A DNA stretch of 37,412 nucleotides, from positions 1 to 37,412 of the IMG/VR virus record IMGVR_UViG_3300020147_000020. The stretch is one strand, 5' to 3'. This DNA comes from a virus. The notes beneath the pieces are model-generated. The model saw nothing but the letters and a program-made list of their open reading frames with translations. It was not told where the DNA came from and did no database searches. Positions 1-37,412 of the stretch are shown piece by piece (the stretch's first letter is position 1; the number at the start of each line of letters is the position of its first letter). The position numbers and the translations under genes are program-made.

Positions 1-127
1 ATAGATACCGTCAACCGGTACTTCCAGAAATGCCATACCGTCGTTACGTGGGTTATTCTTACGGAATCGTATTACACTGCCAACTGGCCACCAGTCCGTG
101 ACGTTGTACTCAGGCAAAGTGATAACA
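1..127. repeat. Terminal direct repeat, left copy (identical to 37286-37412)
   Basis: The first 127 nt (atagataccgtcaaccgg...caaagtgataaca) recur exactly as the last 127 nt of the window. A length of 127 is typical of a k-mer overlap in a circular assembly. Confidence 0.95.
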
Positions 128-219
128 CGTACGTCATACCCAGCATCCTTGTATGGCTTCGACCATGAACCAGTGCCGCCGCAAAGATCAAGAATGATTT
201 TATCGCTATTTTCCTGCAT
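1..219 (-). CDS. DNA (cytosine-5) methyltransferase-like, 5' segment (start codon and AdoMet motif I); continues across the circular junction
   Basis: ATG at 219-217 on the minus strand. Manual translation gives MQENSDKIILDLCGGTGSWSKPYKDAGYDVRVI..., containing motif I (LDLCGGTGS). The frame runs through position 1 and, via the overlap, stops at TAA 37232-37234 (90 aa) before any motif IV. It is absent from the ORF track because it runs off the window edge. Confidence 0.7.
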   Translation of the reverse strand, partial: MQENSDKIILDLCGGTGSWSKPYKDAGYDVRVITLPEYNVTDWWPVGSVIRFRKNNPRNDGMAFLEVPVDGIY

Positions 220-523
220 ACCACCTCCTTTCCGCTTCGACAGCTTCGTATACTGATGCTGTATTCCATGCGTTACGCTCGTCTCCTGCCTCCTCAGCAT
301 AAGCTAGAGGCGTGTTTTCAAGACTATTCTCTAACCTATCCAACAATGCTAGTGCCTCTTGGTTGATGAGTTGCTTTGCCTCCTTAGCCGCCGAGCTTGG
401 TGTTACACATTGTCCATCGATCCACTCAGCATCGCTACCCTGGTGTGTCGCTGCGCATACACTCATGCGCTGAAAGAGCAATAAAAGTTTATGGTCTAGC
501 TCGTCGCTATTCTGTGTGCTCAT
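206..523 (-). CDS. hypothetical early protein
   Basis: 105-aa ORF. It has an ATGA start/stop overlap with the upstream ORF 520-900, indicating translational coupling in the leftward operon. Confidence 0.7.
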   Translation of the reverse strand: MSTQNSDELDHKLLLLFQRMSVCAATHQGSDAEWIDGQCVTPSSAAKEAKQLINQEALALLDRLENSLENTPLAYAEEAGDERNAWNTASVYEAVEAERRWYAGK

Positions 524-900
524 GATGTCTCCTTATTGTTAATAGCAAACGCTGCGTTTCTTTGGTACTGAGCCTGTGCCGTTAGAGCATGATCGACACA
601 TCGTTTGACTATCTCTTCGACGGTTAGCCCCTGGAACTCACGAGGCAAGCGCCATTCCCTGCCGATGTAGCCCTCTATTTCTTTTGCAGCCAACTCACGC
701 TCTGTAGCACGTGCTTCTGCAATCTTGACTCCTAGTTGTTGGTGGGATGCCTCACGTCTCACAAAGATGTTCACTATGCGCTGTATTGCATGCTCGCCCC
801 TAACATCGCTTACCCAGTTTCCCGAGTGGATAAGGGCCGCACGTAATTCTGTTGCAAGCTGGGGCTCGCTCTCACTATTGGCATCTATTGGTTTGGTCAT
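520..900 (-). CDS. hypothetical early protein
   Basis: 126-aa ORF with a GAGG ribosome-binding site upstream of the ATG at 900. Confidence 0.75.
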   Translation of the reverse strand: MTKPIDANSESEPQLATELRAALIHSGNWVSDVRGEHAIQRIVNIFVRREASHQQLGVKIAEARATERELAAKEIEGYIGREWRLPREFQGLTVEEIVKRCVDHALTAQAQYQRNAAFAINNKETS

Positions 901-904
901 GATT

Positions 905-1021
905 TTACCTCGTTACCCATATTAATAATCCTGACCCAATCACTACTGCTACAAGCATCAGTACAACGCCTACTGCTTCTTTGATAGGGAAGGTGGATTG
1001 TTCTGGTTCACCGCCTTTCAT
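905..1021 (-). CDS. small membrane protein (38 aa)
   Basis: Manual translation: MKGGEPEQSTFPIKEAVGVVLMLVAVVIGSGLLIWVTR. It has one hydrophobic helix and a GAAGGAAG site upstream. It falls below the ORF-track size cutoff. Confidence 0.4.
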   Translation of the reverse strand: MKGGEPEQSTFPIKEAVGVVLMLVAVVIGSGLLIWVTR

Positions 1022-1023
1022 TG

Positions 1024-1101
1024 CTACTTCCTTCTAAATAATTGACTTAGAGCTATGTATACCCCGATAGCTACGCCGCATACGACTACAACTACCCACA
1101 T
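1024..1101 (-). CDS. possible 25-aa hydrophobic peptide
   Basis: MWVVVVVCGVAIGVYIALSQLFRRK. It is coupled to the preceding small ORF by a TAATG overlap and has no RBS of its own. Confidence 0.25.
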   Translation of the reverse strand: MWVVVVVCGVAIGVYIALSQLFRRK

Positions 1102-1208
1102 TATTTTGTGACCGCCACAGGTACTTGCCAAGTTACCTGACCATCATTAAGAACTGCAAAGCACTTGTATCCGCCTTTAATTGTCTTAACTTTATATCCC
1201 ACTAACAT
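1101..1208 (-). CDS. small hypothetical protein (35 aa)
   Basis: MLVGYKVKTIKGGYKCFAVLNDGQVTWQVPVAVTK, with a GAGGA RBS 5 nt upstream of the ATG. Confidence 0.4.
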   Translation of the reverse strand: MLVGYKVKTIKGGYKCFAVLNDGQVTWQVPVAVTK

Positions 1209-1280
1209 CTTATTCCTCACTTTCTATTACTAGATTACAATGTATACACTCGCCGTACTGAACGTAATGGTTACAGCTCA

Positions 1281-1463
1281 TTAGGCTTCCAAAATTATCT
1301 CGCCGATTTCACTGTCGGTTTTAGCTGCTTTGCCGCACTTAGCGCATGTTACAGTTTGCGGCTGCTTAAGTTCGCCCCAAAAAGTGTATGTTGGGTGCTG
1401 AATAGCGCCGAAACTATTGTGCGCGCAGATTATTTGTTTAATTTTGCTGATGATGGTTTGCAT
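1281..1463 (-). CDS. hypothetical small protein with Cys pairs (first gene after promoter copy P1)
   Basis: The ORF track gives 1281-1484. The internal ATG at 1463 is preferred because AAGGAGA lies 8 nt upstream, whereas the ATG at 1484 would sit at the predicted transcription start. Confidence 0.65.
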   Translation of the reverse strand: MQTIISKIKQIICAHNSFGAIQHPTYTFWGELKQPQTVTCAKCGKAAKTDSEIGEIILEA

Positions 1464-1490
1464 TTGGTTTGTCTCCTTTACCATAACTTA

Positions 1491-1519
1491 ATCTTATATC
1501 GCTAGAAGCTATTTGTCAA
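1491..1519 (-). promoter_or_regulatory. Conserved early promoter, copy P1 (TTGACA-17-TAAGAT)
   Basis: The minus strand reads TTGACA AATAGCTTCTAGCGATA TAAGAT. The spacer is nearly identical in all 5 copies. Confidence 0.65.
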
Positions 1520-1607
1520 TAACATTTTTAAATATTCTCCTAATACAGATCAAGACTGCCCGACATGTTAATACTTCGGGCGGTTGAATAAACATAAGAA
1601 TAGGTCA

Positions 1608-1898
1608 CTAGTCATCTGATTTAAAGTGCTTCTTAAAGTCGGAGAAGCTACTGAATGGGGTAAGACACTGCACGCATAAGTACCTTGCGGGGATAACTAT
1701 GCTGTGCTCTGACTCAAGCACAGTTTCGCCCTCATCATTTTCACCCGCCACTACGCCTTTATACATTTTAACCGTTTGGGTCTGAACGTATATTTGAGGC
1801 GAGCCACACTCAATAACGGGGTTGGGCTGGCTGTTAAGCTGCTGCTTGCGCCTTAGCCAAAGCTCTGGAAAGTACTTTTCTGTGAGCGCGTCAGCCAT
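1608..1898 (-). CDS. hypothetical early protein
   Basis: ORF 1608-1955. The start at 1898 (MADALTEKYF...) is preferred because ATGGCTGA overlaps the stop of the upstream ORF. Confidence 0.6.
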   Translation of the reverse strand: MADALTEKYFPELWLRRKQQLNSQPNPVIECGSPQIYVQTQTVKMYKGVVAGENDEGETVLESEHSIVIPARYLCVQCLTPFSSFSDFKKHFKSDD

Positions 1899-2184
1899 TA
1901 TTTGGCGTTGAGGCTTCATACGAGCTATTCCGCTCCTTCCATAAACGATTACCAATCTCCATTAAGCTGTCGGAATACCGCTTTAGATTACCATTCACGT
2001 CACCGTCGAAGAAAGCCTTGGCCATGTCCCGACCTGACTGTAAATCAATGTTGAATTCCATGACGAAGCTATCTTTTCCATACTTATTCTTGGTCTTCTC
2101 AATATTTTCAATCGAATACCCCTGCATAAGTAAATACGCAGCGATGCTCTTAGTTGAGGTTTTATAATTCTTTATTGTGTTCAT
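1891..2184 (-). CDS. DUF5659-like small protein
   Basis: Taking the internal ATG at 2184 gives MNTIKNYKTSTKSIAAYLLMQGYSIENIEK...FVMEFNID, which resembles the DUF5659 pattern by recollection. Confidence 0.55.
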   Translation of the reverse strand: MNTIKNYKTSTKSIAAYLLMQGYSIENIEKTKNKYGKDSFVMEFNIDLQSGRDMAKAFFDGDVNGNLKRYSDSLMEIGNRLWKERNSSYEASTPNNG

Positions 2185-2365
2185 CAGTCTTATTTCTCTT
2201 ATTATGGGCTTTAGATATATATCCCCAGAGCCCTTTGCGCTTAAACACGTGGTTTTTCTTAGCAATCTCTCGTCTTTGCTTACGGTTTAGTGAATGACTA
2301 TGCGTATGATCTACGTCTTTTCGATCTTCGCGTTGGTCTTCAGTGTCAACCATTTTCATATCCAT
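2162..2365 (-). CDS. highly basic small protein
   Basis: 67-aa ORF that is Lys/Arg/His-rich (RKQRREIAKKNHVFKRK). Confidence 0.5.
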   Translation of the reverse strand: MDMKMVDTEDQREDRKDVDHTHSHSLNRKQRREIAKKNHVFKRKGLWGYISKAHNKRNKTDEHNKEL

Positions 2366-2367
2366 AA

Positions 2368-2616
2368 TTATTTGCCTTCTTTAATCCTGTTTTCTGAGTA
2401 AGGTACTTGCACAGCGAAAATGTGCAGCTCGTCTCCAATGAATCGCCGGTAGTACGGCTTTACCAGAAAAGTTCCGCCTTTATCTCCAGGGATAATGACT
2501 TTGGCTATCTTTCCTGATTTCATACCGTTTAACATCTTTAGCGAAGTAGAGCTAAACTTTGTACTGATAGTATCTTTAGACTCAAGCATTATATTTAAAA
2601 CGCACACATAGCCCAT
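2368..2616 (-). CDS. hypothetical protein (first ORF downstream of the ORF-free RNA locus)
   Basis: 82-aa ORF with an AAGGAG RBS at about 2626-2631. Confidence 0.7.
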   Translation of the reverse strand: MGYVCVLNIMLESKDTISTKFSSTSLKMLNGMKSGKIAKVIIPGDKGGTFLVKPYYRRFIGDELHIFAVQVPYSENRIKEGK

Positions 2617-2645
2617 TCAGCGCCACTCCTTTTTGTCTCATGATA

Positions 2646-3208
2646 TTGGTTTGACTAGCCAGTTCCAAATATATGACGTACGCAGCACTAGGGGAAATCT
2701 AGCCGCCATATATTCAGAACTGGGTTATTGTGTAGTAGCAGCTGGTAGTAAGGGTCAAACTATCATCGCATATATGACCGTTGCGTTTCTTAGTAGATAG
2801 TAGGGCTGTACAACCCGTGCTTACTACCATGTGCCACTACACAATATCTTGGTGCTGGTAATGAGGCAGGGATTTGACAGGCCGGACAGCGTCACCCGTG
2901 TACACTCCTCATTCGCCCATGATAGTCACCCTGCAGGCCATAACCGTTCACGATATTGACCGGATGTGTTAAGGCTAAGTCAATTTATAGTCAGCGTCTA
3001 CCTATTCCGCCACTCATTACCAGCATTCAGCCAGCAGGCATGGACTGGGTCACGAAAGTGATTGGCTCGAAAGCCGCACCCTGCGCTGTCGTTACCTAAG
3101 CGCGACCCTTCCATGTTGTCCTGCTGGCCATAAAGCAGACAAAACATTATGTTTCACTTCTGTATTTTATCTGCTCATTTAGCCAGTCAAACCAGATTAT
3201 TAATGTAC
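2646..3208 (-). ncRNA. Candidate large structured ncRNA (~560 nt) or structured 5' leader
   Basis: No ORF of 60 aa or more occurs in any frame across 2617-3388. Promoter copy P2 fires into this segment. A closing helix (2647-2656 with 3185-3194) encloses many further helices (see findings). An internal A-C mismatch on the plus strand becomes G-U on the minus strand. Confidence 0.5.
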
Positions 3209-3214
3209 CCTCTT

Positions 3215-3243
3215 ATTGTATTTCGTTAGAAGCTAATTGTCAA
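3215..3243 (-). promoter_or_regulatory. Conserved early promoter, copy P2 (TTGACA-17-TACAAT)
   Basis: The minus strand reads TTGACA ATTAGCTTCTAACGAAA TACAAT, immediately downstream of a terminator. Confidence 0.7.
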
Positions 3244-3284
3244 TGTATTTTATTAATATTCTTTGCCTGGTATACTGAAAATTG

Positions 3285-3339
3285 AAAAGCAGCCCTTTTC
3301 TTACCCTTTGCATTGGGTTTGTCTCCGGGGCTGCTTTTT
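3285..3339. terminator. Bidirectional intrinsic terminator ending the 4621-3389 operon
   Basis: An 11-bp stem (aaaagcagccc 3285-3295 with gggctgctttt 3328-3338) has an inner hairpin and T-runs on both strands. Confidence 0.6.
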
Positions 3340-3388
3340 GCTTTAGTTACTAACCTTAATTTATTAACGAAGCGGGTCTACCTACGGC

Positions 3389-3622
3389 TCATCTAGTACG
3401 TGTTGGGTTCGGCGTAGGGCGAGGAGGAGTAGTTCTTAGTTTCTCATACTTCACCATAGCCTGGTGCATGTAGACATTAGACCCATTTGACGCCAACCCT
3501 GGCGAACCATGCGGTTGCCACCCTTCACGTATATGTGCTCGTATCTCACTCTCTATCCGAACAATATCCCTAATCGTACCTGTTAGTATTGCGTAGTCAA
3601 CTATTCGCTGGTTGTTATTCAC
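3389..3622 (-). CDS. DUF1737-like protein
   Basis: 77-aa ORF with a GWQPHG...QAMVKYE pattern typical of DUF1737 (by recollection). It has a 4-nt overlap with the upstream ORF. Confidence 0.65.
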   Translation of the reverse strand: MNNNQRIVDYAILTGTIRDIVRIESEIRAHIREGWQPHGSPGLASNGSNVYMHQAMVKYEKLRTTPPRPTPNPTRTR

Positions 3623-3876
3623 TCTTTAGTCCCCCCTAGTATCTGGTCCATAGCTTCAATGGCATCCTTCATTGCTCTAAATTCCTCGTAACTTAACTCG
3701 TTAATAATTATCTGTTCAACCTTATCTCTGTTTATAACAGGCTCAGACAGCAATAGCGAAGCCATATGGGCCTTTCCGTGCCGTTCACCTATTTGGTATT
3801 GCTTTTTAAAAAGCGCGTTTATACCTTCAGAGTCTTCGTGCATAGTTTTATCAATCGAGTACTCTTTATTTTTCAT
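3619..3876 (-). CDS. hypothetical early protein
   Basis: 85-aa ORF coupled to both neighbours by 4-nt overlaps. Confidence 0.7.
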   Translation of the reverse strand: MKNKEYSIDKTMHEDSEGINALFKKQYQIGERHGKAHMASLLLSEPVINRDKVEQIIINELSYEEFRAMKDAIEAMDQILGGTKE

Positions 3877-4283
3877 AGTTTGATCTCTAAATCCTTATAG
3901 CTCTCCCACACCCACGCCTCATAGTATCCTTGCCGATCAGTGAACAAGTAATAGTCGGTGTCTCCGTCGTCGTTTAGTATCAGGCCAATCGACGACCTTT
4001 CAACGGCAATATCTTCTGGAAATAACTCTTGAAACGCTCCAGCATATTCAACAAAGCGCTTTCTAGCTACTTCCTCGCTAAGCTCACCGCTCAGCACAAG
4101 TACACCATCCTCACCGTATGTAACGGGCTGTCGATGTGTCTCGTGGAATTCAGATTTAGTTGGCTTCTTCATCCGTAGTCCTTGGTTAACACCTTCTTCG
4201 AAAGCAGCGTTAGCCATGATCTCAATTTGTTCGTATATTGTTCTAATACGCATTCTGTTTTCATTCGAGCCCAGGTAAGTCAT
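3873..4283 (-). CDS. hypothetical early protein
   Basis: 136-aa ORF coupled to its neighbours. Confidence 0.75.
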   Translation of the reverse strand: MTYLGSNENRMRIRTIYEQIEIMANAAFEEGVNQGLRMKKPTKSEFHETHRQPVTYGEDGVLVLSGELSEEVARKRFVEYAGAFQELFPEDIAVERSSIGLILNDDGDTDYYLFTDRQGYYEAWVWESYKDLEIKL

Positions 4284-4621
4284 TATTTTTTAGTCCCCTG
4301 CTCTTTTAGCAATTTAACAAATAGTAGTTGCCCGCTCTTTTGCTTACCGTACTTACGAGCGTGTTCTGCTAAGGCGGTAAACCGTAGTGTTCCAAGCTGA
4401 TAAAGCTTTTTAAAGAAGAATGGCCGGTATTTATCCTCTACCAGATCAGGCATCGAATTGATTATCGCGTCTGCCAAGTGAGTTGGTATATCTGTTTTAA
4501 CATTATTATTTTCTATAGAATCTATAGAACTATAGTTTTCTATAGAAGGTTTAGTAACCTTTTTTTCTATAGACCCTCTATGGTAGTCCCTATAGAAGGC
4601 GACCTCTGAGATTCTTTGCAT
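4283..4621 (-). CDS. first leftward early gene; contains the CTATAG iteron cluster (possible origin-binding or replication-organiser protein)
   Basis: 112-aa ORF. Its N-terminal third is encoded by the palindromic repeats (SIE/SID tripeptides). The C-terminus is basic and helical. Confidence 0.65.
   Translation of the reverse strand: MQRISEVAFYRDYHRGSIEKKVTKPSIENYSSIDSIENNNVKTDIPTHLADAIINSMPDLVEDKYRPFFFKKLYQLGTLRFTALAEHARKYGKQKSGQLLFVKLLKEQGTKK
4511..4598. repeat. Iteron-like cluster: six perfect CTATAG cores, most within TTCTATAGAA-type 10-mers
   Basis: CTATAG occurs at 4513, 4522, 4530, 4540, 4567 and 4590, with a degenerate ctatgg at 4578. The perfect palindrome TTCTATAGAA occurs at 4511-4520 and 4538-4547. 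Confidence 0.8.
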
Positions 4622-4651
4622 AAACTATTGCTTTCCACAGCAAACCTTGCT

Positions 4652-4680
4652 ATTATAATAAGGAGTTTTGAGCAACAAAA
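4652..4680 (-). promoter_or_regulatory. Putative leftward early promoter (perfect TATAAT -10, weak -35)
   Basis: The minus-strand TATAAT (4657-4652) lies ~30 nt upstream of the ATG at 4621. The -35 region is only TTTTGT/TTGTTG. Confidence 0.3.
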
Positions 4681-4760
4681 AGCTAAGCGCTTGTTTAGCT
4701 ACATCAAATCCAAGTATAATAGCTTGGGTTTTTTGTTTGGTTTATTATTGAGTTTTGAGC
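4663..4760 (+). repeat. Two copies of the 11-bp direct repeat GAGTTTTGAGC (4663-4673 and 4750-4760)
   Basis: Exact 11-mers lie 87 bp apart in the divergent control region. Copy 1 overlaps the putative leftward promoter. Confidence 0.7.
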
Positions 4761-4879
4761 TTATAAGACACATCCGCGGTCTGCGGCTTTTAAACTCTAC
4801 GTTCACTATACACAAACATATACAATTTACACAAGCCTATTTTTTGGAAATCCAGGCCTATCACCGTAAAAAGTCTGAG

Positions 4880-4888
4880 TTATCCACA
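4880..4888 (+). promoter_or_regulatory. Perfect DnaA-box 9-mer TTATCCACA
   Basis: Exact match to the canonical DnaA box consensus. It lies in the intergenic region between the divergent early and late genes. Confidence 0.5.
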
Positions 4889-4899
4889 GGTTTAAATGC

Positions 4900-4928
4900 T
4901 ATTCAAACCCCTTATCCTTTGCTATACT
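4900..4928 (+). promoter_or_regulatory. Putative rightward (late operon) promoter with extended -10 (TGcTATACT)
   Basis: TG at 4920-4921 plus TATACT at 4923-4928. The -35 is weak (tattca). It lies 27 nt upstream of the GTG at 4955. Confidence 0.4.
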
Positions 4929-4954
4929 AAAACCATAATAACGAGGGAATCAAA

Positions 4955-5290
4955 GTGGGCAATAGTTTCAAACAACAAAAACTAAAATTAGAGTGTCGAT
5001 GGTGCGGCAAAAAGTATCGACCTAATGGCACTGAATACTGCTCTGGTATGTGCATCGATATCAAACAGCACATCGAGAGAGACAAGATTAAACGGAGTCA
5101 GCCCTTTATCGTGGAAATGAGACGCAAAAAAGCTCTAAAGCTACGGGAAGACGAGAAACTAACGCCTGTTAAGTCTTACGCTCAAATACTGAAAGCTGCT
5201 GAGAAAAGAAAAAGAAATATGTTTAGAAGCTATATCGTTCCGCCTCCTGGGGCGAAGCCACCCGTTAAGCAAGTAAAGAGCCTGGAGTAA
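4955..5290 (+). CDS. basic zinc-ribbon protein
   Basis: 111-aa ORF with a GTG start and GAGGGA RBS. It carries a CxxC...CxxxC motif and a Lys/Arg-rich C-terminus. Confidence 0.7.
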   Translation: MGNSFKQQKLKLECRWCGKKYRPNGTEYCSGMCIDIKQHIERDKIKRSQPFIVEMRRKKALKLREDEKLTPVKSYAQILKAAEKRKRNMFRSYIVPPPGAKPPVKQVKSLE

Positions 5291-5361
5291 GCATAAGGCG
5301 CTATAGATCACCCTAAACCAATCATATATACTAAATTGTGAGTGAAGGAGACACCCAAACA

Positions 5362-5589
5362 ATGGAATTTATATCACACGTTATCACTTTTGTACTTATA
5401 GCCATAGGCGTGTTACTGATGACTGTTATAGCTATTCACGCGATAGCCTACGCCGCTTCTGCTGGTTTTTACTCCGCGCAGCGGAGGTATCGTTCGGTTA
5501 AGCCTGTTGCCAACACTAATCTGCACACACTGAGTGTCAGTCCTGATGCCATTAAGGCTATTCATGAAGCCATGAAGGGGATAAAGTAG
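5362..5589 (+). CDS. small membrane protein
   Basis: The start at ATG 5362 follows AAGGAGA. It contains a hydrophobic helix, ITFVLIAIGVLLMTVIAIHAIAYAA. Confidence 0.65.
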   Translation: MEFISHVITFVLIAIGVLLMTVIAIHAIAYAASAGFYSAQRRYRSVKPVANTNLHTLSVSPDAIKAIHEAMKGIK

Positions 5590-5591
5590 TT

Positions 5592-6080
5592 ATGGCTAAG
5601 CGAGGGAGGCCAACTAAATTTACAAATGCTCTAGGAGATAAGATTTGCGCTGAGATTGCGAACGGTAGGTCATTGCGCAGTATATGTTCTGATGAGGGAA
5701 TGCCAGAAGCACGAACTGTGTTTAGGTGGCTACGTCTCCCCAGCATGAAGGAATTTTGTCAGCAATACGCGCGTGCATGCGAAGCAAGGACTGATGCCTT
5801 TGCTGAAGACATGATTCATATCGCCAGCACGCCAGAACTGGGTACTACCGTGACTGTTAAGAAGACGCCAGAAGGCATAGAGACAACCACCAAGACTGAA
5901 GACATGCTAGGCCATCGCCGTCTGCAAATCGATACCCTCAAATGGAACTCAGCACGCATGAACCCTAAAAAATATGGCGATAAGATTGATGTAGTGAGTG
6001 ATGGCGAAGCCCTGAAGTCTCCCGTGACGGTCTTCAACATGCGTCCTGGCGATATAGCCAAAAAAAGCAAGAAGGAGTAA
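5592..6080 (+). CDS. terS: terminase small subunit
   Basis: The N-terminal pattern MAKRGRPTKFT...ICAEIANGRSLRSICSDEGMPEARTVFRWL...QQYARA is typical of HTH-type TerS proteins. The gene lies directly upstream of terL. Confidence 0.85.
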   Translation: MAKRGRPTKFTNALGDKICAEIANGRSLRSICSDEGMPEARTVFRWLRLPSMKEFCQQYARACEARTDAFAEDMIHIASTPELGTTVTVKKTPEGIETTTKTEDMLGHRRLQIDTLKWNSARMNPKKYGDKIDVVSDGEALKSPVTVFNMRPGDIAKKSKKE

Positions 6081-6083
6081 CCA

Positions 6084-7589
6084 GTGGAAGAGCAGCAATT
6101 TGGCGCCTGGCCGAAACAAGTCGAGGTCATGACTGCTGTTCGTGATGCTAAAAAGAATGGCATCACCGAAATATTTATGATTGGCCCGATTGGTAGTACC
6201 AAAACATTCGCCATGGCCATGACTCATATCAGCATTGCCTATGAGTTCAACAACTGCATTATTCCAGTAGGTCGCAAAGACTTATCAGAGGCTCAAATTG
6301 GTACTTGGGAAGTATATATGGAAGCTCTAGGAAAGATGGGATTTGTAGCTAACCGACACTATACTGTTCGCCAAGCACCAAACGACTTGCGTATAAAATT
6401 CTTCGAGACAAACTCAATCATCCAATTTATTGGTATGAACAAAAGCCGAGATCGCGACTGGGCTAAACTTAAGATTACCGCTACCACTGCCGGTATCGAT
6501 GAAGTTGACGACGTTGATGAAGGTGGCTATGTGACCCTACAATCACGTACAGGGCGTAGAAACGATAACGGCGCCCCTAGTGTCACGTTGTCCGCCTGTA
6601 ACCCTAACGACGGCTGGACAAAGCGTAAGATATACTTGCCCTGGCTTAAACGCATTGGCCGACGCCCAGACAACATGACCGATGAGGAATGGGAGTCGAT
6701 TGAGCCACTACCGCCTCATATCATGGTTATTGAGTTTGAAATGGAAGATAGCCCACTTTATTTAACTGGCTACTACGATCGCTTCATGGACCGTCCAAAG
6801 AGTTGGAAGGAACGCTTTTTATACAATAACTGGAACTACTTTGATGATGATAACTCGCTGTTTAAATCGCGTACACTCGATACGCTTACCATCAATCGAC
6901 TGAAGCGTGGCAAGAAGTACATAGGCGTTGACCCGAATGCTGGAGGCAATGACAGAGCAGTTATTTGCCTCTGGGAAGACGACACTATCGTAGACATCGA
7001 GGTATATACTACTGAACAGCTTAGGAAGCTCGCCCAGCCTGACGAGATAGAGCCGCTAAACACAGGCGCTATTATCGGCCGCCTTACAATAGCCATGGCT
7101 GAGCGGGAAGGTGTAGGGTATGAGTACATAGGTGGCGATGTTGTTGGTATTGGCCAAGGGTGGCTTACATACATGCTTGGAAAGGGATACAAAGTAAAGC
7201 AGTTTCGTTCTGGTGATGCGCCCTATCAGACGCTAGCTGAGAAGTCACGTAACATTAAGCCCCCATACAATATGCTACGCTCTCAAGTTTTCCACAAATG
7301 GGCTATGGATACTGAGAATAGCAAAGCCTTCATGTATTCTGGCTGCCCGTTCATCAGCGAGCTAAAAAAAGAACTATTACTACACGAATACGACGAATCT
7401 GCAAAAGTGCTTGCCGTTGAGTCAAAAGAGCAGCTTAAAAAACGCCTTGGCATGAGTCCGGACATCGCCGATGGCGCAATGGTAGGCTATTGGGTTAGAA
7501 TGATTACAAGTAGTCAAAGCACAAGCAACCAGACAATAACAGTCGGCGGCAGCTACGACGAACTGTACAATAGCAACAATTGGTTTTAG
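6084..7589 (+). CDS. terL: terminase large subunit
   Basis: It has a Walker A-like GPIGSTKT, a Walker B-like AGIDEVDD, and C-terminal RNaseH-like nuclease acidic motifs (IGVDPNAGGND, SPDIADG). Confidence 0.9.
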   Translation: MEEQQFGAWPKQVEVMTAVRDAKKNGITEIFMIGPIGSTKTFAMAMTHISIAYEFNNCIIPVGRKDLSEAQIGTWEVYMEALGKMGFVANRHYTVRQAPNDLRIKFFETNSIIQFIGMNKSRDRDWAKLKITATTAGIDEVDDVDEGGYVTLQSRTGRRNDNGAPSVTLSACNPNDGWTKRKIYLPWLKRIGRRPDNMTDEEWESIEPLPPHIMVIEFEMEDSPLYLTGYYDRFMDRPKSWKERFLYNNWNYFDDDNSLFKSRTLDTLTINRLKRGKKYIGVDPNAGGNDRAVICLWEDDTIVDIEVYTTEQLRKLAQPDEIEPLNTGAIIGRLTIAMAEREGVGYEYIGGDVVGIGQGWLTYMLGKGYKVKQFRSGDAPYQTLAEKSRNIKPPYNMLRSQVFHKWAMDTENSKAFMYSGCPFISELKKELLLHEYDESAKVLAVESKEQLKKRLGMSPDIADGAMVGYWVRMITSSQSTSNQTITVGGSYDELYNSNNWF

Positions 7590-7616
7590 AATATAAATAT
7601 ATATGGAGAGTAGGCA

Positions 7617-9833
7617 GTGAAAATATTTGGACGTGAGGTAACGCTCAGTCGTGAGAAACCGCCGAAGGTCATCGGGAGAGAGCAGGGGTCAAGCCTTGAA
7701 GCCGGTGCACCGTACGCAAGTTACCTAGAAGACGATTTTTTTAATGGCCGTAGAAAGCCTAGGATTAAAGAGATCATGAACATGATCGACACCGATGGCA
7801 CGGCAGCTATGCTATATAGCGTCGTTACCTTCCCCCTACTCGCAGCTACGTGGCGCATTGACGCCGACCCAAAAGATGTTGCTATAGACTCTAACGGTAA
7901 CGAGACACACCCCCAAGCTGACTTTGTAGAAGCCGCGTTGCGAAATCCTGAGCACAAAGGGGGGATGTCCACTCCATTTAGCTTAGTTATGTCAGAGATG
8001 GTTCTAGCCATTGCTCAGGGCTATAAATTCTTTGAGATTGTCTATAAGCTGAACGACGACGGAAAGATAGTATTTAAGAAAATCGTAAGCCGCGACTACC
8101 GTCAGATTGAAATACTAACGGACGAGACTGGTGGTTTTGACGGCGTGAAGCAAACCGTTAGTCGCGACGGAAAAGAAGTGACTGTCACGATTGACTTGCC
8201 TTATTGTTTCTTGTTTACGCATCGGAAGGACCGCAACAAGCTAAAAGGCATGAGTGCATTTACTTCCGCTTGGTATCACTATGACAAGAAGCATCGTTTT
8301 TACTATCTGTCTTATCAGCAAGCTAACGCATCGGCTATCAACCCTAAGAGCCTTGAAGAACCAGACGGTGTGACTCCAGAGGTGCGGGACGCTAATCTGC
8401 AAGCCGCACATCGAATGGCGACGCGACCAGTTATCTCTCTGCCCTTTGGATGGAAACTAAACGTACATTCACCCGGCCAGGTAATGGATATGATACCTCA
8501 CCTCAACCATCACGATGCACAGATGGCGCGCTCGTTCTTAGCCCAAATGCTTCTCTTAGGAAACCAGCAGGGAAACAGTGGTGGCAGCTACTCACTGAGC
8601 GAGAACCATAGCGACCTATTTATTCTCGGCATACAGTCAATCATGAACTCAATTGAGGAGCATATAAACGCTTTCCTCATAGCTAAATTACACAACTACA
8701 ACTTTGATAATCCTCTTTACTCGAGCTTCAAGTTCAATGATCTTACGAACGCGAATAAGCTTCTCTTGCGTGAAGCTTTTAAGGCCCTTGTATCTAAAGG
8801 TACTTTGCCGCAGTGGATTACCGATGGCATATCAGAGAAGGTTGCCGAGCAACTAGACATACCCATGCCCGACGAAGGAGTGGAAGAAGAACCAGACGAT
8901 GACGGCAATACCCCATCGTCTGGCGCAACAGTGGAGCAATCACGACAATCAAAAGTGACTAAGCTCGCAAAGCCAACGTGGTGGCGCGAGCTTACAGCAC
9001 CGGAAGCTAAGGTTAACTTTTCCTCCATTCAGAAGAAAGCCGATAGCGCAGAAGACAAATTGCTCAACGAGATGCGACCTGTATTTGATAAAATCAGAAA
9101 AGATGCTACAGATAGGCTTAAGCCACTTATCGAGGAGCAAGGCGCCCGAGCACTTGACGGCTTTGAACTAAAATATCCTGATGAACTTCGCCGCGTGATG
9201 TCGGACAACATGATATCTATGTACAGCACTGCCAAGAATATGGCAGCTGACGAACTCAAGGTCGCAGCACCAGCCAACAAGCAAAAGTCTAAGGACTTAA
9301 TGATCGAGCACACTAAAGCTATTGTTGAGAAGCAGTATGGCGACCTGCTGTTCAACGTAAAGACCATAGTGACTGATGCGGTGCGAAAAAACCTGCTTGA
9401 TAAGACCGAGCTGTCTGTTGGAGAAGTGATCGCAGCAATATCCGCTGCCTTTTTCGCCTTTTTCGAAGAGAAAGAGCCGCTTACCGCTGGAGCTATCATT
9501 AGCGCCGCCATAAATATCGGACGCGATGATGTGTTCATGGATAATGCCAAAGACGTTTACGCTTTCCAGTATTCGGGTATACTTGATACAAGGATATGCA
9601 ATATTTGCAAGGACCTTGATGGCAGTGTCGTCGAAGAAGCGACTTACTACTCGACAAAGTGGATGCCACCCATTCACTTCAACTGTCGCTGTATATGGGT
9701 CGCTATCATGGAAGACGAAGAAGATAAGCCAGCAATCACTGGCCTTCCTGAATCACCTGGCGGAGCAACTCAACCATCATTATCAGCATCTAACAGAGGA
9801 TTAACATGGCATACAAAGACGGCGACGAAGTAG
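7617..9833 (+). CDS. portal protein fused to a MuF/SPP1-gp7-like minor head protein domain
   Basis: 738 aa. The N-terminal ~430 aa are portal-like by position and size. The C-terminus carries the MuF signature (LDTRICNICKDLDG...PPIHFNCRC). Confidence 0.8.
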   Translation: MKIFGREVTLSREKPPKVIGREQGSSLEAGAPYASYLEDDFFNGRRKPRIKEIMNMIDTDGTAAMLYSVVTFPLLAATWRIDADPKDVAIDSNGNETHPQADFVEAALRNPEHKGGMSTPFSLVMSEMVLAIAQGYKFFEIVYKLNDDGKIVFKKIVSRDYRQIEILTDETGGFDGVKQTVSRDGKEVTVTIDLPYCFLFTHRKDRNKLKGMSAFTSAWYHYDKKHRFYYLSYQQANASAINPKSLEEPDGVTPEVRDANLQAAHRMATRPVISLPFGWKLNVHSPGQVMDMIPHLNHHDAQMARSFLAQMLLLGNQQGNSGGSYSLSENHSDLFILGIQSIMNSIEEHINAFLIAKLHNYNFDNPLYSSFKFNDLTNANKLLLREAFKALVSKGTLPQWITDGISEKVAEQLDIPMPDEGVEEEPDDDGNTPSSGATVEQSRQSKVTKLAKPTWWRELTAPEAKVNFSSIQKKADSAEDKLLNEMRPVFDKIRKDATDRLKPLIEEQGARALDGFELKYPDELRRVMSDNMISMYSTAKNMAADELKVAAPANKQKSKDLMIEHTKAIVEKQYGDLLFNVKTIVTDAVRKNLLDKTELSVGEVIAAISAAFFAFFEEKEPLTAGAIISAAINIGRDDVFMDNAKDVYAFQYSGILDTRICNICKDLDGSVVEEATYYSTKWMPPIHFNCRCIWVAIMEDEEDKPAITGLPESPGGATQPSLSASNRGLTWHTKTATK

Positions 9834-10144
9834 TAAAGGGCACTACCTGGTTCTTCCCTGTTAGCATTGAGGATACTCAAGCAGATAACCCCGACTACAC
9901 CCAGTACAAAGCCTACTTCACCATTAAGAAAACACTTGAAGACAGCGATGAGGATGCCATATATTTTGATGACCTCGTTTTCGATTCAGGCGGGCATGTG
10001 GAGTTCATTATTGAGCCAGAGCTAACTAAAGGTTATCCCGCGGGGTATTGGCACCGAGCGGTAAAAGTCATTGGTCCTGACGTTCAAGACGAGATTGCAA
10101 CAGAATTCACAATATTAGAAAGCGGAGTAAAGACTACCTCATGA
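9806..10144 (+). CDS. hypothetical virion-module protein
   Basis: 112-aa ORF overlapping the portal 3' end and coupled to the next gene by a 4-nt overlap. Confidence 0.65.
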   Translation: MAYKDGDEVVKGTTWFFPVSIEDTQADNPDYTQYKAYFTIKKTLEDSDEDAIYFDDLVFDSGGHVEFIIEPELTKGYPAGYWHRAVKVIGPDVQDEIATEFTILESGVKTTS

Positions 10145-11772
10145 TAACTAAAGTCACTACCAAGCGGCCATTAATAATCAGGTTTAAACAGTTCAAAGTT
10201 GGCGGTATCCCTGTATCTGAAAAAGGGCAGCCGAACGGCGTAGCGACGCTCGGCCCTGACGGCAAAGTACCCTCTGCTCAACTGCCATCGTTTACCGCCC
10301 CTGTAACTAGCGTTAACTCGCGCACTGGTGATGTCGTTGTCACTAAAACTGACGTTGGTTTAAGCCTTGTCCCTAATGTTGATGCCCGAGCTCGATCTAC
10401 TCATACTGGTACGCAAACTGCAAGCACTATCTCTGATTTTCAGTCAACCGTATCAGCTAATGTTGATGTTTCCGCAAATACTGCCGCCCGCCATACACAC
10501 TCAAATAAGGCCATTCTCGACGCTACTACCGCTAGCTTTACTACTGCCGATGAAACAAAGCTAGATGGTATAGAGGCAGGTGCGACCACGGACCAGGTAG
10601 CGTCTGAGGTGCCGTTCACTCCTAACGGGGATATCGTCGCAACTAATGTCCAGGCAGCCATACAGGAGGTGAGGGACGATACGGACACGAAACTGGCGGG
10701 TAAAGCCTCCACAGCATATGTTGATGCCAAAAATGCTGCTAACACCAGGAATATAGTTCAGAACGCTCACGGCTTTACTGTTGGCCACGTCTTAAGATAT
10801 AACGGTACGTCATACGTGCTTGCACAAGCGGATAGCTCAACCAACGCTGAAGTGATCGGCATCGTGTCGGCCGTACTCGGCGCAAACAGCTTTACACTAC
10901 TTACTGACGGCTATATTACGTCTCTCAGTGGGTTAACGCCTGGAACTACTTATTTCTTGAGCGCTACGACGCCTGGGGCTATTACCGACGTTCCACCCTC
11001 GACCGCCGGTCAGGTAAGCAAGCCCCTGCTTCGATCTGATAGCGCAACGAGCGGTAACTTTGTGAACTATCGCGGTATCAACATCATCACCGGTACTGGC
11101 GCAGAACAGCCATCTGCTTCGGCCTTACGGGTCCGTCCGATTATTAATTTCGACTTTACCTATGTGTCTGCCAGTATGGGGCCGTTTATTAGCATCGCTG
11201 TAGCGGGCGGTTCGGTTACTATCCCAAGTATTGGCGGCATGCCTAATCATCCCGGTATGGCACGAATTAGGAGCAGCACCACAACTAACGGTGGCGGATA
11301 TGTTGGCACAAACACCACTCAGCTACGCATCGGTGGCGGTGAGATGTTTGAAGCCGTAGTTTACCCAAACACCTTTACATCAACTACTACTCGCCTGGGG
11401 TTCTTAGACACGGCTAGCTCAGTCGATGCGACTGACGGTGCATACTTTGAGATAGACAGCACCGGCATGGTAGTGGCGAAGACTGCCAGTAACGGTGTGC
11501 GCACCACTGCCGGCACAACAGCTGCTCTCGCAACCGGGCAGTGGTATCGAATGGTGGTAGAGGTAAATAACACTGCAACTTCCGTTCTCTTCACGGTATA
11601 CAATGAATCTAACACTGCTATTTACTCGCAGAGTATAGCAACCAACATCCCCACAGCTGTAGGCCGTGACACCGGTCTAGGGGTAATATCTACCGACTCA
11701 GGAGTTGTTGCACAGGACCTAATACACATCGACTATATGGCTTTGACATATACAAAAGATATTAGTAGATAG
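10141..11772 (+). CDS. tail-fibre-like protein encoded inside the head module
   Basis: Fibre-type motifs include GQPNGVATLGPDGKVPSAQLP, SVNSRTGDVVVTKTDVGL and HTHSNKAILD...KLDGIE. The C-terminal ~220 aa form a beta-rich domain of unknown class. Confidence 0.75.
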   Translation: MITKVTTKRPLIIRFKQFKVGGIPVSEKGQPNGVATLGPDGKVPSAQLPSFTAPVTSVNSRTGDVVVTKTDVGLSLVPNVDARARSTHTGTQTASTISDFQSTVSANVDVSANTAARHTHSNKAILDATTASFTTADETKLDGIEAGATTDQVASEVPFTPNGDIVATNVQAAIQEVRDDTDTKLAGKASTAYVDAKNAANTRNIVQNAHGFTVGHVLRYNGTSYVLAQADSSTNAEVIGIVSAVLGANSFTLLTDGYITSLSGLTPGTTYFLSATTPGAITDVPPSTAGQVSKPLLRSDSATSGNFVNYRGINIITGTGAEQPSASALRVRPIINFDFTYVSASMGPFISIAVAGGSVTIPSIGGMPNHPGMARIRSSTTTNGGGYVGTNTTQLRIGGGEMFEAVVYPNTFTSTTTRLGFLDTASSVDATDGAYFEIDSTGMVVAKTASNGVRTTAGTTAALATGQWYRMVVEVNNTATSVLFTVYNESNTAIYSQSIATNIPTAVGRDTGLGVISTDSGVVAQDLIHIDYMALTYTKDISR

Positions 11773-11841
11773 GATGTTTATCAAGAGTAGCGATGATATC
11801 GAATAGGTTTATGCCTGCGAAGGGCTAAGAGTAGACAAAAC

Positions 11842-11875
11842 AAAACGACCCTAGTGCCAAGGGTCGTTTTATTAT
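11842..11875. terminator. Bidirectional intrinsic terminator
   Basis: A 10-bp stem (aaaacgaccc with gggtcgtttt) and 9-nt loop, with A/T runs on both sides. It lies between convergent genes. Confidence 0.8.
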
Positions 11876-11914
11876 AAGATTGGTACTAATTGCTTAAGGG
11901 ACGGTTAGACATTC

Positions 11915-12082
11915 TTAGTATACACCGCCATCACGGCCACGACCAATAAACCGCTGGACTAGCCAGACGGCTAGTATCACGATGGCCAGCCAGAAAAGTA
12001 AGTGGATTGCCCAGTAGGTAACTTCCATGAGCGCGACTGCGATTAGCCAGACAAGAATTAATGTGATTGCTACTGCTAACAT
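11915..12082 (-). CDS. 55-aa two-helix hydrophobic peptide (moron; below ORF-track cutoff)
   Basis: Manual translation: MLAVAITLILVWLIAVALMEVTYWAIHLLFWLAIVILAVWLVQRFIGRGRDGGVY. An AAGGAG RBS lies 6 nt upstream, and the gene has its own promoter and terminator. Confidence 0.6.
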   Translation of the reverse strand: MLAVAITLILVWLIAVALMEVTYWAIHLLFWLAIVILAVWLVQRFIGRGRDGGVY

Positions 12083-12100
12083 GTTGAACTCCTTTTTGTT

Positions 12101-12109
12101 ATTATACCA
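12101..12109 (-). promoter_or_regulatory. Extended -10 promoter element TGGTATAAT proximal to the 55-aa ORF
   Basis: The minus strand reads TGgTATAAT, ~19 nt upstream of the ATG at 12082 and directly after a hairpin plus T-run. Confidence 0.45.
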
Positions 12110-12113
12110 TCAA

Positions 12114-12142
12114 TAAAAATACTCCGCTGTAGTCACGGAGTA
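12114..12142 (-). terminator. Intrinsic terminator/attenuator hairpin inside the 5' region of the peptide gene
   Basis: The minus strand reads tactccg-tgactacag-cggagta followed by tttttatt. Confidence 0.45.
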
Positions 12143-12237
12143 GTAGGTGCCATTAGGAGCCTTACGCTGTCGATGCCGACTATTGGGGCTTTGTAGTAAT
12201 TAACAGCGGGCGTACCGTCTCAGTTGATTACTATATT

Positions 12238-12266
12238 ATAGTAGCATAGATTAACTTTATTGTCAA
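12238..12266 (-). promoter_or_regulatory. Sigma70-type promoter TTGACA-17-TACTAT, minus strand
   Basis: The -35 is at 12266-12261 and the -10 at 12243-12238. It diverges from the GH18 gene. The spacer differs from the conserved early-promoter spacer. Confidence 0.5.
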
Positions 12267-12337
12267 TACATATTGACCCTTTAAACTATAAGCGTGTTAC
12301 TATACAAGTACAAAACTAAACGAATGGAGACAAACTA

Positions 12338-13309
12338 ATGCAAGAGCCTCTTAGAAGCGGTTGGCTGTTCCCTGACAGCACCGTAAGCCCTATCACTGAC
12401 ATACAAAACACTAACTGGCACGCTATCAGCGCAATGTGGTTCCATGTTAGCAGCACCGGCACGCTAGTATTAAGGAATGCAGCATCACACGGACAATTCC
12501 ACTATAACGCTACACGAGCCCAGATCGTCAGAGATAATAGCAGCCTTGCGCTAGTTAATGTTTCATGTGCTAACCCGACCTATATGCACGCAATGTGCTA
12601 TAACACTACCAAACGACCAGCCGCGATTAATACACTGATTGATTTTGTAACCACTAACAATCTTGATGGCGTGGATATTGACTTCGAAGGTTTTGCAAGT
12701 TTTGGCCCAAATATGTGGACTGGTTATAAAGTGTTTCTCACCGAGCTTGGCAATGCCTTGCATAACATCGGAAAGGTCTTGTATGTAGAAGTTCCGCCTA
12801 TCTGGAATAACACAACGACTATGGGGACTGGCAAAGAATGGATGGAGCGCAACTCACAAGGTTACTACCCTAACTTCAAATACGAGAGCTTTAACACTAT
12901 ACCAGTCGATAAAGTAGTTATCATGGCTTATGACTACCATTATGATATGACCGTCGGCACTCCTAACCAACCACTAGAGTGGCTGCGAGATATCCTGAAG
13001 TGGGCTAAGACTACTATCACTGACGATACCCGCATCGTTGCCGGACTTCCTGTTGCAGGATACGGCGGGACCACTGGTAGTTATGCGCAAACTGGCGCTG
13101 GCTATGACTGGCTTGTTAAGCAGCCCGGATTTAACTTAACCTCCCGGGATGCTTCAAGTTCTGAGATCATTTGGCAGAACGCAGATAAAAGCTATGCCCT
13201 CATTGACCAAACTGCCCTAGAGGATAAGATCGAAGTGTGTGTTGAGGAAGGAATTGGCGAGTACATGCTGTGGCACATCGGTGGTAATCTATATGGCAAA
13301 GATGTATAA
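12338..13309 (+). CDS. glycoside hydrolase family 18 (chitinase / endo-beta-N-acetylglucosaminidase-like)
   Basis: Contains the GH18 catalytic signature DGVDIDFE (DxxDxDxE). The RBS is GGAGA. No N-terminal signal peptide is evident. Confidence 0.85.
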   Translation: MQEPLRSGWLFPDSTVSPITDIQNTNWHAISAMWFHVSSTGTLVLRNAASHGQFHYNATRAQIVRDNSSLALVNVSCANPTYMHAMCYNTTKRPAAINTLIDFVTTNNLDGVDIDFEGFASFGPNMWTGYKVFLTELGNALHNIGKVLYVEVPPIWNNTTTMGTGKEWMERNSQGYYPNFKYESFNTIPVDKVVIMAYDYHYDMTVGTPNQPLEWLRDILKWAKTTITDDTRIVAGLPVAGYGGTTGSYAQTGAGYDWLVKQPGFNLTSRDASSSEIIWQNADKSYALIDQTALEDKIEVCVEEGIGEYMLWHIGGNLYGKDV

Positions 13310-13330
13310 TTAAAACGGTTCCCTCGAACC

Positions 13331-13369
13331 AATATCACCCCAACGCCGCTGTGGGGTGATATTTTTTTA
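13331..13369 (+). terminator. Intrinsic terminator after the GH18 gene
   Basis: A 12-bp stem (aatatcacccca with tggggtgatatt) is followed by a T7 run. Confidence 0.85.
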
Positions 13370-13660
13370 TAAATATGTTATCGTATGTATGTACACGTTT
13401 TGGTTTTAGCGTGCACAACCTTATACCCCCTAGTGTAGTGCCGTATGAATTCCATACGGCATTGTGCTATCATGAATATATCCTTCGGTCTAAGACGGGT
13501 TTCAATCAGTAAATACCACCTTTAATCGGTGGTATTTGTATGTTATTATAGCCTTAACCTTCAATTGGCATGAGAGTGGATAAGGGCTACGTTAGCGCGT
13601 AGCCCTTTCACGTTTAAGCACTAGCTATAAAAAAAGTAAAGCCTATGTCATAATACAGGT

Positions 13661-14947
13661 ATGATTACAAAGCCTAGTGAAACAAACTTGCGATCACTCA
13701 TTAGTCCGGTTCAGCTCGGCAAGACGGATAATGTGGTTGGTACTATCTTCAGCAAGCAAATCATGTCATACGGTACATGGATTAATCCAAACTGGTGGTG
13801 GGATGAAGAACTCACCATGGAACTCGACGAAGGCCTAGCCGACGCTATGATTGACAACTTTAACAAAAAGACGTACGGAAAGAAAATATCCGTGCCGCTT
13901 AATCATACTGGTGATGTTACCGCTAATGTCGGCGAAGTTATGAAGTTAGAGAAGCGACCTGGTGGTCTTTGGGCCTACCTAGATATTCGCGACGAGGTCG
14001 CCGTTAAGAAAATTAACGATGGACTTATATTTGACGTTAGCATGGGGTTCGATTGGGATTATGTGAGCCAAAAGGACGGCAAGCATTACGGCCCTACCCT
14101 CATCCATGTCGCCCTTGTGACTGACCCATACCTGAATGATATGGATGATTTCGAGCTGGCCGACAACGCTGCTCTGTCTCGAAGGTTTGAAGAGTATGCC
14201 CTAAATACTGGATTTGGCAAATCTCAGCCAAGCATTATAATGATGAGTAAGGATAAAGTAGAGGAGTTAAAGCGTATGAAGTTCGCTAAAGTCACTAACG
14301 ATAAGGACTACCCAGTAGAGGTTACTTACACCGACGCTGATGGTAAAGAGCAAAAGCAAGTGCTTGAAGCTGGTGCTGAGGTTGAGGTATCTACCGAGCA
14401 AGAACAGGCCGTGAAAGATCAGATCGCCAGCGCAGAGAAAGCAGTCGAAGGGAAAGAAGAAACTGAAGAAGAGCGTCAGGCTCGGGAAGCTGAAGAAGCT
14501 AAAGCTCGCGAAGAAGAAATTGCAAAAGACAATAAAGAGCAGGAAAAAGCAAACGAAGAGTTGTCAAAAGCTAAGGCAGAGCTTGCAGAGCTGAAGGCTG
14601 AGAAGGCTTACAATGAGCTTCTCTCTAAGGGTAAGATCGTTCCAGCTCAGAAGGATTTGTTCCTAAGCATCGCACGACTAGGTGAAATGCAGCTGTCTTC
14701 TGACGTTAAGGCACTAAAGTTGTCTAAGGGTCAAAACACTAGCTTAATCACTATGCTTTCTGCTATTCTGGAAGCAGGACCACAGGTTGTAAAACTTGGA
14801 GAACAAGGTGGGGACAGCAAGGACGAGGAAAAAGTCGAACTTAGCAAAGAGCAAGAAGCCAAGCTTAAGCGGATGGGCTTCAACCTTAACACAATCAAGA
14901 AACAACTTGCAGCCGGTAAATTAACCCTATCAGAGGAGAACGAATAG
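13661..14947 (+). CDS. Mu gpI-like prohead protease / scaffolding fusion
   Basis: The N-terminal region (VPLNHTGD...GGLWAYLDIRD...FDVSMGF) resembles Mu-like_Pro. The C-terminal half is an E/K/A-rich coiled coil typical of scaffolds. Confidence 0.75.
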   Translation: MITKPSETNLRSLISPVQLGKTDNVVGTIFSKQIMSYGTWINPNWWWDEELTMELDEGLADAMIDNFNKKTYGKKISVPLNHTGDVTANVGEVMKLEKRPGGLWAYLDIRDEVAVKKINDGLIFDVSMGFDWDYVSQKDGKHYGPTLIHVALVTDPYLNDMDDFELADNAALSRRFEEYALNTGFGKSQPSIIMMSKDKVEELKRMKFAKVTNDKDYPVEVTYTDADGKEQKQVLEAGAEVEVSTEQEQAVKDQIASAEKAVEGKEETEEERQAREAEEAKAREEEIAKDNKEQEKANEELSKAKAELAELKAEKAYNELLSKGKIVPAQKDLFLSIARLGEMQLSSDVKALKLSKGQNTSLITMLSAILEAGPQVVKLGEQGGDSKDEEKVELSKEQEAKLKRMGFNLNTIKKQLAAGKLTLSEENE

Positions 14948-14948
14948 T

Positions 14949-15359
14949 ATGGCTAACTTAACAGCCCCTCGTGCTATCCAACGCGGTCAGGGCCACATTC
15001 GCCCATATGCACTCGCTGGCAGCACAACCGTATTACAAGGCGCTCTTGTCGCCGTTGGCTCGTCTGGCTTCGCCACCAATGCAGCCGATACCGCCAACCT
15101 TAAGTTTGTTGGCGTAGCTGACAAAACATCGCGAAATACTGCTGGTAACGGCGCTAAAAAAGTTCGCGTATGGGCTAACGGTGTTATTGATCTAGCTTGC
15201 ACCGGCGCAACCCAAGCTTGGGTTGGTCAAAAAGTGTATGCTGTTGACAACCAAACTGTAGCATTGGCTGCTACTACTACGAATGACGTATTGGTCGGTG
15301 TCGTCACTGAATTCGTAAGCGCAACTAAAGTATTCGTAGCTCTTACGCCTGACGCGTAA
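14949..15359 (+). CDS. DUF2190-type head decoration/cement protein
   Basis: 136 aa, Gly/Ala/Val-rich beta protein located directly before the major capsid gene, matching the DUF2190 pattern. Confidence 0.7.
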   Translation: MANLTAPRAIQRGQGHIRPYALAGSTTVLQGALVAVGSSGFATNAADTANLKFVGVADKTSRNTAGNGAKKVRVWANGVIDLACTGATQAWVGQKVYAVDNQTVALAATTTNDVLVGVVTEFVSATKVFVALTPDA

Positions 15360-15385
15360 TCTATATAAGAACGGAGATAAACTAA

Positions 15386-16303
15386 ATGTTAGACGATTTA
15401 TTTGTAAAAGGCCTGCTAGCGGAGTACCAAGAAGCTTACGACCAGTACACTGCTGATACTTCAGACATCATGATGGAAGTCCAGAGCACCACGCAAACCG
15501 AAAACTTTGCTTGGCTTGGTTCTGTTCCTCGTATGCGCGTCTTCGATGGTGAACGCAAGCCCGTACAGCTCGGTGCCTACAAGTACGCCATCGATAACGA
15601 AGAGTACGAAGCTTCAATGGCCATCGACCTTAAAGACGTTGATGATGATCAAACTGGTAAATATGCTATTTTGGCTGGTCAGATCGGCCAGGCTTCCGCT
15701 AGCTTCCCTGAAGAATTGCTCTACAGCCAAATTCTTCCTGGCGGCTTTAGCGGTCTAGCTTACGATGGTCAATTCTTCTTTGACACCGACCACTCAGTAG
15801 GCGCTAGCGGTAACCAATCTAACTTGCTAACCGATAAGCTTGGTCCAACCTCGTTTGATGCAGCCGTAAGTATGTTCTACAACTTCAAAGACGACCAAGG
15901 CCGACCACTGAACACTAGCCTTCGCCTCAAACTGATCGTTCCTGTGGCACTGCGCGCAACAGCTCGCAACCTGATTCAGAAAGAACGGCTTGCTGACGGT
16001 TCTGACAACCCTAACTACCAAGCAGCAGAAGTACAAGTTAACCCATGGCTAACCGACCCTAACGCATGGTACCTTATCAACACTGAAGGCACCGTTAAGC
16101 CATTTGTTAAGCTTAATCGCAAGTACGAACCACTTTCTGTTCTTGGCCACTTGCCAAACGCTGCAAGCGTTATTAACCAGGCTGAGTCTGAGTTTATGCG
16201 ACGTAAGGTGTACACTGGTACCTACTGGCGCGGTGCTGTAGGTTACGGCCTCTTCCAAAAAGCCGTAGCATCAACTGGCGCTACCGGTACACTTGGAACC
16301 TAG
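15386..16303 (+). CDS. major capsid protein, Mu gpT-like
   Basis: FAWLGSVPRMRVFDGERKP...YAIDNEEYEASMAI...YDGQFFFDTDH matches the Mu gpT-family signature blocks. Confidence 0.85.
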   Translation: MLDDLFVKGLLAEYQEAYDQYTADTSDIMMEVQSTTQTENFAWLGSVPRMRVFDGERKPVQLGAYKYAIDNEEYEASMAIDLKDVDDDQTGKYAILAGQIGQASASFPEELLYSQILPGGFSGLAYDGQFFFDTDHSVGASGNQSNLLTDKLGPTSFDAAVSMFYNFKDDQGRPLNTSLRLKLIVPVALRATARNLIQKERLADGSDNPNYQAAEVQVNPWLTDPNAWYLINTEGTVKPFVKLNRKYEPLSVLGHLPNAASVINQAESEFMRRKVYTGTYWRGAVGYGLFQKAVASTGATGTLGT

Positions 16304-16356
16304 TAACACTAAGGGTAGCGGCCTAACAGCCGCTACCTATTTTAGCGAGGTATAAC

Positions 16357-16752
16357 ATGAGCAAAGAATACAAAGTACGATTGATTAAAGGCTTCCAGCT
16401 ACCACAGGGACACCGACGAGCTGGTTATCAGTTCCTGCCTGGTCAAGCACAAACGGTTGAGCTTGACGACAGCCAAAAAGAATTGATTGATAAAGATCCA
16501 GTTTTAGAGTTCCTAGACGGCGACTCTGACGTTAAAACCGTGAACACACATGAAGATACCCATTCGGCCCAAAGTGAGCATGAGGGCAGCCAGAAGCAGC
16601 CTGTGCGAGCGTATGAGGGTGAAGCTAACGAGAATCTAATGTCACTCAACCGTGACCAGCTAAACACTCGGGCGAAAGAGCTTGGTGTTGAAAGCCCTGA
16701 GAAGCTTGGTAGCAAGCAAGAAGTAATCGACGCAATTCAGAACAAGGAGTAG
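16357..16752 (+). CDS. acidic protein with a C-terminal Rho_N/SAP-like helix-extension-helix motif
   Basis: Contains LNRDQLNTRAKELGVESPEKLGSKQEVIDAI. Such motifs are common in head-module accessory proteins. Confidence 0.65.
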   Translation: MSKEYKVRLIKGFQLPQGHRRAGYQFLPGQAQTVELDDSQKELIDKDPVLEFLDGDSDVKTVNTHEDTHSAQSEHEGSQKQPVRAYEGEANENLMSLNRDQLNTRAKELGVESPEKLGSKQEVIDAIQNKE

Positions 16753-16755
16753 TAT

Positions 16756-17439
16756 ATGGCATACGCAGGCGTTCAAGCCATCCGCGAAGCCGCAGGTTTG
16801 ATGAAGCGTGCCCAAAACGAAACCCCACAAGGCGCGGTAGACGGCATCAACCGCGCCTTTGTCGTTGACCGGCGGCCTATCATCGACTCAAACCATGACG
16901 GAGAGGTAGATAGCTACGACGTACTTGTATACGTCAATGGAGTTGCTGTTGATGTTGAGAGTGTGGACGCCCGAACGGGTACTATCACTTTAGAAACCGC
17001 ACCAGCTGTGAATGCTGAGGTTCTAGTCGATTACTGTTTTGGGCCGCTTGATGACGACTACATAGCAGGTAAAAGCGAAGAAGCCGATAGCTGGATTAAA
17101 TCTAAGCTTCGTGGAGTAGTTGATTTACCACTTAGAGAAACGCCTGGAGTTATTGAGACGGTAGCAGAACTCTATGCCGCCGGCTTGATACTAGTACGTG
17201 ATGTTGGCGATAACGTTGATACTGAACTTACATCTAAGGATGGAGCAGCTAAAATTACTCTCGCGCGCTCTTTGCTGGATGATTATATTCAAGGTATAAA
17301 AAACGAAAAACAAGCAAGCGAAGGTAATACCAACAATACACTTGCTGTTGCAAGCGACCCTAACGCGTTTGGCCGTTACATGCGCGATGAGTACTATGAC
17401 GAAGAAGACTGGTTTATGAGACGGCATGGCGGGTGTTAA
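16756..17439 (+). CDS. head-tail connector/adaptor candidate with an EF-hand-like Ca loop
   Basis: The call rests on position after the capsid gene. The loop DSNHDGEVDSYD (16885-16920) is present. Confidence 0.6.
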   Translation: MAYAGVQAIREAAGLMKRAQNETPQGAVDGINRAFVVDRRPIIDSNHDGEVDSYDVLVYVNGVAVDVESVDARTGTITLETAPAVNAEVLVDYCFGPLDDDYIAGKSEEADSWIKSKLRGVVDLPLRETPGVIETVAELYAAGLILVRDVGDNVDTELTSKDGAAKITLARSLLDDYIQGIKNEKQASEGNTNNTLAVASDPNAFGRYMRDEYYDEEDWFMRRHGGC

Positions 17440-17872
17440 CCTACAAGTAACTATTGAGGGAGAAAAGCAGGTAAGCAGGCGCCTGCTTATTCTTGTTGAT
17501 GGTGTTACCAACTACACCGAGCCACTCTACAAGATAAACGGCGAGCTACATAAAACGTTTCAGATGAACTTCAGCCAGAGAGGCTCATTATTCGGTGGTT
17601 GGGCGCCGAGGAAGCCTCAATTCAGGCAGGGCGTTCGTGTCGATACGTGGCCACTACTTCAGAAGACAGGAGGCATGAGAAAGTCATTTAGAAGCACTCT
17701 TGGAAGCGAAGAGCTTGTTATAAGAAACGTAAGCCCACACTTTAAATACCACCAAAGTAACAAACCGAGGCGTCGTCTACCGCGCCGTGTTATGATGAAG
17801 ATTGATAAAGAACGAAAAGATTTTATTGTTAAGGCTTTCCAGGAATACTTAGTTAGCCTGACGAGGAGATAG
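17426..17872 (+). CDS. virion morphogenesis / head-tail joining protein (Mu gpG-like)
   Basis: The call rests on size, position and a pattern resembling the Phage_tail_S/gpG family (...GGWAPRKP...LLQKTGGMRKSF...). Confidence 0.6.
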   Translation: MAGVNLQVTIEGEKQVSRRLLILVDGVTNYTEPLYKINGELHKTFQMNFSQRGSLFGGWAPRKPQFRQGVRVDTWPLLQKTGGMRKSFRSTLGSEELVIRNVSPHFKYHQSNKPRRRLPRRVMMKIDKERKDFIVKAFQEYLVSLTRR

Positions 17873-17874
17873 GA

Positions 17875-18393
17875 ATGATACAAAGAGGGAATAGGCTGTA
17901 TAAGGACCCGATCATTCAAAAAGTGATTGACGTTTTGAATGAAAAAGGACCTAGTAAGTTACGCAATCGGTATATTAATGGTAATATCCTTATCCCCAAG
18001 CAGTCAGAGCTGCCAGTCTGCTATATCACGAAGGATACTATATCTAAGCAGCCAGCCGACAATATGGAGGATGAACACCTGCAAAATTTGGTTGCCACTA
18101 TTATCCTTGACATGACCAATGACCTTAATCAGATATACAATATGGTATCGGGCGATTCAGAACTGTACGAGCTGTGCGAAGCGAGAGACTACGAGACATA
18201 CGAGCTAAAGCCTGACACCATCCTATCTGTTTTAAGCAGTGTGCAACAGATCGATAACAACTTCTGGATTGGGCTTGGCTCGCCAGTTGAGATAAATTAT
18301 GGCCTTGGTATTGAAAGGCGCGGACCGGGCATCTTTTCTGTCGAAGCGACTATTCGATTTACCGCACGGCTACACCTATCGGTGCCACAGTAG
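17875..18393 (+). CDS. neck/tail terminator candidate
   Basis: 172-aa ORF lying between the head-completion genes and the major tail gene. Confidence 0.55.
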   Translation: MIQRGNRLYKDPIIQKVIDVLNEKGPSKLRNRYINGNILIPKQSELPVCYITKDTISKQPADNMEDEHLQNLVATIILDMTNDLNQIYNMVSGDSELYELCEARDYETYELKPDTILSVLSSVQQIDNNFWIGLGSPVEINYGLGIERRGPGIFSVEATIRFTARLHLSVPQ

Positions 18394-18437
18394 AATTGTA
18401 ATTCTGTTAATGGTAATATCAATATAAGGAGTAAATT

Positions 18438-18590
18438 ATGGCAGAAGCAAAGAATAAATCAAGTGATGGTGAAGCTCAGCTATCAAGCTTTTATTTCCCT
18501 GTTCAGAATAGGGTAATTGAAGCTGAGAGCTATGAGAAAGCAGTCGAAAAGCTTGAAGCCGAGCAAAAGAAGGATGAGGAGGATAAATAA
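18438..18590 (+). CDS. small acidic protein (50 aa)
   Basis: AAGGAG lies 6 nt upstream. Translation: MAEAKNKSSDGEAQLSSFYFPVQNRVIEAESYEKAVEKLEAEQKKDEEDK. It falls below the track cutoff. Confidence 0.5.
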   Translation: MAEAKNKSSDGEAQLSSFYFPVQNRVIEAESYEKAVEKLEAEQKKDEEDK

Positions 18591-18592
18591 AC

Positions 18593-19582
18593 ATGCCACG
18601 AATTATCGGGCGCCTAACTAAGATTGGCATCGGCAAAGAGACCGTAAGAGGTACTGCTGTCGCCCCTACCTACTGGGTTCCGGTCCGGGAACTTGACTTT
18701 GATGATCAGACAGAATTGACCAGCAACGAATCAGGATACGGCAATATAGTTGATACTCAAGATCAACGAATTACTAAAACGTGGGGCGAAGGAAGCTACG
18801 GCGGTAAGATATTTGATCGCTCGGTTGGACTTGAACTTACAGGAGTTTTCGGCCAGTCGCCAACCAGTGTACAGCGCGCATCGAGCGGTGTATACGATCA
18901 TACTTACACTATGGCGAATAACAACAATCATCAATCACTGACCGTTGCTGTTGCTGAAGACAACTACAGCGGGCGCTTCCCACTTGGGGTTGTCAATACC
19001 TGGACGCTTGAGGCTGAGCTTGGTGATTACGTTCGTCGCACCATGTCGCTCATCACCAAGAAGAGCGCCTCATCAACTGAAACTCCAGCGTATACGGACG
19101 AAGTAGAGTTCATTCCTAAGCACATGTCGGTAAAATTTGCCGCTGCTGGAGCCAATGATGCAACACTTACCGCCGCTACTGCTGCTAAAGTACGCGCTTT
19201 TACTCTCGAAATTAACAAGAATGCCGTCGATAACCAGGTTTTTGGCAGTACAGACCTAGACAATGTCGTCAACCGGCAAGTTAGCATCTCTGGCAGTTTT
19301 GAAGTCTACTACGATGACCGAACCTACCATACGTTAGCTGCTAACGCTACCTTCCAATCGATTCGCGTTGAGATGCTTAATACTGACGTGACAATCGGCA
19401 CAAGCCACAACCCAGCGCTGCGCTTTGACCTGTCGAACGTATCGCTTGCATGGCCAGAAAGAGGATTTGATAATAACGATATCACTACCTTAACTGTAAA
19501 TTATACTGGTATGCTAAACATCGCAACTGGCTCAGCTATCACGGCTCGATTGACCAACGCTTTTGCGGGTACTAACTACTAG
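18593..19582 (+). CDS. major tail (tube) protein
   Basis: 329 aa, located immediately upstream of the chaperone G/GT pair and the tape measure gene. No sheath-sized gene is present. Confidence 0.7.
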   Translation: MPRIIGRLTKIGIGKETVRGTAVAPTYWVPVRELDFDDQTELTSNESGYGNIVDTQDQRITKTWGEGSYGGKIFDRSVGLELTGVFGQSPTSVQRASSGVYDHTYTMANNNNHQSLTVAVAEDNYSGRFPLGVVNTWTLEAELGDYVRRTMSLITKKSASSTETPAYTDEVEFIPKHMSVKFAAAGANDATLTAATAAKVRAFTLEINKNAVDNQVFGSTDLDNVVNRQVSISGSFEVYYDDRTYHTLAANATFQSIRVEMLNTDVTIGTSHNPALRFDLSNVSLAWPERGFDNNDITTLTVNYTGMLNIATGSAITARLTNAFAGTNY

Positions 19583-19605
19583 AATGAAACAAAGGAGACA
19601 TAAAA

Positions 19606-20004
19606 ATGACTAAATTTTCGACAGACAATGTGACAATTACTTTGCCGATATCAGGCAAAGAGGTTGTGCTGCGAGGATTCGTGACTAAGCGAATGGAGGT
19701 AGCCACTTCTTCTGTATTCATGAAGCACTCGAAGGTCGACTTAACTCAGGCCATGAAGGGGGATAGCAGTGGTATCGACATGATATCTCTGAACGACCTG
19801 CCGGGCACCGCCATTACAGAGCTGACAGAGACGACCATTACAAACTTTGTTATTAGCCTTGACGGCAATGACTTTGGCGGGAACAAAGAAGATATTCTAA
19901 ACGCCTGCTACGAGTTGCCTAGCAAAGACTTTGACGCTATTACCGATAAGTGCCATGTGATAACAAAGGGGACGTCATTTGACGAGGAAAAAAAGCGGCC
20001 TTAG
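19606..20004 (+). CDS. tail assembly chaperone (G-like, zero-frame product)
   Basis: The call rests on position before the tape measure gene. It ends just after the slippery heptamer. Confidence 0.8.
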   Translation: MTKFSTDNVTITLPISGKEVVLRGFVTKRMEVATSSVFMKHSKVDLTQAMKGDSSGIDMISLNDLPGTAITELTETTITNFVISLDGNDFGGNKEDILNACYELPSKDFDAITDKCHVITKGTSFDEEKKRP

Positions 20005-20192
20005 CAGTTAACTACGCTCGGAGTTTAGCTAAGGCAGGTGGTGGCCGAGTTGATAAGGAGATATACATAACAATCATATGCGAGCACATGAAGTGGACTT
20101 ACGATCAATACCTAGACCAACCTTCATGGTTTATCGACTCAATATACACCAAGATGTACGAAGACAACGTATTCAACTCAAAGAGCAAGTAA
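19606..20192 (+). CDS. tail assembly chaperone GT-like product via -1 programmed frameshift
   Basis: A_AAA_AAG at 19989-19995. The -1 frame is open from 19995 to TAA 20190-20192 (65 codons) and ends 13 nt before the tape measure start. Confidence 0.75.
19989..19995 (+). promoter_or_regulatory. Slippery heptamer A_AAA_AAG
   Basis: The zero-frame codons are GAA AAA AAG, a canonical X_XXY_YYZ site. Confidence 0.75.
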
Positions 20193-20205
20193 AGGTTAAT
20201 AATAG

Positions 20206-22320
20206 ATGCAGTCAGACTCAACCCTTAAGCTAGTCATATCGGCACGCGACGCAGCCTCTGCATCTGTTAAGAATTTCCAAAAGAACTTTCAGAACGCGAC
20301 TAATAATATACAAAGCGATGTCGTCTCCGTAGGAAGGCGCACAGAGTCTCTATCAACCTCCTTCCGATCATTTGCGGATACGGCAAGTGGTGAGTTCGAT
20401 CGGGTATCAAGTGGCATTGCACGGTTCGGTGCTGTGGCTGGGGCGGCGCTGCTTGGAGGCACGATAGGCATTGCTGGATTCGTGAAAGAAGCCAGCCAGC
20501 TTCAAAGTATCCGGGCATCGTTTGAGTCGATGACGGGTTCAGCCCAGCAAGCGGCTGAGGTGCTAGAGCAGTTAAACAAGTTTAGCTTTAACACTGCATT
20601 CTCGTCGGATGCTATTAATAGTGCAGCTAGGACTCTTCTAGGCGCTGGATTAGCCGTGAAGGACCTAGGAGAGGTATTGGCCAATATCGGCGACGTAGCG
20701 GGCGCTACAGGCGCTGATTTGGGCCGTTTAACGCTTCCTCTGTCACAGGCCCTAGCAAGGGGAAAAGTACAGACTGAAGACTTTTATCAGATTCTTGACT
20801 CGGGTGCTGGTAAGCTGGGCCAGGTGCTACGCGAAGAGGTTGCCAAAAGAGGCATGGGAGAACTCACTAAGGCCATGTCAGACGGTCTAGTGACTTCTGA
20901 GCTGCTCTTCGATGTTATACGGAAGTCGGCGGATGAGGGGGGGTTCGCCTTTCAGGGAGCAATTAAGCAGTCAAAAACTTTCGACGGCCAGATGTCAAAC
21001 CTCAGCGAGACTATTAGCAACGTCGCTCTTGAGGTACTGGGCGTCAACAAAGCGACTGGCGATATTGACCCTAACGGTACATTTAGCATGATGAGTAACG
21101 CTGTCCGTGATGCTACAAAGTGGCTTAGCGATAACAAGAACGCAATCAGAGACGTAGCTAAGGTGATACTTGATAACGCCATTCCTGTCGTTACCGCTCT
21201 TGGTGCGGCATTCTTAGCGGCAAAAGTAGCGGCAATCGGTTTTTCAATAGCTGTTAGTGCTAATCCAATAGGCTTGATAGTAGCGGCAATAACGGCTCTT
21301 GTTGGTGGCTTGGTATTTCTCGAACTTAAGACAAAAGCTGTAAGTAACGCTTTTAACTCAGTCAGGCAGGTAGCACAGCCGCTGGTAGACTTCTTTACTG
21401 CAAATATTCTCCCAATACTCACCCAGGTCGGGAATTTCATCGGTAATAACTTTAAGGCCGCCTGGGATGATCTGAGCCAGTCAATCAATATACTTAAAAA
21501 GGAACTTGAGCCATTTAAGCCGCAGTTGGAGATACTTGGTAGGATTATTGGCATCGCCGTAGTCGCGCCTCTCCTAATATTTATAGCGGTAACGGGTACT
21601 TTGATCGCAGCTTTAGGCAGTGCTATATCAATAGTAGCTCGCATTATTGGTTGGTTCTCTCAGTTCCAAGTAGCAGTTATCAGAGCAGCGGGAAGTATGC
21701 TTGATTCATTCAGTAAAGCAATCGGTCAGGTGATAGGCTTCTTTGGTCAGATACAAGGCAAGATACTCGGCGCCCTTGGAGACACCGGAAGAATACTATA
21801 CAACGCTGGAGCTTCGATTATTGATGGCTTCAGGAGAGGTATAGTTGATGCTTTTGAAGGGGTCAAGAAGTTTGTAGGTGGCATAGCCGAGTGGATTAGC
21901 AAAAACAAGGGCCCATTGAGCTACGACCGTGTACTGTTGAAGCCTCATGGTACCGCAATACTTAAAGGGCTAGAAGACGGCATAAAGAAAGAATGGCCGA
22001 GCTTACAATCGCTTGTGACTGGCATAGCGCCCAAGCTGGCAGATAGCTTCACTCGTTCTTCATTAGATGTTCCCGTCAACGCTTCGTCGCCTGGTATTTC
22101 TCCAATCAGTGACCCAAGGGGAGAGCTAATACCTGCCACTTCTTTATCCCCCCAGTCATCGAACAATACTTATAATTACAATGTAAGTGTCACCGTTCAA
22201 AACGACGGAACTAGCTTTACCGAAGCGCAAGCAGTTGACATGGCCCGCAAAATTAGCGATGCGCTTCGCACTCAAGGGCTACCAAGTGTTACACTATCAA
22301 CAATGAGGGCACTACGATAA
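20206..22320 (+). CDS. tape measure protein
   Basis: 704 aa, Ala/Gly/Ile-rich with central hydrophobic segments. It is the longest tail gene and follows the G/GT pair. Confidence 0.85.
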   Translation: MQSDSTLKLVISARDAASASVKNFQKNFQNATNNIQSDVVSVGRRTESLSTSFRSFADTASGEFDRVSSGIARFGAVAGAALLGGTIGIAGFVKEASQLQSIRASFESMTGSAQQAAEVLEQLNKFSFNTAFSSDAINSAARTLLGAGLAVKDLGEVLANIGDVAGATGADLGRLTLPLSQALARGKVQTEDFYQILDSGAGKLGQVLREEVAKRGMGELTKAMSDGLVTSELLFDVIRKSADEGGFAFQGAIKQSKTFDGQMSNLSETISNVALEVLGVNKATGDIDPNGTFSMMSNAVRDATKWLSDNKNAIRDVAKVILDNAIPVVTALGAAFLAAKVAAIGFSIAVSANPIGLIVAAITALVGGLVFLELKTKAVSNAFNSVRQVAQPLVDFFTANILPILTQVGNFIGNNFKAAWDDLSQSINILKKELEPFKPQLEILGRIIGIAVVAPLLIFIAVTGTLIAALGSAISIVARIIGWFSQFQVAVIRAAGSMLDSFSKAIGQVIGFFGQIQGKILGALGDTGRILYNAGASIIDGFRRGIVDAFEGVKKFVGGIAEWISKNKGPLSYDRVLLKPHGTAILKGLEDGIKKEWPSLQSLVTGIAPKLADSFTRSSLDVPVNASSPGISPISDPRGELIPATSLSPQSSNNTYNYNVSVTVQNDGTSFTEAQAVDMARKISDALRTQGLPSVTLSTMRALR

Positions 22321-22664
22321 TGGGACCAATTACACTAAACCTAACAGCTATACCGCAACCAAACACTGTTCGTGAAAACCCTGATCAAGTACAAACTGAT
22401 CAAGTGTCTATTTCAGGCAGCCGACAGCGCGATCGTATGGGTAAAAAGAACAAGGTTGATTTAACGTGGAACTTCCTTACTCGAACCCAGGCTGCTGCGC
22501 TGGTAGAAATGTTTGAAACTGGTACGGTCGTCTACTACAATTCACTTAGCTCAGACCCCACAGGAGAGCTTGCATTCACCGGTCTTGCCACATATGAACA
22601 AGACGCCTACTTGAATAGTGGCGACCCTCTCGTGAGGCTTAGCGCAACAATAGTCGAGGTTTAA
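22320..22664 (+). CDS. distal tail protein candidate
   Basis: The call rests on position directly after the tape measure gene, with a TAATG overlap. Confidence 0.55.
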   Translation: MGPITLNLTAIPQPNTVRENPDQVQTDQVSISGSRQRDRMGKKNKVDLTWNFLTRTQAAALVEMFETGTVVYYNSLSSDPTGELAFTGLATYEQDAYLNSGDPLVRLSATIVEV

Positions 22665-24260
22665 ATGCAGGCCGTCAGTACCAACTTCAATAATGCGACC
22701 CTAGCAAGCTATCGTGAGCCAAAGTTTGGTGTTCTAATATCTTGGCTGAAGAACGTTGACCCAAGCACGAGCTTTTTTAAACTCGACTATTCACACTTAG
22801 ATGGAAACGATAAGCTGAAGGGAGTAGAAAGCAGCGTCAGCTTCTTTGATCGCTATGATTACGTGAATGAGAGTGCCTACGTTGAAAGTTGGCGCATTAC
22901 TAAAAAAGTCAGCTCAAGACCGTGGGGAGTTATCATGGCACAGGCCGAAGTTACCTTGAATAATGCCTCAAAGCGCTTTCTTCCTGGCTATGACCCCGTT
23001 ATCGGGGACCACATACTTCGCGACCGCCCCATCAAGATATCAGTTGGTTTTAACGGCGAGTTTATTAACCTATTTACCGGTTTTACCGAGAGGCCAATGA
23101 ACTCAATCGTCAACCGAAAGACCAAGCTACAGTGCTTCGACGCTATGTCTTATCTTAGTAATAAGAAGAGCAACTTGCCCCCTTTCGTAGACGTAAGAGC
23201 CCACGACATTATCGAAGCATTACTTATTGAGCAAGGGTTCGCGCCTAGTCAGTTTAATATTGAAGAGAGCTTGCAGCAGCCTATAGGGTACCTGTCGCCT
23301 AAAGACAAAGTGGTAACAGATATAATTCAAGACCTATGTGAAGCTGAGGGCGCACTTGCATTTGTGGATGAACAGGGCATCGTCCAGTGGTGGAATAGGC
23401 TTCACTCAACGTACAACCAAACGGACCAGTGGTACTTTGACTATACAAACATGAAGGATATCGAGTGGGATAGCACTAGCGTGATCAACGATGTATCCGT
23501 TAGGGCTCGACCATTGAAGCCTGCTGCTTATAACAAAATATTCGAGCTAGCCGAAGCCAGTGAAGAAACAGTAGTACCTCCTGGCGGGTCAACAGATATA
23601 TTCGCTGAGTTCAGAGATGACGAAGGAGAGTTTGTTGCCATAAGCGTTACACCGCCGATATACATTGCCAATAACGTCGGCACAAGCGTATACTCTACTA
23701 ACTTTAATATGGATGGTAGTGGGGCACCAGGTAACTCGTTTATCACACTGACAAGTACTTACAACTTCGGCAATAAGTACCGAATGACATTTGCCAATAG
23801 CGGCACTCAGCCTATTTATATCACGAACATACAACTATACGGCCAACCTGCTAAAGTCACTGCCATAAGCAGCCTTCCGCAAAGGAATCCGGCCAGCATT
23901 GATGAGTATGGCCTCAACCCCGACGATGGAGGTAACACTATAACCATCGAAAATGATTTAGTGCAAGATGCAGTCGCGGCAAACACACTGGGGTATATGT
24001 TAGTTCGATTCTTCAGTACTCCAATGGCACGGCTCAATATCAGTAACTTTTCTGCTCCTCAAATTCAAATTGGTGATGCAGTCAATATATCTATCGGCGA
24101 TACTGACGAAAGCCTGAGTGGCATAATCATGGGTTACTCTATCGGTATGGAATATCCATCTAAGTTTGACCAACAAGTGTACGTCGAGCAGCGATCTTCA
24201 CAAACATACTTCCAGCTTGACCACTCCCAATTAGATGGTACTGATAGACTAGCGCTTTAA
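22665..24260 (+). CDS. tail-associated/baseplate hub (Tal-like) protein
   Basis: 531 aa, located after the Dit-like gene. Confidence 0.6.
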   Translation: MQAVSTNFNNATLASYREPKFGVLISWLKNVDPSTSFFKLDYSHLDGNDKLKGVESSVSFFDRYDYVNESAYVESWRITKKVSSRPWGVIMAQAEVTLNNASKRFLPGYDPVIGDHILRDRPIKISVGFNGEFINLFTGFTERPMNSIVNRKTKLQCFDAMSYLSNKKSNLPPFVDVRAHDIIEALLIEQGFAPSQFNIEESLQQPIGYLSPKDKVVTDIIQDLCEAEGALAFVDEQGIVQWWNRLHSTYNQTDQWYFDYTNMKDIEWDSTSVINDVSVRARPLKPAAYNKIFELAEASEETVVPPGGSTDIFAEFRDDEGEFVAISVTPPIYIANNVGTSVYSTNFNMDGSGAPGNSFITLTSTYNFGNKYRMTFANSGTQPIYITNIQLYGQPAKVTAISSLPQRNPASIDEYGLNPDDGGNTITIENDLVQDAVAANTLGYMLVRFFSTPMARLNISNFSAPQIQIGDAVNISIGDTDESLSGIIMGYSIGMEYPSKFDQQVYVEQRSSQTYFQLDHSQLDGTDRLAL

Positions 24261-24286
24261 TGTTATAATTACAGAAAGGAGACACC

Positions 24287-24829
24287 ATGGGTGAACATGA
24301 AAAAAACGATTCAGGAATAGCCAGAGAAAATCTAGTTGACTATCCTAAGCAGGACGAGTCAGAACTAGAGCAGATGGCTGATTTTTACGCTAAGCAGTAT
24401 GGCATGGTGTATTTTGTTCGATGCCTTAACTGTAAGCGCGTGATAGCCGTTGAGGTGCCGCAGCCCGGAGGAAACACGGCACGAGGTATGCAGATATTTG
24501 GTTATCAGAACCTATTCATGACAACCCGTACACGTCTCGACAAGACGCCTAGCGGCAAGCCTATGATCGGGTACGAGTGCGCCTGTGGCAACGACACGCG
24601 ACTTTCTGAAGTCGAAAGAGGTGTAGTGCCTACGCATACCACTGTCATCGATAAATCAGGAAATATCGTGTCGTCTGATGGTCCGCTTCCGTCTTTAAGC
24701 CCATTCGAAAGAGACAAGATGCGCAAAAGTGTCGCTGAGGTTGCTTCAAACAATGACTATAAAGCCGACTATGAGGCTGACGGTGTAAAAGAACGGTATG
24801 AAACGTTTATCGTAGAGAGGGTAAAATAA
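24287..24829 (+). CDS. hypothetical protein with a Cys4 zinc ribbon (CLNC...CACG)
   Basis: 180-aa ORF with a strong AAGGAGA RBS. Confidence 0.7.
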   Translation: MGEHEKNDSGIARENLVDYPKQDESELEQMADFYAKQYGMVYFVRCLNCKRVIAVEVPQPGGNTARGMQIFGYQNLFMTTRTRLDKTPSGKPMIGYECACGNDTRLSEVERGVVPTHTTVIDKSGNIVSSDGPLPSLSPFERDKMRKSVAEVASNNDYKADYEADGVKERYETFIVERVK

Positions 24830-25335
24830 TGCCATCGAGTGGTTATACTGCACTAACTTTCGTAGCTGACGAGCTACTAACATCAACAAAAATGAACATG
24901 ATGGCTGCTAACGATGCCTCCTTCAACAACGGAAACGGCTTTAATGATGGTATATTAGTTACGCGTCACTTTGGCGCCGCACAGATAACAGCCGATAAGG
25001 TTGACTTGAGCGCCCAGCCAGCCTGGATTACACCCACCCTAGTAAACGGATGGGCCGACTACGGCTCAGGCTTCTCGCCGATTCGATACATGAAGGATAG
25101 CATGGGCTTTGTGCGAATTAGGGGGATGGTAAAAAGCGGTACTATTAACGCTACAATGTTCACTCTTCCGGTTGGCTACAGGCCAGTGGGAACAAGCATG
25201 TTCGTAGGGATGTCGGGTGGCGGTGCCGTTCGAATCGACATCACGGCTACGGGTGCTGTTGCTACAGTTGGTGGCGCCGCAGGAACGCAGAGTTTTACAT
25301 CCTTAGAAAATATTGTATTTAAAGCTGAAAATTAA
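24829..25335 (+). CDS. receptor-binding/tail-fibre tip candidate
   Basis: The N-terminus (MPSSGYTALTFVADELLTSTKMNMMAANDASF) and the pattern W..L.NGW.DYG...Y.KD..G.V...G...G.....FTLP.GYRP resemble prophage fibre tips. Confidence 0.6.
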   Translation: MPSSGYTALTFVADELLTSTKMNMMAANDASFNNGNGFNDGILVTRHFGAAQITADKVDLSAQPAWITPTLVNGWADYGSGFSPIRYMKDSMGFVRIRGMVKSGTINATMFTLPVGYRPVGTSMFVGMSGGGAVRIDITATGAVATVGGAAGTQSFTSLENIVFKAEN

Positions 25336-25337
25336 TA

Positions 25338-25931
25338 ATGCCTAGTTTTGACAAATCCTCCAGGGACTATGCTGTACCCGTTAGAGGCTCTATATTCGGC
25401 CTTAACTACACCGATGATACAGAGAGAGACCTGAGTGAAACCGGCTCAAAGTTAAACTCAAATCCAGATAGTCGGCCTTTGACTGGTGCGCCAAAGAATA
25501 GCCCAATTATATTACCTTTTCCCTCAAAAAATAATGCGCTTCGCATTCTCTACCCACACTATGGGGATATAGCAGAGTGTTTTGCCGACTTAATGATGAC
25601 AGTCGCAGCAGCGGACAGTGACCTAACGCTGAAGCTAGCTATAGGTTACTTTACAGATAATTACTTTACTGCACAGACTGCCTATAGTGATACATACATA
25701 AACGAATCTTGGCTGAAGATAAGAGGAACGACGAACCCGCTAACAGTATCAGAGGGCGTTATTGCGGCGGATTTGCTTAACTTACTGCCTGCGATGCCTA
25801 AATATGGAAGTAGCGACTTTAAAAACGATGGCTTTGTGTTGGTTGTTGCCTTTAATCGCGTACCAATTTCGACTGGAACATACAAATTTGATTACCTGAA
25901 CATTCATCAAAGCGTAACAGGAATAAAATAA
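25338..25931 (+). CDS. hypothetical tail-module protein
   Basis: 197-aa ORF tightly packed in the operon. Confidence 0.7.
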   Translation: MPSFDKSSRDYAVPVRGSIFGLNYTDDTERDLSETGSKLNSNPDSRPLTGAPKNSPIILPFPSKNNALRILYPHYGDIAECFADLMMTVAAADSDLTLKLAIGYFTDNYFTAQTAYSDTYINESWLKIRGTTNPLTVSEGVIAADLLNLLPAMPKYGSSDFKNDGFVLVVAFNRVPISTGTYKFDYLNIHQSVTGIK

Positions 25932-26480
25932 ATGGCACAATCAAGGTTTGTATCCACCTTTCCGGTCGGCCAGATACGTGGCTCAGATTACTCATACAAC
26001 CCGGGTTGCGGAGGGCTAGGCGCGGGCTCGTGTGTTTTACCAGCCAACTTCTCTTATATCTACTGGCCAATTAAGGTTAATCCGTTTTCAGTGTTTAACA
26101 AGCAACTGACTCTTCGCAATACGTCTTTCTTGCCTTACCTCAACGCGGGCTCGAATGGGACTTGTGCTAACTCGAATGGTGCACAACAAAGCTTCGATAT
26201 TTACTTGATGTATAAGGCGCCAGTGGCGAGCCTCAATACTTCACTGGCTGTGTCTAGGGTAGTTGTGCCAAACAATGTTACCCTGCCGTTCGACGTTACC
26301 TTTGAAGGAAATATGGCGGATATAAGTAAAAACCAGCTTCCTCAGCCTACCAGTCCACAGTACGAGCGGATAATTTGGGTTGTGCTTGATCTTAAGCAAA
26401 CAGGATTAATGACCGGTGGGTTACCACAGGTCGGGGAGGCAATGAAAACGATTCACTTAGACTGGGAGGGGCAGCCATGA
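25932..26480 (+). CDS. hypothetical tail-module protein
   Basis: 182-aa ORF whose start abuts the previous stop. Confidence 0.7.
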   Translation: MAQSRFVSTFPVGQIRGSDYSYNPGCGGLGAGSCVLPANFSYIYWPIKVNPFSVFNKQLTLRNTSFLPYLNAGSNGTCANSNGAQQSFDIYLMYKAPVASLNTSLAVSRVVVPNNVTLPFDVTFEGNMADISKNQLPQPTSPQYERIIWVVLDLKQTGLMTGGLPQVGEAMKTIHLDWEGQP

Positions 26481-26995
26481 GCATTAGAAACAGAAATGAA
26501 GATTACACCCACCAATATAAGTCCATATCAGTCGCGAATGGTATTTACTGCGGTTACAATCCAGTACTAACAGTAAACGTCCCCTCGGACCTTATTGAAC
26601 TAAAGAACTTGTATTGTCGTATCGTTATGCTGTCAGATGACGATGTTCCCACCAATAAGCGCAAGCTATACTGGATAGGAGGCGACCCCAAGGTGTCATA
26701 TAACCCAATTACTGATGGCCTTCTAGTTGATGCTGTTCAGCCAAACATGATGTACCTCAATGCTTTAGCTAACGGTTCTGGCTACATTGATGTGTCAGTT
26801 GATCTAACGCATATTATCGATAAGCTTACGTTCAGCACTGGCAATACGATGGTCGCAGGTTCTGCTAGCCAGCCAAACTTTGAGCTTAATCTAATAGTGG
26901 ATACGGAGAATTACGTTGGTATGACTGGCCGCCACAATGGTACTATGGTCTTATGGAAGACGGACATGATCTATACTACCCGGGGAATACAGTAA
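26477..26995 (+). CDS. hypothetical tail-module protein
   Basis: 172-aa ORF with an ATGA overlap. Confidence 0.7.
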   Translation: MSIRNRNEDYTHQYKSISVANGIYCGYNPVLTVNVPSDLIELKNLYCRIVMLSDDDVPTNKRKLYWIGGDPKVSYNPITDGLLVDAVQPNMMYLNALANGSGYIDVSVDLTHIIDKLTFSTGNTMVAGSASQPNFELNLIVDTENYVGMTGRHNGTMVLWKTDMIYTTRGIQ

Positions 26996-27036
26996 ACTAT
27001 CCTCCTTCACCGGGTAGAAAAAGAAAACAAAAAACA

Positions 27037-27282
27037 ATGAATATTGACGGGTACCTTTTTACCCGCAAAGTTATGAATTACGAGCCAAAAGTATGTGCAA
27101 CAAGTCGTTGTTTATGGTGTGATACTAGTTTTTCCCAATATATGGTTATTTGTATGGCGTGCGGCAACTGCCAGTACTGCGGTCTATACGCGCCAGACGC
27201 ATTCGGTAAGTGCCTTCACTGCGGCAACCACTTGCCCGAAGAACTGTCTAGCATTACCACATTGAGGCCAGAAGTAGAATAA
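27037..27282 (+). CDS. Cys-rich double zinc-ribbon protein
   Basis: Contains CLWC...CMACGNCQYCG...CLHCGNH. The internal ATG at 27037 is preferred over 26953 to avoid a 43-nt overlap, but the start remains uncertain. Confidence 0.55.
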   Translation: MNIDGYLFTRKVMNYEPKVCATSRCLWCDTSFSQYMVICMACGNCQYCGLYAPDAFGKCLHCGNHLPEELSSITTLRPEVE

Positions 27283-27306
27283 CATGATATAGTTATAGTA
27301 ACAGTT

Positions 27307-27630
27307 ATGAAAACCGAGAATGACTCACAGCAGCAGCTCAAGGATGATGTCACTGAGCTAAAGGTCACGATGAAACAGGTGGTTCAGCCATCGCTTCAGC
27401 GTATCGAGTCTACTATCGAGAAAATGTCTTTTGTGTCTAAAAGCGAATATGCCGACGATCGTATAAAGATAGAGGCCGAGCTGAACGAGTTACGCAAGTT
27501 TCAACAGGAAGCACAGCCAGCAGTTAAGTTTTTTAATGCACTAAACAGCAGATGGACGCAGGTATTAATAGGGGCCTTACTTGCAGCTGCAGGATACGCA
27601 ATAGCAAATAACTTAATAAAGGTTGTGTAA
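27307..27630 (+). CDS. XhlA-like lysis-associated membrane protein
   Basis: An N-terminal coiled coil plus a single C-terminal TM helix (VLIGALLAAAGYAIANNLI), matching the XhlA architecture. It sits at the head of the lysis cassette. Confidence 0.55.
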   Translation: MKTENDSQQQLKDDVTELKVTMKQVVQPSLQRIESTIEKMSFVSKSEYADDRIKIEAELNELRKFQQEAQPAVKFFNALNSRWTQVLIGALLAAAGYAIANNLIKVV

Positions 27631-28397
27631 TGAGATTACCAAAATTTATCACGTTTGGAAGATTAAACTTCTTCTTGTTTCTAGTAATACTGATCGGCTT
27701 CCTTGTACTTCTCCTTGTCCCAATTGAGCCCATAAAGGTATCGAAAGTAGACCTCTTGACCAAACAAGTAAGGGCGGGCGAAGAGATAACTTACGTAATT
27801 GAATTCTGCAAAAACGTCGACTCTGACATACTTGGAGAGGTCGACCGTTTCTTAGTAGATACCAAGAACGACAAGACGAGGCCCATCGAGTTATCTGGCA
27901 GTCAAGCAAATGGGCCTAAAGGGTGCCGCAAATTGGAGATTGGAGTGTTATTGCCACTTAACGTTCCTGAGTCAACTTACCGGTTGCGATTTGTATACAA
28001 GTATTATCCATCTCTCTTTCGACCACCAATCGTAGTAACCGTAGAGCCGAAGGACTTTCTAGTAGTAAAGAAGGCGGATATTCGCGGGTCTTTGCAAAAG
28101 ATAACTAAGCAACTTGCTGAAATAGAAAAAGAGCTAACAACACCACCCCAAGTATCTGCCGCTACTACAGAAGAACCTTCTAAAACATACGACCCTACAG
28201 TCGACAGTGGCGGACAGGTCAATGCCCCTTCTAATTCACAGCCTCAGCAGACTTTCCCGGCCCCATCGGCCACAACCTCACAGCCGCAAGTTAATAGCCG
28301 TAAGCCCGAGGCAGATGATGATATTAACGAAGAAGATCGCTCACACCTCGCACCACTACTGCAATATGTTTTTCACAAACTTAGGCTACAGCAATGA
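27630..28397 (+). CDS. membrane-anchored protein with a Pro/Gln/Ser-rich linker
   Basis: An N-terminal TM helix (FFLFLVILIGFLVLLLV) is followed by a beta-rich domain and a low-complexity tail. Confidence 0.7.
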   Translation: MRLPKFITFGRLNFFLFLVILIGFLVLLLVPIEPIKVSKVDLLTKQVRAGEEITYVIEFCKNVDSDILGEVDRFLVDTKNDKTRPIELSGSQANGPKGCRKLEIGVLLPLNVPESTYRLRFVYKYYPSLFRPPIVVTVEPKDFLVVKKADIRGSLQKITKQLAEIEKELTTPPQVSAATTEEPSKTYDPTVDSGGQVNAPSNSQPQQTFPAPSATTSQPQVNSRKPEADDDINEEDRSHLAPLLQYVFHKLRLQQ

Positions 28398-29314
28398 TAA
28401 AGGCAGATTATTTCGTACACCCTATGAGATTCACGGGGGACTACTTTAAAGGCCCCTGGTCTGGATACAGGTTCAAAGAGCCACTCGGGTACGCGCCAGG
28501 CGTGCATACTGGCGTTGACTATAACCGTGATGCTGGCGGGCAGGACGGTAACGTTGATAAAGGCGACGCTGCTTTTGCGGTTGCCGACGGTGAAGTCATA
28601 TTAGTTATTGACAAAACTGATATTGGGTTTGGTAAAACTATTATTATGCGCCACGAAGCAACCGAAAGGCTGCGAAGGCGTATTGGTATGGCCTCTTTTT
28701 ACACTCGAATGATGCACTTTGATACTACTTTTGTAAAAGCGGGCAATGTCGTAAAAGCTGGAGAGAGGATAGCAACTGTCGGAAACACCGGTACACAGTA
28801 TGTGCATATCCATTTAGACATGTGGGATGCTAGTAAGATGGGGTGGCACCTAATTTATCATAGCAATAGTCCTCTGATACAATATTATGTAGACCCTTTC
28901 AAGGTCATCCAAAGCAATCTTAAGGGAGACGAAGATATGATTGAGGATAAGGACAATCAATTCCGGCGCTGGCAGAAGTTAGCACGCCAGATACGTGGCC
29001 AGCGCTTCGATGAGAAGGGCAGCCCGCGACCGTTCTCACGTGATGAGTTCAAGCGCTCGGCCGTTGGGCAAACATGGCTTAGAGCTATGGAGATACTGTC
29101 TGATAGCGAGGAGGCGGACTTAAACGAACAACGAGCTGCACTCGGTTGGAAGGCGGAACGAGATAACTGGCGCGACCAAATACTTAGTAACAAGAAGCGG
29201 GCCGACGAGGCTGAGGCAAAGCTGAAAGAGTCAGTAGTGCCAGAAGCAATTGCAGAGCGGATTGTTGAAAGAGTATCGGCTGATGTAAGCAAACTAATAA
29301 CAGGAAAGAAATAA
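28394..29314 (+). CDS. M23 (LytM-type) peptidase endolysin with a helical C-terminal domain
   Basis: Contains the HxxxD (HTGVDY) and HxH (HIHLD) metal-ligand motifs of M23 peptidases. Confidence 0.85.
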   Translation: MIKADYFVHPMRFTGDYFKGPWSGYRFKEPLGYAPGVHTGVDYNRDAGGQDGNVDKGDAAFAVADGEVILVIDKTDIGFGKTIIMRHEATERLRRRIGMASFYTRMMHFDTTFVKAGNVVKAGERIATVGNTGTQYVHIHLDMWDASKMGWHLIYHSNSPLIQYYVDPFKVIQSNLKGDEDMIEDKDNQFRRWQKLARQIRGQRFDEKGSPRPFSRDEFKRSAVGQTWLRAMEILSDSEEADLNEQRAALGWKAERDNWRDQILSNKKRADEAEAKLKESVVPEAIAERIVERVSADVSKLITGKK

Positions 29315-29518
29315 ATGTCAAGAGTAATATTAATACCAATTCGGTTCCCGTTGCCTAAAATCATTCAACCCAAAGTGATTTACCACAGGGTTGCTTCTGG
29401 AGAGAATTTAACGGTCATTGCAAGGAAATACAACACCACAGTAGATAAGATATTAAAGCTTAACCGCATCCCCAACCCAAACCTTATCCATCCAGGTTGG
29501 GTTATTAGAGTAAGATAA
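29315..29518 (+). CDS. stand-alone LysM domain protein
   Basis: YHRVASGENLTVIARKYNTTVDKILKLNRIPNPNLIHPGWVIRV is a complete LysM motif. The ATG abuts the endolysin stop codon. Confidence 0.85.
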   Translation: MSRVILIPIRFPLPKIIQPKVIYHRVASGENLTVIARKYNTTVDKILKLNRIPNPNLIHPGWVIRVR

Positions 29519-29530
29519 GGAGACACATAA

Positions 29531-29821
29531 ATGGAATTTCTAGCATCAGTCACCGCTATATCGGCCGCGAGTGTCGTAGTTGCCGTGCAGGTATTAAAGA
29601 TGGAAGCTATACCAGTAAAATTCGTTAACAAGTACCCTGCATTGACGAATATTATTATTAGTTTTGTGGCTGCTACGATTGCTACGCTTGGTTCCGTAGC
29701 TTCAGGCAGAGAGCTAACGCTTATGGACTACCTGTTCTTAGCTGTGTCTATCCCGGTAGTAGCATCAATTACTTATAACCAGCTCGGTAAGAAGGTAGTT
29801 GAAGAAACCAAGCCACTTTGA
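29531..29821 (+). CDS. holin candidate
   Basis: 96 aa with 3 predicted TM segments, a charged C-terminus and a strong AAGGAGA RBS. Confidence 0.65.
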   Translation: MEFLASVTAISAASVVVAVQVLKMEAIPVKFVNKYPALTNIIISFVAATIATLGSVASGRELTLMDYLFLAVSIPVVASITYNQLGKKVVEETKPL

Positions 29822-29920
29822 TAGCATAAGAGTATTAGCTGCTCACGTGGCTATGCACCTGGAGGTAACTCATAGAATCTAGCACATCGCCCACCCAAGA
29901 AGTGATGTGTGCGCCAATGA

Positions 29921-29960
29921 AAAAGCACCCTGGTATCAGTTGCCGATAAGGGTGCTTTTT
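29921..29960. terminator. Bidirectional intrinsic terminator between the convergent late and early units
   Basis: An 11-bp stem (aaaagcaccct with agggtgctttt) flanked by A and T runs. Confidence 0.85.
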
Positions 29961-29964
29961 CTAT

Positions 29965-30711
29965 TTACCACCAAGTATGATCTTTGTACACGGTAGTACC
30001 GGTTCGTGCGCTGTAACAATTGCCAGTGCACTTTCTGAAGTTCCATGCCGCGGCCCATCCACCATATGCCTGAGCATACTCGTGACACCACCTTAGCTGA
30101 GTGACAGGGTTAGTTTCCCAGTCACCTCCTGCTGATGACATCTTGTTTCCTGGTAGCGCTTGGCACAGCCCGTATGCTCCAGAGCCGGCAGTATTCCATC
30201 GAGTGGCGCCGTCCCATCCGCCTTCGGCACTAACTCCCTGGCACCCGGCTATAACGCAGTCAACATATACCCAATCGCTTTTTGGTATACCCGCTGCCTC
30301 CATCCAGGCTTCAGGGCTAGCTCCAGAAGATGCAGAAGCGGTCGCGCTAGCCGTCATGGCGCTAATAGCGACACTCGCCGCTCTCTCTGCCTCGGCTTTG
30401 GCTAGAGCTCTTGATTTGATCTTAGCTTGAAGTTTTTTCTCTAATTCTTTCTTCTGCTTTTCGAGGTGCTGCTTTTCAGCTTGAATTTTTTTCAGCTTAT
30501 TATCATTTTGCTTGTTTTTGTGAAGCTCAGCATCAAGGCTAGTATTAACTTTGTCGTATTTCAGTTCGAGTTCTTTTAGCTCCGAGCTGTACGATCTTAG
30601 TTTAATCTCCTGAAGCTGCAACTTATTGTTCGTAGATACTATGTAGTTGGTGCCATAGGCAGCGTATCCCACCATGATAATGCCTACAGCAACTATAATT
30701 AGTCGTTTCAT
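29965..30711 (-). CDS. secreted/anchored coiled-coil protein with a C-terminal Apf/transglycosylase-like cell-wall domain
   Basis: It has an N-terminal signal anchor and a K/E-rich coiled coil. The C-terminus (SGAYGLCQALPGNKMSSAGGDWETNPVTQLRW...YGGW) matches the aggregation-promoting-factor C-terminal-like pattern by recollection. Confidence 0.75.
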   Translation of the reverse strand: MKRLIIVAVGIIMVGYAAYGTNYIVSTNNKLQLQEIKLRSYSSELKELELKYDKVNTSLDAELHKNKQNDNKLKKIQAEKQHLEKQKKELEKKLQAKIKSRALAKAEAERAASVAISAMTASATASASSGASPEAWMEAAGIPKSDWVYVDCVIAGCQGVSAEGGWDGATRWNTAGSGAYGLCQALPGNKMSSAGGDWETNPVTQLRWCHEYAQAYGGWAAAWNFRKCTGNCYSARTGTTVYKDHTWW

Positions 30712-30754
30712 AACTCACCCGTCAGAAAGTGCGGTCGGTGGGTTAATTCTCCTT

Positions 30755-30967
30755 TTACTTAACGAATTTATAGACAGCAATACTAACCGCAAACACCGCT
30801 TGTGGGATGATAAATAACTTTGGCAGTACATCTTCTGTTCCAAAGAATATCATACAACTTGAGAATGCGATGCTTGCAACTACTACGAGCATTCCAAGCC
30901 ATAGCCATGATTGCTTGTTAGATTGCTTTTTGTTTTCGTTATTCTTTTTTGTTTCGCCGCTGCTCAT
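30755..30967 (-). CDS. small membrane protein
   Basis: 70 aa with two hydrophobic helices. It is the first gene after promoter copy P3. Confidence 0.65.
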   Translation of the reverse strand: MSSGETKKNNENKKQSNKQSWLWLGMLVVVASIAFSSCMIFFGTEDVLPKLFIIPQAVFAVSIAVYKFVK

Positions 30968-30996
30968 AACTCTTTCCTTTGTTTATTTGTATTATC

Positions 30997-31025
30997 AGTG
31001 TATCTCGCTAGAAGCTAATTGTCAA
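30997..31025 (-). promoter_or_regulatory. Conserved early promoter, copy P3 (TTGACA-17-TACACT)
   Basis: The minus strand reads TTGACA ATTAGCTTCTAGCGAGA TACACT. Confidence 0.6.
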
Positions 31026-31160
31026 TACTATCTTTTATAATATATGATTTACAGGGGTGACTATCATTGTATACCAGAAGATATATGTAGCAGACGTCTT
31101 CCCACATGAGCGTTGGGAGTGAGTTCACCCAACGCTCAGCCTGGTAACAGTTTGCACAGT

Positions 31161-31340
31161 TCATCTTGTTAGTACCACCAATAGAATCAGAGATATTATT
31201 ATCGTAAATATTGCGCTGCCGTAGAATCCGAATTGATGCCAGATATCAGCTGCTAGTAGTAGTGTTACCATGACCGCCAGAAAGCACAGCAGTCCAAGCA
31301 CGATTATTGATAGTAAAGCTGCCACTATTTTTAATAGCAT
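31161..31340 (-). CDS. 59-aa two-helix membrane protein
   Basis: Manual translation: MLLKIVAALLSIIVLGLLCFLAVMVTLLLAADIWHQFGFYGSAIFTIIISLILLVVLTR. It falls just below the track cutoff. Confidence 0.45.
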   Translation of the reverse strand: MLLKIVAALLSIIVLGLLCFLAVMVTLLLAADIWHQFGFYGSAIFTIIISLILLVVLTR

Positions 31341-31361
31341 TCTCCACCCTTTGTTTATGTT

Positions 31362-31616
31362 TTATAGTTCTTCTAATTTTAATTCATATCCCTCAAGAGT
31401 ATTAGGGTCTACTAAGTCTTTTTCCCTGATTATCTTACCGGAGGTCCGTTTTTGCACTCTTCCGCCTTTGGCGGCGTGTGGGTGGCCTTTTTCATAGCTA
31501 TAGCGTTTGCCGCCGAATGGGTTTTTTCGTTTCTTGCTAAGTTCACTATAATAGTTTGGGTTGTCTTTAGTTAGCTTTTGGGCGATGCGCTTACCGCCCT
31601 CTGATGTTCCTGCCAT
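31362..31616 (-). CDS. small basic KGG-motif protein (stress-protein-like)
   Basis: Contains GGKR...KKRKNPFGGKRY...AAKGGRV, a pattern of glycine-lysine repeats. Confidence 0.6.
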   Translation of the reverse strand: MAGTSEGGKRIAQKLTKDNPNYYSELSKKRKNPFGGKRYSYEKGHPHAAKGGRVQKRTSGKIIREKDLVDPNTLEGYELKLEEL

Positions 31617-31624
31617 AACTTCTC

Positions 31625-33586
31625 CTAGGCGTATAGCCCTTGTAGTCTTAATAATTCTTTGCTTCCTGGTTCCGAGAAGAGCATATCTCCCTTTCCGGTC
31701 AATTCTTCTGCGCCCTTCTGGTCCAGGATGATTTTACTGTTTATTTCATTAGTCACTGCAAAAGCGATTTTAGTTGGTATATTTGCCTTTATAAGCCCCG
31801 TTACAACGTCCGCAGACGGCCGCTGAGTAGCTAGCACAAGGTGAATACCGACTGCTCGTGCCTTCTGCGCGATGCGCACGATCATAGACTCAACGCTTGG
31901 CAAGGTTTCCATGTGAGTAATCGGCGTTCCGTTCGCTTTGTATCCATCAATTACCCGTACTTTTCTTGGCTTATTACCACCGTTAAGCATTAGGTCGGCA
32001 AACTCATCAATGACAAATACGATATTGCGAAGGCGCTTACCAGTTAGTTTATTGTACTCGGCTAGGTTGCGTGCACCACTGCCGACTAGAAGAGAGTAGC
32101 GATCTTCCATTGTATGAACTACCTTTTCTACTAGCGCCACTGCCTCATCCGCTTCAGTGGCCATATCAAGTCTTGTATGTTCCATAGCAGCAAACTTGGC
32201 TAACTCAACTTGTTTTGGGTCAATAAGCACCAGCTCAAGCTTACGAGAGCTCATCTGAGATGTTAGGGCGGTTAGGATGGTATTTATCATTACTGACTTA
32301 CCAGAGCCCGTTGTGCCGGCTATCAGAAGGTGCGGCATGTCAGACAAGTCGCGATGCACTACTTTACCGCTAATATCAACTCCGACTGGAATATTAAGTG
32401 TATTCTTTATAAAGTGTTGCTCACCAAGATCAATCGTCTTTCGTACCTGGCTAGGCACCTCAATGCCAACCAGGCTAGTGCCTGGGATTGGCGCTTGAAT
32501 ACGCAATGATTTTGCCTCAAGAGCTAAGGCAAGGTCTTTTTCTAGCTTAGCTATTCTAGCCATACTAACACCACGAGATGGCTTGAATGTATAGCGTGTG
32601 ACACTTGGGCCAACGACTGTATCCTGTACTGATACGGGTGCGCCAAACTCCCCAAGCTTAGCCCTGATCTTCTCCTCGGGGCTTAGGTTGTCGTTGTCTA
32701 CATCATCATGTACGCTAGCAACAAAGTTCTTCTCAACAAATACGCGTTGCTCGGTTTTCTTCTTAACGCTCATAGGCCGGTCGGCTTCCATGATACCAGA
32801 GCGATAAATCTCAAACGTGTTACCGCCGTCGAATATATCATCGGGGTTGGGAAGAAATACCATATCAGGGATGCTAACTAGCTTTGTGCAGTCGTTGTAT
32901 AACCGATAGAACATGGCAAAGTCGCCTGGGCTGTCAAACTCATAACTATACTCGCTAAGCTGGCTAGAGCCATCGCGGTTCTTGCTTGTCTTACAGATGA
33001 TGTACCTAACTCGTGCTGGCGCTTCACCGTACTTAGCTTTAATTACGTGATAATCAAACATTGCTTGAATTATCTTGTTGAAGTCGTCCTTGTCGGTATC
33101 AAGCTGGTAGCTAGTGAACTTCCAGTCGATGACTTCAATCTCGCCTAAGTCATTGCGAGTTATCATATCGATCTTAGCCTTCGCGGGGAGTGACAGCCGT
33201 TCGCCATTGTTCACATCAGTAATGTGTTCTTTTATCGTTTGCTCGACACCAAGTATCTCATAGAACTTTGGTTGCTCTTCAAAGAAGAATCTTATTGCCT
33301 GGTTGTAGCTAACAATAATATTCTCGCGGCTACCAGTTTTACCGTAATTGATGCCAGTATCGCTCATCTCGTCGATATACTTCTGACCGGCCTGGATAGC
33401 AGCGTCAATACTCACTCCCTCGTAGTAGCTTTGGATGGCTTTGTGAGCCGCCGTGCCGACTACTGATGACGGTGAAGATAGATCATCCCACACTCCAATA
33501 ACGTAGTTTTTCTTAAAAGCTAATGGGTTTCTCATCAGCTTTGTCATGCTGGAATAGCTCCAGTGATCTATTAATGGTTCGTGCAT
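31625..33586 (-). CDS. PD-(D/E)XK nuclease (RecB/Cas4-like) fused to an FtsK/SpoIIIE-type DNA translocase ATPase
   Basis: N-terminal motifs are WSYSSMTKL..NPLAF, GTAAHKAIQ, AKIDMI...EVIDWKF and QAMFDY. The C-terminus has Walker A (AGTTGSGKS), Walker B (VFVIDEFADL) and LATQRPSADVVTGLIKANIPTKIAF. The start is set at ATG 33586, after AAGGAGAC. Confidence 0.85.
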   Translation of the reverse strand: MHEPLIDHWSYSSMTKLMRNPLAFKKNYVIGVWDDLSSPSSVVGTAAHKAIQSYYEGVSIDAAIQAGQKYIDEMSDTGINYGKTGSRENIIVSYNQAIRFFFEEQPKFYEILGVEQTIKEHITDVNNGERLSLPAKAKIDMITRNDLGEIEVIDWKFTSYQLDTDKDDFNKIIQAMFDYHVIKAKYGEAPARVRYIICKTSKNRDGSSQLSEYSYEFDSPGDFAMFYRLYNDCTKLVSIPDMVFLPNPDDIFDGGNTFEIYRSGIMEADRPMSVKKKTEQRVFVEKNFVASVHDDVDNDNLSPEEKIRAKLGEFGAPVSVQDTVVGPSVTRYTFKPSRGVSMARIAKLEKDLALALEAKSLRIQAPIPGTSLVGIEVPSQVRKTIDLGEQHFIKNTLNIPVGVDISGKVVHRDLSDMPHLLIAGTTGSGKSVMINTILTALTSQMSSRKLELVLIDPKQVELAKFAAMEHTRLDMATEADEAVALVEKVVHTMEDRYSLLVGSGARNLAEYNKLTGKRLRNIVFVIDEFADLMLNGGNKPRKVRVIDGYKANGTPITHMETLPSVESMIVRIAQKARAVGIHLVLATQRPSADVVTGLIKANIPTKIAFAVTNEINSKIILDQKGAEELTGKGDMLFSEPGSKELLRLQGLYA

Positions 33587-33613
33587 GTGTTTGTCTCCTT
33601 TTAACACATATTT

Positions 33614-33642
33614 ATTTTATATCGCTAGAAGCTATTTGTCTA
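33614..33642 (-). promoter_or_regulatory. Conserved early promoter, copy P4 (TAGACA-17-TAAAAT)
   Basis: The minus strand reads TAGACA AATAGCTTCTAGCGATA TAAAAT. Confidence 0.6.
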
Positions 33643-33837
33643 TGATGATTTTTTCTTAATGCTTTTCTTAGACTGGTTGTACTCATTTTCAAGCGATATT
33701 ACGGTCCGGGTAACGATATCTTTAGTTAGCTTATCTCTAAATTCAACCAGGTGAGGCGGGGCAATACGGGGCACAAGGTTCGGGTTATTTTCCATAAAGT
33801 ACTTGATCGCGCGTTGCTGGTTGGCTGTCTTAGCCAT
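33640..33837 (-). CDS. small hypothetical protein (65 aa)
   Basis: The start MAKTANQQRAIKYF... is chosen because ATGGCTAA overlaps the recT stop codon. Confidence 0.55.
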   Translation of the reverse strand: MAKTANQQRAIKYFMENNPNLVPRIAPPHLVEFRDKLTKDIVTRTVISLENEYNQSKKSIKKKSS

Positions 33838-34621
33838 CTGCCTCCTCTCCTTCGATGATATTCTGATGCTTGTCATTATCGACGTAATTGTAAGCGTCAT
33901 CCTCACCCATAGCAGCCTGATCGGCACGAAGTGCTTTTTGTATCTCAGTAGATTGTGGCCCCCATTTACTTATTAGAAGCTTTACGACCGTCTTCTTTGA
34001 CATATTAGGTTTGTCGTCTGCCCACTTACCATTACCGTTCTTATACGTTTTACTGTACTGCTTGGCGTGCTTCTCCAAATCGTCATATGACATGTAGAGC
34101 AACTTTTCAAAACCATTAATTAGCTTGAAGTAAGCTACATAGCCAACTACTTTTAACTTAGACCGCTCATTGTTATCATTGACCCATTCAAAGTCGATAG
34201 CACCCGTTAGGCGGTTTTCTCCTTTATATTCACCTTCGCGTACGTCCGTAACGTTGATGGTCTTATATTGCTGGCTACGAAGAGCTAGCTGAATAAAGCC
34301 TTTCCAGCCGATTTGTAGCTGAGGCTCATACTTCTTAACCCATGTTTCTTTGCCAGTCTCAGGGTCCTTAGTCTTTTTGTTGTTCAGATAAGGTATGATG
34401 TATGCTAGCCCTAAGTTAGGGTCAATAGGAAGGTGCATACTTGCTGCTTTTAGAGCGGTTCTGATAACCTCTCCAGGTTCGCACTCTTGAAGCACAGGAT
34501 TACCGTTGATGACCGTTATAAGCGATGTGGTAAAATCGTCCGCACGGTCTTTGAGCGTCTGCTCAATGCTATCCTGCACCTTTCCGCTTCGTATGTATAG
34601 TTGAAGCTGATTATTTGCCAT
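33830..34621 (-). CDS. recT: RecT-family single-strand annealing protein
   Basis: The pattern FTTSLITVINGNP.LQECEP.EVIRTALKAASMHLPIDPNLGLAYIIPY...WKGFIQLALRS is RecT-like. The start at 34621 follows GAAGGAGA. Confidence 0.85.
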   Translation of the reverse strand: MANNQLQLYIRSGKVQDSIEQTLKDRADDFTTSLITVINGNPVLQECEPGEVIRTALKAASMHLPIDPNLGLAYIIPYLNNKKTKDPETGKETWVKKYEPQLQIGWKGFIQLALRSQQYKTINVTDVREGEYKGENRLTGAIDFEWVNDNNERSKLKVVGYVAYFKLINGFEKLLYMSYDDLEKHAKQYSKTYKNGNGKWADDKPNMSKKTVVKLLISKWGPQSTEIQKALRADQAAMGEDDAYNYVDNDKHQNIIEGEEADG

Positions 34622-34660
34622 AGTGTCTCCTTCAATGGACATGTTAATATTACACTTACT

Positions 34661-34689
34661 ATTATATCTCGCTAGAAGCTATTTGTACA
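34661..34689 (-). promoter_or_regulatory. Conserved early promoter, copy P5 (TGTACA-17-TATAAT)
   Basis: The minus strand reads TGTACA AATAGCTTCTAGCGAGA TATAAT. Confidence 0.65.
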
Positions 34690-34694
34690 TACGT

Positions 34695-34874
34695 TTAGTT
34701 ACTTTTTATAAAATCCGCGAGCTTCTTGAGTGACTCGCGGATTTCTTCTAACTGACGTTCTAGCATTTCGCGCGCAGCCTTTTCCGCACGGTACTTTGTC
34801 TCTATCTCAAATAACTCTTGCTTAAGCTTACTATTTTCGTCTCTGACCGCTTGTATATCAGATGTACTGTCCAT
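34695..34874 (-). CDS. 59-aa coiled-coil protein
   Basis: Manual translation: MDSTSDIQAVRDENSKLKQELFEIETKYRAEKAAREMLERQLEEIRESLKKLADFIKSN. No clear RBS is present. Confidence 0.4.
   Translation of the reverse strand: MDSTSDIQAVRDENSKLKQELFEIETKYRAEKAAREMLERQLEEIRESLKKLADFIKSN
34711..34744 (-). terminator. Intrinsic terminator ending the long wrap-around early operon
   Basis: An 11-bp stem (aaatccgcgag with ctcgcggattt) is followed on the minus strand by TTTTATAAAAA. It is embedded in the 3' end of the 59-aa ORF. Confidence 0.65.
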
Positions 34875-34960
34875 AGACCTATTATACTAGGGCTCAAGCC
34901 ACAGCAATAGTGCGGATATAGCTGCTAAGGCAGCCGACATAACAATTAATCCAACTTCTA

Positions 34961-35155
34961 TCACATCTCCCCCTTAATAACAATCGCGTACAGTATCATT
35001 CCCAGCAGCCAAACTATCACTAGCCGAAACAGCCTTTCGTCCATGGCAATTACATAAACCGCCCCTCCAATCAGTATAGTGATGATAGCGGCTTTAGCGT
35101 TTGGGCTCATCACTCCCCAATCCCGCACGCTGGCGTTGTTCTTTGCGTAGTTCAT
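34961..35155 (-). CDS. small membrane protein
   Basis: 64 aa with two hydrophobic helices and an AAGGA RBS. Confidence 0.6.
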   Translation of the reverse strand: MNYAKNNASVRDWGVMSPNAKAAIITILIGGAVYVIAMDERLFRLVIVWLLGMILYAIVIKGEM

Positions 35156-35411
35156 TGCGATGTCCTTTGCTCAGTGTAAGGATGCGATAGCCAGGTTGAG
35201 GGTAATCGTCTTCACCAATAACCCTCTCTACCTCCTCCTTATGAGCGGCGAGGATGGAAACCTTTGCCTTCAGGTCTGATTTATTCCACTCCTTATCACG
35301 TTCCTCGATGCTTATTTCATCTAGGATGTACTGTTTAGTAGTCCTGGAGTATAGGATTGCATGGGCGTCAAGTATCTCTTCTAGCTTCTCTTCAAATGTA
35401 GGGTGGGGCAT
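35094..35411 (-). CDS. hypothetical early protein
   Basis: 105-aa ORF coupled to the upstream ORF. Confidence 0.65.
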   Translation of the reverse strand: MPHPTFEEKLEEILDAHAILYSRTTKQYILDEISIEERDKEWNKSDLKAKVSILAAHKEEVERVIGEDDYPQPGYRILTLSKGHRNELRKEQRQRAGLGSDEPKR

Positions 35412-35872
35412 TACTTTAGTTCTCCTGCCTCGTGTAAAGCGATTGTTAGCTTGAGTAGTGCTTTTAAGGGGGTGTCAGCAGTCACAGGCTTGATAGCGTA
35501 GGCAAGTCTATCATCGTTCGTATCGTAACCCTTGCGTGAGAAAACCGACTTCATGTCTCTAAACCATGGATGGTTAGAATATTCGTAGAAATAACCTTTA
35601 CCGATCTTTTTCATACAGAGTCGGTAGGCTATGTTAAGCGAGGGACTATGAAGAGCATCTGGCAAGAGCTCTAGCAGATAATCAGAATTGTAAAGTGGAA
35701 TGCTCTGCTCACCAACATCATTCCACTTACCGTTATTGTAATCAGCTATAAACCATTCCTTCCACTTAAGAGTATGTGAAGTCATAAGACGTTTATAGGT
35801 AAATGGTGTATCGTCCCATCCAGTAAGCCCATACACACGCTTGCAGAGGTCGAAAAGCTCTTTGTCTTGCAT
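35411..35872 (-). CDS. hypothetical early protein
   Basis: 153-aa ORF with 1-nt overlaps on both sides. Confidence 0.75.
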   Translation of the reverse strand: MQDKELFDLCKRVYGLTGWDDTPFTYKRLMTSHTLKWKEWFIADYNNGKWNDVGEQSIPLYNSDYLLELLPDALHSPSLNIAYRLCMKKIGKGYFYEYSNHPWFRDMKSVFSRKGYDTNDDRLAYAIKPVTADTPLKALLKLTIALHEAGELK

Positions 35873-36258
35873 TATTCCTGTCCTTTCTCTAATAAAACAA
35901 GCCCGTCATCTAAAACTCTATAACTGCCACTGCCTTTCTCTGGATAGCCAAGATCATTCACTGCTACATGCAACCACGATGAGCAAGTTATAAAGTAGTG
36001 GTTGCCGTTCTTCCTTAGTGCCCGGGTGTTTTCACTTGGTGTAACTACAAATCTTACAGCAATTAGCTTACTGTCTTTATCTGTATAGAGCTCGACATGC
36101 TTGTATCTATCGAGTTGAAGTGCATCTCTCATCCCGCCATTGAAGTAGACCATGCCACTGAAATAGCCTGTGTTTTTTACCCCGGCCTGTATAGAGTACG
36201 TGTTCTTAGTGTTTTTAGTTTTGTTGACTGGTTTGAACAACTCAAAATTACCCATCAT
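35872..36258 (-). CDS. hypothetical early protein
   Basis: 128-aa ORF coupled to its neighbours. Confidence 0.75.
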   Translation of the reverse strand: MMGNFELFKPVNKTKNTKNTYSIQAGVKNTGYFSGMVYFNGGMRDALQLDRYKHVELYTDKDSKLIAVRFVVTPSENTRALRKNGNHYFITCSSWLHVAVNDLGYPEKGSGSYRVLDDGLVLLEKGQE

Positions 36259-36581
36259 TGTCCTTTCTCTTGTGATTGCTGTGATTTGAGGGTGGCTAGC
36301 AGCTGTTCAAGATTTACTTTTCGCATGTCGATGTTGCCCTGGGCGATGTGCCCACTCATAAGGTCGGCAAACTTCTGCCATTCTGTCTCCTGTGCAGCCA
36401 AGGCTATTTGTTGGGTGTGAGATTTGACATGCTTTGCTAGTACTTTACAGAAATCCTCGTAGCTTATATCGTGATAACCGCTGTCATCGGTCATCACCTC
36501 TACGCTATCCCAAACAAACTCAGGATCATCGAACACCGCTTTAACGATTCTCTGTGCTTCCCGCAGCTCTTCATCATTCAT
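36255..36581 (-). CDS. hypothetical early protein
   Basis: 108-aa ORF with ATGA overlaps. Confidence 0.7.
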   Translation of the reverse strand: MNDEELREAQRIVKAVFDDPEFVWDSVEVMTDDSGYHDISYEDFCKVLAKHVKSHTQQIALAAQETEWQKFADLMSGHIAQGNIDMRKVNLEQLLATLKSQQSQEKGQ

Positions 36582-36853
36582 AGGGCCTCCTCAAAGAGTT
36601 TCAGGTACTTATCAAGTGCTGCCTTCGCTGATGGGCTACCTACTGCACCAAAGCCACCTGAACGATAGCGTTTCTTGGCTAGAGCTGGCGTGTCGCCGCT
36701 AAGAGGTTTACTTGGGTAATTTGACGTTGCAACTGACTTAGCGCATATATGGGCAGCCTCGGAGATAATCTCCATCGTCCAGTCGTCACCGTGCTGTGTC
36801 ATTAAAGCTTTTCTAAATCTTTCTACTAGTTCACTTGTTTCTTCATCATTCAT
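36578..36853 (-). CDS. hypothetical early protein
   Basis: 91-aa ORF with an AAGGAGG RBS. Confidence 0.7.
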   Translation of the reverse strand: MNDEETSELVERFRKALMTQHGDDWTMEIISEAAHICAKSVATSNYPSKPLSGDTPALAKKRYRSGGFGAVGSPSAKAALDKYLKLFEEAL

Positions 36854-36867
36854 AGGGCTATACCTCC

Positions 36868-37299
36868 TTATTTGTTTGCCTTATAAAACGCTTGAGCGAA
36901 CCCTTGGGGTGTCATAGCCCTTACTGCCGCACGGTCATACTTACCTTGTACAAGCTCTTTGCCCCATTCAGGAATATCACTTGGTGGCGATTCAACAGTT
37001 GCTACTGGATTTTTGAAGCGTCCCCATACGTCTGTTGGCTTATTTCTGCCATCCCCAAACTGCCACTGCTTAAATGAAAACTCTGGCCGGCCAAGAAAAC
37101 GCCTTAGCATACCAACTGGGTTCTCAAGAGCCCAGAAGTGGAGAGTGCCACCATTCATTGTTTGGACGTGCCATATGATTTCCATACATGCCCTAACAGT
37201 CTGCATACCACCCTGTAGGTCACGAGGTATCTTAGCTCGGGTTCTCGCAACTGAGAATTGGGTGCAAGGTGGTGCGGAGAATGCCATAGATACCGTCAA
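36868..37299 (-). CDS. DNA (cytosine-5) methyltransferase-like, 3' segment (motifs IV and VI), in a different frame from the 5' segment
   Basis: Contains FSAPPCTQFS (PC motif IV) and ALENPVG (ENV motif VI). The frame is closed upstream by TAA at 37357-37359 (equivalent to 72-74). The ORF-track start at 37299 is a TTG. Confidence 0.7.
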   Translation of the reverse strand: MTVSMAFSAPPCTQFSVARTRAKIPRDLQGGMQTVRACMEIIWHVQTMNGGTLHFWALENPVGMLRRFLGRPEFSFKQWQFGDGRNKPTDVWGRFKNPVATVESPPSDIPEWGKELVQGKYDRAAVRAMTPQGFAQAFYKANK

Positions 37300-37412
37300 C
37301 CGGTACTTCCAGAAATGCCATACCGTCGTTACGTGGGTTATTCTTACGGAATCGTATTACACTGCCAACTGGCCACCAGTCCGTGACGTTGTACTCAGGC
37401 AAAGTGATAACA
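37286..37412. repeat. Terminal direct repeat, right copy (identical to 1-127)
   Basis: Exact 127-nt identity with the window start. Confidence 0.95.

What the first reader, a model, noticed from the sequence alone, without database searches (positions are those of the whole stretch)
2617..3243. ORF-free locus driven by its own conserved early promoter folds into a closed multi-helix ~560-nt RNA (candidate large ornate phage ncRNA)
In a genome otherwise packed with overlapping ORFs, 2617-3388 (772 nt) has no ORF of 60 aa or more in any frame. The upstream operon ends at a terminator (3285-3339). Promoter copy P2 (3215-3243, TTGACA-17-TACAAT, minus strand) then fires into the gap.

The transcribed segment can form a closing helix, 2647-2656 with 3185-3194 (10 bp). 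This encloses five sub-domains:
- 3134-3139 with 3170-3175.
- 3030-3038 with 3120-3128 (9 bp). This continues as 3039-3044 with 3110-3115 and 3047-3051 with 3104-3108, around a junction of small hairpins including ggct-cgaa-agcc (3064-3075) and cac-gaaa-gtg (3051-3060).
- 2853-2865 with 3013-3025 (13 bp). This encloses 2866-2871 with 2929-2934 and 2955-2960 with 2979-2984.
- A 27-position hairpin, 2726-2752 with 2820-2846, with only three non-Watson-Crick positions.
- 2659-2665 with 2717-2723, plus 2668-2675 with 2707-2714.

The mid-helix pair 2737/2835 is A-C on the plus strand but G-U on the minus strand. This agrees with the promoter orientation. A few helix-end wobbles favour the plus strand, so the strand call is not settled.

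Size, ornate architecture and phage context recall the ROOL and GOLLD classes of large phage-associated RNAs of unknown function. I cannot tell by eye whether this is one of them or a new class. No terminator separates it from ORF 2368-2616, so it could also be a giant structured leader or a processed RNA.
Basis: partly seen in the sequence, partly recalled or inferred. Interest (0 to 1): 0.85.

Follow-up and report, generated by a model that had tools for sequence, protein, structure and literature searches.

The report
Large phage RNA with tRNA-like core
The gene-free stretch really does encode a large, highly folded phage RNA, and it belongs to no catalogued RNA family: it is built from recurring building blocks, the central one being a stripped-down copy of leucine tRNA that lacks an anticodon.

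Summary
The minus strand of 2617-3215 folds to -225 kcal/mol (z = -7.2). The plus strand gives z = -5.0, and flanking coding RNA gives -2.1 and -2.7. A TTGACA-17-TACAAT promoter sits directly upstream.

One diverged relative (L003) keeps the promoter, the closing helix and the core domains.

It is not ROOL, GOLLD, HEARO, OLE, raiA, tRNA or tmRNA by Rfam or ARAGORN, although the same scan finds ROOL elsewhere.

The new result is that the RNA is modular.
- Domain C (2853-3025) is a tRNA-Leu-derived module with no anticodon arm. It has a hairpin inserted in its T loop. I found 57 distinct copies with strong covariation. A model built without the window still finds it (39.6 bits, E = 9e-8).
- Domain D (2726-2846) is a divergent member of a conserved closing-stem family found in 45 viral contigs. 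These stems enclose hypervariable cargo.
- Large closed versions that combine these modules occur in at least six contigs.

The function is inferred only. I favour an early-expressed tRNA mimic that is cut out of the operon transcript and engages host machinery that recognises tRNA shape.

Novelty: a new class within the known kind of large phage ncRNAs and tRNA-like RNAs.

The parts
3285..3338 (-). Terminator-like inverted repeat ending the upstream four-gene unit: 11-bp perfect arms, a 32-nt loop and a U-rich tail.
   Evidence: Inverted repeat I7. Not called by the terminator scan. The region is 74% identical to L003.
3215..3243 (-).
   Evidence: Matches 11 of 12 consensus positions. The same promoter sits at the same relative place in L003. 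A second copy, with the same spacer, lies at 30997-31025(-).
3197..3206 (-). Single-stranded leader motif ACAUUAAUAA just 5' of the closing helix.
   Evidence: GUACAUUAAUAA is identical in L003 (alignment). ACAUUAACAA-type motifs precede the conserved closing stems in other contigs. The fit to the RNase E consensus RN|WUU rests on my own knowledge and was not tested.
2647..3194 (-). Closing helix (2647-2659 with 3182-3194, 13 bp) that brackets all the domains.
   Evidence: (I5). L003 keeps it as UUUGACUAGC/GCUAGUCAAA around a cargo about 330 nt longer. The window's G-U pair becomes A-U there.
3133..3176 (-). Hairpin A, a variable peripheral hairpin.
   Evidence: Present in the MFE fold. Replaced by other, longer structure in L003.
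3029..3129 (-). Domain B: stem 3030-3038/3120-3128 enclosing a junction with the hairpin GGCU-UUCG-AGCC.
   Evidence: The core is 86% identical in L003. Similar B-like modules (AGGUNACGACAG...GGCUUUCGAGCCRAUC) occur in L084/L219 and L150.
2853..3025 (-). Domain C: a tRNA-Leu-like module with no anticodon arm. It has a 13-bp P1 stem and the tRNA-Leu-type D arm UG-GCGGAAUAGGUAGACGC (2994-3012). A variable arm with hairpin 2955-2960/2979-2984 follows. The 6-bp T stem is 2866-2871/2929-2934. The T loop UGACUAU...CAAAU is split by an inserted hairpin (2877-2921).
   Evidence: Model R1, built without the window or L003, hits 2859-3019(-) at 39.6 bits, E = 9e-8, and is the only hit in the window. Family covariation is shown. 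The 17-mer D arm is that of genuine tRNA-Leu genes.
2726..2846 (-). Domain D: a 27-position hairpin, a divergent member of the 'GUAGUA' closing-stem family (UGGUAGUAAG...CUUACUACCA), enclosing about 67 nt of cargo.
   Evidence: (I1). The family has 45 viral contigs, with covariation and G-U asymmetry.
2659..2723 (-). Domain E hairpin (2659-2678 with 2704-2723).
   Evidence: (I2). Against L003 it shows two double-sided compensatory changes (A-U, A-U to G-C, C-G) and four changes between G-U and Watson-Crick pairs.
2614..2631 (-). Shine-Dalgarno sequence AAGGAG (2626-2631) and the ATG (2614-2616) of the 82-aa ORF 2368-2616, about 30 nt after the closing helix with no terminator between.
   Evidence: Sequence and ORF list. 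The same arrangement occurs in L003 (GUAAGGAGACAAAAUG). No terminator-like site was found there.

Best explanation
Window 2647-3208 (minus strand) encodes a large, modular, structured phage RNA of a class not in Rfam.

Shown:
- It sits directly downstream of a near-consensus sigma-70 promoter, at the head of the long leftward gene block.
- It folds into a helix-closed set of stem-enclosed modules.
- Its conserved core (domain C) is derived from tRNA-Leu. It keeps U8, the complete tRNA-Leu D arm, a T stem and the T-loop nucleotides. It has no anticodon arm, carries a hairpin inside the T loop, and sits on a long P1 stem.
- Domain D and the P1 stem of domain C are divergent versions of a conserved closing stem. 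In other phages this stem encloses interchangeable cargo.

Inferred mechanism:
- The RNA is made early as the 5' part of the operon transcript.
- It is cut free by host endonucleases. Candidate sites are the A/U-rich ACAUUAAUAA leader (RNase E type) and the long duplex stems (RNase III type).
- It persists as a stable particle whose tRNA-Leu-like elbow docks onto host factors that read tRNA shape rather than the anticodon. Candidates are RNase P/Z, the CCA-adding enzyme, LeuRS, the ribosome, and tRNA-directed defence nucleases.
- In short, it acts as a tRNA mimic or decoy that benefits the phage.
For: Fold and strand: for the window, and for L003 (z = -8.8 minus strand against -4.4 plus strand).

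Conservation:
- L003 keeps the promoter, the leader motif, the closing helix and the cores of B, C, D and E, including 37-44-nt invariant blocks. Helix tips are swapped for other hairpins.
- Flanking early genes are mostly too diverged for blastn, and TerL/portal DNA is 69% identical.
- Compensatory changes occur in hairpin E.

tRNA-Leu origin:
- Of the 17 occurrences of the 17-mer D arm that lie inside ARAGORN-called tRNAs, 16 are tRNA-Leu. A further 103 occurrences lie outside any tRNA call.
- Model R1 also scores a true tRNA-Leu at 25.9 bits.

Module family:
- 23 viral, 81 metagenome and 2 genome hits to one pattern, giving 57 distinct sequences.
- 97.4% of cells are paired, 178 cells show double-sided changes, and 0 of 500 shuffles reach this.
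- The module runs in the same direction as its neighbours in 37 of 47 (upstream) and 39 of 47 (downstream) cases.

tRNA-like behaviour: the variant without the T-loop hairpin sits inside tRNA islands of Lactobacillus phages 8014-B2 and LP65, and next to ROOL.

Closing-stem family.

Large closed relatives built from the same modules.

Absence from Rfam.
Against: - No expression data exist. No discrete RNA has been shown.
- There is no terminator, and an SD-ATG follows within 30 nt, so the RNA could stay a 5' leader.
- Only one diverged full-length homologue exists, so helices outside C, D and E rest on very little covariation.
- P1 is 6-23 bp long and there is no conserved discriminator or CCA. 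This argues against simple RNase P processing or aminoacylation.
- The hairpin inserted between T-loop positions 55 and 56 would alter the elbow face that RNase P, T-box RNAs and the ribosome read.
- In the window the base of that hairpin departs from the family consensus ACGAG/CUCGU.
- No partner protein is enriched nearby.
- The processing sites are assigned from consensus knowledge, not tested.
Confidence: 0.55

Rival explanations
1. It is a cis-acting structured leader. The fold stays attached to the early mRNA. There it acts as a stabiliser against 5' decay, as a processing 'punctuation' element that sets mRNA ends, or as a put-like antitermination element that lets RNA polymerase read through the long gene block.
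For: - There is no terminator between the fold and ORF 2368-2616, and an SD-ATG lies 30 nt after the closing helix, in the window and in L003.
- The element follows a terminator and a fresh promoter.
- Related stems are often followed directly by an SD and a small ORF.
- The module runs in the same direction as the surrounding operons.
Against: - The same modules occur free-standing between ORFs and inside tRNA islands, where no leader role is apparent.
- The cargo is exchangeable and can be 500-900 nt, far more than known leaders or put RNAs need.
- Preservation of the tRNA-Leu nucleotides is not explained by a stabiliser role.
Confidence: 0.2
2. It is a DNA-level element. The conserved inverted repeats would be recombination or transposition boundaries (cassette ends, MITE-like terminal repeats) or an origin / single-strand initiation signal, and the apparent RNA structure would be a by-product.
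For: - Nine contigs share near-identical 30-35-nt flanks around unrelated cargo, as in cassette exchange.
- One cargo is an SD plus a 66-aa ORF.
- Tandem copies exist.
- Inverted repeats that bind one protein also co-vary.
- The plus strand also folds better than chance.
Against: - Mismatches are strand-specific. In the conserved inner stem there are 81 G-U cells against 4 A-C cells. In the outer stem, G-U appears as the intermediate between G-C and A-U.
- The tRNA-like module has meaning on one strand only, and its orientation follows gene direction.
- The minus strand is 31-39 kcal/mol more stable than the plus strand.
- No transposase, integrase or replication gene is linked.
Confidence: 0.07
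3. It is a cluster of unusual or decayed tRNA genes and small stable RNAs, like the tRNA-cluster RNAs of T4, that only happen to be bracketed by a helix. It would not be one large RNA.
For: - Domain C is tRNA-Leu-derived.
- Related modules live in tRNA islands.
- Each domain is individually stem-closed.
Against: - ARAGORN finds no tRNA or tmRNA in the window, and there is no Rfam tRNA hit even at E <= 10.
- There is no anticodon arm.
- The closing helix is kept in L003 around a much longer cargo. Analogous but different closing helices bracket the module sets in L084/L135 and L147.
Confidence: 0.08
4. It is a very divergent ROOL or GOLLD RNA.
For: It matches in size, ornate fold and phage context. 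GOLLD can carry tRNAs in a linker (PMC12286853). The canonical module lies near ROOL in L048 and LP65.
Against: - There is no hit to either model at the gathering threshold, nor at E <= 10 with relaxed filters, in the window or in L003.
- The same tool scores ROOL at 123-128 bits elsewhere.
Confidence: 0.03

Closest known systems
ROOL (RF03087) and GOLLD (RF01998), large ornate phage/prophage RNAs
   Same: They share a size of 550-1000 nt, many helices and junctions, a phage location and no linked protein. They are also associated with tRNAs: GOLLD sometimes carries tRNAs in a linker (PMC12286853), and the canonical tRNA-like module lies beside ROOL in two loci.
   Different: There is no covariance-model match. 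The architecture here is a mosaic of exchangeable stem-closed modules rather than one conserved core. Oligomerisation is untested.
tmRNA tRNA-like domain
   Same: The topology is the same: 5' acceptor strand, D-arm region, large insert, T arm, 3' acceptor strand. There is no anticodon.
   Different: ARAGORN finds no tmRNA. The D arm is a full tRNA-Leu type rather than reduced. There is no G3-U70, no conserved ACCA and no tag reading frame. P1 varies from 6 to 23 bp.
Bacterial and phage Y RNAs (YrlA) with a tRNA-like domain (PMC4201824)
   Same: Both are a non-coding RNA that keeps D-arm and T-arm tertiary nucleotides without an anticodon, occurs in phages, and is a candidate substrate for tRNA enzymes.
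   Different: YrlA is circularly permuted (T arm, closed 'acceptor' stem-loop, then D arm) and lies next to Ro60/Rsr. Here the order is D then T with an open P1, and no TROVE gene or other linked gene was seen.
Genuine phage tRNA-Leu genes
   Same: The 17-19-nt D-arm segment including U8 is identical. The T-loop nucleotides are related. Model R1 scores a true tRNA-Leu at 25.9 bits.
   Different: There is no anticodon arm. The T stem is 6 bp. The T loop is UGCAAAU or is split by a hairpin. ARAGORN and the Rfam tRNA model do not call it.
rRNA-operon processing stalks and phage T7 RNase III sites
   Same: Both have long imperfect duplexes with an asymmetric internal loop that bracket a cargo RNA inside a polycistronic transcript.
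   Different: This comparison rests on my own knowledge. No cleavage data exist, and the conserved stem sequence has no described counterpart: literature string searches were negative.

Membership tests
ROOL RNA (RF03087) | Match to the Rfam covariance model at or above 99.1 bits. | tested here: not met
   No hit at the gathering threshold in the whole window. No hit at E <= 10 in 2300-3500 or in L003 6100-7300. Positive controls scored 122.8 bits in L048 and 128.4 bits in LP65.
GOLLD RNA (RF01998); also HEARO, OLE and raiA | Match to the respective Rfam covariance model. | tested here: not met
   No match at the gathering threshold or at E <= 10.
tRNA / tmRNA | Cloverleaf with an anticodon arm (ARAGORN, RF00005), or a tmRNA with a tag ORF. 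| tested here: not met
   ARAGORN finds 0 genes in the window. There is no RF00005 hit at E <= 10. The D-to-T interval holds one 6-bp hairpin with an 18-nt loop.
tRNA-Leu-like module with T-loop hairpin (defined here) | P1 stem, then UG-GCGGAAUAGGUAGACGC, a variable arm, GCAGGG-UGACUAU, a hairpin, then CAAAU-CCCUGC and the 3' strand of P1. | tested here: met
   The pattern matches the window. All core columns are identical to the consensus except the base of the inserted hairpin. Model R1, built without the window or L003, gives 39.6 bits, E = 9e-8 at 2859-3019(-).
tRNA-Leu-like module with T-loop hairpin (defined here) | The structure is supported by covariation across members. | tested here: met
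   97.4% of cells are paired, 11 pairs show double-sided changes, and 0 of 500 shuffles reach this. Slid controls pair 38-47%. Caveat: members were selected for at least 5 flanking pairs, and the 3' strand of the T stem was fixed by the search pattern.
'GUAGUA' closing-stem family (defined here) | Outer stem ...GCGUA, a GUA bulge, and inner stem GUGCUGGUAGUAAG / CUUGCUACUAGCAC with CA opposite the bulge. | tested here: inconclusive
   Window domain D has UGGUAGUAAG/CUUACUACCA and a GUAGU/ACUAC outer stem, but a different register and internal loop. It does not match the 19-mer pattern used. L003 carries one canonical copy plus a D-type copy.
YrlA / Y RNA | Permuted T-AS-D order and a location next to Ro60/Rsr (PMC4201824). 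| tested here: not met
   The order is D then T with an open P1. No TROVE protein appeared among the window proteins scanned or the clustered neighbours. There is no Rfam hit.

The most novel reading that the evidence does not exclude
Phages may carry a previously unrecognised system of stem-closed RNA cassettes. A conserved leader (ACAUUAAYAA) and a conserved closing stem would flank interchangeable cargo: an anticodon-less tRNA-Leu mimic, other folds, even small ORFs. The cassettes would be excised from operon transcripts and can be concatenated into ROOL-sized particles such as this one. The tRNA-Leu mimic would be a functional effector, for example charged or bound by LeuRS, or a decoy for tRNA-directed immunity. 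The large versions may self-assemble as ROOL and GOLLD do.
Probability: 0.2. Interest if true: 0.9.

Novelty: new variant of a known kind. Interest (0 to 1): 0.78.

Why it matters
Only a handful of bacterial and phage RNAs this large and elaborate are known, and their functions are still open. This locus adds a new class and, unlike ROOL or GOLLD, comes with a readable clue: a conserved tRNA-Leu-derived core.

It also exposes two module families that are unannotated and absent from Rfam 15.
- The tRNA-like module has 57 distinct T-loop-hairpin copies and 56 canonical copies. The canonical form is present in cultured Lactobacillus phages, and its D-arm segment also matches Enterococcus, Bacillus and Vibrio phage records.
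- The conserved closing stem occurs in 45 viral contigs.

If the mimic engages LeuRS, RNase P or tRNA-targeting defence systems, it would be a new phage strategy that can be tested directly in the cultured Lactobacillus phages that carry the canonical module.

Tried and rejected
- DNA similarity to 50,697 phage records: none for the locus in near or distant mode. None for the large L084-type RNA. None in E. coli genomes.
- Neighbour-protein searches in IMG/VR found no relatives.
- The contigs that encode exactly the window's proteins are identical over the locus, so they give no variation.
- Terminase relatives at 64-74% identity (L004-L007, L152) lack the RNA.
- L130 matched an 18-mer but showed no further similarity, so I treat it as chance.
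- No neighbour protein is enriched around the module.
- Literature searches for ROOL/GOLLD/tRNA-like terms, for tRNA-mimic terms and for the conserved sequence strings found no description of these modules. No supplementary text is held for the 10,006-candidate viral RNA survey.
- A first promoter pattern with the wrong spacer length gave a false zero and was corrected.
- YrlA was rejected on topology.
- Aminoacylation was considered but not adopted, because P1 length varies and there is no conserved A73-CCA. A occupies position 73 in only 29 of 54 canonical copies.

Full report

The interval 2617-3388 has no ORF of 60 aa or more. The longest are 55 and 49 aa. A TTGACA-17-TACAAT promoter lies at 3243..3215 on the minus strand, matching 11 of 12 consensus positions. 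The repeat finder recovers the same arms independently.

Folded as RNA, the minus strand of 2617-3215 gives -225.4 kcal/mol, z = -7.2. The plus strand gives -193.6 kcal/mol, z = -5.0. Two equal-length coding segments nearby give z = -2.1 and -2.7.

The upstream 'terminator' is an 11-bp inverted repeat with a 32-nt loop. The terminator scan does not call it.

**Where the window comes from**

The window is a novel phage contig of about 37 kb, found in a Logan and an ENA assembly that are identical over the locus. It has a Mu-like portal, a RecT recombinase and an FtsK/PD-(D/E)XK protein. I saw no integrase. No cultured phage is similar at the DNA level.

**It is not a known RNA family**

Rfam 15 gives nothing at the gathering threshold over the whole window. 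It gives only meaningless miRNA-type hairpin hits at E <= 10 over 2300-3500 and over the L003 homologue. ARAGORN finds no tRNA or tmRNA. The same Rfam tool finds ROOL at 123-128 bits in two other loci fetched here, so the negative result is meaningful for ROOL.

**One diverged full-length homologue**

Among terminase relatives, only the closest carries the RNA. This is L003, with 80% amino-acid identity. It is the same contig as L009 and L222. Relatives at 64-74% identity do not carry it.

L003 keeps these features:
- the promoter at the same relative place;
- the leader GUACAUUAAUAA;
- the closing helix, where the window's G-U is an A-U;
- the cores of domains B, C, D and E, with invariant blocks of 37-44 nt.

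Its helix tips are replaced by unrelated hairpins, and about 370 nt of extra domains are added. Its fold has the same closed architecture, with z = -8.8 on the minus strand against -4.4 on the plus strand.

Flanking early genes are mostly too diverged for blastn, and terminase/portal DNA is 69% identical. The RNA is therefore under nucleotide-level constraint. Hairpin E shows two double-sided compensatory changes and four changes between G-U and Watson-Crick pairs. With only two sequences, covariation elsewhere is thin.

**The core is tRNA-Leu-derived**

The invariant block GGCGGAATAGGTAGACG hit more than 120 IMG/VR contigs. Of the 17 occurrences that lie inside ARAGORN-called tRNAs, 16 are tRNA-Leu. 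The other 103 lie outside any tRNA call. Those belong to a module with this layout:
- a P1 stem;
- U8-G9;
- the tRNA-Leu D arm;
- a variable segment of 9-200 nt;
- CAUG;
- a 6-bp T stem;
- the loop UGCAAAU;
- the 3' strand of P1.

This canonical form occurs, unannotated, in cultured Lactobacillus phages. D-arm-only matches also occur in Enterococcus, Latilactobacillus, Weissella, Brochothrix, Bacillus and Vibrio phage records. It sits inside the tRNA islands of phages ATCC 8014-B2 and LP65. It lies near ROOL in L048 and LP65.

The window carries a second form in which a hairpin is inserted in the T loop: GCAGGG-UGACUAU-[ACGAG...CUCGU]-CAAAU-CCCUGC. One pattern for this form finds 23 viral, 81 metagenome and 2 genome loci, giving 57 distinct modules.

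I aligned 46 cores with the variable parts removed. On that alignment 97.4% of cells are paired, 178 cells show double-sided changes, and 0 of 500 shuffles reach this. Slid controls pair 38-47%. Two caveats apply. Members had to show at least 5 flanking pairs. The 3' strand of the T stem was fixed by the search pattern.

A covariance model built without the window or L003 finds window 2859-3019(-) at 39.6 bits, E = 9e-8, as its only hit in the window. It also scores the canonical modules at 33-37 bits and a genuine tRNA-Leu at 25.9 bits.

P1 is 6-23 bp long, and no CCA or discriminator base is conserved. No neighbour protein is enriched. The module runs in the same direction as its neighbours.

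**The other domains are modules too**

Domain D resembles a hairpin that recurs in L003, L084, L121, L145, L147 and L207. A 19-mer from that hairpin hits 45 viral contigs. The consensus is ACAUUAACAAUUAAGCGUA-GUA-GUGCUGGUAGUAAG-[cargo of 30-300 nt]-CUUGCUACUAGCAC-CA-UACGCUUAAUU.

The outer stem co-varies, with G-U as the intermediate between G-C and A-U. The inner stem has two conserved G-U pairs, 81 G-U cells against 4 A-C cells. The motif therefore works as RNA on the gene strand.

The cargo is hypervariable. It is the tRNA-like module in L261 and L270, a B-like module in L084, and an SD plus a 66-aa ORF in L269. Nine contigs share near-identical flanks around unrelated cargo. The window's P1 of domain C (UGCUGGUAAUGAG) is a divergent copy of this stem. 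The window's closing helix is preceded by the same kind of leader motif.

None of these loci has an Rfam hit.

Large closed RNAs that combine a closing helix, the tRNA-like module, GUAGUA hairpins and a B-like module occur in L084, L135, L147 and L133 as well as in the window and L003. Their closing helices have different sequences.

**What it most likely does**

Shown: this is a minus-strand, structure-constrained, modular RNA with a near-consensus promoter directly upstream and a conserved tRNA-Leu-like core. It is followed, without a terminator, by an SD-ATG.

Inferred: the RNA is cut out of the operon transcript and acts as a tRNA mimic that engages host factors reading tRNA shape. Candidate cut sites are the leader motif, which fits the RNase E consensus RN|WUU from my own knowledge, and the long duplex stems, which would suit RNase III.

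The main alternative is a cis-acting leader or processing element. A DNA-level cassette role is disfavoured by the strand-specific G-U pattern, but it is not excluded as an additional property of the conserved flanks.

**Novelty**

I found no description in Rfam 15 or in the searchable literature. The closest concepts are ROOL and GOLLD (PMC12286853, PMC5737381), the tmRNA tRNA-like domain, and YrlA (PMC4201824). It fails the membership tests for all of them. I rate it a new class within a known kind.

Noticed in passing
L237-L277 (IMG/VR contigs); window 2726-2846 is a divergent relative: A conserved 'GUAGUA' closing stem occurs in 45 viral contigs. It has an ACAUUAACAA leader, an asymmetric GUA/CA internal loop and hypervariable cargo of 30-300 nt. 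Nine contigs share near-identical flanks around unrelated cargo. No Rfam hit was found in the 12 loci scanned (about 120 kb).
   Followed up: partly
L234 2501-2591 (phage Sha1), L235 2501-2610 (phage ATCC 8014-B2), L236 about 2450-2537 (phage LP65): The canonical anticodon-less tRNA-Leu-like module is present but unannotated in cultured Lactobacillus phages. In 8014-B2 it lies between two tRNA-Arg genes. In LP65 it lies in a tRNA island that also holds ROOL (L236 3687-4261).
   Followed up: partly
window 30997-31025 (-): A second copy of the early promoter lies here: TTGACAATTAGCTTCTAGCGAGATACACT, against TTGACAATTAGCTTCTAACGAAATACAAT at 3215-3243. The shared spacer suggests a common operator or regulator site.
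   Followed up: no
L269, cargo inside the closing stem (between positions 7674 and about 7925): One closing stem encloses a Shine-Dalgarno sequence and a 66-codon ORF instead of a structured RNA. The 5' and 3' ends of that small cistron would therefore pair.
   Followed up: no
L243 and L263 (flanks of the 19-mer match): Two closing-stem elements lie in tandem, separated by an ACAUUAACA linker. In several contigs (L241, L262, L263, L269, L270, L271) the next gene is a small single-pass membrane protein of 64-77 aa.
   Followed up: no
window 3047-3108; L084 about 5160-5260 (-); L150 6172-6232: A B-like module (AGGUNACGACAG...GGCUUUCGAGCCRAUC, with a UUCG tetraloop hairpin) recurs in unrelated contigs, including an Acidobacteria MAG. 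In L084 it is the cargo of a GUAGUA-type stem.
   Followed up: partly
window 31625-33607 (-): A 660-aa protein fuses an N-terminal PD-(D/E)XK nuclease domain to FtsK alpha and FtsK/SpoIIIE ATPase domains. The same fusion is seen in L007.
   Followed up: no
window 2877-2921 (-): In the window the base of the T-loop hairpin (CAUGG...CCUGU) departs from the family consensus ACGAG/CUCGU, which L003 keeps. An alternative GGCC/GGCC pairing would form a pseudoknot with the T stem.
   Followed up: no
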